64,000 nt of DNA. Source: a virus. Lineage: Duplodnaviria; Caudoviricetes. A program made the position numbers and the translations under genes. The notes beneath the pieces are model-generated. The model was not told where the DNA came from, did no database searches, and saw only the letters and a program-made list of their open reading frames with translations. Positions within the stretch are counted from its first letter, which is position 1; the number at the start of each line of letters is the position of its first letter. Where the stretch lies: IMG/VR virus record IMGVR_UViG_3300047159_000046, one strand, 5' to 3'. Shown in pieces: positions 1 through 64,000 of the stretch.

Positions 1-418
1 GTTTTTTCCAAATCTATCAATGATATTATTTCATCGCCTCTATCATAGGAGAAAAGATTTTCAGATATATCTGTTATTGAATAAAACATAGATACGTTAT
101 CTATATCCTCGCTAACTTTTTTTCCGTTACGCAAAAGAACTTCTTTATGACCATTTCCCAAATATTCGAATTCCAAAATAGCCATATCGTCATTTTCTAT
201 CGTATTATGATATTTTAGCATTACGTTATCTATTGCTATTCTTGTATCAAATACAAGGTTACATTCTCCCGTTATTGCGTTCATATACAATACGTTTGTA
301 TTTCCATCAACACTTCACTACATATAATGTATTTGTAAGCTGTTTCTTGATGTTCTGTGAAAAATCTGTTGCTGTTTTCATATTTACTTTTGTTTTTAGT
401 TTTGTTATTTATTTACAC

Positions 419-430
419 TTGCAAAGATAC
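419..430 (-). promoter_or_regulatory. Bacteroidota primary-sigma -7 promoter (TATCTTTG), representative of many copies
   Basis: Recurs upstream of many genes (~1610, 2166, 3493, 4832, 5157, 7706, 8121, 12762, 40843, 45688, 49768, 62872). Confidence 0.85.
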
Positions 431-539
431 AACTTTATTTTGATATACCAAACTATTTGCTGATTATTTTTACAAAAAAAATAGCCTACAATTTTTTTAC
501 AAATTGCAGACTATTCTAACCAAAAACTATTTTAAAACA

Positions 540-1562
540 TTAGTAAATAAATCGCACGCTTACAATATCAATATCATTTATTTCGCAAATAGTCGTTCTA
601 ATTTCATTTCCGTATTCACAAGACAACGTTCCCGAAACCGCTGATATGCCAGCCCAATGGATATCTTTATACGCACTAACAAAATGCTGTTTTGTCTTGA
701 CAATAATCTGAATAGGACACCCTTTTGTTGAAAGCAAATCATTCAGTTCGTCAAATAGAAAATTGTTGTCGTTGTCGTTTGCCCTCACTATACATTCTTC
801 TTTATCCTTGTTCATAAGGGTAACAATATCATATAGTTCATCAGTCCTATAATCTTTTGCGTTTATCGTCACCTTGTCTTGCAACTCAATATGATTAGGC
901 TGATATTCACATGGGAAGCCGCCACCTTTCTCCTTGTTGTTTTTATCTACCAAATAGATAGTTTCCGAGTCTACAATAAGGATGCTAAAATCATTTTCGT
1001 TCTCTATGTTCTCAAAACGCAAATAATCAACACTTTCACTCAATAACCATTTGTCTGTATTTACATTCCAAACGTTATAATAAACTTCGTTGTCCTTATT
1101 CTCCATTCTGATAGCATACAAATTTTTCCAATGATACATAATTGTACGTTCCTCTGAGCCATTCCAAAAAGGAATTACATTTGTATTTCCGTTGATATCT
1201 ACAATATCTCTTGTTTCGTCAAATCTTTCAATCTGATAGTAATTCTGTGAATTTGTGACCAACTGGAAAAAACATTCTCTTTTATGATTTTCAGTGACCA
1301 CCTCACTGCCTTTTAAAATCATATATCCATAAAGACCATCCAACTCTCTATCAATGATAGCCGCTTCGCCACTATTATACACAAATTTGATTTCCTCATC
1401 AGAGGCTTGGTCGTCATCAAAAACCAACTCTCCGTTTTGGGAATTTGTGTCCCTCATAAAAAACACATTATACTTGTTGTCTTTTTTTACCACTGCAAAG
1501 TGGTTAGATACAACCTTTGCGTTATCGAACGCTGCCAATGACTCAATGTTTTTTGTTTGCAT
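540..1562 (-). CDS. hypothetical phage protein (340 aa, beta-rich)
   Basis: Long ORF with own TATCTTTG promoter (~1610-1619) and downstream hairpin; no recognised motif. Confidence 0.8.
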   Translation of the reverse strand: MQTKNIESLAAFDNAKVVSNHFAVVKKDNKYNVFFMRDTNSQNGELVFDDDQASDEEIKFVYNSGEAAIIDRELDGLYGYMILKGSEVVTENHKRECFFQLVTNSQNYYQIERFDETRDIVDINGNTNVIPFWNGSEERTIMYHWKNLYAIRMENKDNEVYYNVWNVNTDKWLLSESVDYLRFENIENENDFSILIVDSETIYLVDKNNKEKGGGFPCEYQPNHIELQDKVTINAKDYRTDELYDIVTLMNKDKEECIVRANDNDNNFLFDELNDLLSTKGCPIQIIVKTKQHFVSAYKDIHWAGISAVSGTLSCEYGNEIRTTICEINDIDIVSVRFIY

Positions 1563-1962
1563 AACTCTATTTTTTTTAATTTAGTAATATTGTTTATTTC
1601 CTTTAACGCTACAAAGATACATCTTTTATTTTGAACTACCAAACTTTTTGCAGATTATTTTTGAATTATTTTATCCGACTTGATGGTATGTTCCTATCTT
1701 TGTTGATGCAAAGGTACAAACAAAATACGACAAAAGCAATAGCAAAAGTGTTAAAAAAAACATTGATCTTTTAACACTTTTTTCTTGTTTTTATCCAAAA
1801 TTTTCCGTAACTTTGTATGGTGCGCAATTTTGGAATGTTAATGAAAGTTAAAATCTGCAAAGAAAAATACCTCGAAAATTTAACGTTTTTTGTTTGGAAA
1901 AGTCCCGAAAATTTCGTAACTTTGCATGACACCCTAAACCGAACAAATTAACACTTTTTAAC

Positions 1963-2176
1963 TTTTTTAAAAAAGTGCGTGTTTTGTCTCCTTCTTCCCA
2001 GAATAGTAACTTTGTAACACCTATTCCGTATTGTTCGTCCGACTTTTTTATTTGTTCGGGTGTGATGCCTTCTCCCGAAATATCTTTGCCTTGTTGAGTG
2101 TGGCTTTTAGTTTATGTTGTGTTCATCTTATTTACGTTTTTAGTTTAACTTGTTTCCTTTAACACTACAAAGATAC
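1963..2176 (-). repeat. ~210-bp intergenic repeat copy 1 (promoter plus candidate sRNA)
   Basis: Strong similarity to 4957-5166; starts at a TATCTTTGTAG promoter; contains a TTCGGG..CCCGAA hairpin. Confidence 0.8.
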
Positions 2177-2267
2177 AATTTATTCTTGACAATACCAAAC
2201 ATAGGGACAAAAAAATAAGAACTATTTTCGTAGTTCTTATTTTCTTTATTGTTATATGTTTTGCTTG

Positions 2268-3458
2268 TTATTGCTCATCCTCAGTTTTGATAGTAGCTTT
2301 CAGACAATACATATCATTAAGTTCATCTATAATTGTCATAAACATACATTTTGAAGAACGTACCTCACAAACAATATCCACATATTTAGAGTTGATAAGT
2401 TCCAAAGTTTTTTGCACCCCTACATTCATTATACATTCATTTGTGTTGTCGTTTGTCCCACCGCACTCAATATTTGCGTTGAAAGATATTACGTCTTTGT
2501 CCTCGCACTCTCCGAAAAGTCTCAAAGTATGATTTTCAAAACGAAATATTTGTTTATCATATTCATAAATCATTTTGTTTTGTACCTTGATTTTGTTAAT
2601 CAAATCCGACTTGTCAATATGAGTGTATGTATTTGTATCGTCAATTTTTTTAGGGAAGAACGACAATACGTCTTGAATACCTCTCGCAATTAATTGTTTG
2701 TGTTCCAAATTTACAGAAACATTGTTTTTGTATAAAAAGGTGATAGAAAAATCGCTTTGATATTGCGCATCTTTTGCCGACACAGCACTGATATTTAAAC
2801 CAATACATTCTTTATTGTCTGCATACTCAATGATATTTTCAGTAACCTCTAATGGCAAGGCAAAATCGTTTTTCAGAATTGCGGTTTTGTTGTCAATAGT
2901 TGAAACATTCACATTCACAATTGTGTTGTCGTTTGTAGCCAATAATTGCAAAAGGTCATTATCATTCAGTACCACCATATCGGGATGGTTTATAAAGCGG
3001 TTGCTTTGTTGTAACGCTTTCGCTTTCTTGATACAGCCGACAAACGTATCTACAATCCACTTTCCATCCAAACTTAGCTGATTATCTGCAAATAGATATT
3101 TATTGACATCAAATTCGCCACACTGCATATCTGCATCAACATTGTTTTGATACAGACTCAAAACCCATGTTTGTTCTCCGTTTGAAACATACAGCTTGTC
3201 GTCACCCTTTGTTTCCAACATCAATTCATTATTGCTTGTCGTTTTGATTTTGTTCAGTTCCCGTGCGGATATTTGAACCTTGCCCTTGTCGTCCTCAATA
3301 TCTGCGGATATGGCTGAAAAACCATACCACAAATTCTCAATAACACATTTATTGTCGGTCTTGTTGCAACTCAATGCAATAATGTTATTTACTTTGTTGT
3401 CGGCTGAAAAAAGATTGACAACCTTTTTGAAATTTTCTACACTTACTTTTGCTTTCAT
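2268..3458 (-). CDS. divergent DNA sliding (beta) clamp-like protein
   Basis: 396 aa, LLATNDN motif aligns with ATD of the neighbouring clamp; tandem with 3621-4784. Confidence 0.55.
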   Translation of the reverse strand: MKAKVSVENFKKVVNLFSADNKVNNIIALSCNKTDNKCVIENLWYGFSAISADIEDDKGKVQISARELNKIKTTSNNELMLETKGDDKLYVSNGEQTWVLSLYQNNVDADMQCGEFDVNKYLFADNQLSLDGKWIVDTFVGCIKKAKALQQSNRFINHPDMVVLNDNDLLQLLATNDNTIVNVNVSTIDNKTAILKNDFALPLEVTENIIEYADNKECIGLNISAVSAKDAQYQSDFSITFLYKNNVSVNLEHKQLIARGIQDVLSFFPKKIDDTNTYTHIDKSDLINKIKVQNKMIYEYDKQIFRFENHTLRLFGECEDKDVISFNANIECGGTNDNTNECIMNVGVQKTLELINSKYVDIVCEVRSSKCMFMTIIDELNDMYCLKATIKTEDEQ

Positions 3459-3620
3459 AACTTTAACTTTTAATTTGGTTTTGTTTTACACTACAAAGAT
3501 ACAAATAATATTGATAACTGCAAACTTTTCACACAATTATTTTCAATTTATTTAAAAAAAAGCTATCAGCAACATAATAGTCACTGATAGCCTCAATTTT
3601 AAAAGGATATAAAAATATGA

Positions 3621-4784
3621 TTAATTTGCGTACTTGTTATTCAGATAGCAAGGCATCAACATTGCAAAATCTATCTTTTCACCCTCAATACATACGGCTC
3701 TGTTTGAATAGGACATATTCAATTTGATGTTTGATTTTTTAGGATATGAACTTACAATTTGATTTAATGCTTTCAAAGTGAAACGTATCTGATATTCTCC
3801 TATTTCATTGTTTAGAATAGGTACGTTTGTGGACTTTTGATTTTCATCCGCAATATTGCTGATTCTTAAATTGTTGTCTGCAATATCGAAAGTAAGTTGA
3901 TGGTCATCCAAATTTTTGTCGGTATATCCTTTTAATGCTTTCAAAAGCGCATCAACACTCAAAGTGATACTCTTTGTGTCGTCCTTTGGTATTACCAATT
4001 CCACGTTTGGAAAATGTTCGTTTGCATCAACAAGAATACTATATGATAACAATTCTGTTTCTCCGTCATAAATCGTGAACACAAAATTTTCTGTATCTCT
4101 TTTGTCCACTGCAATACGGCTAATTTCCATTCGGTCGTATTTGTCAAATTTGGTGATAAGTTTGCATACTTGATTAGGTATTGTTATTTCTTTGTAGTCC
4201 TCATCCAAAGAAACGCTCTCAATATCATTTATCGCCAACACATGGGCATCAGTGGCGGTCATCTTTATCTTTTCGTCCTTTGCTCTGAAAATATCAACAC
4301 AACACATTATAGGTCGGCTCATATCGTCCGAAACATACGAAGAAAAAAATGTTTTTATTTTGTCGCTCAATTCGGCATCTTTGATAGTACAAACACTTTG
4401 GCTGATTTTGTCCTCTGCCAATATTTTAAAATGATTGATGTTACCAATTTTTATCTGCATATTCTCTGATTCCATATCCAATATTTCATCATACATACGC
4501 ATATTAACTTCGGACTTGTTTGATAGAGCCGATACAAAATCATACAATGTATCAAAACCTATCACGGCATCCAAAATGTTTGAATTGGCATCCAACTCAC
4601 ATTTTGCCGTATTCAAGATATATCTTGCATTGTCTTTGCGGTCTTGCAAACGACAAACGCCATCTTTGTCTATAATCAGTTCACATTCTTTTGCCTCTTT
4701 GTTATTGTTGTCTTTCAACACAATATTCAAAGATTTTACTGCGCTTTTCAACTCCTTTGAAGAAATTTTTACACTTGTTGTCAT
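3621..4784 (-). CDS. dnaN: DNA polymerase III beta sliding clamp
   Basis: DDMSRPIMCCV, MTATDAHVLA, FPNVELVIP and C-terminal LMP motifs typical of DnaN; 387 aa. Confidence 0.85.
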   Translation of the reverse strand: MTTSVKISSKELKSAVKSLNIVLKDNNNKEAKECELIIDKDGVCRLQDRKDNARYILNTAKCELDANSNILDAVIGFDTLYDFVSALSNKSEVNMRMYDEILDMESENMQIKIGNINHFKILAEDKISQSVCTIKDAELSDKIKTFFSSYVSDDMSRPIMCCVDIFRAKDEKIKMTATDAHVLAINDIESVSLDEDYKEITIPNQVCKLITKFDKYDRMEISRIAVDKRDTENFVFTIYDGETELLSYSILVDANEHFPNVELVIPKDDTKSITLSVDALLKALKGYTDKNLDDHQLTFDIADNNLRISNIADENQKSTNVPILNNEIGEYQIRFTLKALNQIVSSYPKKSNIKLNMSYSNRAVCIEGEKIDFAMLMPCYLNNKYAN

Positions 4785-4956
4785 AACTTTTTTATTTAGT
4801 TTATAATGTTTATTTGTTGTCTTTCAACACAGCAAAGATACATATAATTTTTGATATACCAAACTATTTGCTGATTTTTTTTGAATTAAAATGAAAAAAT
4901 AAAGTTTTCAACAATTAATAAAATTTAACTTAAAAAACTTGCATTGTTCATAACAA

Positions 4957-5166
4957 TTTTTTAAAAAAGTGCGTGTGTTGTCTTCTCCTTCCCAGCATGA
5001 TAACTTTATAACACTCATGACGTATCGTTCTACCACCTTTTTGTTTGTTCGGGTGTGATGCCGTTTCCCGAAATATCTTTGCCTTTTTGTGTGGCTGTTA
5101 GTTTATGTTGTGTTCATATCGTTTGTGTTTTTAGTTTAACTTGTTTCCTTTAACACTACAAAGATA
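4957..5166 (-). repeat. ~210-bp intergenic repeat copy 2 (promoter plus candidate sRNA)
   Basis: Paralogue of 1963-2176. Confidence 0.8.
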
Positions 5167-5284
5167 CGCATAAATTTATACACTTCCAAATCTTTTGCAG
5201 ATTATTTTCAAGAATATTTTAAACACAAAAAAGCGTACGACTTTCACAAGCCATACGCTCCCGTAATTAAAACAACAAACTAAA

Positions 5285-5635
5285 CTAAAAATCAAAAGCT
5301 ATGTATTTTTCGGCAATTTCTGCTTCCCGTATTGTTTCTTTGTCGCAATTAAGGAACATATCATTGTCGGAAGGTGCAATCTGTCTGTAAAAGTCAATCA
5401 GAGCGTTGTCATTGTCGTAATCTACTATCACGTCATACATATCAACACTTGATATATCAACTCCGTCCGCCACGGCATACTCGATGAGGCTTTCTATGTA
5501 TCTATCAAAAAAGCGTTTTGTCTTTTCTGCATCTATGTTCAAAGTGTTTCTATAATCAGAAACGTCCAATGAATTGATAACGACCTCTCTCCGTAATTGT
5601 TTCAATTCTGCCGATGTCATATTTCTTTTTGCCAT
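5285..5635 (-). CDS. hypothetical protein
   Basis: ORF in co-oriented block, terminator hairpin downstream (~5228-5260). Confidence 0.75.
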   Translation of the reverse strand: MAKRNMTSAELKQLRREVVINSLDVSDYRNTLNIDAEKTKRFFDRYIESLIEYAVADGVDISSVDMYDVIVDYDNDNALIDFYRQIAPSDNDMFLNCDKETIREAEIAEKYIAFDF

Positions 5636-5679
5636 AATGATAATGTTTTTTGTATGTATTCTAAATTTATTGTTGTCGC

Positions 5680-5710
5680 ACCCGTATATGTACGGGTACT
5701 GAAATTAGTA
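5680..5710. repeat. dispersed double-palindrome element ACCCGTA..TACGGGTACTGA(A/T)nTAGTA, copy 1 of 5
   Basis: Related copies at ~8797, 9994, 10747 and 11739. Confidence 0.7.
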
Positions 5711-5712
5711 TG

Positions 5713-6189
5713 TTATAATATATCTGAGGGTTGCATTTCGTTCATCACAATAATCTTTGCAAATAGCTGTTTTGTCTTAACAAGCGTGATATCCTTTTGA
5801 TAAAATACATACCTATCTTTGATAGTGTAAACCTTGTCTCCGATATGTACCGCAAAACGGGTGAGGAAATCTTTGCCTTTTGAGGTTTCTATATTGTCTA
5901 TTTTGCCACAAATAGCCATCCAATCCTTGTCGGCTAATGAGGTGATTTTGATATAGTTTCCACACTCGCCACCCCTTGGCGCATCATTTCCCGTTTCGTA
6001 CTTGATATTCATTTCTTGCAATAAGGACAAATACTTGTTGGTATTGTTGATATTGCGTGAGTGTCTGCCATTGTGTCGGCATGATACGGGACGGAATATC
6101 CCGTTTGACAAACCAAGCACCCAATTATGGATATCTTGATATACGTTGTCGTTTTTGGTGATGTGCAACTTCTTTGCTGCATCAATCAT
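5713..6189 (-). CDS. hypothetical phage protein
   Basis: ORF with GNDAPRGG..GNYIKI motif; function not recognised. Confidence 0.75.
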   Translation of the reverse strand: MIDAAKKLHITKNDNVYQDIHNWVLGLSNGIFRPVSCRHNGRHSRNINNTNKYLSLLQEMNIKYETGNDAPRGGECGNYIKITSLADKDWMAICGKIDNIETSKGKDFLTRFAVHIGDKVYTIKDRYVFYQKDITLVKTKQLFAKIIVMNEMQPSDIL

Positions 6190-6717
6190 TTTCTGCTCTA
6201 GTTCTTGTTTTTTATTTACACTGATACGAATTATTTTTGATGCCGTTTAATAGTCACTTTGATAGAGTATGAACCATCGTCCTCGTTCAAAGCTATTTGT
6301 TTTGCACCATTCTCCTTTGGCAATCTGAATACTTGCTCCGTTAATGTATTGTCAAAATAGTCTTCTAAGGTGGAGAAAGGTATTAGCTCCTCATCCGCAT
6401 TGACTAAGAATTGTTTTTGATTATCACTGATTTACATTTGAATTTTGCCAATACTTTTTGAGATTCTGCCTCAATCTCAATCAGACAGCACTCATTGTTG
6501 AATATCTTAATAAATCTGAACTCTCCATTTTCATGCTTGTAGAAGAAATAACAAGGTGTAACATAATCTACGTTTTCGTCAAACACATATTCAATAATAG
6601 TTATTTCTTTTTTAATCTGCAAATAATATCATTGATTTTTTTCCGAAAGCCTATTGTGCGTTTTTTAACATTTGTTCACACAATACACATCCAAAAAAAA
6701 GGATGACCACATTTCTG

Positions 6718-6856
6718 TGACCATCCCTTCAAACAACTTTTAAACTATTAAAACATTAAATGGCAATTATATTGTGCGTTTTTTTTTGTTTACCAAGACT
6801 TGACCATCCCTTCAAACAACTTTTAAACTATTAAAACATTAAATGGCAATTATATT
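6718..6856. repeat. 56-bp direct repeat (6718-6773, 6801-6856)
   Basis: Duplicates the 3' end of the 6831 gene and half of its terminator. Confidence 0.85.
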
Positions 6857-7661
6857 TTTTCAGTTCGTCTATATGACCTACAAATAGTGGCAATAAGTAG
6901 CGTTCCCAAATAGTCCTCAAATAGTGAGAAAGCAAGTCTATATTATGAAATTCATCCTCTGTATAGCTATATGTATAGTTATTAATCAAACTCTCTGCAT
7001 TCAACTTAAAATTCTCTGGGTCGTGACAAATTGCTGTATACAAAGCATCAATAACACAATCTCTAATATCCTCCAAAGAACTATCAATGGTTATATTTTC
7101 GTTGTCGTGAATATCGACTGCATATCTTTGCAGATAGTTCTTTCCTACCTTTGTCAAGAACTCAGATATGTTGTCTCTGTATTCCTCATCCGATACGACT
7201 GATAGTGCCAAATCAAGTGCCTCACAATCCTCATCAGATAAATTGTCGCATTTGCCTTTTGAAATAATAACATGATTTTCATCGCTGTTATCCATGTAAT
7301 ATTTGTCGGTCAGTCCCTCTCTTACTTTTCCACTTTCGATAAGTCGTAGTTTGTCATCATATAGGGTGAACATATCACTTTGTTCCACTACAACATATTT
7401 TTTATTGGGACTGCAAACAATTTTCCATGCACTCATACATTTGACGCACTCCAATTCTTCCTTGGCATCTTTTCGATAATAGAAAAGCGCATCACAAACG
7501 CCGTCATGGGCAATAACCCACTTGTCGCTGTAAGCAACAATTCCTCGAACCCAATTGGGCATCATTATTTTATTGGCATCATACAACATATTGTATACTC
7601 TGCCCTCGAACTCGCTTAGTTTGGAAATTACTTCCACTTTTGTTAAATCAATTGTCTCCAT
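6831..7661 (-). CDS. hypothetical protein (start probably METIDL)
   Basis: Promoter at ~7706-7716 lies inside the longer ORF call, favouring ATG 7661. Confidence 0.75.
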   Translation of the reverse strand: METIDLTKVEVISKLSEFEGRVYNMLYDANKIMMPNWVRGIVAYSDKWVIAHDGVCDALFYYRKDAKEELECVKCMSAWKIVCSPNKKYVVVEQSDMFTLYDDKLRLIESGKVREGLTDKYYMDNSDENHVIISKGKCDNLSDEDCEALDLALSVVSDEEYRDNISEFLTKVGKNYLQRYAVDIHDNENITIDSSLEDIRDCVIDALYTAICHDPENFKLNAESLINNYTYSYTEDEFHNIDLLSHYLRTIWERYLLPLFVGHIDELKKYNCHLMF

Positions 7662-7726
7662 TTTACTTTTGTTTTTAGTTTTTTTATTCTTGTTTCCTTT
7701 AACGCTACAAAGATACAACTTTATTT

Positions 7727-8092
7727 TTAATTCTCCAAATTTTTATTCAATTTTTTTATTCTTTGCTGATATTCTTCCCAACCTTTTACATTGGCGACTT
7801 TTAAGGTCACCTCTCTTTTGAACATATCTCCCTCTCTTGAAACTATAGATAGGTAGATGGTTATTTCAAATTTCTCTCTGTCTTGTCTGAAAGGATTTTC
7901 AGATACAAACGCATCAATGAACTCAGATACATTATACATGGGAATCATTGTCTCCAATGTATTCAGAGGACTTGCTAAAAATAATTCTGCATTTGCTTTT
8001 GTTGGGGTGCTCTCCGTATAAATGATTGAGCCTTTACATTCAGCAATAATGTTTTTTAGCTCGCTTTCGGTAATTCTCATTTGTTGTGTCAT
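7727..8092 (-). CDS. hypothetical protein
   Basis: ORF with own promoter (~8121-8131). Confidence 0.75.
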   Translation of the reverse strand: MTQQMRITESELKNIIAECKGSIIYTESTPTKANAELFLASPLNTLETMIPMYNVSEFIDAFVSENPFRQDREKFEITIYLSIVSREGDMFKREVTLKVANVKGWEEYQQRIKKLNKNLEN

Positions 8093-8249
8093 AATTGATA
8101 ATGTTTAATTGTTTTACACTTGCAAAGATACATATAATTTTTGAACTGCCAAACTTTTTGCCGATTTTTTTACAAAAAAAATAGCCGACTTTCGCAAGCC
8201 AGCTATTTTCCAACTAAATCAAAAGTTATGAAAAAAAATCTTTTCTATA

Positions 8250-8717
8250 TCAATAATTTGCGCCATACACCTCATCCACAAGATGCAACAGCGTATCATT
8301 CTTTTTGATGCTTGTTATAAGCAGATACATTATTACAATGTAGTCGTAATCGGGTCGGTTCTTTTGCCATAATGACTCTATCAATATATCATCATTCTTG
8401 ACTCCGAAAGCTGCCCCCAAATGTTTCTCTATCAGCTCCTCCTTTTCTTTGTCTCCAATGCGGTTGAGAATATAGTCTGCGGTAGAACATACGATATCAT
8501 AATCGAACTTGATATCATTGTTGTCTACATCTATCTCAACCGAACATATATGCTCCTTGTTGATGCTCTCCACCCAAATGCGGTCGGATGCCATTTTCAT
8601 GCTTGTCGCATCTTCCAAGAATATCTCAAGCTCATTAAAATCAGATATTCCCGTTTCTATTGCCAAGTCCTCAATAAGGTTCTTGCACTTTGTCTCATCA
8701 AAATTTGTCTTGTTCAT
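8250..8717 (-). CDS. hypothetical protein
   Basis: ORF with own promoter and terminator (AAAATAGC..GCTATTTT, ~8178-8209). Confidence 0.75.
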   Translation of the reverse strand: MNKTNFDETKCKNLIEDLAIETGISDFNELEIFLEDATSMKMASDRIWVESINKEHICSVEIDVDNNDIKFDYDIVCSTADYILNRIGDKEKEELIEKHLGAAFGVKNDDILIESLWQKNRPDYDYIVIMYLLITSIKKNDTLLHLVDEVYGANY

Positions 8718-8925
8718 AATATTGCTGTTTTGTTTTGTTGGGACAAAGATACATCAAAGATTTCAATTATCCAAATAATTTTTCAATTTTTTTTACACCC
8801 GTATATACGGATACTGATTTTGGTATTGGAGACTATACACACAAATGCGCCGAAACTTCACAGCCTCGGCGCATTCAACCAATTAAAAATTATCAAAAAA
8901 ATATATACAATAAAATTTACAAGAC

Positions 8926-9297
8926 TCAAATCTGAATTGAATATTTTTCAAGTTTAACAGCGACAGTGACATCAACCACTTTCTTGTCAAGCATACCGAG
9001 TCTGTACGCTCCCTCTTCCTCTGCTGATATCTTCTTTCCGTTCTCGTCTGAAAGATATTCGGCAACATAGCATCTTTCCGCCTTGTCGTACTTCCACCAA
9101 AAAGAGAATTTGTTTCCCGTCTGTTCTGAAAGTTTGCGCTCGCACTCTTCAAGGCACTCGCTCACTTTCTTTGACTTGTTGTCAAATACCATGTTCTGAC
9201 GTTTCATGTAACTGCCAGACTTCTGCAAGCCAGCATAAGCCAGTTTCACTCCTCCCATCGCCATCACTGCGGGAACGTACAATTGCTTGTTTACCAT
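8926..9297 (-). CDS. hypothetical protein
   Basis: ORF, promoter ~9368-9377. Confidence 0.7.
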   Translation of the reverse strand: MVNKQLYVPAVMAMGGVKLAYAGLQKSGSYMKRQNMVFDNKSKKVSECLEECERKLSEQTGNKFSFWWKYDKAERCYVAEYLSDENGKKISAEEEGAYRLGMLDKKVVDVTVAVKLEKYSIQI

Positions 9298-9402
9298 ATT
9301 GCCTAAATATTACTCCTAAGGTGATTTGTATAAGGGCTTCACCTTTTGTCCCTGCCTCATCAGCGATACAAAGATACGCCAAATATTTGAACTATCCAAA
9401 TA

Positions 9403-9912
9403 TTATTGCAGTTTTTTCATATTTATTTTTTCCTTTATTCTGAAACTAAGGTTTTTGTAGCCGTAATTCCACAAGGGAAACCTCATATATATATAGTGGG
9501 CATCAAGTATCTCCCTTGCCACCTTGTCGTATCTGTTCAACGGCGTTTTATATATGTAAAAATAGAAACCTCCGAGATGGTTATATACGTCTGCGTTGAA
9601 TTCTATCGGCTGTCCACAGTCTGTCCGCATATACACTGGAACATACTCCCGTTCCGTTCCGTAGTCCATTTCGGAGCACACAATCATTGAGCCAGTATAT
9701 ACCGATACCTTGATGCTGCTGTCCTGTCCCATCATGACGGTCATTGTATATCCGTCTTTGTCCAGCTCGGCTATTCTGACCGCCCTCGCACTTCCTGCGT
9801 CACGCTCCATATAATATCCCCATTCCTGTATTCCTGAATTGGCGGATATATATCCTCCGACAAGCAGGAACAGAAAGGTGACAATGATCGTGACAAATGT
9901 TTTGTTCTTCAT
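9403..9912 (-). CDS. secreted/membrane-anchored hypothetical protein
   Basis: Basic N-terminus plus hydrophobic stretch (signal-peptide-like). Confidence 0.75.
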   Translation of the reverse strand: MKNKTFVTIIVTFLFLLVGGYISANSGIQEWGYYMERDAGSARAVRIAELDKDGYTMTVMMGQDSSIKVSVYTGSMIVCSEMDYGTEREYVPVYMRTDCGQPIEFNADVYNHLGGFYFYIYKTPLNRYDKVAREILDAHYIYMRFPLWNYGYKNLSFRIKEKINMKKLQ

Positions 9913-10153
9913 ATATGATTCTTATTTTTGTTGGCAAATATAAATGTTCTTTCTTTCAAATCCAAACAATTCTGCTGATAATTTCGTTTTTGCACTCGTA
10001 TTAACGGGTACTGATATCAGTATATATATAATGTATGGTCACAATAAAGCCTCACCACTTGAGCAAAAGTGTGATGAGGCCTCAACTACTATTATATTAC
10101 ATAAAACATCAAAAGCCAATTAGTTTTTACGGCTGTGACCATATTAGTTTTTA

Positions 10154-10720
10154 TCACGCACCATACTTCTTGTACTTGTATTTATTGTTGTAGGCGTCAT
10201 GGAACAGACGTACCAGCAGCTGCAGATCGTAGTTGGAATAGTCCGTTTCCATATTCATTGTACATATCATCTTGTCTCCGCTGTCCATCAGGATAACCGA
10301 CTGGTCCCCGTCATAGACAATCTTGGATATCTGTTCTCCGTGATACTTCTCCTCCCTGTCCAGTTTCATCTCCGTGCATATATTAAGCTGTCTGGCCAGT
10401 TCGATGACAATAAGGAATCCAGCCATCTGGCGTTCCTCTGGAAAATTGTCGTCGTCTTTTGACGTTTCGTCTATACGCTCTATCAGATCCTCGTCATAAC
10501 TGTTCAGATTGGAATGGGTGAACAGTGTCTTCGGAGTCATCCTGGTAAAGAAATTGAAATAGTATACGGTCACCACGGTCATGATAGCCACTCCCATTAT
10601 AAGGCATGTGTTCTCATCCAGATCTGTAAGATATCTGAACTTGGAATTTACCGCCACTGTATATCCTATCATCAGGAGCAGAATGAACGTTATTATATGT
10701 TGTATTATTGATTTCAGCAT
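10154..10720 (-). CDS. membrane protein (2 N-terminal TM helices)
   Basis: Two hydrophobic segments then soluble domain. Confidence 0.75.
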   Translation of the reverse strand: MLKSIIQHIITFILLLMIGYTVAVNSKFRYLTDLDENTCLIMGVAIMTVVTVYYFNFFTRMTPKTLFTHSNLNSYDEDLIERIDETSKDDDNFPEERQMAGFLIVIELARQLNICTEMKLDREEKYHGEQISKIVYDGDQSVILMDSGDKMICTMNMETDYSNYDLQLLVRLFHDAYNNKYKYKKYGA

Positions 10721-10864
10721 AATCGTTGTGTTGTGTTTATAAATTGCGTACGTGTAATGCGGGTACTGAATTTAGTATCTGCACGATTGCATGTCGCACT
10801 TCGTTTTTATGGCTTATCCCGATTGACACCATGGCTATAATGGCCTGTGCCATGATGATCTGTT

Positions 10865-11176
10865 TTATTTTCCGCATATCAGGATCATCAGGTTGCCCAG
10901 TCTGGTATCATTCATTTTCACAAGGACACATCCGTCCGTTTCAACCAGAGGCTCACAGTCCTCGAACAGGCCAATCATTCTGGTCCGTTCGGTTCCCTCC
11001 ACCATATCTACCGATGAGGCTCCCTTTGCCAGCCGTTCAAGACTGGACTTTTTCAGATCCTCGTTACTGTCCACTTGAAGCCATACGGTAGGATCCTCCT
11101 CGTTGGCGATATAGGAGTCGCTGTTCAAACGGCCCATAAACTCTTTTGTTGTCATCTTCTCTTTTAATTGCGCCAC
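10865..11176 (-). CDS. hypothetical protein
   Basis: ORF with GTG start, promoter ~11217-11227. Confidence 0.7.
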   Translation of the reverse strand: MAQLKEKMTTKEFMGRLNSDSYIANEEDPTVWLQVDSNEDLKKSSLERLAKGASSVDMVEGTERTRMIGLFEDCEPLVETDGCVLVKMNDTRLGNLMILICGK

Positions 11177-11288
11177 AGAATGTTAACGGCTGAGGCTTCC
11201 GCTCTAAATTCAACGATACAAAGATATATATAATATTTCAATTATCCAAATATAATATCAAAAAAAATTATAAAGAAATGTTTTTATA

Positions 11289-12278
11289 TTATATTGGATC
11301 ATCCAGCACATTGTTCTTATACTCGAACGCCCCGAAATTCGTGAGCGTCTTATATACAGCCAGCACTTTAAGTTTATCAGCTCCCTCCCAGAGTCCAGCA
11401 TGAATGGTATTCCAAACGGAATCGTTGTCAAACGGCATGACCACAAATACGGGAGCGGGTTTATTCATATCAAAATCAACGAACCAGATTTTCCCGTTCT
11501 CATCAATATTGACTCCGTCATATTTCTTTGCTGATATCTGTTTCAGTCCTTCCTCTACACTTATCCGCTCTATCTTTGCAAACTCCCCACGCCAGTCCCC
11601 CTCATCACAATTCTTGTTGTCATGTGTCTTGTCATAACTCTTCGCCACGTGGATAACAAAAGAATCAAACGGTACATCTGCAAAATCGTCATCTTCTGGA
11701 ACGGCAGCAAGAGCCTCATCGCTTATCTCCTTTTCCACGCCTGTATGTACGGGTACTGAATTTAGTATGTGGTCACAGTCCGCATTTTCACTGCCAGCCA
11801 GCTTAATCCGCAATTTCTGAAAGCCAGCAAGACGTGACTTGAACAGTTCGTTCGTATCATCGAAATGCCGAATATACTGTTCAAGCGTAGCTTGATGTTC
11901 CCGTATGATGGAGCATCCTCTTTTGTACGCATGAATGTTGGCGTCAAGTCTGGCCAGCCGAATTCCTTTGGCCTCATCAAACTTGTCCTGACGGCTGCAT
12001 TTGGCTCTTCCCATAACATAGAACTCGCATGTCCCGTCACCGTTGAACACCACACCCCTGTGGTGAAGCCTCATCGTGCTGTCCACCGAATATTCATTCT
12101 TATGCTTGATGAACAGGTGACCGTAACATGACAAGTCAATGGTACATTTATAACATACAGAAACCTCCCTTTGAGACAATATCTCAGGACTTCCGCACTC
12201 TTTCATTTTTATGCGGATATTGTTCATATCGCTGCCCATATATAAATCACTCTTTTCTTTGTTCATCTTGTTGCTCAT
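11289..12278 (-). CDS. hypothetical phage protein with G.AKC...D.FDE..G..LA domain
   Basis: Motif shared with 36492-36923. Confidence 0.75.
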   Translation of the reverse strand: MSNKMNKEKSDLYMGSDMNNIRIKMKECGSPEILSQREVSVCYKCTIDLSCYGHLFIKHKNEYSVDSTMRLHHRGVVFNGDGTCEFYVMGRAKCSRQDKFDEAKGIRLARLDANIHAYKRGCSIIREHQATLEQYIRHFDDTNELFKSRLAGFQKLRIKLAGSENADCDHILNSVPVHTGVEKEISDEALAAVPEDDDFADVPFDSFVIHVAKSYDKTHDNKNCDEGDWRGEFAKIERISVEEGLKQISAKKYDGVNIDENGKIWFVDFDMNKPAPVFVVMPFDNDSVWNTIHAGLWEGADKLKVLAVYKTLTNFGAFEYKNNVLDDPI

Positions 12279-12739
12279 ATTTTTTTAAAATAGATGTTCT
12301 TTTTATCTGACCTGCAGTATGTCTGGCATGAGCCGACATAGTCCGCAACTGGAACCCAGTCGTAATGGTTGAGATTGTAATCGTTGCATGTATCATTGAA
12401 CACACAGTCCTTGCACCTGTCATAATCGTCTTTGCCAGTCCATTCGGTCACTGTCACACGCAAAGCCTCATCGCCAAGCACAAGAACATCTCCAATAGCA
12501 GCCTCATCGGCAGGAGCCTTGTCCTCTTTCAGGAATACATCCGTATTGTCCGAACGGTCGTAATCGTTGCACTTCAACATGGCTATCGGAAGTTCAAGTT
12601 CGGAACTTACGTCAAATATCTTGCATAAACTGTGAAGCATGCACTTGTCACATCCTTTGCCATCATCCGACTTTTCAACCTTTCCCGAACGAAGCCCCAC
12701 GGTAATCCTGTCTCCTGTTTTGTAATCTGTCATTCTCAT
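12275..12739 (-). CDS. Cys-rich protein with two internal repeats (CxxC..C..C..RSD)
   Basis: CDKC..C..C..DRSD and CKDC..C..C..CRSD repeats. Confidence 0.75.
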   Translation of the reverse strand: MRMTDYKTGDRITVGLRSGKVEKSDDGKGCDKCMLHSLCKIFDVSSELELPIAMLKCNDYDRSDNTDVFLKEDKAPADEAAIGDVLVLGDEALRVTVTEWTGKDDYDRCKDCVFNDTCNDYNLNHYDWVPVADYVGSCQTYCRSDKKNIYFKKI

Positions 12740-13015
12740 TTCCTATATGTTTTATGTTCGCTACAAAGATAATGATAATATTACATATATGCAAACAAAA
12801 AGTGCTGAAACTTTCACAAGCTCCAGCACTTTTCTGTTGATTGTCCTCTACGCCAAGCAGGCCTCAACCGTATTAAACGTGAATAAAAAATTTAACTACA
12901 AAAAAAATTAGTAAAAATGGTAAACTATAAATATCATCAATATTCATTGACACTACAAAGATAGTGTTTGTTTTTTATATATGCAAATTTTTTATCAATT
13001 ATTTAAAAATTATTT

Positions 13016-13534
13016 TTAAAATCCGCAAAGATACACTTCTTTCAAAACATAGGTCCCGTGATTGTCCAGCCATGACACCATATCAATATCCGTCATGATG
13101 TTGTCAAGGTCGTTGTCAAACACGAACAGCACGTTGCTGTCAACGGATCCAATCTCATACGGAAGCATGGTGTTGATATCACGGAACATGTCATACGCAC
13201 TCCCACCCAATACGGTCTTGTCCATCATGTTCTGTACGGCATAGCTCAATCCGTCATGCAGCACTCTCAGATAATGCTGGTAGGCTTTTATGCCGAATGA
13301 CTTGTCAATGGTCAGCAGGTTATTGATTGGGCTGATATGTATCATTCCTCCCATACCGCTGTTGTCATCCAGATACAGCACCGCTTCGGTCTGCTCTTTC
13401 GCATCGTCAATCCTGTCGGCTCTGGCGATTGACATCATCAACCCTTTCCCCTCGTTCACTATTCTGTCCTCGTTGATGAGGCTCTCTTTGTCCCTGTTCT
13501 CTGCGGAAACAATATGATACAAATATGTGTTCAT
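13016..13534 (-). CDS. hypothetical protein
   Basis: ORF. Confidence 0.75.
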   Translation of the reverse strand: MNTYLYHIVSAENRDKESLINEDRIVNEGKGLMMSIARADRIDDAKEQTEAVLYLDDNSGMGGMIHISPINNLLTIDKSFGIKAYQHYLRVLHDGLSYAVQNMMDKTVLGGSAYDMFRDINTMLPYEIGSVDSNVLFVFDNDLDNIMTDIDMVSWLDNHGTYVLKEVYLCGF

Positions 13535-13633
13535 TTTATTAATTTTTTTTTATTTGTTATTTATATTTTAAAAAAATTATAAGCCAGCATTTGGTACACC
13601 GAATGTATATATGCGGAATATCCAATTTGTATG

Positions 13634-14872
13634 TCAAGCCTCATCAATACGTTTGACGTTGTGGCTTGTCATGAGTATATCGATGGCATCCAATACTGCC
13701 CTTGTGGTTATATCCTCCGCTCTTAATACAATGGCGTTGGATGGATTTCCGTCAAGATAATTGATTAGCATCGTCTTGTCATCGCAGGCAAATTCAAGAC
13801 GGGCCTCATCCTTTTCAAGATTGTGCACTTTGAGGTAAATCTTGTGGGTATTGGCGGTGTCTATCACCTGTGACATGGTAAGCGGATACATTGCTGGCAA
13901 AAAGTAGGTCCACAGATACATGACAATTCCCTGCAATCCGACAATATCCTTGACTGCTGATTCTATGCTTGCTACGTCATAAGGAGCGCACACCTCACAT
14001 GTCTGCATCGCTACATTGTTGAAAGGGTTTCCGTCTGGTGTAACATACAGTCTGTTAATAGATATCTTTCGGTCTCCATTGTCCATATCGAAAAATATCT
14101 TGTCATACAGCAGTGATTTTTTGAATTTGAACTCGATGAATCCTTTTTCTGGCTCTGCAGTACTTAACTCCTTGACATCCTTTTTGTTCTCACCCGTGAC
14201 ATCGTACACTTTTTCCATTATGGTATAGATAACGTCTATCCGACTTGGCGTGGTATATTCATATACCTTTTGAAGAGCCTCATCCAGAGTGCCATATTCA
14301 TTGCTGACATATCCTCCGTTGCCGTAACCGAATTCTTTGTAGTTGCCGTAGCCGAAAACTTTGTATGTTGCCGAATTGTCCTTGTCGGAATAGTCTCTGT
14401 GCAGATTTATAAGTGCCATGCCGTTCCGTTGGGCTTCAATGGAATATCTGCTTGGTGTCCCGCTCTCCACCATGCTTGTGATGCTCCACTCTTTCTGGTT
14501 GATGTGTCTTTTCATTTCCATGGCATCGTGGACCATTGACGACATGCCGAATGACTGCTTGATTGTTCTGTACCATTCAAGCGTTTTATGTTTGTCAGCC
14601 TCATCAATATTCAATGATACAGTCTGTCCGTCTGTCCCGACTTTATCAATCTCCACTCTGTTTTTCACTGGAAGCAGTTTCATTGTTATGTTTCTGCAAT
14701 ATGGAAATCCCAGATGCTGAAAATCGAACTCAAGAATACTCATATCATCCTCGTCTACAATCATCTGTGTGGTGTAATTGTATCTGTCGGCTCCGAATAT
14801 GGTTGTCATAACGCTTTTCAGCTCCACCGCCATACTGTTTTTCCAAAAAAACTTGTCTTTCTGTTTTTTCAT
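13634..14872 (-). CDS. hypothetical protein (412 aa)
   Basis: Long ORF. Confidence 0.8.
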   Translation of the reverse strand: MKKQKDKFFWKNSMAVELKSVMTTIFGADRYNYTTQMIVDEDDMSILEFDFQHLGFPYCRNITMKLLPVKNRVEIDKVGTDGQTVSLNIDEADKHKTLEWYRTIKQSFGMSSMVHDAMEMKRHINQKEWSITSMVESGTPSRYSIEAQRNGMALINLHRDYSDKDNSATYKVFGYGNYKEFGYGNGGYVSNEYGTLDEALQKVYEYTTPSRIDVIYTIMEKVYDVTGENKKDVKELSTAEPEKGFIEFKFKKSLLYDKIFFDMDNGDRKISINRLYVTPDGNPFNNVAMQTCEVCAPYDVASIESAVKDIVGLQGIVMYLWTYFLPAMYPLTMSQVIDTANTHKIYLKVHNLEKDEARLEFACDDKTMLINYLDGNPSNAIVLRAEDITTRAVLDAIDILMTSHNVKRIDEA

Positions 14873-15009
14873 ATTATGTCTTTAACTAAGTCCGCCGTTC
14901 ATTAGGTCCTCCAACACAAACAAGCCAAACGCCAACCCACATCCAATAAAAAACAGTGCGACAAAACCGCCAATGGCTGCCAATATGTAAAGAATAATCA
15001 TCCACATGG

Positions 15010-17025
15010 TTATTTGCCCTCCTGTTTTTCGGTTACCTCAATCTGTCTGATACACTCCTCGCAGTCGTGAATGATTTTCTTGTAGTCCAGCTTTCTCTGT
15101 TCCGCTTCGCTATATCCAGCATCCACTTTCTGTCTCAATACTCGCTTGACAATATCGTGGTCCCAGCTGTTAAGTTCGGGGTAATCAATCCATATTGTCC
15201 ATGGCTGTATGAAGTGCTTTGAGTAGTTGCTTGTTCCTGCGTTGTCGTTTCTTACTCCGCTGTTGTCAATGATTCCAAGTCTTTCAAGCTCCTTGTATAA
15301 TCTTGCTGAAATCTGCTTGCACTTACAATCATCCTTGCACATTTCATTTGATATTACCTTGTCGTTGATATCTGAAATATGGTGTTCATTCTGCATGTTC
15401 TCCATAAATTCCTCTATCTGCTCTGGTGTCACATCGTTTATTGATGAGGCTTTTTTCTTTTCTTTCAGGCTCTTTGCGAACTCGTCAATCTTGTCTCTTG
15501 TCTCGTGCATCTTCTGGAATTCCTCCTTGTCCTCTTTTGACAGGTTTTTATCGGACATCACAATATGTTCCTGATCATTGGCCTCATCATATACACGTTT
15601 CTGTTTCGCTATCTCCATTGCTATCCATTCTCCAACACCCTCTGGACAATTCAATGGATAACTAATATATGTAATCATTGATGGCTCGCCCTGTGTGGTA
15701 TAATTGACTTGGCTTTCTTCTATATAAACCGAATCATCGTTTATTTGGATATCAAAAAACAATTTGTATGGGAACCACTCCAGTTCACAACGGACTCCCA
15801 TCCATGTGTAGGTATAAGACAACAATGTCCCTTTGTTATATCGCTCTATCTCTTTTCTGTACTTTTCGATCAAGTTGAGCAGGTCCTCAAACTTGTCCGT
15901 TGTGTCATCATAGCATCGCTCGACTACAGCTGACTCTTCTTCGCCAAGGTATTCATCGCCTGACTTGACTACAGCTTCTGGCTTTCTTTCTCCCATGTCT
16001 TTCTTTTCTGCCGATATACATCCAGGTCCACCTACAATGATATCCCTGATGTTGTCTGGCACTTCTTTCTGGCTCTCCTCCTGCTCGTTCTGCATATCGC
16101 ATGAATTGTCTGCAATCCAACGGCCAAGGTCGAATGATGTCTGGCTGGACATGACGTTGTACGGAACATTGCTGTCTCCAACGTATTTAGTGCATACATA
16201 TTCTCCGTATCTCTCGTCAACGGTTATCTTGAATACCTCGTTTCCTTTGGTATTCTTTGCTATAAGCGTGCCTTGGGTGTTCATATCATATTCAAGATAT
16301 CCGTATTCCTTGTCTATCTCTGTCTGCAATTTGTTGTCTCTCAGTGTCTGTTTGAGATACTCGTTACGGTTAAGTATCTCTGTCGCATACTGGCTGTTGA
16401 TGTACCACTTTTTGGCTTTGTCGTACATATCCTTTCCGACATTGACGAACTGTCTTGGCTTGTCGCAGTCAATACAGATGATGCGACCTGAATAGTCGTA
16501 CGAAATCATAGGATAGGTTGATGAAGGTCTGAATTTGCTGAACGGATTCCTGTATTCAACTCCCACTCCCACGACTGGATTGCTGTTGATGCTGGCCACA
16601 ATCTTTAAGCACAACGGCTCCATGGACACGGCCCACTCTTCCCATGAGTCCCACAGACCGTTCCTGTTGTCCTTTGCCCGCAGGTGAATGGTCGGATCCA
16701 TGAAATCCTTTAGCTCAAACGCTTTGTAATCTATGTCCTCTATAAACGTTCTATCTTCCCCCCATACTCTGAACTCTTTGAGAATAAGGCATTTGTCTTG
16801 CTTGTCAAACATGGACACGATAACATCAAAGTACATGTAGCTAATCATAAATTCAGCATCCGCTCTGTTGTACGCTCCTTTGGGATCTATATAGGACCTG
16901 TCGTTCGCTTCGGGACTATCATCATAACTTACCGTCACCCCTCCGCCAAAATCCTCGTTGACAATTTTTGACAGCTCCTCAAACTTCTCTTTCAGATTCA
17001 TCTGATTCTCATCTTTTGTACTCAT
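15010..17025 (-). CDS. large multidomain protein with C-terminal DUF3310-like domain
   Basis: C-terminal GTSNYSKHFIQPW..IVKRVLR..LDYKKIIH pattern; start probably MSTKDE. Confidence 0.6.
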   Translation of the reverse strand: MSTKDENQMNLKEKFEELSKIVNEDFGGGVTVSYDDSPEANDRSYIDPKGAYNRADAEFMISYMYFDVIVSMFDKQDKCLILKEFRVWGEDRTFIEDIDYKAFELKDFMDPTIHLRAKDNRNGLWDSWEEWAVSMEPLCLKIVASINSNPVVGVGVEYRNPFSKFRPSSTYPMISYDYSGRIICIDCDKPRQFVNVGKDMYDKAKKWYINSQYATEILNRNEYLKQTLRDNKLQTEIDKEYGYLEYDMNTQGTLIAKNTKGNEVFKITVDERYGEYVCTKYVGDSNVPYNVMSSQTSFDLGRWIADNSCDMQNEQEESQKEVPDNIRDIIVGGPGCISAEKKDMGERKPEAVVKSGDEYLGEEESAVVERCYDDTTDKFEDLLNLIEKYRKEIERYNKGTLLSYTYTWMGVRCELEWFPYKLFFDIQINDDSVYIEESQVNYTTQGEPSMITYISYPLNCPEGVGEWIAMEIAKQKRVYDEANDQEHIVMSDKNLSKEDKEEFQKMHETRDKIDEFAKSLKEKKKASSINDVTPEQIEEFMENMQNEHHISDINDKVISNEMCKDDCKCKQISARLYKELERLGIIDNSGVRNDNAGTSNYSKHFIQPWTIWIDYPELNSWDHDIVKRVLRQKVDAGYSEAEQRKLDYKKIIHDCEECIRQIEVTEKQEGK

Positions 17026-17153
17026 ATAATATAATTTTATTATCTGCAAATATATGTGTTTTTATTTGTATTCTTTCTTTTTTCAACAAAAAAAAGCAGC
17101 CAGATAACGTTTTTTAACATTTCTGGCTGCTTTATTATGCTGATAGTTTTCCC

Positions 17154-17660
17154 TTATTGCTGTCCGTTGGCGGAGTCCTTGCTTATTCCCGACTGTATTC
17201 TTTTCAGGTTGTCCATGGCTCCAAGACTCCAGTCGTAGGCTTGTTTGTAATTTCCCTGCTCTATGCACTGGGACATCTTCTCCATCTGGGCATTGGCATA
17301 CTGGCAATACGTCAGGAATGAGTTGTTGTACGCATCCCGTGACTGGTTCTGGCTGTTGCCTCCTGCGTTGGCCTGCGTGAACTGGTACTTGCCATTCTTG
17401 TCCTGCTGCGCATATCCGAACCGCTGCTGTTGTGGCTGCTGTTGCTGCTGCTGTCCGTTCCCGTTGTTCTGCTGTTGCTGTTGTCCGTTATTGCCTGCTG
17501 GATATGGATTGGCTTGGTAACTCTGATTGTTCCCTCCGTTCACAAATCCGTTCCACGCTCCTCGCATGCGGTTCATCATCCCTTCGTTCAATGCTCGGCT
17601 GATGTTCTTACTGATTATTCTGTCCAGCCTGCGCTCGTTTATCATTCTTCTCATTGTCAT
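17154..17660 (-). CDS. Gln/Asn/Gly-rich protein with RR..I.E..L.RII..ALNE leader (putative virion internal protein)
   Basis: CAG-rich low complexity; TATTTATA motif upstream (~17671-17678). Confidence 0.75.
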   Translation of the reverse strand: MTMRRMINERRLDRIISKNISRALNEGMMNRMRGAWNGFVNGGNNQSYQANPYPAGNNGQQQQQNNGNGQQQQQQPQQQRFGYAQQDKNGKYQFTQANAGGNSQNQSRDAYNNSFLTYCQYANAQMEKMSQCIEQGNYKQAYDWSLGAMDNLKRIQSGISKDSANGQQ

Positions 17661-18335
17661 TTTATTTGTTTATAAATAGTATCTTTTTTCATATACCTTA
17701 TATATATGACAAAAAAAAATCTTGGCTAACCATACTCCTTTTTTTCGTACAGCCAACCTAAACCGTTTATTTTCAGTGACTTAATTGCAGTATATAAATG
17801 CAGAATCGCGAGTTTGGCAATGCCGTAGCGGGTCCTTATCTTACCCTGCGTTTTCTACTGCTATCTCATCACTTTATGTCCGAACGGCTCCTGTCTACTT
17901 CGTTCATCGTACCTGTCGGCTTCTGCTAAGCGGGGTCCTAAGACAATGCCCATCGGCTCTATCGGTATCCAGTACTTTCGATTTCTTCCGTTCACTCTAT
18001 AAATAGTACCACAATCACTTTTTTCTGCTTTTTTTCGTGTTTTATTTGCTTTTCTTATTCCTTTTCCGTATCTTTGTCCTGTAAACAATTAAACAATATG
18101 CAGAAAAAGAAAAAACATACAGCTCTCCAGCATTTCCCATGACGGACAGTGGAATTTCGCTGAACGTTTAAGTTTTTTAACATTTAAACTACTTGTTTAA
18201 CTTTAAGTGGTTAAAGCGTTGATACTCAACAATATAAGCATTAAAGTCTAAAGTATCGGTTTAGATGTTAAATTTCCTTAAAATTATTTAAACAATTTGT
18301 TGAGGTCTTTTGATGCAACTCGCTGATTATCAGGC

Positions 18336-18766
18336 ACGTAAAGAAAGTACGCAATCGACTGGGAAGCGAACGTAGATATAGTACGGTGCCGACTTGGGAG
18401 CGAACGTAAAACGGTAAAGTGCTTACGGCACTTCCGAGCGGTAGTGTTTAAAGGCGAACGTAGATAAAGTACTCAATCGACTGGGAAGCGAACGTAGAGA
18501 GAGTACGGTGCCGACTTAGGAACAGGCGTAAAACGGCAAAGTGTTTAGGGCACTTCCGAGCTGGAGTATCAGGGAACAAACGTAAAGAGAGTACGCAACC
18601 GAATTGGGAACAAACGTAAAAATAGAATAGTGTCGACTGGGGAGCGAACGTAAAACGTTTAAGTGTTTAGGGCACTTCCGAGCGAGAGTACTTAAAGGCG
18701 AACGTAAAGACAGTACGGTGCTGACTTAAAAACGGACGTAAAACGACTAAGTAAAACGACTAAGTA
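18336..18766. repeat. higher-order tandem repeat, 122-bp unit (34+34+54), candidate replication origin
   Basis: (A/G)CGTA cores at 18336, 18370, 18404, 18458, 18492, 18526, 18580, 18614, 18648, 18702, 18736; sits at a strand and skew switch. Confidence 0.85.
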
Positions 18767-18791
18767 ATTACATAAAAAAACAAAAAAAAAT

Positions 18792-19301
18792 ATGAGTGAG
18801 AATATTATTAGTGAAGCGATTGGTTTTGACTATCGCAGTTGTGTAGGGAATGGGAGTGTATTCAAGTTTCCGTTAGACAGATACAGGTATATTACACTGG
18901 AGCGGGGTACTGGGAACGTGGTATCGTTATGGGAGGAGCGTAACAATGTCACATGCAGTGGGCTTGTGCCTTGCAGGTTGTGGGAGAAGAGGATGGAGAC
19001 AGAGGGGCCTGATGGGTTGAATTTCTTTGACATGTTGTTTTTTGATGCGATGGGGATAAAGAAGAAGAGGGTGTATATGGAGATAGGTCAAGACGGGATA
19101 ATGGAGTTTAGGAGTGGGGAATATCCACATGAGGGCATTAGGATAAGGATTAACGGCCATGATAATTTAGCCAATAATATATATTGCAGGATGGACAAGG
19201 ATGAGGAGGGAAATGCAGGTATGAGTTGCAGGATAAAGGATGACGGGTGTTGTGACAGCGTGAATGGATTATGGGGGATGATTTCCGAAAAAAATGTATA
19301 G
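18792..19301 (+). CDS. paralogous family protein 1
   Basis: GLNFFDMLFFDAMG..IGQDG motif shared with next genes. Confidence 0.75.
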   Translation: MSENIISEAIGFDYRSCVGNGSVFKFPLDRYRYITLERGTGNVVSLWEERNNVTCSGLVPCRLWEKRMETEGPDGLNFFDMLFFDAMGIKKKRVYMEIGQDGIMEFRSGEYPHEGIRIRINGHDNLANNIYCRMDKDEEGNAGMSCRIKDDGCCDSVNGLWGMISEKNV

Positions 19302-19370
19302 TAAAAAGTTGCATATAAGAAAAGAAACAGTTAACTTTGTGGGGTAAATAAAAAAAAGAAAATAAATAAA

Positions 19371-19847
19371 ATGAAAAAGAAGTATATTGCGGATGGGTTC
19401 TCAACGATTGAGAATATGGACTGTTTCAGGTTCAGGTGTGGTAGTGGTGTATACATGCAGCTGTCGAGGGATGGGAATAGGATATCGCTTATGGTAAAGG
19501 AAAAGGGAAAAGAAGCGCATGAGATAATGGGTATCAATATATGTATAAAGTATCCTGTGGGGTTGAATCTGTTTGACCTGTTGTATTACAACGCTATGGG
19601 ATTAAGGTGTAAAAGGGTGACAATGACTATTGGTCATGACGGGTATATTTCATTTGGGACCTTTGGTGGTAAAGGGGAGAATATAAAGATAGTCATCAGT
19701 GACCATGGTTCTTCCAATGTAAAGATATATGGTGGTGGAAATGGGAACTGGGTTGGAGTGACACATTTCTATGATTGTTATTCGGATGAGATATATGCTG
19801 TGGAAAAGATCAAGAGTCTCTGGTTGTTGCTAAATGCGATAGGATGA
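19371..19847 (+). CDS. paralogous family protein 2
   Basis: GLNLFDLLYYNAMG..IGHDG. Confidence 0.75.
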   Translation: MKKKYIADGFSTIENMDCFRFRCGSGVYMQLSRDGNRISLMVKEKGKEAHEIMGINICIKYPVGLNLFDLLYYNAMGLRCKRVTMTIGHDGYISFGTFGGKGENIKIVISDHGSSNVKIYGGGNGNWVGVTHFYDCYSDEIYAVEKIKSLWLLLNAIG

Positions 19848-19941
19848 GAAAAAAGACCATATTACTGGGGGGAGTAAAATGGTCTGGGGTGTTGGATGGT
19901 GGATTATTATTCAGCAATAGAATATATAGATGTTCCCCATG

Positions 19942-20220
19942 TGTTCCCCCTCCTTGTTTTACGGTTAATTGGGGATTACGGGGGAACATTGATTAAACAA
20001 TGAAACAATATTTTTTTAATTATATATATATGATAGACGATAATAAAGATAAAGAAGAGGACAACAAGCAGGGCTTGGATAATAGCGTGGCGGATATGAG
20101 TGATTTGTGGTGTATTCCCTGCGGTATGGTGGTAATAAACAAAACAAAACAATAGATATATGTTTTTTCTCCCTCCCCCCCCCTCCGTGTTTTACGGTTA
20201 ATTGGGGATTACGGGGGGGA
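19942..20220. repeat. two copies of C-rich/G-rich hairpin with core TGTTTTACGGTTAATTGGGGATTACGGGGG
   Basis: Identical 30-nt cores at 19955-19984 and 20188-20217. Confidence 0.8.
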
Positions 20221-20255
20221 AAATATAAATAATAAAATAATAAATAAATAAGAAA

Positions 20256-20831
20256 ATGATACGATTAATTGCAGCTAAAAACGGCAGTTTCGGATATAAT
20301 TGGGTGTATATCAAACAAGACGTTTTTAATTTTTATGTTACAGACAAATATGGACATGTGGATACAGAGTGTCCGCTAAGAATTAGCCTTGTTCACGGGA
20401 CAGACAACATACTGACACTGGACATGTCCCATGATATGGACAATGTTGATTTGAAAGGACAGGCCAAATACGATGTGACACTGTGGAGCATGGACATGAG
20501 ACTTGAGCAAAGCGTAATATTGCGCAACCTTCTGTTTTTCTCAAGTATCAGTGATGCCAATGATGATATCGAAATGAAGATAGAAGCAGACGGAAAACTT
20601 TCCATGGGAATAAAGGGAAAGATACAGATACAGATAATCATCAGCGATGATGATCCGTGGAGTCTGCGTATAGCAACACATGGAGCAAAAATGGCAAAAG
20701 ACAATGTGATACAATGCGACTTTGCAGATAATCATCACATATCAAAAGAAGGTATATGTATCAGGTCCCTGTATGAAATAATGAAAAGTATGGGAGCCTA
20801 TGATTCCAATTGCGATGAATCGGATAAATAA
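20256..20831 (+). CDS. paralogous family protein 3 (divergent)
   Basis: TLWSMDM..NLLFF..IEADG. Confidence 0.7.
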   Translation: MIRLIAAKNGSFGYNWVYIKQDVFNFYVTDKYGHVDTECPLRISLVHGTDNILTLDMSHDMDNVDLKGQAKYDVTLWSMDMRLEQSVILRNLLFFSSISDANDDIEMKIEADGKLSMGIKGKIQIQIIISDDDPWSLRIATHGAKMAKDNVIQCDFADNHHISKEGICIRSLYEIMKSMGAYDSNCDESDK

Positions 20832-20843
20832 AAATAAACAAAT

Positions 20844-21368
20844 ATGATAGAATTAATAGCGAGTAACAGAAAGCAGATCCTAAGGGATGATTTATCCGAT
20901 AATGACTATCTTGTATTCCCTGTAAAAACTGGAGAAAAAAACACAATAGAGCTGGCACTTAAAAGATCAGAATGTGGAATCAACAGATTAACTCTGCGTA
21001 TGAAAAGAAATTTTGACGATGTCGGGAAGTTGCCATCTATCATCAAGTTATGGGAGGTGGATATGGATATGAATTCATCGGTCAATATATGTGACCTTTT
21101 ATGTTTTGGCAGTCTTGATGGCAATCAGGATATCTTTGTCAACATAAGCGAAAATGGAGGACTGGTGTTTTTTCTAAAGAACGGAATCCATATACATTAT
21201 CATGACGTTCACACACAAATCAAATTCACATACAACAAAGACAATAAGTTTGATGACGGTCCCAATACCGCAGGTATGACTCTAAGAAATGCCGATACAT
21301 ATCCAGATTACGACATAAAAGCGTTATATCAAATTCTAAAGGAATTCGGATGCAAGGACAAGGAATAA
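20844..21368 (+). CDS. paralogous family protein 4 (divergent)
   Basis: KLWEVDM..NICDLLCF..ISENG. Confidence 0.7.
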   Translation: MIELIASNRKQILRDDLSDNDYLVFPVKTGEKNTIELALKRSECGINRLTLRMKRNFDDVGKLPSIIKLWEVDMDMNSSVNICDLLCFGSLDGNQDIFVNISENGGLVFFLKNGIHIHYHDVHTQIKFTYNKDNKFDDGPNTAGMTLRNADTYPDYDIKALYQILKEFGCKDKE

Positions 21369-21682
21369 TCAATTACATAAAAATATCATGTGTACCAAAA
21401 ATAAACTGTTATCTCTCGGTTTTACAGATGATGAAATCAACAATGCCAGATAGACATATCAAAAGAGAGGATCAACGGAAAGATGCATACAAAGGAATTG
21501 AATATATATCTGGACCATACTTTCAATGATGACAAACAGATATGCAAAAAGATGTGGTTTCACCTGTATATGGGCAATAACTATTCACAATATTACATGA
21601 TGACACTGGATGGAGACAAGTTGCATCGTTCTTTGTTCTCCGTTCATAAATCAGCTTTTTTAAATTTCAATATAAAATAAAT

Positions 21683-21946
21683 ATGACCAGAAAATTAGAT
21701 TTGGAAGAAGGAGATATTCTGACAACACCATCAGGAACTCAATACAAGTTAATGCAGACGTCAATCGAATACAGGGAATATGGCATAGTTCACAATGATG
21801 GTTGGCGCAAACAGAGAACCATAAAGCAGTACATCAGAAACAATGAGAAACAACTGCTGATAGGATTCGCATTTGGTATGACATTGACCTTCGCTGTATG
21901 TATAACAATATACCTGTGCTTTTTGAGAAAGAAGAATAAGGAATAA
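21683..21946 (+). CDS. small membrane protein
   Basis: C-terminal TM helix. Confidence 0.65.
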   Translation: MTRKLDLEEGDILTTPSGTQYKLMQTSIEYREYGIVHNDGWRKQRTIKQYIRNNEKQLLIGFAFGMTLTFAVCITIYLCFLRKKNKE

Positions 21947-21954
21947 TAAGAATT

Positions 21955-22728
21955 ATGGTAAAAATAATCAGCAAAATAGAATCTTTGTTTTCACAAGAAT
22001 CTGCAGATGATGTCGATAATGTGGAACCACAATCTGAAAATAGCGAATCGGGAATTTCTGGTTATAGGATTTATAGTCCTTCTCAAAAAAGAAGAACAAT
22101 GATAAATGAGTTGCCAGAGTTTTATCCAGACTTTCCCGAAGATAAATATGATATCATTTATTGCGATCCTCCTTGGGACTACGGAGGCAAAATGCAATTT
22201 GATAAATCAAGCAAAAAATCTGAAAATAAAAATTGGCAAAGGAATATTTTTATCAGCGCAGCCAATTTCAAATATCCCACAATAAAAACGAAAATAATGG
22301 AGAAACTCCCTGTTCAAGATATATGTGCAGATGATTGTCTTTTGTTTATGTGGGTTACCAATCCTCATCTGGCCCAAGGAATAGAATTAGGCCTGTCATG
22401 GGGATTTGAATATAAAACCGTTGGTTTTGTATGGGATAAGTGCAATCACAATCCAGGACAATATACACTATCTAATTGTGAATTGTGTCTGATTTTCAAA
22501 AAAGGAAAAATTCCCACTCCGAGAGGGTCTCGAAATATTCAGCAATTAGTTAGGATTCCAAGAACCGAGCATAGCAGGAAACCAATAGAAGTACTTCACA
22601 AAATAGAAGAGATGTTTCCGACACAAAAGAAAATTGAATTATTTGCACGGCATAAACCATTAGGTTGGGATGTGTGGGGACTGGATGTAAGAGAGGAGAC
22701 CAATAAAGACAAAAACAAACCAGTATGA
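21955..22728 (+). CDS. MT-A70 family adenine methyltransferase
   Basis: IIYCDPPW, LFMWVT, HSRKP, IELFAR, GWDVWG motifs. Confidence 0.92.
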   Translation: MVKIISKIESLFSQESADDVDNVEPQSENSESGISGYRIYSPSQKRRTMINELPEFYPDFPEDKYDIIYCDPPWDYGGKMQFDKSSKKSENKNWQRNIFISAANFKYPTIKTKIMEKLPVQDICADDCLLFMWVTNPHLAQGIELGLSWGFEYKTVGFVWDKCNHNPGQYTLSNCELCLIFKKGKIPTPRGSRNIQQLVRIPRTEHSRKPIEVLHKIEEMFPTQKKIELFARHKPLGWDVWGLDVREETNKDKNKPV

Positions 22729-22898
22729 TAAAAATATTTAAATTTATATTCAAAACAACAGTGATGATATTGCTCATGATTATTGGTGGAATCTCACTGA
22801 CAATACACATGCTAATAATAATAGCAACATCTTTTTTTGAAGATCTAAAAGATAACATAAATGAACTAATGAATAAAGACAAAAACAAAGAAGTATGA
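22725..22898 (+). CDS. small membrane peptide (57 aa, not in ORF track)
   Basis: MIKIFKFIFKTTVMILLMIIGGI...; ATGA overlap with upstream stop. Confidence 0.65.
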   Translation: MIKIFKFIFKTTVMILLMIIGGISLTIHMLIIIATSFFEDLKDNINELMNKDKNKEV

Positions 22899-23050
22899 TA
22901 ACGATATTCAACACAACAGTGATGATATTACTAATGATTATTGGGATTGCGCTAACAATACGCATACTAATAATGATGTCAAAATGGTTTCTTGTGGATC
23001 TAAAAGAATTAATAGATAATATCAAGAGACTAAGAAACAAAGACAAATAA
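22895..23050 (+). CDS. small membrane peptide paralogue (51 aa, not in ORF track)
   Basis: MITIFNTTVMILLMIIGI...; tandem duplicate of 22725-22898. Confidence 0.65.
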   Translation: MITIFNTTVMILLMIIGIALTIRILIMMSKWFLVDLKELIDNIKRLRNKDK

Positions 23051-23333
23051 AAACAAAATAAAAAAAAGAACCAGAATGAACACGTTAGAACAATTTTTTC
23101 AAAGCAGCTTTTTTATAGGAAACCTAAGAGCATGGATTTTCTGTATCACGGTAATGGTAAGTGCGCTCACTCTTTACTGTATCATGAAGCTATTCAGATT
23201 TATAATGACAAAAATGCTTGAGTTTTAACAACAAAAAAAACAAACAAAATGATAGAACAAAAGAAAATTGAATCATCAATAGAGTTTAAATCATCAACCG
23301 AGTTATATTATGATTCAGTAATAAAAATGATTA

Positions 23334-23798
23334 TTGAAAACAATGACAACAATTCTAATTCAAACAATTAATAATATGGATATAGATGTTTTATTCAGTT
23401 TCAACAGTGAGACTGGTACTGCAGAACAGGCCTGTGCCATTGATAAATGGGCCAAGGAGAACGAAATCGTGTGCAAGTTCAATGACAACAGCATGGACAA
23501 CGGAACACTGCACATAGACAACATGTCAAACAACTGCAATTCTATAACTGAGTTACTGTCAGATGCAGACAAGTATGTCCTAAGGCACTCACCGCATTTC
23601 ATGAAAGACAAGACTGGAATAACTGAGACATTCAGTCTGGATTCGTGCCTTGACAATGAACTGGAAACAGACAACACTGAGATTATAGTGTCCTCAAAAT
23701 ATACCGTACCTAAAGATGAGCGGCAGTGGCAGGGACAGCAACGGCTGATAGCAGTATTCAGAACAGTGGTGCGACATAATGATACAGAAGAGTCATAG
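23334..23798 (+). CDS. hypothetical protein
   Basis: ORF; start uncertain. Confidence 0.65.
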   Translation: MKTMTTILIQTINNMDIDVLFSFNSETGTAEQACAIDKWAKENEIVCKFNDNSMDNGTLHIDNMSNNCNSITELLSDADKYVLRHSPHFMKDKTGITETFSLDSCLDNELETDNTEIIVSSKYTVPKDERQWQGQQRLIAVFRTVVRHNDTEES

Positions 23799-23899
23799 AC
23801 ACATGTTTCAAAGAAATATTTTATAAAAATAATTCAAATGACTTTTTGTTGTTTGAATTATTTTTTTTATCTTTGTGTAACAGAATAAATAACAATTAT

Positions 23900-24763
23900 A
23901 TGAGCAGAATAAGACCATGCATCAAATGGAGCGGTTCCAAAAGGAGCCAGAGCGAGGAAATAGTGAAGCGTATTGACATACAGGACGGAGGAACATATTA
24001 TGAACCATTCCTTGGCGGAGCAAGCGTTTTCATGCAACTGTACAAGGACAAGGAAAAGAATTCCAAAATAAGCAGATTCATTCTAAGCGATTATGATCTT
24101 GGACTTATGAACCTATGGTTTGCCGTAAGGGATGATTACGAGGACGTTTACAAAAAATACAAATCGGAATGGAACATTCTAAAAGGAATCGACAATTGGA
24201 CCGACAAACGTACCCGTTACGAAAGGATAAGAGAAGAGTACAACAGACTAAGGGAACCAGCATTGTTCATGTTCATCATGAGAGTGACCACCAACGGAAT
24301 GCCAAGATACAATCAGAGCGGAGAATTCAACAATTCCCTGCACATACATCGTGACGGAATAAATCCAGAAGAACTGTTAAGCATCATGAAAGAATGGAGC
24401 GCAGTACTGAATGACAAAAGGGTAATTCTTAAAAGCGGTGATTATATAGATATCTGCAAGGACAACAAACAGGGAGATTTCATTTATATGGACCCGCCCT
24501 ATGCACGCACAAAAGGAATGTACGAAGCGGAGGAATTCAACGCCGACAGATGGATGACATGGATGAAACAGGATGTCCGATGCAGTTATATGTTCTCCTA
24601 TGACGGAATAAGCGGGAAACACGACAATACAGTTGACACGATAGATCCATCCCTGTATGATACACACGAATATCTTAAAAGCGGGAACTCCTCTTTTAAA
24701 AGAATTAGAATGTCCGACAGAGGTGCTATGGTTTATGAAAGTTTATACATAAAAAGAAAATAA
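23900..24763 (+). CDS. Dam/D12-class DNA adenine methyltransferase
   Basis: IKWSGSK, YYEPFLGGASV, RYN..GEFN, IYMDPPY motifs; promoter ~23868-23877. Confidence 0.92.
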   Translation: MSRIRPCIKWSGSKRSQSEEIVKRIDIQDGGTYYEPFLGGASVFMQLYKDKEKNSKISRFILSDYDLGLMNLWFAVRDDYEDVYKKYKSEWNILKGIDNWTDKRTRYERIREEYNRLREPALFMFIMRVTTNGMPRYNQSGEFNNSLHIHRDGINPEELLSIMKEWSAVLNDKRVILKSGDYIDICKDNKQGDFIYMDPPYARTKGMYEAEEFNADRWMTWMKQDVRCSYMFSYDGISGKHDNTVDTIDPSLYDTHEYLKSGNSSFKRIRMSDRGAMVYESLYIKRK

Positions 24764-24779
24764 CAAAAATAAAAAAAAC

Positions 24780-25463
24780 ATGAATATGAATTATATTAAA
24801 TTGATTTTTTGCTACTTGATTCCTGTTATATTAATATTGTTGCTGATTTACTCTATGTATGAAATCAGAAAAAACAAAGCACAAAAACATGATTTTATTA
24901 TAAAGAGCAGAATAATGCACATCTTAAAGACGGAAAAAAGTATTTTAAAAATAAAAACATATCAAAATGAATACATATACATTGACACAAACAACTATTC
25001 TTCCAATAACAGTTCAAGCTGTAAAGATGGAACACATAGCTGTGTAGAGGTAAAAGATAAAGGATTGATCTTACATATATCTACCAATAGTCAAAATATG
25101 TATATAAATAACGACTTAAACAATCATGGAATATCAATTATTTTGATAAAGATACCATACCAAAATATCAAATATATTGGAGGAATCATTGACAATGATA
25201 ACATATCAAAATGTATAGACATCAATATCCTAAAAGAGTTTATAACAGATTGTCAGTCAATAAACAGCGATCTATCTATAAGTTTTTACGGATGTAAAGA
25301 ATATACCATACCATCGCATTGCCTTTCTCAATTCATTACACAAATTGATAATGATACAATACGCATAACAAAAAGCAAATGGGAAACCATACAATTAGAT
25401 ACGGTTCAGTTTATATCCATGAAAGATAAATACAACAATTATATACAAATAAAAAATCAATAA
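24780..25463 (+). CDS. membrane-anchored hypothetical protein
   Basis: N-terminal TM helix. Confidence 0.7.
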   Translation: MNMNYIKLIFCYLIPVILILLLIYSMYEIRKNKAQKHDFIIKSRIMHILKTEKSILKIKTYQNEYIYIDTNNYSSNNSSSCKDGTHSCVEVKDKGLILHISTNSQNMYINNDLNNHGISIILIKIPYQNIKYIGGIIDNDNISKCIDINILKEFITDCQSINSDLSISFYGCKEYTIPSHCLSQFITQIDNDTIRITKSKWETIQLDTVQFISMKDKYNNYIQIKNQ

Positions 25464-25555
25464 AATAATACCAAGATGTTTGCATTTTTGCATTAGTAAA
25501 CTTCTGGTAAAAAATGATTGATTATATAAATTAAACAAAATAAATATTCAATTCT

Positions 25556-25924
25556 ATGGTAGTCGCATTTATAATAGTCATGATTATACTGATAGTTTCA
25601 ATAATCATGTGTTATCTATTAGAAAAAAGAGATAACAGGACATACGCACAAAACATGCGTCAAGCTCAGTATGAGGAACTGGTGGATATATGGAAAGGAC
25701 GGATCGAACGGTTTAAATGCGATAAAAGCAGAAAAGCAACATTGATGGTGTATATGAAAGACGGCAATATGTATTGTCTGTATATGCCATATTATAAAGA
25801 CGATTTATATATTGACATTGATGATAAATCATTCAACATCACTTGTTGCAGACAAAAGTATTCACCATATACAATGGTTATCATTTATTTTAGAAATGTA
25901 AAAACAATCAATATAACATATTAA
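25556..25924 (+). CDS. membrane-anchored hypothetical protein
   Basis: N-terminal TM helix. Confidence 0.7.
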   Translation: MVVAFIIVMIILIVSIIMCYLLEKRDNRTYAQNMRQAQYEELVDIWKGRIERFKCDKSRKATLMVYMKDGNMYCLYMPYYKDDLYIDIDDKSFNITCCRQKYSPYTMVIIYFRNVKTINITY

Positions 25925-25940
25925 TAAAACAAATTTTATA

Positions 25941-26471
25941 ATGGAAATCAAATTATCAAAACAGAGTGCTCTGGATACCATGTATCTGTATAATGTGGTA
26001 CAAATTCCCATATTAGAAGAACTGTATGACAAAATAAAGAATAAACTAACACTTCCTACCGTAATAGATATCAACGGAGATTTGGTCTTGGGAGTCATTT
26101 CCGACATCATACGCAACAAAGCCAAAAATATAAAGATATCCAAAGATAATCTTATTGCATCTCACTGTATATCCTATCAGCTTGACGAACAGGATATAAT
26201 GTTTTATGAAGACATAGAACAGACAATAACATCATATTTGATGGATATATTATATTCTCCGACAGGATATATCAACGACATTCCTATGCTCAAAAATGTA
26301 TCTATTGTTAATGTGGAAAAAGATGTAACCGATTTGGATAACAGCACTCCCAAAAACATGTTGATATCCGTACTTATGAATGAGTATAAATCGGAAATAA
26401 AATCCGCTTTGTTAGACAAAATAAAACAGACCATAACGGATTATAAAACTAATAAAGAGGAGAATAAATAA
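25941..26471 (+). CDS. hypothetical protein
   Basis: ORF. Confidence 0.7.
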   Translation: MEIKLSKQSALDTMYLYNVVQIPILEELYDKIKNKLTLPTVIDINGDLVLGVISDIIRNKAKNIKISKDNLIASHCISYQLDEQDIMFYEDIEQTITSYLMDILYSPTGYINDIPMLKNVSIVNVEKDVTDLDNSTPKNMLISVLMNEYKSEIKSALLDKIKQTITDYKTNKEENK

Positions 26472-26486
26472 CAAAAAGCATCAGCC

Positions 26487-26870
26487 ATGTCAACAGAAGA
26501 AATAAAAGCAGACACAGACAATCAGATAGTCAATCATATCATATCGGACCTGAATCGGATTAACATTCACTGTTCGGCATGTTCTGATGAGATATGTACA
26601 TTTTACTCGAACCAGAATGTAATTATAAGACTCTCCAATCAATATTGCAGATTGGATCAGTTCGTCAATGCATTCGGAATGGATATGTTTGACAAGAAGT
26701 TATTCAGCATAGTATTTTGTGATGACAATACTCCCAATTTCAAGTATTCCAACTTATATATCAAAGATGACAAACTTCCCTATTTAACAGTAGGTAATAA
26801 TATACCTGTTGACACTGGCCCCTTTTATGAAAAACTAAAAGCGGCAAAGCCCTTTGTGGCATTGTTTTAA
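26487..26870 (+). CDS. hypothetical protein
   Basis: ORF. Confidence 0.7.
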   Translation: MSTEEIKADTDNQIVNHIISDLNRINIHCSACSDEICTFYSNQNVIIRLSNQYCRLDQFVNAFGMDMFDKKLFSIVFCDDNTPNFKYSNLYIKDDKLPYLTVGNNIPVDTGPFYEKLKAAKPFVALF

Positions 26871-27337
26871 GATACAAGTATAGGATCTTTGTTAGGAACA
26901 ATTCTGTAAATTTTTGCGTGCCTTGTTTTGTCATTTTTATAAGGATCATCATATTTTCCACTTATCAGTGCCTTGTGAATGTTTAGATTTATGTACAACA
27001 AGTCTCTATCATGCAAAGTATCGCAATCATAAACAAACTGTAAGACCTCGAAAGGAGGAAGATTCCAATTTTCCATTTTCATATTCGTTTTGCATTCTTC
27101 TTTATCAAGAATAGCTTCTCCGTGTATAAAAGAGATCGCTATATTTACCGAAGAATACAACTTGGATATACGTTTTTTCCAATTCAATAAATGAGTGAGA
27201 TGGTTGGAAACTCTAAATTCAACTTTTTTATTTTCTATTTTTAAAATTTTGAAATAAGAATCCTTTTCCTTGTCAGATTTCTTTAATCTGTTATTATCTT
27301 TAATTATCCATACAGCAACATCCTTGTCCATTATCAA
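26867..27337 (-). CDS. hypothetical protein (FRVSNH motif)
   Basis: ORF convergent with 26487. Confidence 0.65.
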   Translation of the reverse strand: MIMDKDVAVWIIKDNNRLKKSDKEKDSYFKILKIENKKVEFRVSNHLTHLLNWKKRISKLYSSVNIAISFIHGEAILDKEECKTNMKMENWNLPPFEVLQFVYDCDTLHDRDLLYINLNIHKALISGKYDDPYKNDKTRHAKIYRIVPNKDPILVS

Positions 27338-27521
27338 TCGTATTTTATTAAAAAATAGTGTTTTATTTCAAAAAATGTTCTTTTATGGAATTATTTTCTA
27401 AAACAATTTTTCCATTATCTATTGATGAATAAATTCGGATTTTGTGTACAATTTATGCGTTAAAATTTGTTTATGTAATATAAATTTTGTATATTTGTAT
27501 TGCGTCAAACAAAGAAAAGAT

Positions 27522-28271
27522 ATGGTAAATTTCACGAGATTTGATTCAATAATAAGTCTGGCAAGCTATTTCAGCAATGAGGAGATTTGCCGTCAGTTCC
27601 TCAAAGAGCAGCGTTGGGGAAGCGTGGTGGTTTGTCCCTACTGCGGTTCGGTCCATGTGTATGCCTGTGGTGACGGAAAGAGATTCAAGTGTGATGGATG
27701 CGGAAACAAGTTCAGCGTGCTGGTTGGGACCATATTCGAGAACACCAAGCTGCCCCTCCGCAAATGGTTCATGGCTATGTACCTGCTGTCTTCGCACAAA
27801 AAAGGGGTGTCTTCCCATCAGATTGCAAGGGACATCGAGGTGACACAGAAAACCGCCTGGTTCATGCTCCACAAGATACGCACCCTGCTTGGTCAGGAGG
27901 ATAATGTTACGCTTGCTGACGAGGTGGAGTGTGATGAGGCCTACATGGGCGGAAGAGAGAAGAACAAGCACGAGAGCAAAAGGACGGAGGCCACACGAGG
28001 ACGCTCCACAAAGACCAAGACGCCCGTGTTCGGAATGGTGCAGAGAGGCGGGAAGGTAGAACTTCCCAATATTTTGTTTCTTGAAATTTACAGTGAAGTT
28101 AATAACAGAATACAGAATAGTAATTTATTCAAAGATGTCAATAAAAATGACAAAACAAAACAATTGGCAATCTCCCAATATGTGTATTCCGTAATAACAA
28201 TGCATTTGTGTACCGATATCAACACAAGTGACAAGATAACACAACATATTAAACAGCTACAGGGCAGTTAA
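27522..28271 (+). mobile_element. truncated IS1595-family (ISXO2-like) transposase fused in frame to unrelated AT-rich C-terminus
   Basis: CPYCG..FKCDGC Zn ribbon, GTIFENTKLPLRKWF, VTQKTAWFMLHKIR, VECDEAYMGG; GC-rich part stops at ~28058, later DDE residues absent. Confidence 0.85.
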
Positions 28272-28276
28272 AAATC

Positions 28277-28310
28277 AAGCGGAGGAGCGTAACAGTTTCT
28301 CCGCTTTTTT
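28277..28310 (+). terminator. intrinsic terminator AAGCGGAG..CTCCGCTTTTTT (cassette boundary)
   Basis: Similar hairpins at ~28917, 33940, 37054, 37632. Confidence 0.8.
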
Positions 28311-28339
28311 GTGTAAATATTTTGACATTGTTTTACGTC

Positions 28340-28354
28340 TGGCACGGTATTTGC
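28340..28354 (+). promoter_or_regulatory. sigma-54 (-24/-12) consensus site followed by G10
   Basis: TGGCAC-GGTAT-TTGC. Confidence 0.65.
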
Positions 28355-28413
28355 GGGGGGGGGGTAAATTCTTGAAATTTTGCAGATATTTATCAGTAAA
28401 ATAACAAAATAAT

Positions 28414-28911
28414 ATGAGAAGAATAAGACTAACGGAGGGACAGCTCCACAATGTAATAAGAGAATCTGTCAATAATATCTTGAACGAAATAACAAAGGAT
28501 CTAAAAAAGAAATGTATGGATAAATCCTACGATTTAGGAAGATATAGCCAAGGTTACAATTTTGCTGATAGTCTATCAAATGATTTGAATAATCAGTATG
28601 GTTATTCAAATAAAAGAGGTGAGCAGTATTTTGAACCTTCAAACACTGGAAGAATAAAAATGCGCAATAGAACTTATATGGACTCAGATAGAAGAAATTC
28701 GGATTGGTATGTAGATAAAGATGATTACCTATATGGTGATTCTGAGACCAAGTCCTTTGAAAAGTATTCTCCCGCATATGAAAAGATGTTTCGGCGTTGT
28801 CCTGATTACAAGGTTGACGCCCAACTAACCAGCGCAAGTAGGGATAATATTCCTTCATATAGAAACGGAAAACAGGAATTAGATAGGCTTTCCAATATAA
28901 CTTATGAATAA
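28414..28911 (+). CDS. leader-family protein (MRRIRLTEGQLHNVIRES), putative virion internal protein
   Basis: Shared leader; ATATTTAT motif upstream. Confidence 0.8.
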   Translation: MRRIRLTEGQLHNVIRESVNNILNEITKDLKKKCMDKSYDLGRYSQGYNFADSLSNDLNNQYGYSNKRGEQYFEPSNTGRIKMRNRTYMDSDRRNSDWYVDKDDYLYGDSETKSFEKYSPAYEKMFRRCPDYKVDAQLTSASRDNIPSYRNGKQELDRLSNITYE

Positions 28912-29011
28912 ATTTAAGGCGGAGGAGCTTAACAGTTTCCCCGCTTTTTTTGTGTATTCAAACCAATAATTAATCTTTTGTATCTATTTATATTTAAAAA
29001 GAATAATAAGT

Positions 29012-29545
29012 ATGAGAAGAATAAGATTGACAGAGGGACAGCTCCATCGAATAATCATAAACGCAGTCAACGAAGCAAAGAACAAAGGCGGAAATGGTTT
29101 CAATTCAAGAGAGGACATGAGAGAGTATCTGGACCAGTATGACAGAACATCACCTTATGCAGACAAGAGAGGTCCTTATGATAACGAAAATTTGGTATTC
29201 TATAATGATGGCAAAAGCAGGGTGCCAAACAGTGTAATACAGGATTCAAATGCTAAATTATATAAAAGACTGTCTTCCAAAGGTGGTCAGATGCAACACG
29301 ACTGGGAAGAAAACAAACCATTCTGGAGCGGAGCACATAAAGTAAAAGGCGATACCTATATAAACGGTTTTGAGCACGACAGAAATCTTGCCAATGCGGA
29401 TTATGATGTTCATAGAGCATATTTATCAGATGCGCCAGTAAAACCATACAACAGGGAATTTTACAGAGATCTGTATGTGGATCATGACGGCGATGATGAT
29501 GATTCTTATGAAAGTCCAATATTGAACGATTACGATTACAGATAA
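29012..29545 (+). CDS. leader-family protein (MRRIRLTEGQLHRII)
   Basis: Shared leader, acidic tail; TATTTATA upstream. Confidence 0.8.
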   Translation: MRRIRLTEGQLHRIIINAVNEAKNKGGNGFNSREDMREYLDQYDRTSPYADKRGPYDNENLVFYNDGKSRVPNSVIQDSNAKLYKRLSSKGGQMQHDWEENKPFWSGAHKVKGDTYINGFEHDRNLANADYDVHRAYLSDAPVKPYNREFYRDLYVDHDGDDDDSYESPILNDYDYR

Positions 29546-29565
29546 CCATAATCATATATAATGAA

Positions 29566-29603
29566 AAAAGCGGAAGAACAGATTATATTCTTCCGCTTTT
29601 TTT
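29566..29603. terminator. bidirectional terminator
   Basis: AAAAAGCGGAAGAA..TTCTTCCGCTTTTT between convergent genes. Confidence 0.8.
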
Positions 29604-29622
29604 ATTATAATTATGGTCTATA

Positions 29623-30342
29623 TCACCATACCTCCACTTTGGTCAATTCCTCATTATCATACTCACATAGAACAGTTTCTCCATTAAAAGAATCAGCCTG
29701 TTCAATCTTATGGAATTCGGCATCACATTCATCATCATAATATATATATTTGGATAAATACAGTCCCAACATATATTCCAGTTTTGCAGAACCTTCTACT
29801 TCTATACATTTGATATCCTGTTGGGATAACATATAATCATACAGCAAAGACGTAAGCATTTTTGATACCATTTCTGTATTCCTTACAACAAGAAGAACAT
29901 ATAAAGCCTGTTTTGACATCATATTCTTTCGTTCTCCATTGGTTGTAATTTCCTTCAGGATATCTCTCAAAGAATTAGCATAATCTTTATCCATCAGATT
30001 GATAAGAATCTTTCCTTTTGTTGACCTTTTGATATGTTTCTTGTTGACAGAAAAAGTATTCTTATCTTTTTCAACCACAATAAAATCTCCCTCATCCTTT
30101 TCGGTATAAAAGCATACATCAAGATCCGTCAGATAAAATCCGTATTTATCCTTATGATATTTTGATAAGTCACATAGAACCTCAATGTCGTATTGTGATT
30201 CAAAGTCCAAAGAGCGATAGATATCATCATCATCATTGGGGTTGTCATTTGAAATCCAGCACTCATTCAAAAACATTTTCAAGTTATCAATAGGGATATC
30301 TTTTTTAATTAATATTTTACTCATATTTGTTTTATTTTTCAA
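29623..30342 (-). CDS. hypothetical protein
   Basis: ORF in operon. Confidence 0.75.
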   Translation of the reverse strand: MKNKTNMSKILIKKDIPIDNLKMFLNECWISNDNPNDDDDIYRSLDFESQYDIEVLCDLSKYHKDKYGFYLTDLDVCFYTEKDEGDFIVVEKDKNTFSVNKKHIKRSTKGKILINLMDKDYANSLRDILKEITTNGERKNMMSKQALYVLLVVRNTEMVSKMLTSLLYDYMLSQQDIKCIEVEGSAKLEYMLGLYLSKYIYYDDECDAEFHKIEQADSFNGETVLCEYDNEELTKVEVW

Positions 30343-30844
30343 AATGCGAACTCAAAGATTCCATGAAAAAATATAAATTTTTCATCCACATAAAAGTTTC
30401 CTTTGTTGGAGTAAACTCTACGATTGATGGATTGCTCCTGTCATCATTTATGGTTTCTTTTATATTGCCCTTATCAGTTAAAACATAGGATTGATACCTA
30501 TTATCCTCAACCGAAAGAAAAGAAATACCATTCTGGGCAACCTGTATGATTGGAAGTTTTGTCTTGTCCTCAAATATAGATGAAATATCAGGAAGAACCA
30601 TCTTAATATCGGAAGCAAAGACCTTCATTCCATAAGAAACGTCATATACAGCATCTTTCGGAAGTCCAACAGGATGCGTATTGGCAAGAATATTAAAATT
30701 CAAATCTTTATCCGATACGGAAATGAGCAGATTCGCAGATACATATTCCTTGTCTTTTACTATATGATATTTTGTTTCGCATTCATATATCATTCGATGA
30801 TTTTTCTCATTATCATCATATAATTTGATAAAAGAATATTTCAT
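30332..30844 (-). CDS. hypothetical protein
   Basis: ORF in operon. Confidence 0.75.
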   Translation of the reverse strand: MKYSFIKLYDDNEKNHRMIYECETKYHIVKDKEYVSANLLISVSDKDLNFNILANTHPVGLPKDAVYDVSYGMKVFASDIKMVLPDISSIFEDKTKLPIIQVAQNGISFLSVEDNRYQSYVLTDKGNIKETINDDRSNPSIVEFTPTKETFMWMKNLYFFMESLSSHFEK

Positions 30845-30853
30845 TTTCCGATT

Positions 30854-32074
30854 TTAATCTTCAATAAAAGCGGACATATACTCACCTGCAGTACTATCTG
30901 TGTTAATATTCAGACTCAGTTCGGTTGGGAAAAACTTATCATTTTTTCCATCTACTATAAGAATTCCAAGTCTGTCCGAAGTTTTTAATTCTGTATTCAT
31001 TACCAAACGGATATCTCCATTATCCATATCGTCAATATAGTTTAATATATTATAATACCAATTATCAAATCCCTTGACAGTTGGCTTGAAAATGTTTCTT
31101 ATGTTTGAAAAATCCATTTTAAAATTGTCTGGGGTATGGAAAGCATCTTCTATATCCATACTCTTTATTCCATATTCGTTGGAATTCTTCCAAAACGAAT
31201 TCAATTCAACCAGTGAAGCAGAACCTATTTCGTTATCAGAAAGCATTCCATATACATCCATGGCATGATCTATTCCATAAACGCATCCTATTTTCTTAAA
31301 CCATGAATCATATTCCTTTTTAAAATCACCTATATCTTTTATCAATTCCTTTTTAAAACGACAATGTATCAAATCCCCGAACAGATGTTTAAAACAGTTC
31401 ATCTTGTTTTTTCCTACAATTTCCTGTTTCTCCATTTCCGAGCCTATTTCATTATCTGTTAAAACTTCTTTGATATTAAATTTGTTTTCACCTATGCAAT
31501 ATCCATATAGGTCCTCAAATTTGTATCTGTCATCGTTGATTCTCACCACCTCATTGATATTGTCAATTGTCATTTCAATTCCATATTGATATTCATTATG
31601 TAGCAACTCGTCATAATGTCTAAAAAAAACATGAATAGGAGCCTGTTTGCTCAAAGTGATATTGTCAATATACATTGCATGAACATCACTTTTTGTCATT
31701 GATACGGATTTTGCATTTGCCGAACTGTACCACTTGTTCCATAATTCTGCAAAATTGCTATTCTTTTTATCCGCATAATGATATATTTTCTGTGTGGTGA
31801 TGCTTTTTCCATTAACAAGATTATTGACAGAAATAGACAGACGAAGTGCAGAATCTTTTATGTCCTCTTCATTTTGTTCCATAACAACCTTTATGGAAGT
31901 ATATACATCATAAAATTGAATGGTAAGAGTGTTTTCGGAGGAATCTAATATTTTCAATCTAAAATCAGCAGACACTTCCCTGCGTATGTTTTTCAGCATA
32001 TTCTGTATATCAGATAAAAATCCTATACTCTTGAATGTTTCAACCATGTTTTCTGTATTATTCATTTGTGTCAT
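30854..32074 (-). CDS. hypothetical protein (paralogue of 32079-33362)
   Basis: Shared FAELWNKW/AEDFWNKY and PIHVFFRHYDEL/PVLFHVRHSDEL motifs. Confidence 0.8.
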   Translation of the reverse strand: MTQMNNTENMVETFKSIGFLSDIQNMLKNIRREVSADFRLKILDSSENTLTIQFYDVYTSIKVVMEQNEEDIKDSALRLSISVNNLVNGKSITTQKIYHYADKKNSNFAELWNKWYSSANAKSVSMTKSDVHAMYIDNITLSKQAPIHVFFRHYDELLHNEYQYGIEMTIDNINEVVRINDDRYKFEDLYGYCIGENKFNIKEVLTDNEIGSEMEKQEIVGKNKMNCFKHLFGDLIHCRFKKELIKDIGDFKKEYDSWFKKIGCVYGIDHAMDVYGMLSDNEIGSASLVELNSFWKNSNEYGIKSMDIEDAFHTPDNFKMDFSNIRNIFKPTVKGFDNWYYNILNYIDDMDNGDIRLVMNTELKTSDRLGILIVDGKNDKFFPTELSLNINTDSTAGEYMSAFIED

Positions 32075-32078
32075 TTTT

Positions 32079-33362
32079 TTATTTTATTTTACTTTTACAT
32101 TCCTCAATAATATCATTGCCAATATTCATATCAAAACATTCCTTAATCTCGTCACAATTAAATGTCCGATATGTATCCTTGTCATTACCAAACACAAGAA
32201 AATAAGCCTTGTCTGTTTCTTTGACAAAGAAAACATTTTCCAAATGCCCATTGGACTTTTGACAAAAGAAATCATATATCATTCTCATATCCATTACTTT
32301 GAACAGCAAACAATCAAATGCAAAATCAAGATGGATTTCAAAACTGAAAGTATTGATAAGCGAATATATTATCAACGGGAAGGGATATATCTGTTTTTCT
32401 CCTATTCTTTTCCATACCTCCCCATTCTCCGTCTCATGGAAACCGACTCGGCATGGAATATTATCATTTATAACCTTTTCGGGAAAATACTGGATATCTG
32501 TTTTCTCTGCCTTTATGAAAGATACGGTCTGCTCTATTATATGATCCAGCAGTGGTTCGTTAACGTTTAATCCCATATACCTTTTTATATCCTGACAATA
32601 TTTTTGACAATATATATAAAACATTGTTTCTCTTTTTTTGAGTCTGGAATAAAAGGAATGCATATCTTCGTTATTGTCATATCCACGATATACCTTCATC
32701 GCAAAAGGTGTCAAAGACAAGTATCTGTCTTTTTGAGTATAATATCCAATAATAAATGGAACATCCAAATTTTTACCATTGAAACATACACTTTGTGCAT
32801 CCTCTTCACTCCATACCAGCTCATCTGAATGTCTCACATGAAACAAAACAGGACTATAATGTTGATTAATATCTGATTTTTTCAAATAAACAATGGTAAT
32901 ATCACTTTTCTTGTTAAGATGATCAAAATACAGATTTTTCGCATCTTCCACGTTCTCCGATCTTAAGAATGGATAATGGTCATAAACATTAACCACATAT
33001 TTGTTCCAGAAATCCTCCGCAATTTTTCCCTCATCCACAAAATCATCGGTTAATTGCAATATAACTGGTTGCCCATTCCTTTTTATATTATAAGTCCGTT
33101 TGCTAATGGGATTGTAAAAATCTATATCCACCACAATATCCCTTCCATTCTCATGATTTGTAAATACAAGCAAACCAGAAACATAAGGAGCAAAAAACTC
33201 TATTTCCATACTATCCGTCCATGCAGATTTGACGTAACACGACATAAAACTTTTTGATACCAGTTCCCTGAACTTCATCATCAGGTTTATTTTATGGAAA
33301 TTGACATTATTAAAGTATGTTTCTTTTTCTTTCATTTTATATGTCTTAAAATATATTTTCAC
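32079..33362 (-). CDS. hypothetical protein (paralogue of 30854-32074)
   Basis: Long ORF; start probably MKEKET. Confidence 0.8.
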   Translation of the reverse strand: MKIYFKTYKMKEKETYFNNVNFHKINLMMKFRELVSKSFMSCYVKSAWTDSMEIEFFAPYVSGLLVFTNHENGRDIVVDIDFYNPISKRTYNIKRNGQPVILQLTDDFVDEGKIAEDFWNKYVVNVYDHYPFLRSENVEDAKNLYFDHLNKKSDITIVYLKKSDINQHYSPVLFHVRHSDELVWSEEDAQSVCFNGKNLDVPFIIGYYTQKDRYLSLTPFAMKVYRGYDNNEDMHSFYSRLKKRETMFYIYCQKYCQDIKRYMGLNVNEPLLDHIIEQTVSFIKAEKTDIQYFPEKVINDNIPCRVGFHETENGEVWKRIGEKQIYPFPLIIYSLINTFSFEIHLDFAFDCLLFKVMDMRMIYDFFCQKSNGHLENVFFVKETDKAYFLVFGNDKDTYRTFNCDEIKECFDMNIGNDIIEECKSKIK

Positions 33363-33442
33363 AAATATAAATGTTTATTTCAACTTATGCAAATCAAACA
33401 ACATTTATTTTATATATATTTATTTTAACATTGTTTCACATC

Positions 33443-33457
33443 TGGCACGGTATTTGA
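33443..33457 (+). promoter_or_regulatory. degenerate sigma-54 site
   Basis: TGGCAC-GGTAT-TTGA. Confidence 0.5.
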
Positions 33458-33511
33458 GGAGGAGGGGCAAATTATGTAAATTTTGCAGATATTTATCAGT
33501 AAAAGAAAAGT

Positions 33512-33910
33512 ATGAGAAGAGTAAGATTAACGGAGGGACAGCTCCACAACGTGATTAGAGAATCTGTCAGTCAGATATTGAACGAGATTGATTGGAAAAC
33601 GTATGAGAACGCTGCTTATGGAAAACAGAGACGAATGAAGAATCCAGGTGATATGGATGAATGGAAAAGAGAAACAGGGCCTTTACTGGATGCAGCATAT
33701 AGAGCTCTACATAGAAAATATCCACATTTACAATCTGCATTGAATAAGAATTACGCCGATGAACCACTCACTCCAGAAGAACAGGAAGAGTTAGAAGCAT
33801 ACGATGAGGAATATTTTAATTTCAGTAATAATTATTACAAATACGAAAAGGGTGGAAGAGGATATTATTTTGATGATGACGATGATTATCTTGATGATGA
33901 AGATGAATAA
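33512..33910 (+). CDS. leader-family protein (MRRVRLTEGQLHNVIRES)
   Basis: Shared leader, acidic tail. Confidence 0.8.
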   Translation: MRRVRLTEGQLHNVIRESVSQILNEIDWKTYENAAYGKQRRMKNPGDMDEWKRETGPLLDAAYRALHRKYPHLQSALNKNYADEPLTPEEQEELEAYDEEYFNFSNNYYKYEKGGRGYYFDDDDDYLDDEDE

Positions 33911-34005
33911 CACATTCTCATATTTGATATGATAACATTAAGCGGAGAAACGTAACAGTTTTTCCGCTTTTTTTTGTATAAATATTTTTGACATTGTTTT
34001 ACGTC

Positions 34006-34020
34006 TGGCACGGTATTTGC
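34006..34020 (+). promoter_or_regulatory. sigma-54 consensus site followed by G10
   Basis: TGGCAC-GGTAT-TTGC. Confidence 0.65.
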
Positions 34021-34078
34021 GGGGGGGGGGTAAATTATCAAAACTTTGCAGATATTTATAGGAAAAGAAATAAAAATT

Positions 34079-34354
34079 ATGAGTAAAATTAGATTAACAG
34101 AATCGCAATTACACAGAGTGATTAATGAATCAATGAATCAAATCATCAGAGAGGAATTTGAAGGCGAAAACAATAGATTGGGAGCTATGTTCGGAGATTT
34201 AATAGATGTGTTATATGAAATTAACCAAGATCCAGAAAATGCCTCCCAATTGATACAAAAAGCTCTTGCGGTGATTGGTAAAATGGCTGAAAAGACAGGA
34301 GTTAGATTAAACGGCAATGGAACATTTATGAATCTTTATAACCAATCTTTCTAA
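34079..34354 (+). CDS. leader-family protein (MSKIRLTESQLHRVINES)
   Basis: Shared leader; ATG 34079. Confidence 0.8.
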   Translation: MSKIRLTESQLHRVINESMNQIIREEFEGENNRLGAMFGDLIDVLYEINQDPENASQLIQKALAVIGKMAEKTGVRLNGNGTFMNLYNQSF

Positions 34355-34492
34355 GATCACATAGACACATAAAATCCCGACTCAATAATTTGAATCGGGA
34401 TTATTTATTTGGTATCTACCAATATGTCTTTTCATACAACAAAAGCGGAAGAATCTTGAATGGTTCTTCCGCTTTTGTGTATATCATTCCTT

Positions 34493-34954
34493 TTATTTGG
34501 ACTTTATCTCATCTATTATCTCTGGAAGGATATCACTTCTGTATTGTTTCCAATAATCAATACTGTTGATGGATGTTGAGTAATGATATTGATATCCATT
34601 ATTCAGCATCTCGATTTTCCACCTGTATTGTCTGCCGTGATACAACAAAGACGAAGGCTTGATATTTTTATTCCAGTCAATCTGCAGAACCAATGGAGAA
34701 TAAGGCAATAAATTGTTTCTGCTTAGTGAAATTCTTGACTGCGTTTCAGATACTATTGCCGATGTTCTGAAATGAAGAAAAGAGCAATCAGAATCATTGA
34801 CGAATTTAATCCCAAGGCTGCTTTCCATATCTTCGATAATCATTGATATATCGTTTATGGTAAAGCCGTCTTCGTTATTGTTGTATTCCGATGCCCAGAT
34901 CCCAACCAATGCACCTATGACAAAGGATGCTAAAATGAAAATTATAAGCCACAT
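34493..34954 (-). CDS. membrane-anchored hypothetical protein
   Basis: N-terminal TM helix. Confidence 0.7.
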   Translation of the reverse strand: MWLIIFILASFVIGALVGIWASEYNNNEDGFTINDISMIIEDMESSLGIKFVNDSDCSFLHFRTSAIVSETQSRISLSRNNLLPYSPLVLQIDWNKNIKPSSLLYHGRQYRWKIEMLNNGYQYHYSTSINSIDYWKQYRSDILPEIIDEIKSK

Positions 34955-34959
34955 AAAAA

Positions 34960-35406
34960 CTACATGTTTGATTTTTTATTTATTTTGGATAATTGTTTGT
35001 TAAAATCGAATCGTTCGAGGTCCTCTCTGGAAGAAAAAGAAAACTCCTTTTTTATACCATTGCAAATCAGAATAACATACAGGAATTTAGATGCAGCATA
35101 ATAACAGACGGTTATTGAAATGTTCTTGTTCTCTCCTAAATAGGTAAGCACTCTTTCCTCATTGGCCATTGATTTCAATATTCTTTTGAACTTTAAAAGG
35201 ATATCACATTGGGAATATACAACAGACTGGATATGTTTCATAAAACTTCTGACCATCAGTTCGTTTATGGTTGCATGATATGAGCCAATCTTAGCCAGTA
35301 TCTCATAAATTGATATGACACATAAAAAAAGTACACATAAAGAAATCACAATTAAATCTGTATTTGTTATCAACATTAATTTTATCATTTTATCTTTTAT
35401 TATCAT
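34960..35406 (-). CDS. membrane-anchored hypothetical protein
   Basis: N-terminal TM helix. Confidence 0.65.
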   Translation of the reverse strand: MIIKDKMIKLMLITNTDLIVISLCVLFLCVISIYEILAKIGSYHATINELMVRSFMKHIQSVVYSQCDILLKFKRILKSMANEERVLTYLGENKNISITVCYYAASKFLYVILICNGIKKEFSFSSREDLERFDFNKQLSKINKKSNM

Positions 35407-35482
35407 GGTACATTGTGGTATCTATCAACGTACAGTCATGATGACATAACCAACAATAAATAGAACCAAAAATATAATAAAA

Positions 35483-36187
35483 TCAAGATAATACATTTCC
35501 TTTTATATCCTTGATGGCAGCATACACATCTTTAGTATTGAACACATAGTCCTCTCCAATAACTATTGTATGATGCTTGAAATTTACCCTGAATGGGAAC
35601 ATATTGCTCAGCAAGAAATAATGGGTGATATTGATACAATCATCATTGCTGTTCTGTATGTTTATGAATGTCCTTTCTTTTTCCTCCTTTGACAATAAAG
35701 CCAGTTGGGCAAGTTTTGACACGACTTCCACGTCTCTATTTTCATTATCCCTTTCTTTCAGCATTATATCTATACACTCTTGAAGTTGAGATGGATTGCT
35801 TATGACTATTGGATCATTGTTAGCCGCCTTTATTCTCATCTGATGCAATATTGGTATAGACCATAATACCTCAATAAAATGGGAGCCTTTCATCCAGCCA
35901 TTCGCCAATTGTATAAATCCGACATTGTCATGGAATGTTTTTAATATATTCTGTTCCCATTCTTCTGCATGCTCAAAATCAAGGCTCTTGGTATAATCAA
36001 AGATCACATCCTCTTTCCTTCCTGTTACTTGATTAAAAGAAATACAGACATCATGTGGCTGCCCATTATACTCGGAAATTATAGTGCACTCTTTTTTGCT
36101 GTTAAGGTTCAGCATGTGATTGTTTATTTCTATATCATAGAACAGTTTGGAGCCATTTAAGACCTCAACACTTTTTATATCTAACAA
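35483..36187 (-). CDS. hypothetical protein
   Basis: ORF; 5' end may be frameshifted. Confidence 0.7.
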   Translation of the reverse strand: MLDIKSVEVLNGSKLFYDIEINNHMLNLNSKKECTIISEYNGQPHDVCISFNQVTGRKEDVIFDYTKSLDFEHAEEWEQNILKTFHDNVGFIQLANGWMKGSHFIEVLWSIPILHQMRIKAANNDPIVISNPSQLQECIDIMLKERDNENRDVEVVSKLAQLALLSKEEKERTFINIQNSNDDCINITHYFLLSNMFPFRVNFKHHTIVIGEDYVFNTKDVYAAIKDIKGNVLS

Positions 36188-36491
36188 TCCGCATTTTTCC
36201 GAAGCAATAACATTTTTTCTTTAGTCTTTTTCATTTATCTTGTTTGTTTTTGATATTACTTAAATCATCTTTTTTGGCAAAAAAGTCATCATCTTTATTC
36301 CGTTGGTGAAATCGTTCCATGTCTTAATCAGTTGCTCGCCTGATAAGGAATTAAACCATTTCTCCATTTCATCTATAAACGTTTTTTTCATTTTGTGCTT
36401 GTTTTATTTTTCACAAATATACAAAATTATTTTGATAATTAAAAAATATATCATATATTTGTGATTATTAAAATTAATTGTTTCAAACATT

Positions 36492-36923
36492 ATGAGAATA
36501 AAAACGATTCTTAGAAAGACGATTGTCAACAAGGACAAAAGAACATGCGTGGCTGTCTATTATTGCCATGTTTATACCATTCTTCCAGAACTTGAATTCG
36601 ATTGTGTGGATCTGGTCGAAAAGAAATCAGAAACCAAACGACTGAATGTGAAAAAATTATGGGATGGATTCGATTTTACGGTTACAGGAATAGCCAAATG
36701 CCATGAAAGCGATACCTTCGATGAAAAGAGAGGACTCGAAATTGCAGAACAAAAGGCATTGATAAAAGCGTATAACAAAGCCGAATCCATATTCAAATAT
36801 GAAACACAAAAGGCACAAAAGATAATGTATGGATATGCCAAACTTACACAAGATATGTACGAAAAAGGACATGCAGCTTGGGTGAAATTAGGAAAAGCAA
36901 TGAACGTTCCAATGCCAGATTGA
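36492..36923 (+). CDS. phage protein with GIAKC...DTFDE..G.EIA motif
   Basis: Own TATATTTG promoter; motif shared with 11289-12278. Confidence 0.75.
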   Translation: MRIKTILRKTIVNKDKRTCVAVYYCHVYTILPELEFDCVDLVEKKSETKRLNVKKLWDGFDFTVTGIAKCHESDTFDEKRGLEIAEQKALIKAYNKAESIFKYETQKAQKIMYGYAKLTQDMYEKGHAAWVKLGKAMNVPMPD

Positions 36924-37116
36924 TTTTATCTCTAACATATAAAAAAACGGGATTGATTGTTTTATATCGGTCCCGATTTTTTTAATTTGTAACAATACCA
37001 CTAATCTGGATGATGAAGATGAATAACACATTTTCATATTTGATATAACAAACAAGCGGAGGAACGTAACGGTTTTTCCGCTTTTTTGTGTAAATATTTT
37101 GACATTGTTTTACGTC

Positions 37117-37131
37117 TGGCACGGTGTTTGC
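37117..37131 (+). promoter_or_regulatory. sigma-54 consensus site followed by G8
   Basis: TGGCAC-GGTGT-TTGC. Confidence 0.65.
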
Positions 37132-37186
37132 GGGGGGGGCGAATTATCATAATTTTGCAGATATTTATAGGAAAGGAAATAAAAAT

Positions 37187-37575
37187 ATGAGAAGAGTAAG
37201 ACTAACGGAGGGACAGCTCCACAGAATAATTAGAAACGCTGTCAACGAGGCAATGTGAGGATGATATGTCAGGGGATGAAGATGTTCAGCAAAGACGAGA
37301 CAAAATAGTTGAAACACTAAAAAAAGAAGGATATGATGCTTCGTAGGGATGGATACGGATTTCGAGCACCGAATAAATTCAGTGTATTTAGATGTGTATA
37401 TGACTACATGGATCAAGAGGAGGAGAAATGGGCTCAGGGAATTGTGGATAGATTTCATTTGAAAAAATACATGATTGTGGGATCCATGGCAGGATTATCA
37501 GAGTGGGAGATGGGAAGCAGATTGAAGATGGAGGTTATGCTCCTTATCAATGAGACTTTTATCTTTGATTTATAA
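37187..37575 (+). pseudogene. interrupted leader-family gene (MRRVRLTEGQLHRIIRNAVNEAM*)
   Basis: Stop at 37256-37258; coding-like sequence continues in other frames to 37575. Confidence 0.6.
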
Positions 37576-37670
37576 CTAATAAAATAAAGATTAATTGTCT
37601 ATTTAGGCTTTTATTAATTTGCAAAAAAAACAAGCGGAGAAACGTAACTATTCCTCCGCTTTTTTCATTA

Positions 37671-37955
37671 TTACGAATCACTCTCCATATCAATCATTTT
37701 ATTCAAAGACTCTTTTATTTCCTTGTTGGTAGAGAATGAATGAACAACTCTCTTGAAATCTATCTTTCCATTATTCTCAACAAACAAATCAGCATCCTTG
37801 TCGTTGATATGATATAGATGGATTTTGATGTTCTGTTTTTTATGGGGACAGAATACAATTTCATCAGAACCATCTCCACTAACCGAAACATCGCCGTAGA
37901 TGCCATTTAAATTCGTTTTAACGCACTCTTTGATATTGTCAAACCAGTTATTCAT
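37671..37955 (-). CDS. hypothetical protein
   Basis: ORF; 5' region duplicated at 38814-38851. Confidence 0.7.
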   Translation of the reverse strand: MNNWFDNIKECVKTNLNGIYGDVSVSGDGSDEIVFCPHKKQNIKIHLYHINDKDADLFVENNGKIDFKRVVHSFSTNKEIKESLNKMIDMESDS

Positions 37956-37985
37956 ATTTTTAAAATTAATCGATTATAAATGAAA

Positions 37986-38821
37986 TTAAAATTTGATTTC
38001 ATTATCTGTTGTTATATTGTTAATTTTTCTTTCTATAAGAGATATGTAATCAGGATTTAGTTCGTAACCTATGGCTCTTACGTCCCAATTCTATTGCAGC
38101 TTTCATTGTCGTACCAGTTCCCGCAAACGGGTCTAAAACAGTATCTCCCCAAAAGCTATATAAGTTTTATCAGACGTTTGGGTAATTCGATAGGGAATGG
38201 AGCTGGATGACCTTCCAATTTAGCTTTGGCTGGTTGAATATCCCAAATAGAATTAATCGCCCATTTTTGCCATTCTTCTGAAGTCAATTTACTTTTAGTC
38301 TTTATGTCAACACTTACAGGATCTCTTTTTCCTGCTTTGGAAAATACTGTAATCCATTCGTAAGGATAAGTCGAAAATATATTAGGTGGATATGGATAAC
38401 TTCCAAAAGAGCTGAATCTTCCTACCTTTCTCTTGTCCCATATATAAAGTCCAAACTGAAACATACATCCAGTTGAATCCATGAATTGTTCAATATCTCC
38501 AAGGACCAGCTTTGTTTCTCTTCTTTCAAATCGTGCGTTTTTACCCGTTAAAAGAAAAGGCATGATATTTATACATATCTTTCCATCTGGTGCCAATACC
38601 CTAACGCATTCAGACCATACATTATTTAATGATTCAATATATGATTCATAAGAAGAACTGCCTTTACCTATTTGTCCTTTAACATCATAATCTTTCAAGG
38701 TCCAATAAGGAGGACTGGTAACAATCAGATTGACACTATTGTCTTGTATTTCTGACATATATGTAGAATCCCCTAAATACAATAGGGAATCTTTATTTCT
38801 TAATTGAATTGCTTTATTCAT
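37986..38821 (-). CDS. beta-class N4/N6 DNA methyltransferase (frameshifted near 3' end)
   Basis: IVTSPPY and HPAPFP in main ORF; motif [12 protein letters not shown] and IGYELNPDY lie downstream of 38156 in shifted frames. Confidence 0.85.
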
Positions 38822-38859
38822 ATTTTTAAAATTAATCGATTATAAATGAAAATTAAGAT

Positions 38860-39246
38860 TTCAGCCTTATTAAAAACTCAACATAATATTATTATGTCTC
38901 CAATCTTGTTTAAAGATTTGTTTTTAATACGGCAACAGACCAATAAATACCTATTGTCAATTGTTTAAAGAGCAATTCTGAAACACAGTTCCAAATACTC
39001 TATCAAAAATGCTATTTTTCAAAAAAATAAGAACATAACCATAATGTTACACTCCTCCGTCTTTTACAAGACTTTTTTGAAACGACAACAGACCAACAAA
39101 GACCTGTTGTCAATTGTTTAAAGAGCAATTCTGAAACACAGTTTCAAACACTCTATCAATTTCATGATTATTTTTCAAAAAGTAAGAACGTAACCATAAG
39201 GTTACACTCCTCTGTCTTTTACGAGACTTTTTTGAAACGACAACAG
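38860..39246 (-). ncRNA. tandem array of ~155-nt structured RNA-like repeats (omegaRNA-like) at TnpB 3' end
   Basis: Unit starts at 39246, 39091, 38938; conserved hairpins; copy 3 has different sequence but the same stems. Confidence 0.6.
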
Positions 39247-40812
39247 AACCTCCTTCACCTTATCTCTTTTCATTTTCTTGGGTTCAAAAGCTCCATTATC
39301 ACGTTTTTTTAAGAGTGAATTCCGCAACACAGTTACGAGCACTCTGTTTCTTATATTAATGGCTGCGTTGATATCCGCATTCATCTCGTGACCGCAATCA
39401 ACACATTTGAAATGTTCCTGACATTTTCTATTGTCGTCATCTATGCAACCGCATACAGGACACATTTTGGAAGTATAACTGGCATGAACGGTCGATATGG
39501 CAATATTGTATTTTCTGGCGATATGTTCAAACTCATCTTTGAGAGAGGAAATATTCAGAACACTTACAATTCTATTGAAGTTGATGTCTGCATTGTCCGA
39601 ATCGTGTACAAATGATTTTCCGAATCCGTTATCCAGATTTTCCATAACCACTTGACCTATATGCTTATCTTTAAGATACTTGCAAACATCAACAATGATA
39701 CGCTGGTTTTGATGATGTATTTTATAACGTATTTTATCAATCTTTGCCTGTCTTTTCTTTCCTATCTGGTAAGACGGACATCTTGATTTAATGGTATCCA
39801 GTTTTGTCATTTCGTCACAATAATCTTTAAGAAGTGTTCTGTCATAATCGAATACAGAGCCATCAGACAAAGAAAAAAGATTGTGTTTTATGTTCACATC
39901 AATTCCCATGGTCATTGTGTTATCAGACACTTCTGGCAGATATCTGTCCCCATCTACGCAAAAGAGGATTCTTACCTGCTTCTTGATATCATCAAGATGT
40001 ATTTTATAATATGTCGTATTCAATTTCTCATATCTTTTCATATCTCCATGATAATCAGAAGAATAAGACACTGGAATACTGCATATAACATGTCTCGATA
40101 TACAAAGATTTACAAAAGCATTAATATTTGAATTATAATTCTTATTATAAGATATAAGATTGTTCAATCCGCTTTTGATACTAAAAGTAAGAGATTTAAA
40201 TACGATAGGATAATGACTATACCGATCCATTACAAGTGTCTTATGATCTTGCGCTATACGGAAAAGTCTGTCAAATCCGAACTTGCCGATATGATTCAAA
40301 ATGTTCTGATAGAACTTCTTCTTGTTTTCATCAGCAGACTTTATTGATGTGTTGATAAAGTCCACGGTTGATTCCCGTCCATATTTAGCCAGATAGGACA
40401 ATGTAATGGAAAGAGGAGTCGTTTCATCCTTTCTGATTATCTTTTTGATTTCACCTATCTTATGTCCGTTGGAAGTTCTCTTGTATCTTTCAAATCCAGA
40501 ACACACCGTATGAACAAATTTCATCTTGTTGTTTATGGCCTCAAATTTGTTCTGATAAGCTACATATACCTCATCAATCGCCATTGCATAAAAAGCGGAT
40601 TCCAATTCAATCTTATTATAATTGTTTCTTATGAATTTGGAAAACTCAAACTTGTTCATATCCAAAAAATCATTCAGATTGGCATTAACATATACCGAAA
40701 GCTCATTTTTGAACTTGATAATCTCAATCGCCTTGGCGTGAATCTTGTCATATTTTGAACGTGTAAGAGAATTGCTTACAAAAATTTTGGTGTATTTGCT
40801 ATGCTCAATCAT
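39202..40812 (-). CDS. tnpB: TnpB/Cas12f-like RNA-guided nuclease (536 aa)
   Basis: RuvC-I GIDVN, RuvC-II VMENL, TS..CPVCG..FKCVDCG Zn finger, RuvC-III NADINAAINI; own promoter ~40843-40853; no TnpA adjacent. Confidence 0.9.
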   Translation of the reverse strand: MIEHSKYTKIFVSNSLTRSKYDKIHAKAIEIIKFKNELSVYVNANLNDFLDMNKFEFSKFIRNNYNKIELESAFYAMAIDEVYVAYQNKFEAINNKMKFVHTVCSGFERYKRTSNGHKIGEIKKIIRKDETTPLSITLSYLAKYGRESTVDFINTSIKSADENKKKFYQNILNHIGKFGFDRLFRIAQDHKTLVMDRYSHYPIVFKSLTFSIKSGLNNLISYNKNYNSNINAFVNLCISRHVICSIPVSYSSDYHGDMKRYEKLNTTYYKIHLDDIKKQVRILFCVDGDRYLPEVSDNTMTMGIDVNIKHNLFSLSDGSVFDYDRTLLKDYCDEMTKLDTIKSRCPSYQIGKKRQAKIDKIRYKIHHQNQRIIVDVCKYLKDKHIGQVVMENLDNGFGKSFVHDSDNADINFNRIVSVLNISSLKDEFEHIARKYNIAISTVHASYTSKMCPVCGCIDDDNRKCQEHFKCVDCGHEMNADINAAINIRNRVLVTVLRNSLLKKRDNGAFEPKKMKRDKVKEVLLSFQKSLVKDRGV

Positions 40813-41098
40813 TTGATATTTAATGATATTGTTTTAAATTCGATGCAAAGATACAAAATAATTTCAAAAAAACAATAGAATTTATATAAAAAAATAAAAA
40901 CACTACTATTTTTTAATAGAGGAAAGATAAAGACGAGAGGATAAACTGAATGTCCGAGTGGAATATATCAAACTAATATACTACACATAGCAATTATATG
41001 CAATTCGGTTTTAAAACTCGGACATAATAGAAACTTGATGTTGTGAAACATTCAGTTTTTTTAAACCATGTGGTTCGAGAGAATAGCATGGTTTTTTT

Positions 41099-42187
41099 TT
41101 ATTTATCCGATTTCTGTCTGTTACAGGACACACATAACATCTGGCAATTCTCCCTTACCGTATGTCCTCCCTTTGACCATGGAATTTTATGGTCTGCCTC
41201 CATATCCTCTTCCTTGAAATATCCTCCACATATAGGACACATTCCCCCCTGTGCCTCATAGGCAGCCAGACGGTCACCAATACCGAATTTTCTTATGCTA
41301 AGAAATTTCTCTTTCCCTGTTATCAAATATGAATATATTCCGCTCTTAGATGTCACATCGTCATCCACTATAAGACGTTTTACCTCTGATTTTAAGAATC
41401 CCGTATCAAAATCCTTATCACCATAATCATTATACAATATTCCCCATTCAACATTTTTCTGCAACTTGGCTTTCTTTTCAAACAGTGTATCAACCCATGT
41501 GCATACAGAGTTGAAATATCTGTATAACGGAGCGGCATTCTGGTCATGCTGATGAATGGCCATATAATCCTCTATATCAATATGTTCTTTTGCTGATGCC
41601 CATTTAAGTACCGTTTCAAGATAATCCTGACGTTCCACGGAGCCATTCATATAATCGCTTCCCACCTTATATGCCACACAGTCCTTTTTGCAAAAGAATT
41701 TCTTGGCATCTGTCAACCACTCTCCTGTATATGAAGCATTCCTTAGTTCCTGATCGTTCAATGATTTTCCTGCGATATTGATTACCTTGAACCATTCAAG
41801 ACGCTCTTTCGGTGAACCGTCACAGAAATATATCTGCAATTTATAGTCCAGAATCTGATTCTTCTCCTCTTCTGTAAGATTGCTGAACAGCTTGTGTTCA
41901 AAAGTAAAATCATCATGGACATATCTGCATATACTTATACTGCGTTGCTGTCCGTCAAGAACCTCGTACCTGTCACCATTAACCGCCCAGTACATAACAT
42001 TAAGAGGAAAATTGTTAACAACGGTATTGACCACGGCATCCCTATCAGCATCCTTATATACGAATTCCCTCTGATAGGCAGGTCTGATATCCAGATTGCC
42101 TTTATATCCAAATACTCCCTCTTCGTTCTTGTCAATAAATCCATCTGATAAATCCCTTACAGATATTTCATGCAATGTTATTTTCAT
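41099..42187 (-). CDS. DUF262 (GmrSD/ParB-like) plus HNH endonuclease
   Basis: PAYQREFVY, VLDGQQR, F..IN..G..L, C-terminal CPICG..EADH..PWSKGG.T..NCQMLC..CN. Confidence 0.92.
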   Translation of the reverse strand: MKITLHEISVRDLSDGFIDKNEEGVFGYKGNLDIRPAYQREFVYKDADRDAVVNTVVNNFPLNVMYWAVNGDRYEVLDGQQRSISICRYVHDDFTFEHKLFSNLTEEEKNQILDYKLQIYFCDGSPKERLEWFKVINIAGKSLNDQELRNASYTGEWLTDAKKFFCKKDCVAYKVGSDYMNGSVERQDYLETVLKWASAKEHIDIEDYMAIHQHDQNAAPLYRYFNSVCTWVDTLFEKKAKLQKNVEWGILYNDYGDKDFDTGFLKSEVKRLIVDDDVTSKSGIYSYLITGKEKFLSIRKFGIGDRLAAYEAQGGMCPICGGYFKEEDMEADHKIPWSKGGHTVRENCQMLCVSCNRQKSDK

Positions 42188-42225
42188 GTTTTATTTATTT
42201 TATTTGATTGTTTGCTTGTTCTTTT

Positions 42226-42561
42226 TCAGATATTAGGGAAAGTGGTTACACAACAGGAATGTACCTCTGAATATATTCTGTTTTGTATATGTTCTGGTAA
42301 ATCGTTGTAATTCTTTATTTTAATATTCATATTGAGATCTTCTCCGTCATATTCCAATTCTGGCTCTTCGTATTCCATGGCAGGACAATCCTTTTTGATA
42401 TCAGCCAAAGCGGAATTTACCTTAAAAACCTCCTTCTCGGCTTCTTTTAGAGGAGTGTTTTCTCTTTGTAACTGTTCAAGTTCATTCTTTATCGCTTTAT
42501 TCTCATTGACAATAGACTGTATTTCTTTCATCAATGAAGACGTATGTTCATTATTGTTCAT
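42226..42561 (-). CDS. hypothetical coiled-coil protein
   Basis: ORF between MTase and nuclease. Confidence 0.65.
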   Translation of the reverse strand: MNNNEHTSSLMKEIQSIVNENKAIKNELEQLQRENTPLKEAEKEVFKVNSALADIKKDCPAMEYEEPELEYDGEDLNMNIKIKNYNDLPEHIQNRIYSEVHSCCVTTFPNI

Positions 42562-42563
42562 AT

Positions 42564-43532
42564 TTATTTTGCCTTATTATTTGTTCTTTTTATGAATATT
42601 CGTGTAAACGGAAATTTGATATTGTTTTTAGAATCAATTATATAAACATATCTCATGGAAGGAGATATATGAGTTTTATTACCAGATTCCTTGACTTTAT
42701 GACAAATATCAGCCCCAATCTGTTCGATACCTAATTGTTTACATATTTCCATATCAGCTGAGTATCCGATAATATCAAATTCAGTATAGTTGAAATGAAA
42801 GAACGATATCGGTACTCCCATGATGCCATCATAATCAACAGGGATATCTTTTAAATTATTTATGTCAATTGCCTTACTATAATTGGCATAATGGATATAA
42901 TTGTATTTACAATAATATTTTATAATTGGCAATTGTTCCTTTTTAGATAAGACTGGGAATGTGGTAAACCATACCACGTTACCAAACTTGATATCCTCAT
43001 TGGTGATAGACATAAAAGATTTTGCACCATTGTTGAATCCTATAAACAAACGTTTTTGCATCATAAAACGGAATATATCTTTTGAAGAAACCTGATTCAT
43101 ATTTCCCAAAACAATAAAATCCTTTTTATTCTGCATCATCAATGATACATATTCTCTGAATAAAGAGAAAGGAGGATTAGTAACAACTATGTCAGCCTGT
43201 TTCAACAGATTTATACACTCTTCGCTTCTAAAGTCGCCATTTCCATTTAAAAATGCCGTTGAATTGCAGGAGTCATAACAATAACCTGTACCTCCACTTC
43301 GATAACCAGTGACAATTAATCTTTTCAATTTCAATGTGTTATAATTATTTTTGAAATACAACACGAAATTTGATTGTAAACAATCATCATACACATCACA
43401 ATTACAATAAACCGTTTTGTCAGCAAAATATTCAGAATAATAGCACAATTCTTTCTCTATGTCTATCATTCTGGTATAGAATTCATCATTCTTTTCCACT
43501 TTTGCTTTTATAAGTGATATATTATGACTCAT
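42564..43532 (-). CDS. EcoRI-methylase-family adenine MTase, copy A (divergent)
   Basis: NDEFYT, YCNCD, GDFRS.EC, VVTNPPFSLFREY, GVPI. Confidence 0.9.
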   Translation of the reverse strand: MSHNISLIKAKVEKNDEFYTRMIDIEKELCYYSEYFADKTVYCNCDVYDDCLQSNFVLYFKNNYNTLKLKRLIVTGYRSGGTGYCYDSCNSTAFLNGNGDFRSEECINLLKQADIVVTNPPFSLFREYVSLMMQNKKDFIVLGNMNQVSSKDIFRFMMQKRLFIGFNNGAKSFMSITNEDIKFGNVVWFTTFPVLSKKEQLPIIKYYCKYNYIHYANYSKAIDINNLKDIPVDYDGIMGVPISFFHFNYTEFDIIGYSADMEICKQLGIEQIGADICHKVKESGNKTHISPSMRYVYIIDSKNNIKFPFTRIFIKRTNNKAK

Positions 43533-43585
43533 TGTTTTATGTTTATAACCACAAATATAATACTATTTTTTATCTTATGCAAATA

Positions 43586-44617
43586 TTATTTAATCTTTCT
43601 TATCAAAATACGAGCATACAATAGCTTTATATAGCCTTCCCTGTTAGATGATGTATAATATACTTTGCCTGCTGGCTTGTCATTCCACAATAAACAAGGA
43701 GCAGTATTTATTTTGCTTCCGTTAGAAGTGGTCCCATCTGGATTGTTTTGTAACGTATTTTCATACCTAAAAGATGGTCCCATTCCCAAATCAAAGCGGC
43801 CCTGGGTTATTCCCAATATTTCAAACTGTTTGGGGTTGTATTTGTCAAGAAATGTGATAGGTACACCCATAACACCATCATAATCCTCTGGTATATCACA
43901 AGTCTTGTCAACATTTATGGCGTCATAATTATCGTACTTCGGATATTCCTCTGGTGTGTATTTTCTGAACAATATAAGTTCCTCATTATGTTTTGATATC
44001 GGCAGAGTGGTATACCAAAATATATTTCCGAATTTTTGTTCCGTTCCTGCTGGAGTTTTGAAAGTCTTGTTGCCATTAAGATAACCTAATCCGATTCTGT
44101 TTTCTTTGATATACGGAAACACTTCTTTATACGTTATCGCATTCATGTTCCCCAGTATAACGAAATCTTTATTGTTATCCATAAGTACCTTGACATATTC
44201 TCGAAACAGAGAGAACGGAGGATTTGTGACCACAATATCCGCCTGCTTCAACAGCTCGATACATTCATCGCTTCGGAAGTCGCCATCGCCGTTGAGCTTT
44301 CTAACATCTTTCTCTATTTCCTTGCTAATATCAATCGACTTCGGATCCACTGTAGCGAAATTAGAATCCCAATAAAGTCCACAACCTACTGAATTATAGG
44401 CAGTTACAATAATACGCTTTAAGTGTAGAATATTGAACCGCATATAAAATCATTGAACGAAGTTTGATTTTACGGGATCATCGCAGTTGCAGTATATGGT
44501 TTTTCCGACAAACATATCCTTGTAGTGCATCAACTCTTTCTCAATATCTGTAAGTCGTGTAAAGAATTCATCATTCTTGTTTTTCTTTGCATTGCTTAAA
44601 TTTATATTTTTGCTCAT
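43586..44617 (-). pseudogene. EcoRI-methylase-family MTase, copy B (TGG>TGA at 44452-44450)
   Basis: Start MSKNINLS at 44617; in-frame stop at the Trp of FVQW. Confidence 0.8.
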
Positions 44618-44634
44618 TATTATTATATGTTTTA

Positions 44635-45669
44635 TTATTTTATCTTTCTTATCAAAATACGAGTATAGATAGGATGAATATAACCATCTCTATTTGATGC
44701 TGTATAATATATTTGATTTACAGGCTTTTCCTTATTCAAGAAACATGGTTCTGTATTTATTTTACTGCCATTAATAATAGATCCGTCTATATTATGACAT
44801 AATGCTTGTTCATATTTAAATGTTGGACCTATTCCAAATTCAAAACGACCACTTGTTTGACCCAATATCTCAAACTGTTTTGGATTATATTTGTCAAGAA
44901 ATGAAATCGGCACACCAATCACTCCGTCATAATCCTCTGGAATATCACATAGTTTATCCACATTAATGGCATCATAATTGTCGTACTTTGGATATGCTTC
45001 TGGAGTGTACTTTCTGAACAATATAAGCTCCTCATTGTGTTTGGAAATAGGGAATGTCGTATACCAACAAATATTAACAGTCTTTTCTTCCCCATTGGGA
45101 ATGATAAACGACTTTCCTCCATTTGTAAATCCCAATCCTATCTTATTGTTTTTGATATAAGGAAATACTTCTTTATATTTTAGAGCATTCATGTTTCCTA
45201 TAATTAAAAACTCTTTATTGTTATCCATAAGAACTTTGACATATTCTCTAAACAGCGAGAACGGAGGGTTTGTGACCACAATATCAGCCTGTTTCAACAG
45301 CTCTATACATTCCTCGCTTCTAAAGTCACCGTTCCCGTTGAGTTTCCTGACATCTTTCTCAATTTCCTTGCTGATATCAAGCGACTTCGGATCCACTGTA
45401 GCGAAATCGGAATCCCAATAATACCCCCACCCATTACAAGTATCTGAATTATAGGCAGTTACAATAACACGTTTCAAATGTAGAATATTGAACCGCATAT
45501 AGAACCACTGAACGAAGTTTGATTTGACGGGATCATCGCAGTTACAATAAATAGTTTTTCCTACAAACATATCTTTGTAGTGCATCAACTCCTTTTCGAT
45601 ATCCGTGAGCTTTGTATAAAACTCATCGTTCTTGGCCTTGTTGGCTCTATTCAATTTTTGATTGTTCAT
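44635..45669 (-). CDS. EcoRI-methylase-family adenine MTase, copy C
   Basis: Intact, NPPF motif, own promoter ~45688-45697. Confidence 0.92.
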   Translation of the reverse strand: MNNQKLNRANKAKNDEFYTKLTDIEKELMHYKDMFVGKTIYCNCDDPVKSNFVQWFYMRFNILHLKRVIVTAYNSDTCNGWGYYWDSDFATVDPKSLDISKEIEKDVRKLNGNGDFRSEECIELLKQADIVVTNPPFSLFREYVKVLMDNNKEFLIIGNMNALKYKEVFPYIKNNKIGLGFTNGGKSFIIPNGEEKTVNICWYTTFPISKHNEELILFRKYTPEAYPKYDNYDAINVDKLCDIPEDYDGVIGVPISFLDKYNPKQFEILGQTSGRFEFGIGPTFKYEQALCHNIDGSIINGSKINTEPCFLNKEKPVNQIYYTASNRDGYIHPIYTRILIRKIK

Positions 45670-45772
45670 TTTTTATTTGTTTTACAGCACAAAGATACAA
45701 ACCAAAAGTCACAAAAGCAAAAAAAACAGACACATTTCTGCATCTGTTTAAGAATTATTAACAAAATTGGTT

Positions 45773-46126
45773 TTATCGTTTCATATCATTGTCAAATATT
45801 ATTTCAATATTTGGACTTAAATCGGCACAATTAACAGGACCAATAAGCAAGTCTCCCTCGTATTTTCCGAGAAACTCACTCCACATCTCTGTTTCGTCTT
45901 TCTGATATTCAGGATTGTCTCTTCTGATGCTTTCGGGAGCCACCTCTACCACATGAAATTCAGTTGAGTGGTCATAGTAATATCTGATATGGATATCTTT
46001 ATATTTATTTGACCATTTATCAAGATATGATTTAATAAAAACAGCTTCTGTATCTTTCATTCTACCAATTTGTATTAGGGAAAACCACATTATCGGGCCA
46101 TAAATCTTTCTGTCCGTCTTTGTCAA
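45773..46126 (-). CDS. hypothetical protein
   Basis: ORF; start probably MKDTE. Confidence 0.6.
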   Translation of the reverse strand: MTKTDRKIYGPIMWFSLIQIGRMKDTEAVFIKSYLDKWSNKYKDIHIRYYYDHSTEFHVVEVAPESIRRDNPEYQKDETEMWSEFLGKYEGDLLIGPVNCADLSPNIEIIFDNDMKR

Positions 46127-46622
46127 TGCTGAAAATAAGACTATCGTTGTGTGTTATGGCTTCATGAAACAGGAGCTGATTTCCCAGTTCTATTTCCTGA
46201 CGGGCAGAACATGCAATTTGCAAAGCCACTCCTACACAAGAAAACATATTGCCGTAATTATTAAATAATTGCGTGGCAAAATCAACAGCCTTACCATAAT
46301 CCTTTAAAGACATCATTGGTTCATAGCTTCCCATTAATTGTTGAAGTTGCGCCTTGTTTTCATCTTTTGGAACCTTTTTTATTCCCACAACAGTTAAAGA
46401 ACTCTCCGCACCATATTTAAATGATTCAAGTTTGGATACTTCATCATCAGTAAGAAGTCTGTATGAATAATCCTTATTAAAAAACTCGCTATTAGGATTG
46501 ATAAGTTCAGATGCTCCTGTGTTAAACAACGCTTTTTCAAAAGACATGGGCACAAAAGCATACACAACGACACCATCATCTTTTTGATAATGAACCTCAT
46601 AAAAATCCAGTAATTTATTCAT
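46062..46622 (-). CDS. hypothetical protein
   Basis: Start probably MNKLL; promoter ~46648-46656. Confidence 0.7.
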   Translation of the reverse strand: MNKLLDFYEVHYQKDDGVVVYAFVPMSFEKALFNTGASELINPNSEFFNKDYSYRLLTDDEVSKLESFKYGAESSLTVVGIKKVPKDENKAQLQQLMGSYEPMMSLKDYGKAVDFATQLFNNYGNMFSCVGVALQIACSARQEIELGNQLLFHEAITHNDSLIFSIDKDGQKDLWPDNVVFPNTNW

Positions 46623-46680
46623 ATCTGATTTTAATATTTTATTATTACACAAAGATAGATATTTATTTTGACTATACAAT

Positions 46681-47637
46681 CTATTTTAACATCTTTCTTT
46701 TGATTATAATTCTTTGATATACACATTTCCCATTAATCTTTGATAGATATTTTCCTTGTATTTTTTCTGTAGGTCCACCATCAAGAGATGAATATCTACC
46801 AATAGAGTCTACAATTTCAAACTGTTTGGGATTATATTTGTCCATAAACGAAATAGGAACACCCATCAGTCCATAATAATCAGCAGGTATATCACACGTT
46901 TTATCCACGTTAATGGCATCATAATCATCGTACTTCGGATATAATTCTGGAGTGTATTTCCGAAACAACACAAGTTCTTCATTATGTTTTTCAATCGGAA
47001 AAGTTGTATACCAACATATTGCAGGCACTTTAACTACTCCATTCTCCGAGTTATAAGTATCAGGAACATCGAACTCCATTACTTTATTAAAACCATAACC
47101 TGTACGTATCTTGTTCTCCTTGACATACGGAAATACTGCATAATATTTCAGCGCATTCATATTTCCCATAACAACGAAATCTTTATTGTTGTCCATAAGA
47201 ACTGTCATATATTCCCTGAACAGCGAGAACGGAGGATTTGTGACCACAATATCAGCCTGTTTCAACAGTTCGATACACTCATCACTTCGGAAATCACCGT
47301 TACCATTGAGTTTCCTCACATCCTTTGATATTTCCTTGCTGATATCAATGGACTTAGGGTCCACTGTAGCAAAATCGGAATCCCAATAATACCCCCCCCC
47401 GTTGCAAGTATCTGAATTATAAGCAGTTACGATAATGCGTTTTAAGTGCAAGATATTGAACCGCATATAGAACCATTGAACAAAGTTGGACTTGACAGGA
47501 TCATCGCAATTACAGTAGATTGTCTTTCCTACAAACATATCCTTGTAGTGCATCAGCTCTTTCTCGATATCTGTAAGTTTTGTATAAAATTCATCGTTCT
47601 TGGCCTTTTGGGCTTCCTTCAATTTTTTGGTATCCAT
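46681..47637 (-). CDS. EcoRI-methylase-family adenine MTase, copy D
   Basis: Start MDTKK; NPPF; in-frame G9 tract at 47392-47400. Confidence 0.92.
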   Translation of the reverse strand: MDTKKLKEAQKAKNDEFYTKLTDIEKELMHYKDMFVGKTIYCNCDDPVKSNFVQWFYMRFNILHLKRIIVTAYNSDTCNGGGYYWDSDFATVDPKSIDISKEISKDVRKLNGNGDFRSDECIELLKQADIVVTNPPFSLFREYMTVLMDNNKDFVVMGNMNALKYYAVFPYVKENKIRTGYGFNKVMEFDVPDTYNSENGVVKVPAICWYTTFPIEKHNEELVLFRKYTPELYPKYDDYDAINVDKTCDIPADYYGLMGVPISFMDKYNPKQFEIVDSIGRYSSLDGGPTEKIQGKYLSKINGKCVYQRIIIKRKMLK

Positions 47638-47641
47638 ATTT

Positions 47642-48250
47642 TTAATTCCAATATTCGGCAGCTTCGTCAAAATTAAGATAGAAATGGATTCCGCCTGCAC
47701 ATTCAAAAGAGAAATCATCATTGTAGTTATCACATACAATCATTTCTCCCAATTTATATATAAAATCTTTATCATTGATAGAAACGGCCTGTTTCTTGTT
47801 GCTATGCTTCCTGTTTAAATCAAGAATCTCAATTACCTTGGCCTTGTCACATCTGTATCTATTTTCGTCAGATAACGACAAACATCTTTTTGCATCCTCT
47901 GGTATTTCCAATTTGACAATAAGATTGTCCTTGCATTTTTTATAGCCAATCATTTTTTTGTTTTGAGGAGCTGGAGTATATCCATCAACACGAATCCATG
48001 AGCCATCACGCATTTTCATCCATGGCAATCTTATTTCAGATGCCCATTCGCTTAACAATACGGTTCCTCCTGCTGTAATATAATTCCATTCCTTATTCTT
48101 ATTCTGAATAAAATACGAACCATCACATCGCCATGTAAACGCCATTAACAGATTTTCGTCAAACAATTTATTATCATTATTGTCAACAAAATTATAACTG
48201 TTTTTATAGTTCTCAGTATATTTTACCCAATGATACTTTTTGTTTTCCAT
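47642..48250 (-). CDS. DUF5758-like domain protein
   Basis: IGYKKC..IVKLEIPEDAKR..RCDKAKV..ECAGGIHF. Confidence 0.7.
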   Translation of the reverse strand: MENKKYHWVKYTENYKNSYNFVDNNDNKLFDENLLMAFTWRCDGSYFIQNKNKEWNYITAGGTVLLSEWASEIRLPWMKMRDGSWIRVDGYTPAPQNKKMIGYKKCKDNLIVKLEIPEDAKRCLSLSDENRYRCDKAKVIEILDLNRKHSNKKQAVSINDKDFIYKLGEMIVCDNYNDDFSFECAGGIHFYLNFDEAAEYWN

Positions 48251-48679
48251 CTATGAAATCTTTTTTAATTCAGCATCAACATGAATAGGTTCATTCAATG
48301 TTTCCCATTCTGTGATATAATTGGAATCAACTGGTTTGCCACCATTGAACGTGTATATGGTAATATGCGGATTTTGATTGACACACATATCCGAATTGAC
48401 ATCGGTCATAAATGCCATTGCCTTGTCTGATCGACCGATAGCTGTAACATTAAAATCGAATTTTGTATGATTGCTTTGAATCCAAAAATCAAGTTTTTGT
48501 TTCAGATCCTCATTCCCATTAATTTTTGAACAATGCAACAATGTACAATGGTCCAGATACAGTCTGGCATCTTCTGGAACTAATCCATCAGCATATCTTT
48601 TTACATCTTTCAACAGTTTATTTCTCGAATCATCTGTAAGAAACAAGCCATAATAAATGAAATCACAATTTTTTCCCAT
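48251..48679 (-). CDS. 2H phosphoesterase (2',3'-cyclic phosphodiesterase-like)
   Basis: Two HxT motifs (HCTL, PHITI) and KPVDSN. Confidence 0.8.
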   Translation of the reverse strand: MGKNCDFIYYGLFLTDDSRNKLLKDVKRYADGLVPEDARLYLDHCTLLHCSKINGNEDLKQKLDFWIQSNHTKFDFNVTAIGRSDKAMAFMTDVNSDMCVNQNPHITIYTFNGGKPVDSNYITEWETLNEPIHVDAELKKIS

Positions 48680-49739
48680 CTATATATCTTTTTGTTTTTT
48701 TACCGTCTTTAATAATAGTGATGCTTCCATAAGCATCAACTGGACTGCCATTATCTATTTTTTCATCAAGTATGTATTTGCCATCCAAATCTGCATAATT
48801 GACCATTAGATCCTCATCCATGACCTTGATATAACCATTGGAATACATAACACTGTACCACCAATCTGGCAATATGAATTGTCTGGTTCTTAAATCAAAA
48901 TAATTCATTTTTCCGTCATGTAATACCTTGCATAACATAGTCTTATCCCATCTTCTTTCAGGATTCCATATAACCATATTCTCCACCTCTTTTACCACCA
49001 TTCCAGCATCGTTCTTTTCCTCATCAGTTTTGAGTGTAAGAATGTGTTTCAGCTTATCCTCGTAGGCTTTGGTGTTTTCAGAACAGATAAGATGGGACTT
49101 GTTATTCTTATCAATAAAAACAGAATAATATTTATCCTCCACATCATCATACTCAAAACATCCAGTTTTGACAACATACTTATCACTATATATATTACTT
49201 ACAACATTTCTGTTATTATATCCAGTGTCTAAAAAGGTGATATAATTATATTGTAACTTATTATTTTCTTGCTTATTTTCCTCACAAATATTAGCCAATT
49301 TTCCCGCAAAAGGCGCAGCCTTATAATAGGTTCTGGATTGAATATAATTGTTTTCATTCTCAAAATAAAATCTCCCCTCCATTCTGTCATATATTAATTT
49401 CAGCAAGTAACCCTTATAATAACGCTCAAAGTAGTTTTTCGTCATGGTTCCTTGAAATTGAATCATTCTGGCAGTATATTGGGTATGGTCGGTTGCAAAT
49501 TCGTTTGTACCAGCGGTTACCAACAGTCTCAAAACATAGATATGGTTGGAATATTCATTTTTTAAAGCATCAAAAGGAGAGTTATATACCAAAAGGTCTC
49601 CGCAATTCTTATTGTTTTTGGTTTTATAAGACACCTTGATCTCATGATCCTTATCATTGGGATCAATACAGAAACCCTCGGATGTATAGAATTTACTATT
49701 TCTCCTAACCGCTGTTTTATAACACATGAATCCTACCAT
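48663..49739 (-). CDS. hypothetical protein with short beta repeats
   Basis: Repeated NY.D..G..IL pattern. Confidence 0.75.
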   Translation of the reverse strand: MVGFMCYKTAVRRNSKFYTSEGFCIDPNDKDHEIKVSYKTKNNKNCGDLLVYNSPFDALKNEYSNHIYVLRLLVTAGTNEFATDHTQYTARMIQFQGTMTKNYFERYYKGYLLKLIYDRMEGRFYFENENNYIQSRTYYKAAPFAGKLANICEENKQENNKLQYNYITFLDTGYNNRNVVSNIYSDKYVVKTGCFEYDDVEDKYYSVFIDKNNKSHLICSENTKAYEDKLKHILTLKTDEEKNDAGMVVKEVENMVIWNPERRWDKTMLCKVLHDGKMNYFDLRTRQFILPDWWYSVMYSNGYIKVMDEDLMVNYADLDGKYILDEKIDNGSPVDAYGSITIIKDGKKTKRYIDGKKL

Positions 49740-49802
49740 ATTTATTTAGTTTTATTTGTTTTACAACGCAAAGATACAAACAATATTTCAATCCTGCAAA
49801 TA

Positions 49803-50698
49803 TTATTCAATCTTTTTTATAAATATTCTGGAATACATTCTTTTTCCTGCGACATAACCTCTTCCTCTATCTATATTCAAACTGTACTCATTCCCAATAA
49901 TTTCAAACTGTTTCGGATTATATTTATCCAGAAATGAAATCGGCACACCAATCACTCCGTCATAATCCTCTGGAATATCACATAGTTTATCCACATTAAT
50001 GGCATCATAATTGTCGTACTTCGGATATGATTCTGGAGTGTACTTTCTGAACAATATAAGCTCCTCATTGTGTTTGGAAATAGGGAATGTCGTATACCAA
50101 CAAATATTAACAGTCTTTTTCTTCCCCATTGGGAATGATAAACGACTTTCCTCCATTTGTAAATCCCAATCCTATCTTGTTGTTTTTGATATAAGGAAAC
50201 ACTTCTTTATACGTTATCGCATTCATGTTCCCCAGTATAACAAAATCTTTATTGTTATCCATCAAGTACTTTGACATACTCCCGAAACAGCGAGAACGGA
50301 GGATTTGTGACCACAATATCAGCTTGCTTTAACAGCTCGATACATTCATCGCTTCTAAAGTCACCATTCCGTTAAGTTTCCTGAACGTCTTTCTCAATTT
50401 CCTTGCTGATATCAATCGACTTCGGGTCCACTGTAGCAAAATCGGAATCCCAATAAAGTCCACAACCTACTGAATTATAAGCAGTTACAATAATTCTCTT
50501 TAAGTGTAAAATATTGAACCGCATATAGAACCACTTAACAAAGTTAGACTTGACAGGATCATCGCAATTACAGTAGATTGTCTTTCCTACAAACATCTCC
50601 TTGTAGTGCATCAATTCTTTTTCGACATCTGTCAGTTTGGTGTAGAATTCATCATTCTTGTTTTTCTTTGCATTGCTTAAATTTATATTTTTGCTCAT
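49803..50698 (-). pseudogene. EcoRI-methylase-family MTase, copy E (frameshifted)
   Basis: ORF fragments 50372-50698, 50107-50316, 49803-50156 reconstitute one gene; may be sequencing indels. Confidence 0.8.
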
Positions 50699-50716
50699 TA
50701 TATATTATATGTTTTA

Positions 50717-51728
50717 TTATTTTCTCTTTCTTATCAAAATACGAATATACAACTGTTTTATATAGCCCTCCCTGTTAGATGCTGTATAATATACTTTATC
50801 TGCAGGCTTGTCCTTAAATAATAAACAAGGGGCGGTATTTATTTTGCTTCCGTTGGAAGTGGTCCCATCTGGATTGTTTTGTAACGTGTTTTCATATTTG
50901 ACAGTTGGACCTATTCCAAATTCAAAACGACCACTCGTTTGTCCCAATATATCAAACTGGTTTGGATTATATTTCTCTATGAAAGAAATAGGAACACCCA
51001 TCGCACCATCATAATCATATGGTATATCGCACGTCTTGTCAACATTAATAGCATCATAATTGTCGTATTTGGGAAACTCTTCGGGAGTGTAGTGCTTATA
51101 TAATATAAGTTCTTCATTATGTTTGGCAATCGGCAAAGTTGTGTACCAAAAGATGTTTCCGAATTTTTGTTCCGTTCCTGCTGGAGTTTTGAAAGTCTTG
51201 ACCTCCATTAAGATGATAACCTAAGCCAATTTGTTCTCCTTGATATACGGGAATACTTCTTTATATTTTATAGCGTTCATGTTTCCAAGAATAACAAAAT
51301 CTTTATTGTTATCCATCAACACTTTAACATATTCTCTGAACAGCGAGAACGGAGGATTGGTGACCACAATATCCGCCTGCTTTAACAGCTCGATACATTC
51401 ATCGCTTCTAAATCACCGTTTCCGTTAAGTTTCCTGACATCTTTTCATATTTCTTTGCTGATATCAATCGACTTCGGGTCCACTGTAGCAAAATCGGAAT
51501 CCCAATAATCCCCCCCCCCCGTTACAAGCAGCTGAATTAAAAGCAGTTACAATAATACGTTTCAAGTGTAATATATTGAAATTCATATAGAACCACTTTA
51601 CAAAGTTTGATTTTGTTGGATTGTCGCAATTACAGTAGATAGTTTTACCGACAAACATATCTTTGTAGTGCATCAACTCTTTTTCGATGTCTGTATTCTG
51701 AGTTTTGTATAGAACTCATCGTTCTTCA
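50717..51728 (-). pseudogene. EcoRI-methylase-family MTase, copy F (frameshifted, N-terminus lost)
   Basis: Begins at KNDEFYT abutting the RNA ligase fragment; G11 tract 51510-51520 out of frame. Confidence 0.8.
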
Positions 51729-52100
51729 AGAACTTTCACTGCCGTACATTTCACCAAATACTTCTATAACTGCGTCAGAATGTAAATCAAACACGTCTCC
51801 GCACGCTTTATTGAGTTTATCTATAATGGTTTGATGTAAAGCCTTATGTCGTGGCTCAAAAAAAGCAGATTCTGTTTTACCTCTGGCGTATATATTTGCG
51901 GTTTCGGTTTCGGAACTTGTTTCTATCACAAAAGATGTGTTTGTACCGTCAATCTTTTCGGTGGAGTACATCTTGATACCCTCATCGAACATCCATTTTG
52001 CAACGGGAGAAACAAATTCTGGGACAATGCAATTGGTTGCTTTGTCTCTCATAAATACAGTGTTGATTTTCTGATAAAAACTATGTTTTGATTTGCTCAT
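51726..52100 (-). pseudogene. RNA ligase (Rnl2-like) N-terminal fragment
   Basis: YQKINT, motif I TEKIDGTN, motif III VFGEMYG, then abrupt end. Confidence 0.75.
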
Positions 52101-52117
52101 ATATTTATAATATTAAG

Positions 52118-52363
52118 TTACTTGATAAAAAATCTATATATTACGGAACTTAGAAAAAGTATGATTGATATAATCATTGAATATTTCAATACCAAATCCA
52201 CCGTTCTTTCTATTTTCCTTTTCCGCAGTGTATTTCTGTTGTCTCTTAAACGCTCTTCGTCTTTGTCAAAACAAAGTGTAATATTGTTGTCGTTGTTTTT
52301 TAAAACATAACAGAACACTCCTGCAAAAACAATTATTCCAAAAGCTATTTTAAATATCAGCAT
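52118..52363 (-). CDS. small membrane protein
   Basis: Two TM segments. Confidence 0.65.
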   Translation of the reverse strand: MLIFKIAFGIIVFAGVFCYVLKNNDNNITLCFDKDEERLRDNRNTLRKRKIERTVDLVLKYSMIISIILFLSSVIYRFFIK

Positions 52364-52512
52364 ATTTAATATCTATTAATTCATATTGGCTGCAAATATA
52401 AATACAATTTTTTAATAAAACAACAAAAAAGCGGAAAATCTTTATAAGAATTTCCGCCTTGTTGGTAAATTTATAACATTAAATATGCCATTTTATTATT
52501 GTTATTGTACTG

Positions 52513-52845
52513 TTAGTCAATGGTATTTGAACTTACGGCATAGCAATAAACAATGTTTCCTTTATCATTTCCGTCTTTATCATCACCACGCATACCTAAT
52601 TTCAAATAATGGTTTTCCACACTACGAGCGATATCATCATCTATTGCCGTTCGATATATCCACCAAGAAGTATCTTTGGAAACATGATGCTTAGTAAACA
52701 AACAATGTTCAATATTATCGGTGATACCGATATAGAAATCAGAATAGAATTTCATTGCTGTTTTTTCAAGACACTCATCTATTTCCTTTTCTATTGTGAT
52801 ATAATCTTTTAGTTCACTCATTTTAGCATTCCATATTTTTGCCAT
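52513..52845 (-). CDS. GIY-YIG-like small protein
   Basis: FYIGITD..AR.VE pattern. Confidence 0.5.
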   Translation of the reverse strand: MAKIWNAKMSELKDYITIEKEIDECLEKTAMKFYSDFYIGITDNIEHCLFTKHHVSKDTSWWIYRTAIDDDIARSVENHYLKLGMRGDDKDGNDKGNIVYCYAVSSNTID

Positions 52846-53116
52846 ATAAAATCACGCAGTTATCTGCAGGAAAATCATACAAGACTTTTGTTTCATCCGT
52901 TATCGTTTCGCCAAGTCTGTAAATCATATATCGCTTATGGTCAGAAGTGAATTTTGTTCTTACCTTATTGATTATTAAGCTATTGGAATGAGAGTCTTGG
53001 ATATTTATATCCTTGTCATCTTTCGATTCGGCATTTTCTGTTATGATAATACGTATAATGTCGTTCATATATATTTGTTTTAAAAGATTATATAATAACA
53101 AAACAGATAACTCCAT
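52823..53116 (-). CDS. hypothetical protein
   Basis: ORF; start probably MNDII. Confidence 0.6.
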   Translation of the reverse strand: MELSVLLLYNLLKQIYMNDIIRIIITENAESKDDKDINIQDSHSNSLIINKVRTKFTSDHKRYMIYRLGETITDETKVLYDFPADNCVILYGKNMEC

Positions 53117-53358
53117 GCCATTATGGTTACTATCAGCATAAGATTTGCCTTGTTTTCAGACTTGTCAAGTGACTTGTAAAAACCGTTGATTTTCATTGTT
53201 GATTCTGTCGTTTCCTTTCCAGACAATTCTTCTGGACTCAACACTCTGCTCCATTCGTGCATGACTATCAGCTTTATTGCTGATACCACCCTGTAATTAA
53301 TGAAGCAGAACAAAGAGGATATGGCAATAAAAACAACAATGCAATTGAATATTCTCAT
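53080..53358 (-). CDS. small membrane protein
   Basis: Two TM segments. Confidence 0.65.
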   Translation of the reverse strand: MRIFNCIVVFIAISSLFCFINYRVVSAIKLIVMHEWSRVLSPEELSGKETTESTMKINGFYKSLDKSENKANLMLIVTIMAWSYLFCYYIIF

Positions 53359-53364
53359 TATTAT

Positions 53365-54222
53365 TTATTTGATATTCCGTATTGTATCAAAAACATTCTT
53401 GAATTCGGTATCTGCAGTTTTCTTTACTGCTACTGTGCTGGTATTGTTATAAGTATCTTTGAATCCCATTAGATTCTTTATTCTATCTGTTTCCTCGTTA
53501 AACATCTGTTTGAATTCATGTTTGATTACCTGTGCATCCGCTCCTGCCCATTCCAACAAATATGTGTCATTAACAGAATCTTTCATTATAAATCTGCATC
53601 CGTCTTTTTTCACATTTTCTGGTATCAGGGTTCTCATGTGTCCCTCGTTGATAAACTGAGTGCGTTTGAAAGTGAACCGTGGAGTTTTGCTTTCGTTAAA
53701 GGCTGTTGATCTCAAGGCATTGACCTTGCTTCTGTCCAGCATACGGCCAGTCAATCCAGCCATGGTCATATCGGTTCTGCTCTCCTTATTTTTTCTTGCT
53801 TTCTCTTTTGTTTTCTGAATATAGGCATCATTGTCTTTCTTGTAATACCCGTTTCCATAATAACCGTCTTTGTCAACTTCTCCTTCTCTTCTTTTCTTTT
53901 CATCTGCGGTGGTATATCCTTCCAGATTGGCAAGTACCTTATCCGAATAAGATTGACTGACAGGGGAATCGTATCTTAAATCTGCGTTTGTTTTGTTAAG
54001 GGTGTCACTCATTGAATGTTCTCCATTAACATAACTTCCCTGATTGGAAATCTTTCCATCCTTGCTTTTTGAACTTAATGTATCCAGCCTTTTCCCCTGA
54101 AGGCTGTCCATATCCTTACGTCTCATATTGTTACCGAGCACTGGTTCAAACGTGTTGATAACCTTTGCGCTCTCATTGATACGTCTTTTAAGCTCACCAA
54201 TGGTGTATGTTACTGATTTCAT
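53365..54222 (-). CDS. putative late/virion protein
   Basis: Leader ending LKRRINES; internal xNE motifs. Confidence 0.75.
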   Translation of the reverse strand: MKSVTYTIGELKRRINESAKVINTFEPVLGNNMRRKDMDSLQGKRLDTLSSKSKDGKISNQGSYVNGEHSMSDTLNKTNADLRYDSPVSQSYSDKVLANLEGYTTADEKKRREGEVDKDGYYGNGYYKKDNDAYIQKTKEKARKNKESRTDMTMAGLTGRMLDRSKVNALRSTAFNESKTPRFTFKRTQFINEGHMRTLIPENVKKDGCRFIMKDSVNDTYLLEWAGADAQVIKHEFKQMFNEETDRIKNLMGFKDTYNNTSTVAVKKTADTEFKNVFDTIRNIK

Positions 54223-54251
54223 ATTGGTTATTAATTTTCTTTATTTTATCA

Positions 54252-54449
54252 TTATTGAAACATCTGCAACATAAGACCTCTCTGCAACTGTTTGTTCATC
54301 AGTTTTAAAAGTCTATCGTTGTCCTTGTCGTCTTTTTTTAGCTCCTGCTTATATTCCTTTTGAATAGCATACAGATCCTCAACCACCTTGTTGTAAGAAT
54401 CGGTATTCTCCATTCCAAAACTTCCATATCTGCCAAAATCATTAGCCAT
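54252..54449 (-). CDS. hypothetical protein
   Basis: ORF in operon. Confidence 0.7.
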   Translation of the reverse strand: MANDFGRYGSFGMENTDSYNKVVEDLYAIQKEYKQELKKDDKDNDRLLKLMNKQLQRGLMLQMFQ

Positions 54450-54450
54450 A

Positions 54451-54981
54451 TTATTTTCTATGTCTAAAATGTTTTATTTTTCTTCTTACAGGAGATGCAA
54501 AAGCGGGAACCTCAAAAGCTCCTGAATCTGCTGCGCTCATTGCTCCAGCTCCTCCCGCATCTCCTGCACAGGCTCCTCCATCGCATTCAACAATACAGTT
54601 GTCATTCTTTATGGATGACTCAAACAGTGTTCCGAACAATCTGTGCATTTTCTTCTCAAAATCCTGTTTTGGAACAGAATATCGTATCATGTAATGGGCC
54701 TTATGATCTCCATCCTTATCGCTTATCCGTTCATTGCTTTTCAACAATCCGAATTTTCTAAGTTTGTCTATAAGTTCATTTGGAGTAATACCCCTTTTAG
54801 TGAACACATCATCAAGGTCGTAATCAGCTACGGATGGATTTTCAAGCAATGATGATATGAATCGTTTGCATGGATAAAAGAATTCGGCAAATGTAACTTC
54901 CTCCTTTTCTTTTGATACAGACTCCCTCAGCTCTCTGAAAGAGTTGATTTTAAATCCAGCGTATATATTTCTTTTCATCAT
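54451..54981 (-). CDS. putative late/virion protein
   Basis: ORF in operon, Gly/Ala-rich tail. Confidence 0.75.
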   Translation of the reverse strand: MMKRNIYAGFKINSFRELRESVSKEKEEVTFAEFFYPCKRFISSLLENPSVADYDLDDVFTKRGITPNELIDKLRKFGLLKSNERISDKDGDHKAHYMIRYSVPKQDFEKKMHRLFGTLFESSIKNDNCIVECDGGACAGDAGGAGAMSAADSGAFEVPAFASPVRRKIKHFRHRK

Positions 54982-54985
54982 ATTA

Positions 54986-55192
54986 TTATTGTCTTTTAAC
55001 TGCGTCTATCCATAGGGACTTTCTGGTCCACATCTCTTTGAAGTAATTATCAAAGCAGTCGGCACATATCTCTTTGATTTTCTTTTCAAAATCTCTTGTC
55101 CCAATATAATCAGAAATATCGCTCTTCACCTGCGTGTGAGTCAATTCCTCTCTTATTAGTCTGTCTATGTCTCTGTCTGTAATTCTTCTCAT
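54986..55192 (-). CDS. leader-like protein (MRRITDRDIDRLIREE)
   Basis: ATG 55192; leader resembles the RLTE family. Confidence 0.7.
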   Translation of the reverse strand: MRRITDRDIDRLIREELTHTQVKSDISDYIGTRDFEKKIKEICADCFDNYFKEMWTRKSLWIDAVKRQ

Positions 55193-55206
55193 ATCACTTA
55201 TAATAA

Positions 55207-55734
55207 TTAAAATACCATTGCTGAATTCTGAACCCAAAAATCCTTCCAGTTTTCAAACAGGGAATAAATCTTGGCTATCAGTTTTGAGCTGTTATCATTC
55301 AACGGCAGTGTATTTGCCCATATATAGCATCCGTTTCCGCTTCTGTCGTTGAATCTGTATTCAAACTTCAAGTTGTTTAAGTCTGGAACGGTGCCAATAA
55401 ACTGAATAATCTTCTCATCTGGATAACAAAGCAATGGATGCTGCCCATATTCCACATTGGTACCCATTCCTGCCGAAATATCATCTTTTACCTTATCAAG
55501 AGTATTCTGGCCATATTTGATATCATTGGTTATAGGGAAACACTTTTTGGATTTGAGTGACATATAGGAATTTCCATCTATGTTGTCTGATGCGTCAACA
55601 CCATTCATCATATCGGAATCATCCTCTGTACTTGTATTCTCTTCGTTTTCATCATCAAATATGGAATCATAATCCTCATTTATATTTCGGATTGTATGAA
55701 GCATATCCCGTAATGAATCATCTTGATGTCTCAT
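55207..55734 (-). CDS. putative late/virion protein
   Basis: Leader ending IRNINED. Confidence 0.75.
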   Translation of the reverse strand: MRHQDDSLRDMLHTIRNINEDYDSIFDDENEENTSTEDDSDMMNGVDASDNIDGNSYMSLKSKKCFPITNDIKYGQNTLDKVKDDISAGMGTNVEYGQHPLLCYPDEKIIQFIGTVPDLNNLKFEYRFNDRSGNGCYIWANTLPLNDNSSKLIAKIYSLFENWKDFWVQNSAMVF

Positions 55735-55752
55735 ATCTTATTGTTTTGTATA

Positions 55753-55993
55753 TTAAACGCTTCTGTTCCAGTTAAGCAGAATTTCCTGATTTCTAAAATT
55801 GCGGGCTTCGGCCTCTTTTTTTGAAACGCAATTACAAGATTTCTTTGCAGGCTGCTCTTTAACAGCCTCAATTGACGGTTTCTGCTGCAGCAGGTGCTGC
55901 CTCTACCGTTTTTGCGGTCTCTTCTGCCACTGGTTCTGACTGTGCTGATTCTGTTTCAGCAGTCTCTGTATCAACTGTATTTTTCTTGCTCAT
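55753..55993 (-). CDS. small Ala/Glu/Thr-rich protein (one-base frameshift; not in ORF track)
   Basis: MSKKNTVDTETAE.. continues IEAVKEQP..NRSV* after one extra base; TATTTATA upstream (~56021-56028). Confidence 0.6.
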
Positions 55994-56055
55994 TGTTAAA
56001 ATGTTTTTCTTTTATTTTATTATAAATAGCTTTCTATTCTTATTTTGGTATATTT

Positions 56056-56946
56056 TTATTGATTGGCGTATGTACTCATCAAAACGAAACTCTTTTTTAT
56101 TTCATTCTTAATCTTGCTTAAACCAGAATTTCTTTCTTTGATTACAGATTGGATTGGTGTTTGTAGCGTACTGCTTATTTCCTTCAAAGTTCTCTTCTTT
56201 TCTCCATATCCGAAATACATTTGGATGATTCTCAATTCGCTTTCCGTCATAATGGCTTTCAGATTTCCAAACAGCTTTTTTCTTTCCTTTTCTATAATCT
56301 TTCCGTCTACATAGGACTCAATGGAATCAGCACCACATGAAAAAGATACAAAATCATCATTATCCTGACTTGTTTCCTCATTTTCCTCGTTTTCTTCGGA
56401 CTTGAAATCATCCTGAGGAAGAGGAGTCTCCTCATAATCACAATACAAGTCGGTATCTGCGTTATCATCGTCAAACTCCATATCATCTGGCTTCGTTGCA
56501 GAAAGACAATCATCAGCATAACTTTCAACTGCGGTCACAACGTGTCTCTTTCTTACATACATCGAGATTTTGGCTTTTATCCACCATAAGGCATAGCAAT
56601 AGAATCGACATTCCTTTTTGGTATCAAACTTTTCTATTGCTTTTAAAAGTCCCATATTTCCCTCGCTAACAAGATCGGTCATTGGGACTCCACTTCCCCT
56701 GTAAAAATTGGCCACCTTAAAAACGAATCTTAGATTCCCCTCAACCAGACGCTTCTTCGCTTTTTCTGTCATTCCGTCTTTAAGCAATTCGGCTTCCTCC
56801 TCTTTGGTAATAGGAGGAATATTGGATAGATCATCATAATAATCACGCAAACTCAAAGCAAAATCCTCTTCCGTATAATCTGATTTGGATGCGTTTTTCT
56901 TGTCCTTTTTGGCGAACTTGTTTTCCTCCTTAAAATACTGATACAT
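56056..56946 (-). CDS. phage sigma-70-family RNA polymerase sigma factor
   Basis: LVEGNLRFV, DLVSEGNMGLLKAIEKFD, YALWWIK, region-4 RTLKEIS. Confidence 0.9.
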   Translation of the reverse strand: MYQYFKEENKFAKKDKKNASKSDYTEEDFALSLRDYYDDLSNIPPITKEEEAELLKDGMTEKAKKRLVEGNLRFVFKVANFYRGSGVPMTDLVSEGNMGLLKAIEKFDTKKECRFYCYALWWIKAKISMYVRKRHVVTAVESYADDCLSATKPDDMEFDDDNADTDLYCDYEETPLPQDDFKSEENEENEETSQDNDDFVSFSCGADSIESYVDGKIIEKERKKLFGNLKAIMTESELRIIQMYFGYGEKKRTLKEISSTLQTPIQSVIKERNSGLSKIKNEIKKSFVLMSTYANQ

Positions 56947-57094
56947 TAACTATATACATTATATCTCACAATAGAAAGATACTTATATCTTCAAATTATG
57001 CTTATTTATAATTACCAATTATCGCTATTGACATATTGGTATATGCAAATATAACTGTATTTTTAACATATTTTAACTTTTATTTAGATTTTTT

Positions 57095-57706
57095 TCAAAT
57101 TATTTCAATCTGTTTTGATGAACATAATGACATAATCTCATTTGTTTCTATCTGGCTTGAACATGCAATGCAATCCTTGAATATGTGTATGTTTCCTGGC
57201 TGCAATATCTGCAACAGGTCATTTAACGTAGCCAATATACTCCCGTCATAAGATATTCCGCATATATAAATATCAGAAACAGATATCTCTTTATTGTTGG
57301 GATCCAAAGTCTGCAAAATAAACTTACCGCTATCCTCATTCTGAAATACGGATTTTTCGTTGGACTTCTCATCGTTTTTGGGAAGTTTTTTGATAGGACA
57401 TTTAAGTGAAAATGAAAGTATTTTCAACAGGTTGTCCTCTATTCCCGCTCCCTCGCTAAACGACAGACAATGGACTGGATCTGTTCCTCCATTCTCCTTA
57501 AACAGTTTTGCCATTGATGAAAAGAAATCAACTGTTATGCCAACAAATTGCATCGCATTCATATAACCCATTACAAATATCTGATCCAATATATTTCTTT
57601 CGGCCTGTAAAGCTCCGTTAACCCATACTCCAGACTTGTCATTAAGAATATAATCCACCTGCGGAGTGTTTATAAGAAGCATTGAATTCGGTTTTATTTC
57701 TGTCAT
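57095..57706 (-). CDS. isochorismatase/nicotinamidase-fold protein, catalytic residues degenerate
   Basis: LLINTPQVDY, PVHC....EGA, ICGISYDGSILAT. Confidence 0.65.
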   Translation of the reverse strand: MTEIKPNSMLLINTPQVDYILNDKSGVWVNGALQAERNILDQIFVMGYMNAMQFVGITVDFFSSMAKLFKENGGTDPVHCLSFSEGAGIEDNLLKILSFSLKCPIKKLPKNDEKSNEKSVFQNEDSGKFILQTLDPNNKEISVSDIYICGISYDGSILATLNDLLQILQPGNIHIFKDCIACSSQIETNEIMSLCSSKQIEII

Positions 57707-57719
57707 GTTTTTTATCTTT

Positions 57720-58196
57720 TTACATTATTTCAGAAACGGAATCTTTCGTATGCGTTTCCTTCAAATCATTATTAGGTTCCTCTTCATCTGAATCAACATC
57801 GGCAATATCTACATTGTCAATATCCATCATTGATGTGTTATTGCTGGGAAACTCAAAAGTCAGCGTCTGTAGCTCATCCAAACTTTTGGTGCTGAATATG
57901 TGTTCAAGTTCTTTTACCTTTGCTGCGAACATATCCCTTTTCTTCATTATCTCAATACTTCTGTTTATTGTATCAACAATGAATGTGGTCAGCTTGTCAA
58001 GTCCATATTTCTTTGGAATGGAATACAAAAATCCTCCATTTTCTCCCTGAACTTCCGAAACTGAAATTATATTGTTTTTGTCACTGTATGCTTTTATTGC
58101 TGATGGAAATACCATGTGTACCACATATTTGTCTGGCAAATATCCTACATTTCTAAGATAGGAAACATACGTTCCCATTTTATCCTCTATACTCAT
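57720..58196 (-). CDS. hypothetical phage protein
   Basis: ORF. Confidence 0.75.
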   Translation of the reverse strand: MSIEDKMGTYVSYLRNVGYLPDKYVVHMVFPSAIKAYSDKNNIISVSEVQGENGGFLYSIPKKYGLDKLTTFIVDTINRSIEIMKKRDMFAAKVKELEHIFSTKSLDELQTLTFEFPSNNTSMMDIDNVDIADVDSDEEEPNNDLKETHTKDSVSEIM

Positions 58197-58262
58197 TATA
58201 TAATCTGGTTTATTAAAAAATAAAAAATATTATCTATTTATCTATAAATAAATAAACAAAAA

Positions 58263-58379
58263 ATGTGTAATTGTACCAAAAATAAACCAAAAAGTGCATC
58301 CAACTCGATAGTCAAAAGACCAAATACCGCATCAGTACGAAAGATAGTTGGAAGACGTGTTGTGAGAACCATTAAATAA
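58263..58379 (+). CDS. 38-aa basic peptide MCNCTKNK.. (not in ORF track)
   Basis: TATTTAT motif upstream, terminator hairpin downstream (~58392-58422). Confidence 0.6.
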   Translation: MCNCTKNKPKSASNSIVKRPNTASVRKIVGRRVVRTIK

Positions 58380-58446
58380 AACAAAAAAAAAAACGAACCT
58401 TGATTGAACAAGATTCGTTTTTTATATTTAGAAAGAATATGAAATA

Positions 58447-59295
58447 TCAAATATTGTAATTGTTCATATTCACTCTTTCGTTTTTATACATTTTAATAAT
58501 AGGATTCTTATCGTCCCCCATCAATTCGGAAGATATGCTTTCTTTCGTAAAATTAGGACTTTGCACGACCATTCTGCAATCGCATATACATCTTTTCAAC
58601 TTGTCGATATCCTTGACTCCCGACTGCTTGCTAAGATAATAATCTGGAACCATAAATTTGTTCTTCTGATTATAATATACATGCTCCATTCCTTTTCTTG
58701 AAAGAGAGTAACATGTTGACAAACACATTCTTACATCATCCATATCGGCATAATACTTGCTTACCATTGGCATTTCCTTTGCAGAATCAGCATAGTTTAC
58801 AAGACAGTTGTCAAACATCACAATATCCTGATTGATAGGAAGATCGTCTATCAAATCAAAAACCATTTTCTTGTCGTTCATAAAACTGGCATCATCCTCC
58901 ACGATAAGTATTCTTTCATAATTTTCATACAGGGCCTTTTCGATACAGTTAAAATGAGCCTTGGCCTTTCTGTAAAGATCTATATTCGGAAACTTGTCTT
59001 TGTCTACATTGTAGTTATCCACATCCAATACAGACGGATATATACGCTCAACCGAGAAATTGTCTGTAATACCCAATCTATGGAATTCGGACATAATATG
59101 ATTTAGCCTATCATTATTCTTGTAATAATTGATACAATATATATGGTCAAATCGTTTCCAATCAATAGGCTTATCAGTGTTTTCTGCCGTATTATTCACC
59201 TCCTCTACAGGTTTTGAGTTGTTTTCCTGTACTGGTTCTTCATTTGTGGACTCGCTTTTATACGAATCGTTTTTCTTGCTTTGAAACTTTGTCAT
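58447..59295 (-). CDS. glycosyltransferase family 25-like protein
   Basis: IYCIN....DR, H..C, ILIVEDDA, CYSLSRKG motifs. Confidence 0.8.
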   Translation of the reverse strand: MTKFQSKKNDSYKSESTNEEPVQENNSKPVEEVNNTAENTDKPIDWKRFDHIYCINYYKNNDRLNHIMSEFHRLGITDNFSVERIYPSVLDVDNYNVDKDKFPNIDLYRKAKAHFNCIEKALYENYERILIVEDDASFMNDKKMVFDLIDDLPINQDIVMFDNCLVNYADSAKEMPMVSKYYADMDDVRMCLSTCYSLSRKGMEHVYYNQKNKFMVPDYYLSKQSGVKDIDKLKRCICDCRMVVQSPNFTKESISSELMGDDKNPIIKMYKNERVNMNNYNI

Positions 59296-59302
59296 ACTTA
59301 TT

Positions 59303-59833
59303 TTAATTTATTTGCAGAGGAACAACATATTTTGATATATTTCGTATATCCTCTATTCTTGCCTTGAATATCAAGTCTTTTCTTCCTTTTCTCTGATATA
59401 ATTCATAACAATTAGAAGGAATGGAATCTTTCACCAACGACTTGTTAACCTTTTCGTCATACATTGATACGAGGGCTGTTCTGTCAACATACAAGATATC
59501 CTTGTCGGTCACAAATGATATATATTTCGCTTGCCCATATATCCATCCGTTTCTTCCAGTCACGTTCTGGACTTCAATCCATGTAACATCACAACTGTAT
59601 TTTGAATCAGAACGAGAGTTTTTTCTTCTTCCCTTCACATCAAATCCAACCTTATATTCAGAATTTTCAGCAGGAGACCAAAAAAAATCGATATGGGAAT
59701 AACAATCCTCATTTTTTGTGGAATGGAAAGCATAACCTCCAAAAACTCTCATGGTTGATTCCATAACCATATCCTCATCTTTTATTCCCTCCTGATAAAA
59801 ATTCTGAACCGTATTAGAAAAACTCATTATCAA
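59303..59833 (-). CDS. putative PD-(D/E)xK nuclease
   Basis: HIDF..FDVKG..WIE..GW.YG.A. Confidence 0.6.
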   Translation of the reverse strand: MIMSFSNTVQNFYQEGIKDEDMVMESTMRVFGGYAFHSTKNEDCYSHIDFFWSPAENSEYKVGFDVKGRRKNSRSDSKYSCDVTWIEVQNVTGRNGWIYGQAKYISFVTDKDILYVDRTALVSMYDEKVNKSLVKDSIPSNCYELYQRKGRKDLIFKARIEDIRNISKYVVPLQIN

Positions 59834-59923
59834 TAAAAAATTGTTTTATTGATAAAAAATAAACATTATCCATCTATTTTACGCAAAAACGGAGAAGAAT
59901 TTTAAAGTTCCCCTCCATTTTTA

Positions 59924-60304
59924 TCATTTTTTGCTAAAAATCATATCGTCATCACGGGCAATATATGTACCCTCCGATATCCCTCCCTTGGCGGAGAATT
60001 GATGAATTATGCACTCTATGGAGTACAGATTGTCTTTGATATAAGAGAAAGTCTCCATCATGGTAGATTCTATTTCCTTTGGATATGATACTGTCCCGTC
60101 AGGATTTAAAATTTCCTTATCCTTATAACCAAGAAGCAATGCCATATCGGACATCAATCTGCTTGAAAATAAAAGGGCATCAGAATCCACTACGATGACA
60201 GAACGTGTAAGTTCCTCATTATCATCAACAGTTTCCTTGTGCTGGATATTAAAAGCTCCTATGGCTTTGATAATATCTTTTGTAATATTTATCTTTATCA
60301 ACAT
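59924..60304 (-). CDS. hypothetical protein
   Basis: ORF. Confidence 0.75.
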   Translation of the reverse strand: MLIKINITKDIIKAIGAFNIQHKETVDDNEELTRSVIVVDSDALLFSSRLMSDMALLLGYKDKEILNPDGTVSYPKEIESTMMETFSYIKDNLYSIECIIHQFSAKGGISEGTYIARDDDMIFSKK

Positions 60305-60312
60305 GTTTTATT

Positions 60313-60561
60313 TTATTCGTTAGGTAAAAAAGGATGTTCTCTTAAATTGTATGGTGTCTTTCCCTGTTTAATCTCCTCCTCTGCTTTCAGTACTATCTGT
60401 TTGATAAGTGATTGGAAAGAGGGTTCAACCGTATAACCATCTACGGAAGCTATGTTTCTGAATACCACAATAGTCGTTCCCTTTTTTAATGTTCCGAACG
60501 GAGTTTCCAAATCACGGACTACTATAAATCGGTGATTATCAATCTCTTTTTCTTTACTCAT
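60313..60561 (-). CDS. hypothetical protein
   Basis: ORF. Confidence 0.7.
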   Translation of the reverse strand: MSKEKEIDNHRFIVVRDLETPFGTLKKGTTIVVFRNIASVDGYTVEPSFQSLIKQIVLKAEEEIKQGKTPYNLREHPFLPNE

Positions 60562-60579
60562 ATTTATTTATTTTTTTAT

Positions 60580-61128
60580 TTAATAATTCAATATCAAATT
60601 GATGCCTACTGAAATGAAGATAAATGAAAATGCCCACATTTCCGCCCAGAATGTTTTTGTCCTTGGATTGTCATTCTGCATGTTGTAAACAAGAATTATT
60701 GTTAATGCAAGCACGCTGGCTATATTAAGAATACCAGAACAGCCAATCAGACCATACATGCTGATATACTGCAAGAAAGCCCATAAAGTACCACATACAG
60801 CTGCCAGCCATGCACCAACCACATGGCCAAAATGGGTAAAAGGATTATGAAATACAGGAGCTGCTCCGACAAGAGCCAATCCTGCAGCTGCAAAAAAAGC
60901 AAGAAACTGAATACTTTCATTTGAATATTCCAGCCATACGGGCAATATTGTAAATGATGTTATCCATAATACAAGTGTAAACAGATACGGAACAAGTTTA
61001 TATTCCGAATATGCTTTTTTCAGCAAATAGAAACTATCAGACAATGAAGACGGAACTCCAAATCTGATTGTTATCGCAATAACGTATATAAGGAACGTTG
61101 CCAAACCTATAATAAAAGCGGTTATCAT
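60580..61128 (-). CDS. multi-pass membrane protein
   Basis: About six TM segments, GVPSSLSDSFY. Confidence 0.8.
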   Translation of the reverse strand: MITAFIIGLATFLIYVIAITIRFGVPSSLSDSFYLLKKAYSEYKLVPYLFTLVLWITSFTILPVWLEYSNESIQFLAFFAAAGLALVGAAPVFHNPFTHFGHVVGAWLAAVCGTLWAFLQYISMYGLIGCSGILNIASVLALTIILVYNMQNDNPRTKTFWAEMWAFSFIFISVGINLILNY

Positions 61129-61140
61129 TGTTATTAATTT

Positions 61141-62841
61141 TTATTTTTCTATAATTGTTCGTATTGACGGAGTGACATCATCCAAAGGAACAAGCGTATA
61201 ATTGCCATCTCCCCCCAAATGCACAAGCCTTCTGGCAATAACCTTTAATCCTATATTCTCCAATGGAATCTGATAACAACTCTGCTGAATAGTATATAAT
61301 CCTAATGGCTCATCATAATATTGTCCGAAAGGATTAAGCAATACGGTTGATCTGCTCCTTGAATAATCATTCAACAACGTCTTATTTGTATTGTGGGTGA
61401 CTATGAAATCATATCCAGCCAAATAAGTGTGAGTATCACTGTCAACCTCTATGCATCTTGTCGGAACAGATTTACAATTGTCTATTCCATCAATATATAC
61501 ATATTCTTTTGTGTCCTTGTCATAATCCAATACAAAAGAAACAATATCCGTTTTGGAATTTATATCACATGAGATGCCAAGAGAAGAAATCAATGATATG
61601 ATATTTTTTCTTAACAGTTTTGTTTTAAATATGACTTTGACATTCCGTTTACCATCCGTATTCTCTGAATCCTCAAAATAATCAAAATATGTATTCGCAA
61701 TATTGCAATCTGTAATATGATTCAATATTTCTATTTTTTTTGATCTGTCCATCAATCCCATATTGAAAATAGGAATATCATCACTATCAAAAAATACATA
61801 TCTATTCTTTAAAAAATCCTTTTTCTTGTTGGTTAATCTACTTCCCTTGCAAAAAAACAGAAAATCCCAAAAGTTCATATAAACAGCAGGCAAACTTCCA
61901 TTGGCTATACTGGTATCTATTTTATTCACACTATTACAGATTGATATCTTTGGAAAATCTGGTCGGTAATATTTATGTTCATTCATATAATCCTTTAATT
62001 CAGCAGTGGTTTTAACCTGCTCTTCATCGTTTATATAAACAAGCCATCTATGGTCCGAATCAGCCACAATTGAATGTCCATTGCTGAAATATAATTTCAT
62101 ACATGGATTATGGTGAATTTCGGACACATGCTTTATTTTTGTCCATTCCCCATTTTTATCAAGAACCTTGTCTGCCGTGGATATATCACCCATTTTCATC
62201 CAACCGCTATCTGTCATTATAGGAGTATCAACAGGAAGTCCCTTGTAATCAAATATGCAGAATCCATCTTTGCTTTCATCTGCCTCGTTATGATAATACA
62301 ATAACAAATCGAATGTTCCAGCATAATTCACGTCTGTTGTCTTGCTAAATTCTCCGACTCCCGTATATACAGAAGTCTCTGCCAATACAAAATGCAAATC
62401 GGGTATCATATTATCCCAGAATTTTCTGGCTGCCTGTTCTTTTAATGACAAAACAGAATCATCAATGATAGGTTCCAATCTTCCGTTAATAAGTTGATTT
62501 TTAGCACTTTCGCATATTTTGTCGGGTTGATTATCCTTATACCATGCTATGCTTTCTGCAAATTCATGAACCTGTGTACCCATATTACAGGCATCATCAG
62601 CTAATTCTTTCCACTTTTGAGTCCAATATGGTCCGTCAAATCCATGTTTTATGGCATAGCGTTTGGCTATCTCATCAAAATTAGCATAGGGTTTATAATT
62701 ATGTGTGAAATTTGACACGCAATCATATTCTTTTCCGTTGACAAAATATTGATGCGTATCCTCCTTGAATTGCAAACCATTAAAAGTGGAATGTATCTTT
62801 TCCCTTGCCTCTTCTATGATTTTCTTATAATTATCGGACAT
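61141..62841 (-). CDS. PD-(D/E)xK (Cas4/RecB-like) exonuclease containing an intein
   Basis: F.EDTH.Y, GT.VH, AGTFDLL, DYK|TNK, Y.IQ..CY. Confidence 0.85.
   Translation of the reverse strand: MSDNYKKIIEEAREKIHSTFNGLQFKEDTHQYFVNGKEYDCVSNFTHNYKPYANFDEIAKRYAIKHGFDGPYWTQKWKELADDACNMGTQVHEFAESIAWYKDNQPDKICESAKNQLINGRLEPIIDDSVLSLKEQAARKFWDNMIPDLHFVLAETSVYTGVGEFSKTTDVNYAGTFDLLLYYHNEADESKDGFCIFDYKGLPVDTPIMTDSGWMKMGDISTADKVLDKNGEWTKIKHVSEIHHNPCMKLYFSNGHSIVADSDHRWLVYINDEEQVKTTAELKDYMNEHKYYRPDFPKISICNSVNKIDTSIANGSLPAVYMNFWDFLFFCKGSRLTNKKKDFLKNRYVFFDSDDIPIFNMGLMDRSKKIEILNHITDCNIANTYFDYFEDSENTDGKRNVKVIFKTKLLRKNIISLISSLGISCDINSKTDIVSFVLDYDKDTKEYVYIDGIDNCKSVPTRCIEVDSDTHTYLAGYDFIVTHNTNKTLLNDYSRSRSTVLLNPFGQYYDEPLGLYTIQQSCYQIPLENIGLKVIARRLVHLGGDGNYTLVPLDDVTPSIRTIIEK
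61390..62241 (-). mobile_element. class 3 intein (284 aa, Gly1)
   Basis: GLPVDTPI start, block B DHRW, block F TRCIEV, block G VTHN/T. Confidence 0.85.
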
Positions 62842-62895
62842 ATATTATCATATTATTTATTATAATCATTCGCAAAGATATAATAATATTTTCAA

Positions 62896-64000
62896 TTATA
62901 CAACTTTAACCGCATAATTATTTTTTCCATCCATAACATTTCTGAATGTGGCATATTGAGTATCTGTTCCTGTATAATATGAACTTGATTTCAGTCTATC
63001 ATACAAAGCCTGCAGAATATAAATATCAAATTCTTTAAGACCTGTTCTATCCTGAACATTATTCATCATATAAACCATCGAATCCACCATTTTATCAGAA
63101 TATTTATAACATGTTCTGAAATCTATATAATAATTTGTAAGACCTGAATAACCAAGGTTTGAAATCTTGAATGATTCCAATGAATTGCAGTTACGGAACA
63201 TAGCTTCCACGTGTTTTGTTTGGTTCATATTAATCACAACATCTCCTGTTAAAGCAGAACAATTATAAAACATGGCATTTGCGTTAATTATATTTTGCAT
63301 GTTATTTTTAGATCCCAAAGTTATTAAAGAAGAACATCCCTCAAACATGGAATGTGCATCTTCTACTTTTTCAAACGTTACAGTATCATTCAATTCCGTC
63401 AACGAGGAACAACTGAAAAACATTGTATTCGCACTTATAACAGAATCAAATGAAGCATTAGATATAGAGTTTAATGAATTACATTTATAAAAAAGAGCTT
63501 CGGCATTAGTCATGCCTGTAAACTTCCAATCCTTTGGTATACGAATCAGATTGGTCATCTCATCAAACATATAATGTCCATCTAAAATATAATCAGTGGA
63601 TGTCCATTGAGTGTTATCAAAAGAAGTGATAGCACTACAATACATAAACATACTTTCAGTAGATATTATATTATTAGGACCAAAATCATCTGGAAGTTTG
63701 GATAAAGAATGGCATCCTTCAAACATTTTTTCCGCATACTTCAATCCTTTAAAAGATATATTATCAGATAAAGTATTCAAAGATGTATCATATAAAAACA
63801 TACTGGATGCACTAATGACACTATCATAATTATAATTGCTTGTCATTGATGGAAGATTCATACAACCAGCAAACATTAACTCCGTACAAAGAGCCTTATC
63901 TACATTTAATTCTGGTGTGATATAAGATAAAGATGGACATCCTTCTGCAAAAGCATAAAAATCCTTTTGATTGGACGTGTCTATTTTTAATATTTTTTGT
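62896..64000 (-). CDS. DUF285/BspA-like leucine-rich repeat protein (5' partial)
   Basis: Repeated xxxMFxxCxxL units; frame open to the window edge. Confidence 0.85.
   Translation of the reverse strand, partial: QKILKIDTSNQKDFYAFAEGCPSLSYITPELNVDKALCTELMFAGCMNLPSMTSNYNYDSVISASSMFLYDTSLNTLSDNISFKGLKYAEKMFEGCHSLSKLPDDFGPNNIISTESMFMYCSAITSFDNTQWTSTDYILDGHYMFDEMTNLIRIPKDWKFTGMTNAEALFYKCNSLNSISNASFDSVISANTMFFSCSSLTELNDTVTFEKVEDAHSMFEGCSSLITLGSKNNMQNIINANAMFYNCSALTGDVVINMNQTKHVEAMFRNCNSLESFKISNLGYSGLTNYYIDFRTCYKYSDKMVDSMVYMMNNVQDRTGLKEFDIYILQALYDRLKSSSYYTGTDTQYATFRNVMDGKNNYAVKVV

What the first reader, a model, noticed from the sequence alone, without database searches (positions are those of the whole stretch)
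38860..40812. Transposase-free phage TnpB followed by a tandem array of structured RNA scaffolds
Seen: an intact D-E-D RuvC TnpB with its own promoter and no TnpA. From inside its last codons, a unit repeats at 155/153-bp spacing (starts 39246, 39091, 38938). Each begins CTGTTG(T/C)CGT, then an outer stem (TTCAAAAAAGT/ACTTTTTGAA) enclosing two hairpins. Copy 3 has different sequence but the same architecture (GCCGTATTAAAAAC/GTTTTTAATAAGGC, AATCTT/AAGATT, ACATAAT/ATTATGT). Units are joined by a GACAACAGGTC-loop-GGTCTGTTGTC hairpin whose G-U pairs favour the minus strand. Known: TnpB normally has one omegaRNA overlapping its 3' end. Inference: a multiplexed omegaRNA array, a possible intermediate between TnpB and Cas12. 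Caveat: copies 1 and 2 differ mainly in a ~10-nt stretch, so distinct guides are not evident.
Basis: partly seen in the sequence, partly recalled or inferred. Interest (0 to 1): 0.85.

Follow-up and report, generated by a model that had tools for sequence, protein, structure and literature searches.

The report
Phage TnpB with whole-scaffold guide-RNA array
A large phage carries a transposon-type RNA-guided nuclease (TnpB) followed by three complete tandem copies of its guide-RNA scaffold, each followed by a short segment that differs between strains; this looks like a CRISPR-like multi-guide array built from whole guide RNAs, but no RNA ends or targets have been shown.

Summary
A covariance model built only from 36 homologous loci hits the 64-kb window exactly three times. 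All three hits are full-length, on the minus strand and in tandem: 39345-39174, 39154-39018 and 38869-39001.

Copy 1 overlaps the last codons of a 536-aa TnpB with intact D-E-D and zinc-finger residues. Copies 2 and 3 are non-coding, streamlined scaffolds. They keep every helix, but the ~40-nt coding loop of helix P3 is cut to 6 nt and its G-U pairs become Watson-Crick pairs.

Family-wide similarity stops exactly at the scaffold's closing stem, where a TnpB guide begins. In the window, 19-, 16- and ~22-nt segments follow the three scaffolds. Across sister phages from wastewater and sludge (tnpB dS up to 0.12), the segments after the first and last scaffolds are the only hypervariable spots. 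Copy number is 2 or 3.

About 45 other family loci carry a single scaffold, and many have an IS607 TnpA. This lineage has no TnpA and always sits at one locus.

Best reading (about 0.55): a sessile phage TnpB with a whole-scaffold omegaRNA array. No protospacers and no RNA ends were found. OmegaRNA arrays are already described in principle (PMC10691335). This scan noted TnpB mini-arrays on other DNA before, and one two-unit case was explained there as nesting.

The parts
39202..40812 (-). tnpB-like gene, 536 aa (P0001): RuvC D305/E391/D480 and a zinc-finger TNB domain
   Evidence: AF2 model pLDDT 74.5, with Foldseek top hits CasLambda, Cas12f, TnpB, Fanzor2 and TranC. dN/dS is 0.1-0.2 among sister phages.
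40969..40992 (-). Left boundary of the tnpB block (TGCTATGTG...). Assembly graphs of other samples branch exactly here.
   Evidence: Unitig L004 starts at this base and L083 ends at the base before it. L001, L002 and L005 carry a different left flank.
40846..40853 (-). TATCTTTG, a match to the Bacteroidota-type -7 box TAnnTTTG, 34 nt upstream of the ATG. Candidate promoter only.
   Evidence: for the site. No convincing sigma-70 site upstream of the gene. The consensus itself is from my own knowledge.
39174..39345 (-). Scaffold 1: native omegaRNA-like scaffold overlapping the last 48 codons. Helices P1/P2, long-range P3 (39300-39291 with 39248-39239, G-U rich, ~40-nt coding loop), and outer stem P4 enclosing P5 and P6.
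   Evidence: CM R1 gives 130 bits, E = 6e-28, model positions 1-192. MFE fold. Family covariation.
39155..39173 (-). Spacer 1, 19 nt (AAATAATCATGAAATTGAT): putative guide of scaffold 1
   Evidence: It lies between two full-length CM hits. The homologous position is replaced between sister loci.
39018..39154 (-). Scaffold 2: non-coding streamlined copy. P3 is GACAACAGGTC (39111-39101) with GGTCTGTTGTC (39094-39084), and the loop is cut to 6 nt.
   Evidence: CM R1 gives 70 bits, E = 3e-14, full length, with 38 model positions replaced by 4 nt. Fold z = -5.4.
39002..39017 (-). Spacer 2, 16 nt (AAATAGCATTTTTGAT): putative guide of scaffold 2. It is a diverged copy of spacer 1.
38869..39001 (-). 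Scaffold 3: non-coding streamlined copy with a divergent 3' module (C3*) of the same architecture
   Evidence: CM R1 gives 45 bits, E = 2e-8, full length. Fold z = -3.5. It is present in every sister locus whose contig reaches the array's last unit.
38847..38868 (-). Spacer 3, ~22 nt variable segment (AAGGCTGAAATCTTAATTTTCA): putative guide of scaffold 3
   Evidence: Most divergent 20-nt bin of the whole 2.1-kb locus alignment (0.54). Four variants among sister loci.
38814..38846 (-). Constant block with the translation start of the next gene. It repeats exactly at 37948-37980 and so brackets the methylase cassette.
   Evidence: The methylase is absent in L063-L075, where the block is kept.

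Best explanation
What it is. The locus is a transposase-free, immobile TnpB-family RNA-guided nuclease of a large wastewater phage. It carries an array of three complete guide-RNA (omegaRNA) scaffolds in tandem.
- Scaffold 1 is the native one and overlaps the end of the gene.
- Scaffolds 2 and 3 are non-coding versions reduced to the RNA helices alone.
- Each scaffold is followed by a 16-22-nt segment, at the position where a TnpB guide starts.

Inferred mechanism.
1. One transcript runs from upstream of tnpB through the array.
2. TnpB binds each scaffold.
3. 5' processing of the next scaffold sets the 3' end of the preceding guide. This processing could be done by TnpB itself, as shown for other TnpBs in PMC10278001, or by host RNases.
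4. The result is up to three ribonucleoproteins with different guides that cut matching DNA next to a TAM.

Shown here: the three scaffold copies, their structural conservation, the sharp scaffold end, hypervariability of the segments after the first and last scaffolds, and purifying selection on the protein.

Inferred only: transcription, processing, guide use and the targets.

Origin. The ancestral state was two scaffolds (native plus A-hp-C3*). The third unit arose by unequal crossing-over at the shared CTGTTGYCGT, which duplicated 155 nt.
For: 1. A covariance model built from 36 homolog loci, excluding the window (37 pairs, 22 with compensatory changes), hits the 64-kb window only three times. 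All hits are full-length and in tandem (130, 70 and 45 bits).
2. The non-coding copies keep P1-P6. They delete exactly the coding loop of P3 and turn its G-U pairs into Watson-Crick pairs. That is the reverse of decay.
3. Variants in sister phages preserve pairing:
   - P2 is GAAAC/GTTTC, GGAAC/GTTTC or GGAAC/GTTCC.
   - The C3* stem is ATTAAAAAC/GTTTTTAAT or ATTAAAAC/GTTTTAAT.
4. Across about 36 family loci, similarity ends exactly at the 3' arm of the closing stem. The variable segments begin there.
5. In a 2.1-kb alignment of 6 sister loci, background divergence is 0.00-0.15 per 20-nt bin. The bins after scaffold 1 and after the last scaffold reach 0.34 and 0.54. tnpB dS is at most 0.12, so these are replacements rather than drift. 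Examples are AAATAATCATGAAATT versus TTACCGTGTGAGC.
6. Segment lengths of 16-27 nt fit TnpB guide lengths (guide length from my own knowledge).
7. tnpB has dN/dS of 0.1-0.2 and intact catalytic residues.
8. There is no TnpA in the 64 kb. The neighbours are the same in all 15 contigs that carry the identical upstream gene.
9. At least two scaffolds are present in every sister locus that reaches that far, from several wastewater and sludge studies.
Against: - No protospacer was found.
- Several spacers are AT-rich and related to one another by indels (WIN, L001, L063, L073). Part of the variation could therefore be slippage in an unconstrained linker.
- Spacer 2 is a diverged duplicate of spacer 1.
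- L072 carries a damaged second unit: a 7-nt spacer and a lost 5' arm of P1.
- The array has only 2-3 units and exists in one shallow lineage. About 45 other family loci have a single scaffold.
- Scaffold 3 has a 3' module that differs strongly from the native one, so recognition by the same protein is not certain.
- The P6 hairpin plus U-rich arm of scaffold 1 scores as terminator-like, which could limit read-through.
- RNA-library contigs cover the region but give neither strand nor ends.
Confidence: 0.55

Rival explanations
1. Relics without function. The extra scaffolds are right-end remnants left by duplication, or by serial insertion or homing of related elements at one hot spot. The variable segments are junction scars or slippage in unconstrained AT-rich linkers.
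For: - Unit 2 is explained by one unequal crossing-over at CTGTTGYCGT, with spacer 2 a copy of spacer 1.
- Copy number varies between 2 and 3, and one RNA-library contig skips 154 nt.
- L072 has a damaged unit.
- Several spacers differ by indels of A/T runs.
- No targets were found.
- An earlier two-unit case on other DNA was explained as nesting (e1-5444865).
Against: - The non-coding scaffolds are full-length by an independent model, with a clean loop excision and improved pairing.
- They are as conserved as the coding sequence, well below dS, and show compensatory changes.
- The unit is not a dispersed mini-element. There is no other copy in the 64 kb, none in IMG/VR, and only the same locus in the JGI metagenome contigs.
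- Complete replacement of 13-24 nt between loci with dS of about 0.1 is not drift.
Confidence: 0.22
2. The structured RNA or DNA has a role other than guiding. The extra scaffolds could act as decoys that titrate or autoregulate TnpB, as insulators or terminators between tnpB and the downstream exchangeable gene cassette, or as recombination sites for cassette exchange or inversion.
For: - Scaffold 3 abuts a 33-nt block that is repeated exactly and brackets a methylase cassette, which is present or absent among strains.
- Spacer-3 types reassort relative to the tnpB tree.
- In other samples the tnpB block is joined, in inverted orientation, to the start of a scaffold 3' module. This hints at rearrangement at the scaffolds.
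- A terminator-like signal lies in scaffold 1.
Against: - A decoy or terminator does not need all six helices of the guide scaffold.
- It also does not need the exact guide-start boundary followed by a variable segment of guide length.
- The family's single scaffolds already lie at gene ends without such roles.
Confidence: 0.13
3. Homing-only system. The guides match only the tnpB-free allele of this same locus in sibling phages. The variable segments would then reflect target-site escape in recipients followed by recombination, not multi-target defence.
For: - TnpB guides are normally the right-end flank and serve element retention or homing (PMC8612924, PMC10278001).
- A unitig ends exactly at the left boundary in a sample where the block has two left contexts.
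- The L057 sibling carries a rival IS607-tnpB inserted into this tnpB.
Against: - No tnpB-free allele was seen among the 15 contigs that carry the identical upstream gene.
- Homing needs one guide, not an array of streamlined scaffolds.
Confidence: 0.1

Closest known systems
OmegaRNA arrays of exapted TnpBs (Sigma-TnpB / cluster 17474) and the long-repeat CRISPR-like arrays of V-U40-43/Cas12f1 (Altae-Tran et al., PNAS 2023, PMC10691335)
   Same: The whole guide scaffold (repeats longer than 60 bp) is duplicated in tandem downstream of the nuclease gene. Sharp repeat boundaries separate scaffold from guide, there are no cas1/cas2 genes, and the authors propose multi-site targeting.
   Different: The described case is nuclease-dead, RpoE-linked and chromosomal in Bacteroidota. 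This one has an intact RuvC, sits in a large phage and has no rpoE. It has one coding plus two streamlined non-coding scaffolds. I also document strain-to-strain replacement of the segments after the first and last scaffolds.
IS607-type TnpB/omegaRNA (OMEGA) elements; solved relatives ISDra2 TnpB (8exa, 8h1j) and ISFba1 TnpB (8iaz)
   Same: A RuvC plus zinc-finger nuclease. The RNA scaffold overlaps the 3' end of the gene and ends at the element's right end, with the guide being the flank. About 10 family loci carry a MerR-HTH serine-recombinase TnpA directly upstream.
   Different: This lineage has no TnpA, a fixed locus and extra non-coding scaffolds. The protein is 536 aa and its N-terminal two thirds have no sequence match to solved TnpBs.
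Type V CRISPR effectors of phages and miniature Cas12 (CasLambda/Cas12l 8dc2, Cas12f 7wju/8dzj)
   Same: They are the best structural matches and are phage-borne or compact. In type V systems the array lies downstream of the effector, as noted in PMC10691335.
   Different: Those systems use short CRISPR repeats, with or without a tracrRNA. Here each repeat is an entire unsplit scaffold of 133-172 nt. TM-scores are only 0.3-0.4.
TranC, transposon-CRISPR intermediates (LaTranC, 9jfq/9jfo)
   Same: A TnpB-like nuclease at the transposon-to-CRISPR boundary; it is a weak structural and sequence match.
   Different: As I understand it from citing papers only, TranC splits the omegaRNA into tracr-like and CRISPR parts. 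No split and no short repeat is present here.

Membership tests
TnpB / OMEGA (IS607-type) | RuvC-like nuclease with D-E-D triad and C-terminal zinc-finger (TNB) domain | tested here: met
   PF07282, E = 2e-16. D305, E391, D480 and four Cys are invariant. D480 and the zinc finger align to AsCas12f D401. Foldseek matches TnpB and Cas12f.
TnpB / OMEGA (IS607-type) | Structured RNA scaffold overlapping the 3' end of tnpB, with a sharp 3' boundary followed by the guide | tested here: met
   RNAalifold on 36 loci gives 37 pairs, 22 of them compensatory. Similarity stops at the closing stem. The CM hit in the window scores 130 bits.
TnpB / OMEGA (IS607-type) | Linked TnpA (serine recombinase or Y1) and evidence of mobility | tested here: not met
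   Met for the wider family: TnpA lies upstream in about 10 loci, and there is an insertion in L057. Not met for this lineage: no TnpA in 64 kb, and the same neighbours in 15 contigs. An alternative left junction in 3 unitigs remains unexplained.
TnpB / OMEGA (IS607-type) | RNA-guided, TAM-dependent DNA cleavage | not testable with these tools
   Needs biochemistry or an interference assay.
Whole-omegaRNA array (PMC10691335) | Entire scaffold repeated in tandem, with a guide-length unique segment after each repeat | tested here: met
   Three full-length CM hits separated by 19 and 16 nt, with ~22 variable nt after the last. The segments after the first and last scaffolds differ between strains.
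Whole-omegaRNA array (PMC10691335) | Each unit yields a functional guide RNA | not testable with these tools
   RNA-library contigs cover the region but give no ends or strand.
CRISPR-Cas type V (Cas12) | CRISPR array of short direct repeats (about 25-40 nt) with unique spacers | tested here: not met
   The repeats are 133-172-nt scaffolds and there are 2-3 units. No short-repeat array was found by Tandem Repeats Finder in 38000-41500.
CRISPR-Cas type V (Cas12) | Adaptation genes (cas1/cas2/cas4) nearby | tested here: not met
   The neighbours are EcoRI-type methylases, GmrSD_N-HNH, an N6_N4 methylase and small unknown genes. Many V-U systems also lack adaptation genes.
Nested insertion into a gene-less mini-element (MITE/PATE-like) | The extra unit has its own left and right ends and occurs as dispersed copies | tested here: not met
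   The unit aligns end to end with the scaffold model and not with the left end. No further copy occurs in the window. IMG/VR has none. The JGI metagenome contigs hold one locus, of the same type.

The most novel reading that the evidence does not exclude
This would be an independent, phage-borne step from transposon nuclease to CRISPR-like system, caught at the 'whole scaffold as repeat' stage. A sessile, catalytically intact TnpB is served by streamlined stand-alone omegaRNA genes. Their guides turn over between strains by a cas1/cas2-free capture or exchange process, and they are used against rival phages or other DNA.
Probability: 0.3. Interest if true: 0.85.

Novelty: new variant of a known kind. 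Interest (0 to 1): 0.68.

Why it matters
CRISPR arrays of type V systems are thought to have arisen by serial duplication of omegaRNA segments (PMC10691335), but few natural loci show the early steps.

This locus shows one such step in a nuclease that still looks active. The scaffold has been freed from the coding sequence and minimised to about 135 nt by natural selection. Guide-length segments change between strains that are about 97-99% identical.

The practical consequences are these:
- It offers a naturally minimised scaffold design for a 536-aa nuclease family that is abundant in huge phages.
- It is a natural template for multiplexed TnpB guides.
- Sister phages from several wastewater and sludge studies form a tractable set in which guide turnover without Cas1-Cas2 can be studied.

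Tried and rejected
Searches that found nothing useful:
- Rfam scan of 38000-41500 at E <= 1: no family.
- Megablast of 8 kb against GenBank phages: no match.
- No whole genome is held for this window.
- Single-protein search of IMG/VR: nothing.
- C-unit pattern in IMG/VR: 0 hits.

Protospacer search:
- Ten spacer variants were searched against the window and all fetched loci (500 kb, up to 2 mismatches). Only the arrays themselves and AT-rich chance hits appeared.
- Exact scans of IMG/VR gave 0 hits for a 23-mer and 0 for a 20-mer.
- The 19-mer of spacer 1 gave 8 hits in unrelated contigs with no shared 5' motif, which is chance level.
- The 16-mer TTACCGTGTGAGCGAT gave 4 hits. Two are the same low-GC phage (L084/L087), with a 19/20 match counting the extension, in a non-coding leader. 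I rate this as chance level.

RNA evidence:
- Contigs of three metatranscriptome libraries cover tnpB and the array. They give no strand, ends or levels, so they neither support nor oppose transcription of the array.

Ideas rejected or left open:
- Nested mini-transposon: rejected (see membership test).
- Internal promoter made of the scaffold end plus the next scaffold's start (TTGAAA-17-TAGAGT): rejected, because the spacing would change with spacer length.
- TAnnTTTG enrichment as a host or promoter clue: 125 sites against 82 expected from mononucleotide shuffles. This is suggestive only.
- TAM inference from three left junctions (...ATAAT...GGGAAT twice...GGCAAC): too few to call.
Full report
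**1. What is there**

On the minus strand, ORF 39202-40812 encodes a 536-aa protein, P0001.
- Pfam recognises only the Cas12f1-like TNB zinc-finger domain.
- In an alignment with 19 homologues, D305 (GIDVN), E391 (MENL), D480 (NADINAA) and the CxxC...CxxC cysteines are invariant.
- The zinc finger and D480 align with AsCas12f and its D401.
- An AlphaFold model (pLDDT 74.5) finds CasLambda, Cas12f, TnpB, Fanzor2 and TranC as best structural matches. TM-scores are low, 0.3-0.4.
- Upstream lies a GmrSD_N-HNH gene and downstream an N6/N4 DNA methylase.
- The window looks like part of a large phage. It has a sliding clamp and a terminase-like gene, and the protein cluster's longest contig is 241 kb.
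- Identical or near-identical DNA occurs in wastewater and bioreactor-sludge metagenomes from 13 studies.

**2. The repeat, put in register**

Tandem Repeats Finder and pairwise alignment confirm the 153/155-nt repeat. A further 41-nt piece of the repeat has a 73% copy inside the coding sequence at 39345-39305, with compensatory changes in its hairpin. So the repeated unit is a copy of the gene's own 3' region.

I used about 36 distinct homologous loci, mostly from 80-670-kb IMG/VR viral contigs.
- Family-wide similarity ends exactly at the 3' arm of a closing stem (TTCTTCGGA in most loci). That stem covaries with its 5' arm: ACCGTACA/TGTACGGT, CTCCGTCCAAA/TTTGGGCGGA, and TTTCAAAAAAG/CTTTTTGAAA in the window.
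- RNAalifold on these loci, window excluded, predicts 37 pairs, 22 of them with compensatory changes. The helices are P1/P2, a long-range P3, and an outer stem P4 enclosing P5 (and P6).
- This is the anatomy of a TnpB omegaRNA: the scaffold overlaps the gene end and the guide starts at the sharp boundary.

**3. Independent test**

A covariance model built from those 36 loci was run over the whole 64-kb window.
- It gives exactly three significant hits, all spanning model positions 1-192 and all on the minus strand, head to tail:
  - 39345-39174: 130 bits, E = 6e-28
  - 39154-39018: 70 bits, E = 3e-14
  - 39001-38869: 45 bits, E = 2e-8
- The next best hit has E = 0.84.
- In hits 2 and 3, 38-39 model positions (the loop of P3) are replaced by 4-5 nt.

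MFE folds agree.
- In the native copy, GATAATGGAG (the D-N-G codons) pairs through several G-U pairs with TTCTGTTGTC (the L-L-S codons), around a ~40-nt coding loop.
- In the non-coding copies the same helix is GACAACAGGTC/GGTCTGTTGTC, fully Watson-Crick, with a 6-nt loop.

The extra copies are therefore streamlined scaffolds, not decayed gene ends.

**4. The segments after the scaffolds**

The three scaffolds are followed by 19 nt (39173-39155), 16 nt (39017-39002) and about 22 variable nt (38868-38847). After that comes a constant 33-nt block with the start of the next gene. This block is repeated exactly at 37948-37980 and brackets the methylase cassette.

About 25 sister loci, with TnpB at least about 96% identical and the same upstream gene, were fetched.
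- Most carry two scaffolds: the native one plus the A-hp-C3* unit.
- The window carries three. L072 and L073 carry a second C1-type unit before their contigs end.
- The window's middle unit is explained by one unequal crossing-over at the shared CTGTTGYCGT, which duplicated 155 nt.

The segments vary as follows:

| Position | Locus | Segment |
|---|---|---|
| After scaffold 1 | window, L058 | AAATAATCATGAAATT |
| After scaffold 1 | L001 | AAAATAATCATGAAATAAC |
| After scaffold 1 | L063 | TAAGAAATACACAAAAATGAAATT |
| After scaffold 1 | L073 | AGACAAAAATGAAATT |
| After scaffold 1 | L064 and ten others | TTACCGTGTGAGC |
| After the last scaffold | four variants among the sister loci | |

- In a 2.1-kb alignment of six sister loci, mean pairwise divergence per 20-nt bin is 0.00-0.15 everywhere within the locus up to the next gene's start. 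The exceptions are these two places, at 0.34 and 0.54.
- tnpB itself has dN/dS of 0.1-0.2 and dS of at most 0.12.
- The non-coding scaffolds are therefore conserved well below the neutral rate, while the segments are replaced far above it.
- Changes inside the non-coding scaffolds keep pairing. P2 goes A-U, then G-U, then G-C. The C3* stem loses one A and one T together.

**5. Distribution**

- The same model finds exactly one scaffold in each of about 45 other family loci (355 kb searched). Extra scaffolds occur only in the window's lineage.
- About 10 family loci carry a MerR-HTH serine recombinase, an IS607-type TnpA, directly upstream of tnpB. Some contigs carry two family copies. The family is therefore an IS607-type mobile TnpB of huge phages.
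- The window has no TnpA.
- All 15 contigs with the identical upstream gene have tnpB in the same place. This lineage appears sessile.

**6. Interpretation**

The most economical reading is a whole-scaffold omegaRNA array. It is co-transcribed with tnpB and cut into single guide RNAs. TnpB is known to process the 5' end of its own omegaRNA (PMC10278001).

The anatomy is solid. The function is inferred.

Against the functional reading:
- No targets were found.
- The AT-rich spacers are partly related to one another by indels.
- One sister locus, L072, has a damaged unit.
- The array is small and lineage-restricted.
- No RNA ends are available.

The rivals are functionless relics, a regulatory or recombination role, and homing-only guides. 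Each is listed with its own evidence. The nesting explanation that held for an earlier two-unit case on other DNA fails here. The unit aligns end to end with the scaffold and is not dispersed.

**7. Relation to what is known**

- Whole-omegaRNA arrays and CRISPR-like arrays with long repeats are already described for nuclease-dead Sigma-TnpB and for V-U40-43/Cas12f1 clades. Those authors suggested an alternative guide-capture mechanism (PMC10691335).
- This locus differs in four ways: it is phage-borne, its RuvC is intact, it has naturally streamlined non-coding scaffolds, and guide-segment turnover between strains is documented here.
- It is not a CRISPR array in the strict sense. It has no short repeats, no split RNA and no adaptation genes.
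- I therefore class it as a new variant of a known kind.

**8. Unexplained**

- In three unitigs from other samples, the tnpB block (from TGCTATGTG) is preceded by the reverse complement of the start of a scaffold 3' module (GAAACGGCAAC|TGCTATGTG), not by the usual left flank. Two other unitigs break exactly at this boundary.
- This could be an inversion of the tnpB block against the array, or a second locus. It could not be resolved.

Noticed in passing
L057:2513-5500 (insertion point = window 39902/39901): In a sister phage, this tnpB is interrupted exactly at the RuvC-I GIDVN codon by an IS607-like unit: a 76-aa ORF, a MerR-HTH/resolvase TnpA, a 126-aa ORF and a 547-aa TnpB of the same family. 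The left junction follows GGGAAT, as does the same element's junction in L020. This may be the TAM.
   Followed up: partly
L001:1-40, L002, L005; window 40992: An alternative left junction exists: the reverse complement of a scaffold 3' module start is joined to the tnpB block (GAAACGGCAAC|TGCTATGTG). Unitigs L004 and L083 break exactly at this point. The cause could be an inversion or a second locus.
   Followed up: partly
window 37948-37980 and 38814-38846: An exact 33-nt direct repeat of a translation-start block brackets the N6/N4 methylase gene. Sister loci L063-L075 lack the methylase and keep one copy of the block, as expected for a cassette lost or gained through the repeat.
   Followed up: partly
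window 40945-41035 (minus strand): A 10-bp inverted repeat, ATGTCCGAGT / ACTCGGACAT, spans the left boundary of the tnpB block, which lies in its loop. A further CTGAATGT/ACATTCAG pair lies outside it.
   Followed up: no
L024, L025, L026, L054 (first 100 nt after the scaffold end): In several family loci, the DNA directly after the scaffold end is tRNA-like (for example GGTTCGAATCC). These elements therefore sit next to or inside tRNA genes of huge phages.
   Followed up: no
L087:1420-1445 and L084: A low-GC IMG/VR phage carries a 19/20 match to the spacer TTACCGTGTGAGCGAT(AGAG) of sister loci L064-L081. The match lies in a non-coding hairpin-rich leader. It is statistically at chance level.
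   Followed up: partly
IMG/VR contigs behind L022/L030, L025/L038, L036/L041, L013/L042: Four single huge-phage contigs (192-339 kb) each carry two copies of this TnpB family, consistent with mobility inside phage genomes.
   Followed up: no

What the first reader, a model, noticed from the sequence alone, without database searches (positions are those of the whole stretch)
41099..51728. One DUF262-HNH nuclease with six methylase paralogues whose two variable regions are combinatorially shuffled
Seen: copies B-F share near-identical catalytic scaffolds (A is more divergent) but differ in V1 (before W(Y/F)TT) and V2 (C-terminal). V1: B=F (KTFKTPAGTEQKFGNIF), C=E (GGKSFIIPNGEEKTVNIC), A and D unique. 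V2: C long, E short and unrelated despite the same V1; F is a C/B hybrid (GQTSGRFEFGIGPT + ENTLQNNPDGTTSNG); A and D unique. N-termini: B=E. Known: target-recognition-domain exchange changes specificity in Type I/III systems. Inference: a phage repertoire generating new, possibly bipartite, methylation specificities by recombination; if the MTase also directs the nuclease, it is a multi-specificity restriction weapon, with broken copies as silent donors.
Basis: partly seen in the sequence, partly recalled or inferred. Interest (0 to 1): 0.85.

Follow-up and report, generated by a model that had tools for sequence, protein, structure and literature searches.

The report
Phage methylase array beside restriction cassette
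A giant sludge phage carries one restriction-type nuclease and six related DNA-methylase genes (three intact, three broken) that swap two short variable segments by recombination. This most likely lets the phage mark its DNA at several motifs to escape host restriction.

Summary
Six EcoRI-family (PF13651) adenine-methylase paralogues lie on the minus strand at 42564-51725, next to a DUF262(GmrSD_N)-HNH nuclease at 41099-42187.

- **State of the copies.** A, C and D are intact. B has one TGA at a Trp codon. E and F are multiply frameshifted.
- **Mosaicism is real.** A GENECONV-type run test gives p<=0.0004 for five pairs, and PHI gives p=0.0002. Two independent sister-strain assemblies are identical in A, B and D. 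Almost all their differences fall in E and F. E carries a different V1 in the sister strain, so the window's E V1 is most simply a recent patch copied from C.
- **V1 and V2 reassort freely.** This holds both in related phages and in bacterial relatives.
- **The nuclease is a catalogued type.** It matches a PADLOC Type II REase profile over its full length. In about 150 bacterial and viral loci it sits directly behind a single EcoRI-family methylase. The nuclease stays constant while V1 and V2 vary. This scan has reported that cassette several times before on other DNA.
- **What is new here.** The array itself is new. A plus the nuclease look like the cassette. B-F belong to a phage subfamily that elsewhere occurs without a nuclease.

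Best reading (0.55): an anti-restriction methylase repertoire sitting beside a phage-borne R-M cassette. The idea that the methylases guide the nuclease as a multi-specificity weapon stays open (about 0.2). The idea that the broken copies are silent donors is not shown.

The parts
41099..42187 (-). DUF262 (GmrSD_N, ParB-like NTPase, DGQQR) + HNH nuclease, 362 aa, intact
   Evidence: Pfam. PADLOC REase_II PDLC03418 matched full length, E 3.7e-120. All invariant family residues are present, including D78-R82, D332, H333, N347 and N356.
42226..42561 (-). 111-aa ORF of unknown function between methylase A and the nuclease; it is not part of the bacterial cassette
   Evidence: Searches give only weak coiled-coil hits. 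It is present in L008 and L009.
42564..43532 (-). Methylase A: intact, divergent (scaffold 49% aa to B-D); likely cognate partner of the nuclease
   Evidence: PF13651 E 1.2e-75. It is adjacent to the nuclease. Its homologue distribution is isolated in the same way as the nuclease's. It forms a clade with B-D (support 0.99).
43586..44617 (-). Methylase B: intact except for a TGA at 44450-44452 in place of a Trp codon; V1 type shared with F
   Evidence: The same lesion and identical sequence occur in L008 and L009.
44635..45669 (-). Methylase C: intact, 344 aa; donor of the V1 patch found in E
   Evidence: PF13651 E 2.2e-105. An identical protein is found on other contigs.
45067..45144 (-). V1 of copy C (residues 176-201, just before the WYTT motif)
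   Evidence: These are the least conserved columns in the phage family and in the nuclease-linked methylases. In the model they form a beta-hairpin.
44638..44862 (-). V2 of copy C (residues 270-344, C-terminal variable region)
   Evidence: It lies after the catalytic domain, which aligns to M.TaqI, MmeI, CamA and M.BseCI.
46681..47637 (-). Methylase D: intact, 318 aa, unique V1 and short V2; G9 run at 47392-47400 encodes Gly-Gly-Gly
49803..50698 (-). Methylase E: pseudogene (at least 4 indels). It is a mosaic of B-like (50645-50681), D-like (50549-50588) and C-like (49936-50211) tracts, with its own short V2
   Evidence: The sister strain L008 has a different V1 and different lesions.
50717..51725 (-). 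Methylase F: pseudogene. The start is lost by a deletion, and it has a 5-bp insertion, a G11 run (51510-51520), a TGA and indels. V1 is B-like. V2 is C-like at 50904-50935, then B-like
   Evidence: Runs X1 and X2 hold 431 extra letters at 51726/51737.
45773..46679 (-). Two ORFs of unknown function between C and D
   Evidence: no family found.
47642..49739 (-). Three genes between D and E: DUF5758 protein, 2H/CPD phosphoesterase-like protein, 358-aa unknown

Best explanation
The locus joins two things in a variable, anti-defence-type region of a T4-like jumbo phage from sludge.

(i) A phage-borne copy of the widespread two-gene R-M cassette, an EcoRI-family m6A methylase followed by a DUF262-HNH nuclease. 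Here that is methylase A, an inserted 111-aa gene and the nuclease.

(ii) An array of five paralogues (B-F) from a phage-specific subfamily of the same methylase family. Elsewhere this subfamily occurs as nuclease-free ('orphan') genes in 1-3 copies.

Each paralogue keeps a strongly constrained catalytic scaffold and differs in two short modules. V1 is a hairpin before the WYTT motif. V2 is the C-terminal region, in the position of the target-recognition domain of gamma-class methylases.

Homologous recombination between the conserved scaffold stretches (gene conversion within the array and exchange with related phages) moves V1 and V2 independently and makes new V1-V2 pairs.

The inferred function is methylation of the phage genome at several motifs. 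This would protect it from host restriction systems, many of which are the same cassette with varied V1/V2, and from its own nuclease.

The array turns over: C and D are active, B was recently knocked out, and E and F are decaying and still being overwritten.

Shown: the gene content, the mosaic structure, strain-level conversion, family-wide reassortment, the synteny of nuclease and methylase, and purifying selection on the scaffolds.

Inferred: that V1 and V2 set DNA specificity, that methylation is protective, and that A is the nuclease's partner.
For: Families and integrity:
- Pfam and PADLOC assignments.
- All invariant catalytic residues are present in A, C, D and the nuclease.

Mosaic structure:
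- Sliding identity, run test and PHI.
- E 49936-50211 is 98.2% identical to C.

Strain comparison:
- L008 (98.3%) and L009 (99.7%) come from other samples.
- There are 0 differences in A, B and D, 106 in E, 95 in F, and a 7-site synonymous patch in C at the NPPF motif.
- L008's E carries a V1 that occurs in an intact relative, P0045.

Reassortment:
- In related phages.
- In nuclease-linked methylases: 103 pairs share V1 but not V2, and 5 pairs show the reverse. Correlations are ~0.07-0.10.

Selection: scaffold dN/dS is 0.04-0.05 with dS>1 among B, C and D, so the copies are old and were each kept by selection.

Cassette:
- 67 of 87 genomic loci have a full methylase abutting the nuclease.
- 77 of 90 viral loci have exactly one methylase. 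Only this phage lineage has four or more.

Orphan status of the B-F subfamily:
- More than 100 clusters at 65-92% identity to C, but no nuclease at 61-97% identity.
- L010, L178 and L180 have 3, 2 and 1 methylases and no nuclease within 10 kb.

A mirrors the nuclease's isolated distribution.

Neighbourhood: an RNA ligase fragment and a 2H phosphoesterase-like gene are interleaved, which are RNA-repair, anti-defence-type functions.

Fold: the catalytic domain is gamma-class (M.TaqI Z 10.9, rmsd 3.3, 156 aligned; MmeI Z 10.1), and V2 lies behind it.
Against: - No methylation motif is known for any copy. That V1 and V2 determine specificity rests on position and on analogy.
- Three of six array members are broken, so part of the array is not functional now.
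- The window's V1 and V2 types do not closely match those in the sampled nuclease-linked cassettes (best 0.45-0.73 identity). Direct mimicry of a host cassette is therefore not shown.
- A clusters with B-D in the scaffold tree. A separate origin for 'cassette' and 'array' is therefore not clear-cut.
- The host is unknown.
Confidence: 0.55

Rival explanations
1. Multi-specificity restriction weapon. The constant nuclease has no sequence specificity of its own and is targeted or licensed by an EcoRI-family methylase, using Type III-like logic. Because the scaffolds of B-D are conserved, every intact methylase of the array both protects phage DNA and arms the single nuclease. The phage then cuts host or competitor DNA that lacks any of several marks. 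Recombination of V1 and V2 reprograms the system.
For: - The nuclease is almost invariant while the partner methylases differ. Nucleases 96-99% identical sit with methylases whose V1 is only 23-31% identical. 41 of 54 pairs with >=80% identical nucleases have an unrelated V1 or V2. The nuclease has no hypervariable stretch.
- A change of methylase specificity with a fixed-specificity nuclease would be lethal in a classical Type II system.
- Loci with two methylases of different V1 and/or V2 before one nuclease recur: L025/L026 (same V2, different V1), L074, L098, L173.
- The phage nuclease keeps all catalytic residues.
- Earlier reports of this scan reached the same inference on other genomes. 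That is a lead, not independent support.
Against: - The B-F subfamily thrives without any nuclease in related phages.
- Only A is next to the nuclease, and even A is separated from it by an extra gene.
- No interaction, guidance or cleavage has been shown for any family member in the papers found.
- A later check of an earlier scan report gave its bold reading low odds.
Confidence: 0.2
2. Decaying duplicates. The array is a remnant of tandem duplications in a hypervariable region. Gene conversion is a passive consequence of sequence similarity. The copies add little beyond one protective methylase.
For: - B, E and F are broken.
- The window strain has also lost the start of F and the 3' end of the neighbouring RNA ligase by a deletion. 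It has a frameshifted N6_N4 methylase at 38156-38821 that is intact in sister strains.
- Strain differences concentrate in the pseudogenes.
Against: - dS>1 with dN/dS 0.04-0.05 among B, C and D shows long, separate maintenance by selection.
- The V1 and V2 types of D, E and F occur in intact genes of other phages, in many combinations.
- A, C and D are identical or near-identical and intact in three assemblies.
Confidence: 0.12
3. Switchable epigenetic or self-marking methylases. The methylases act mainly on phage or host gene expression or packaging. On/off switching at the G runs in D and F, together with recombination, gives population heterogeneity.
For: - There is a G9 run in frame in D and a G11 run out of frame in F, in a 33% G+C genome.
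- One contig of run X13 lacks one G in C's G run at 45428.
Against: - D's run has the same length in the window and in L008.
- The contigs laid cannot show length heterogeneity within a population.
- No regulatory target is known.
Confidence: 0.05
4. Assembly chimera. The mosaics arise from mis-joined reads of similar paralogues.
For: - Public unitigs break inside the methylase copies.
- The contigs behind L008 and L009 end inside or next to the array.
Against: - Three assemblies from different samples agree on the order and on the sequence of A, B, C and D.
- The C-like tract in E differs from C at 4 substitutions and 1 indel, and it is flanked on both sides by E-specific sequence.
- Mosaic V1-V2 combinations recur as intact proteins in many independent metagenomes.
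Confidence: 0.02

Closest known systems
EcoRI-family methylase + DUF262-HNH nuclease cassette (PADLOC MTase_II PDLC03297 / REase_II PDLC03418); reported several times by this scan on other genomes
   Same: The nuclease matches the profile over its full length. A methylase of the same family lies upstream on the same strand. The variable V1 and V2 are the same ones, and the nuclease is constant.
   Different: - This locus has six methylase paralogues instead of one. Only ~5 of ~170 loci have two, and none has more.
- An extra 111-aa gene separates A from the nuclease.
- It sits in a jumbo phage.
- I found no paper on the nuclease's biochemistry.
Movement of target-recognition domains between paralogous mod and hsdS genes in Helicobacter pylori (Furuta and Kobayashi, PMC3467074; PMC3077401)
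   Same: Specificity modules move between non-allelic paralogues by homologous recombination at conserved flanking motifs. The trees of the variable and conserved parts disagree.
   Different: - Those are Type III (beta-class, one central TRD) and Type I S subunits in a bacterial chromosome.
- Here the enzyme is a gamma-class Type II-like methylase with two separately moving short modules, in a tandem array in a phage.
Multispecific C5-methylases of Bacillus phages SPbeta, phi3T, rho11 and H2 (from my own knowledge; not checked in a paper here)
   Same: The methylases are phage-encoded and give protection against several host restriction specificities through modular, exchangeable recognition domains.
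   Different: - Those pack several TRDs into one polypeptide and make m5C.
- Here there are separate m6A genes, each with one V1-V2 pair, plus a nuclease.
Chlorovirus methylase and R-M repertoires (PMC7248222)
   Same: A large virus devotes many genes to DNA methylases, some paired with nucleases and some orphan or inactive.
   Different: - The chlorovirus genes are of many unrelated families and are dispersed.
- Here there is one family in one array, with demonstrable conversion between members.
Type III R-M (EcoP15I Mod/Res)
   Same: The logic would be shared only if the rival reading holds: the methylase carries all specificity, and a conserved nuclease subunit depends on it.
   Different: There is no helicase/ATPase Res. 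The nuclease is a ParB-like NTPase plus HNH. The methylase is gamma-class, not beta-class.
GmrSD / BrxU Type IV enzymes
   Same: They share the N-terminal DUF262 domain with the DGQQR motif and a C-terminal His-Me nuclease.
   Different: - The nuclease domain here is PF01844 HNH with CxxC pairs. No DUF1524 match was listed.
- The protein is about 360 aa.
- It is always paired with a methylase, which is not expected of a modification-dependent enzyme.

Membership tests
EcoRI_methylase family (PF13651), gamma-class N6-adenine DNA methylase | Profile match above Pfam's gathering score | tested here: met
   A 255 bits, B 267, C 353, D 360 (cut-off 26.4). The fragments of E and F score 109-126 bits.
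EcoRI_methylase family (PF13651), gamma-class N6-adenine DNA methylase | Catalytic motif IV (NPPF) and the N-terminal DEF(Y/F)T motif are present | tested here: met
   D15, E16, F17, T19 and N134-F137 are invariant in an alignment that includes A, C and D. B keeps them but is interrupted by a TGA.
EcoRI_methylase family (PF13651), gamma-class N6-adenine DNA methylase | Rossmann-type catalytic domain like the solved gamma-class DNA methylases, with the recognition region behind it | tested here: met
   M.TaqI Z 10.9 (rmsd 3.3, 156 aligned), MmeI 10.1, M.BseCI 9.9, CamA 9.8, over model residues ~10-220. rRNA methylases score as high, so the fold alone does not prove a DNA substrate. Model pLDDT is 74.6.
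EcoRI_methylase family (PF13651), gamma-class N6-adenine DNA methylase | m6A methylation of a defined DNA motif | not testable with these tools
   This needs methylome sequencing or a biochemical assay.
Methylase + DUF262-HNH R-M cassette (PADLOC Type II profiles) | Nuclease matches the REase profile over its full length | tested here: met
   PDLC03418, E 3.7e-120, residues 1-362 on profile positions 1-372.
Methylase + DUF262-HNH R-M cassette (PADLOC Type II profiles) | DGQQR NTPase motif and HNH catalytic residues intact | tested here: met
   all invariant columns of 26 homologues are present in the window protein.
Methylase + DUF262-HNH R-M cassette (PADLOC Type II profiles) | EcoRI-family methylase immediately upstream on the same strand, abutting or overlapping the nuclease gene | tested here: inconclusive
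   - In 67 of 87 genomic loci the methylase ends within -120 to +200 nt of the nuclease start.
- Here A is upstream on the same strand, but 376 nt away, with a 111-aa ORF in between.
Methylase + DUF262-HNH R-M cassette (PADLOC Type II profiles) | The nuclease restricts DNA that lacks the methylase's mark | not testable with these tools
   No experiment on any family member was found in the papers searched.
GmrSD-type Type IV restriction enzymes | DUF262 fused to DUF1524, acting alone on modified DNA | tested here: not met
   GmrSD_N is present, but the C-terminal domain matches PF01844/PF14279 HNH and no DUF1524 match was listed. The gene is linked to a methylase in nearly all loci. Modification dependence itself is not testable here.
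Type III R-M (Mod/Res) | Res subunit with helicase-type ATPase motor; beta-class Mod with a central TRD | tested here: not met
   there is no helicase domain in the 362-aa nuclease. The methylase has gamma-class motif order (DEFYT ... NPPF ... C-terminal variable region) and fold.
Inversion shufflons of specificity genes (phase-variable Type I hsdS) | Oppositely oriented gene copies with inverted repeats and a site-specific recombinase | tested here: not met
   all six copies are co-oriented. Pfam found no recombinase family in the products scanned between 38156 and 52845. The neighbouring gene is a TnpB-like nuclease.
Silent-cassette gene conversion systems (pilE/pilS type) | Directional transfer from promoterless or broken donor copies into one expressed copy | tested here: inconclusive
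   The only tract that can be given a direction, by parsimony, runs from intact C into broken E. A 7-site patch in C of L008 has no identified donor.

The most novel reading that the evidence does not exclude
The ParB-like/HNH nuclease reads no sequence itself and is aimed by whichever scaffold-compatible EcoRI-family methylase is present. This phage would then run a single nuclease with a recombining library of specificity-giving methylases. That would be a reprogrammable, multi-specificity restriction system used by a virus against host or rival DNA. It would also be the clearest natural test bed for an undescribed class of methylase-guided R-M.
Probability: 0.15. Interest if true: 0.85.

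Novelty: new variant of a known kind. Interest (0 to 1): 0.6.

Why it matters
- **Phage host range.** Phage-encoded methylases are a main route past restriction, but how their specificities diversify is poorly documented. This locus gives a natural series: three intact, one freshly broken and two decaying paralogues, plus sister strains. In that series, two short modules can be seen moving independently between copies.
- **Engineering.** If V1 and V2 each read part of the target, the family would be a compact, engineerable two-module adenine methylase.
- **An unstudied R-M family.** The locus also bears on a very widespread cassette whose nuclease stays constant while its methylase varies. A phage with several methylases and one nuclease is the simplest system in which to test whether the methylase guides cutting.
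- **Metagenomics.** Such arrays break assemblies and could confound methylation-based binning of phages.

Tried and rejected
- **Near-identical DNA in GenBank phages:** megablast of the region found no match. A protein search found only single, distant methylases at <=49% identity.
- **Own genome:** no whole genome is held for this window.
- **Solved structures by sequence:** nothing for methylase C. Foldseek gave only generic Rossmann methylases.
- **Complex prediction of nuclease with methylase C:** no verdict, score 0.00. This is not evidence either way.
- **Reads:** only Logan contigs were available, not raw reads. Within-population recombinants, G-tract length heterogeneity and spanning support could not be tested. 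A low-depth X8 unitig joining E to B, and single-contig indels, may come from paralogues or from related phages.
- **Suppressor tRNA that could read B's TGA:** no tRNA gene was found in the window. Several neighbouring genes end in TGA, so general TGA recoding is unlikely.
- **First attempts to extract and cluster V1 and V2:** a fuzzy pattern picked wrong anchors. Single-linkage clustering lumped the B and C types. Both were replaced by alignment columns and reference-type matching.
- **Literature:** searches for DUF262 + HNH + methyltransferase, EcoRI-like + HNH, PF13651, and jumbo phage methylase paralogues found no paper on this nuclease family or on such an array.
- **PHROGs and Pfam** gave nothing for the 111-aa ORF or for three of the interleaved genes.

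Full report
**What is there**

Between 41099 and 51725 all genes run on the minus strand.

Pfam finds six members of the EcoRI methylase family PF13651, and one protein with a GmrSD_N (DUF262) domain followed by an HNH domain. A profile built from the family finds no other copy in the 64-kb window.

Reading all frames and aligning the DNA of the six copies gives their state:
- A (42564-43532), C (44635-45669) and D (46681-47637) are intact.
- B (43586-44617) is intact except for a TGA at 44450-44452, where C, D, E and F have TGG.
- E (49803-50698) has at least four single-base indels.
- F (50717-51725) has lost its start. It carries a 5-bp insertion, an out-of-frame G11 run, a TGA and further indels.

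So the count of six is right, but half of the copies are broken.

Other genes are interleaved in the array: a DUF5758 protein, a 2H/CPD phosphoesterase-like protein and several unknowns. An N-terminal fragment of an RNA ligase lies upstream of F.

The sequence belongs to a large phage. The identical C protein lies on a contig of 241.5 kb. A DNA polymerase processivity factor family matches a window gene, and large-terminase families match another more weakly. The stretch is held by bioreactor-sludge and wastewater runs from 11 studies. Earlier notes of this scan call it a T4-like jumbo phage.

**The mosaic is real**

Background DNA identity among B-F is 75-88%, but some tracts are far closer:
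- E 49936-50211 is 271/276 identical to C. This tract covers V1 and the scaffold behind it.
- The 5' end and leader of E are 97% identical to B.
- A short tract of E is 98% identical to D.
- F's V2 starts C-like (93%) and continues B-like (85-95%).

Two tests support this. A run test on 374 polymorphic sites with 5000 permutations gives p 0.0002-0.0004 for B-E, B-F, C-E, C-F and D-E. A PHI-type statistic gives p 0.0002.

The scaffolds are conserved by selection, not by youth. Among B, C and D, dN/dS is 0.04-0.05 with synonymous sites saturated.

**Sister strains show the process at work**

Contigs from two other JGI samples carry the same locus: L008 at 98.3% identity and L009 at 99.7%.

- A, B and D are identical to the window. 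The interleaved genes are nearly so.
- E differs at 106 positions and F at 95.
- In L008, E has a different, in-frame V1. That V1 also occurs in an intact methylase of another metagenome, joined to E's V2 (P0045). The simplest reading is that the window's E received its V1 from C recently.
- E and F are broken in L008 too, but by different lesions.
- C of L008 carries seven clustered synonymous changes around the NPPF motif, the signature of a short conversion tract.

The shared order and the shared lesion in B in three assemblies rule out an assembly chimera.

Public unitigs break inside the copies, so spanning support and within-population variants could not be examined. Those data do show that other populations hold 431 more letters between 51726 and 51737. 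This means the window strain has a deletion that removed the start of F and the end of the RNA ligase gene.

**V1 and V2 assort independently, here and everywhere in the family**

In 120 close relatives of C, the least conserved columns are exactly V1 (C residues 176-201) and V2 (from residue 270).

- D-type V1 occurs with D-, C- and F-type V2.
- B/F-type V1 occurs with C-type, F-type and other V2.
- E-type V2 occurs with at least four V1 types.
- Many of these combinations sit in intact genes.

**The nuclease belongs to a known cassette**

The nuclease matches PADLOC's Type II REase profile PDLC03418 over its full length (E 3.7e-120). The methylases match MTase_II PDLC03297.

Homologues of constant length (~362 aa) and 53-60% identity occur in at least 599 species of many phyla and in 142 viral contigs.

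In 67 of 87 genomic loci, a full EcoRI-family methylase ends within -120 to +200 nt of the nuclease start on the same strand. Most of the rest are contig edges or frameshifted genes.

Across these pairs:
- Median identity is 29% in V1, 22% in V2, 60% in the methylase scaffold and 62% in the nuclease.
- V1 and V2 identity correlate neither with each other nor with the nuclease (Spearman 0.07-0.10).
- Nucleases 96-99% identical sit behind methylases with unrelated V1.

The nuclease has no hypervariable segment. This 'constant nuclease, variable methylase' pattern was reported before by this scan on other genomes. I re-derived it here from fresh loci. No paper describing the nuclease was found.

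**What is special about this phage**

Of 90 viral loci scanned, 77 have exactly one full-length methylase. A few bacterial and viral loci have two before one nuclease: L025/L026 have the same V2 and a different V1, and L074, L098 and L173 differ in both. Only this phage lineage has four or more.

The copies are not equivalent:
- C-type methylases have more than 100 clusters at 65-92% identity in metagenomes.
- The nuclease has one cluster at 98% and then nothing above 60%.
- A has one cluster at 97% and then nothing above 59%.
- Related phage contigs carry 1-3 C-type methylases and no nuclease within 10 kb (L010, L178, L180).

I therefore read A plus the nuclease as the cassette. I read B-F as an array from a phage subfamily that normally works without a nuclease. 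Against a clean split, A groups with B-D in a scaffold tree (support 0.99).

**Mechanism**

The AlphaFold model of C (pLDDT 74.6) has a catalytic domain that aligns with gamma-class DNA adenine methylases: M.TaqI Z 10.9, MmeI 10.1, M.BseCI 9.9 and CamA 9.8. In these enzymes the recognition domain follows the catalytic domain, which is where V2 lies. V1 is a hairpin just before the WYTT motif.

That V1 and V2 set the DNA target is an inference from three points: their position, their discrete and conserved types, and their reassortment.

Recombination between the conserved scaffold stretches explains the exchange. All copies are co-oriented and no recombinase family was found in the products scanned, so inversion shuffling is excluded.

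The most likely function is protective methylation at several motifs. The RNA-repair-type neighbours fit an anti-defence region.

The stronger idea is that the methylases aim the nuclease, which would make the array a multi-specificity weapon. It follows logically from the family pattern. However, nothing here shows that B-F serve the nuclease. A complex prediction gave no verdict.

The 'silent donor' idea is not supported, because the one tract that can be given a direction, on parsimony, runs from intact C into broken E.

**Verdict**

- The cassette is a known, catalogued kind that this scan has met repeatedly.
- The six-copy, actively converting array beside it in a jumbo phage is a new variant and a good experimental handle.

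Noticed in passing
window 37990-38821 (-): A beta-class N6_N4 methylase (PF01555) is split by two frameshifts in the window, which cut off the C-terminal FAGTGTT motif. The same gene is an intact 277-aa ORF in the sister strains L008 and L009.
   Followed up: partly
window 51726-52100 (-) and the junction 51726/51737: This is an N-terminal fragment of an RNA ligase (PF09414). Runs X1 and X2 hold 431 extra letters at this junction, so the window strain carries a deletion that removed the ligase's 3' part and the start of methylase F.
   Followed up: partly
window 48251-48679 (-): A 142-aa protein with a 2H/cyclic-phosphodiesterase-like match (tRNA_lig_CPD, E 5e-5). Together with the RNA ligase it suggests RNA-repair (anti-anticodon-nuclease) genes interleaved with the methylases.
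   Followed up: no
window 20175-20183, 28355-28364, 34021-34030, 37132-37139: There are four G/C runs of 8-10 bases in a 33% G+C genome. Three sit in the same repeated intergenic element, with a conserved ~25-nt left flank, the G run, and then a TTTGCAGATAT-type box. This is probably a shared terminator/promoter module.
   Followed up: no
window 47392-47400 (D), 51510-51520 (F), 45424-45428 (C): Homopolymeric G tracts lie inside the methylase genes at the same codon positions: G9 in frame in D, G11 out of frame in F, and an interrupted run in C. One contig of run X13 lacks one G in C's run. Slippage-driven on/off switching is possible but untested.
   Followed up: partly
window 50416 joined to 44349 (run X8): A low-depth unitig (8.6 against ~79) joins E-like sequence to B-like sequence with 13 other letters between. 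It is either a minor recombinant or a paralogue from a related phage.
   Followed up: no
window 39202-40812 (-): A 536-aa TnpB/Cas12f-like protein lies directly downstream of the nuclease. Another report of this scan has already followed it up (guide-RNA scaffold array).
   Followed up: no
L025 2361-7089 and L026 3355-6782 (Treponema MAGs): Two tandem methylases lie before one nuclease. Their scaffolds are 91-93% identical, their V2 regions are the same (the first ~70 residues shown are identical) and their V1 differs. This is a natural V1-only swap, useful for testing what V1 reads.
   Followed up: partly
L011 4186-7092 and L013 4272-7092: In these Bacillota loci a small HTH_26 gene precedes a longer (454-488 aa) methylase and the nuclease, like the controller proteins of classical R-M operons. 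Pfam's precomputed hits miss the long methylase, but the family profile built here finds it.
   Followed up: no
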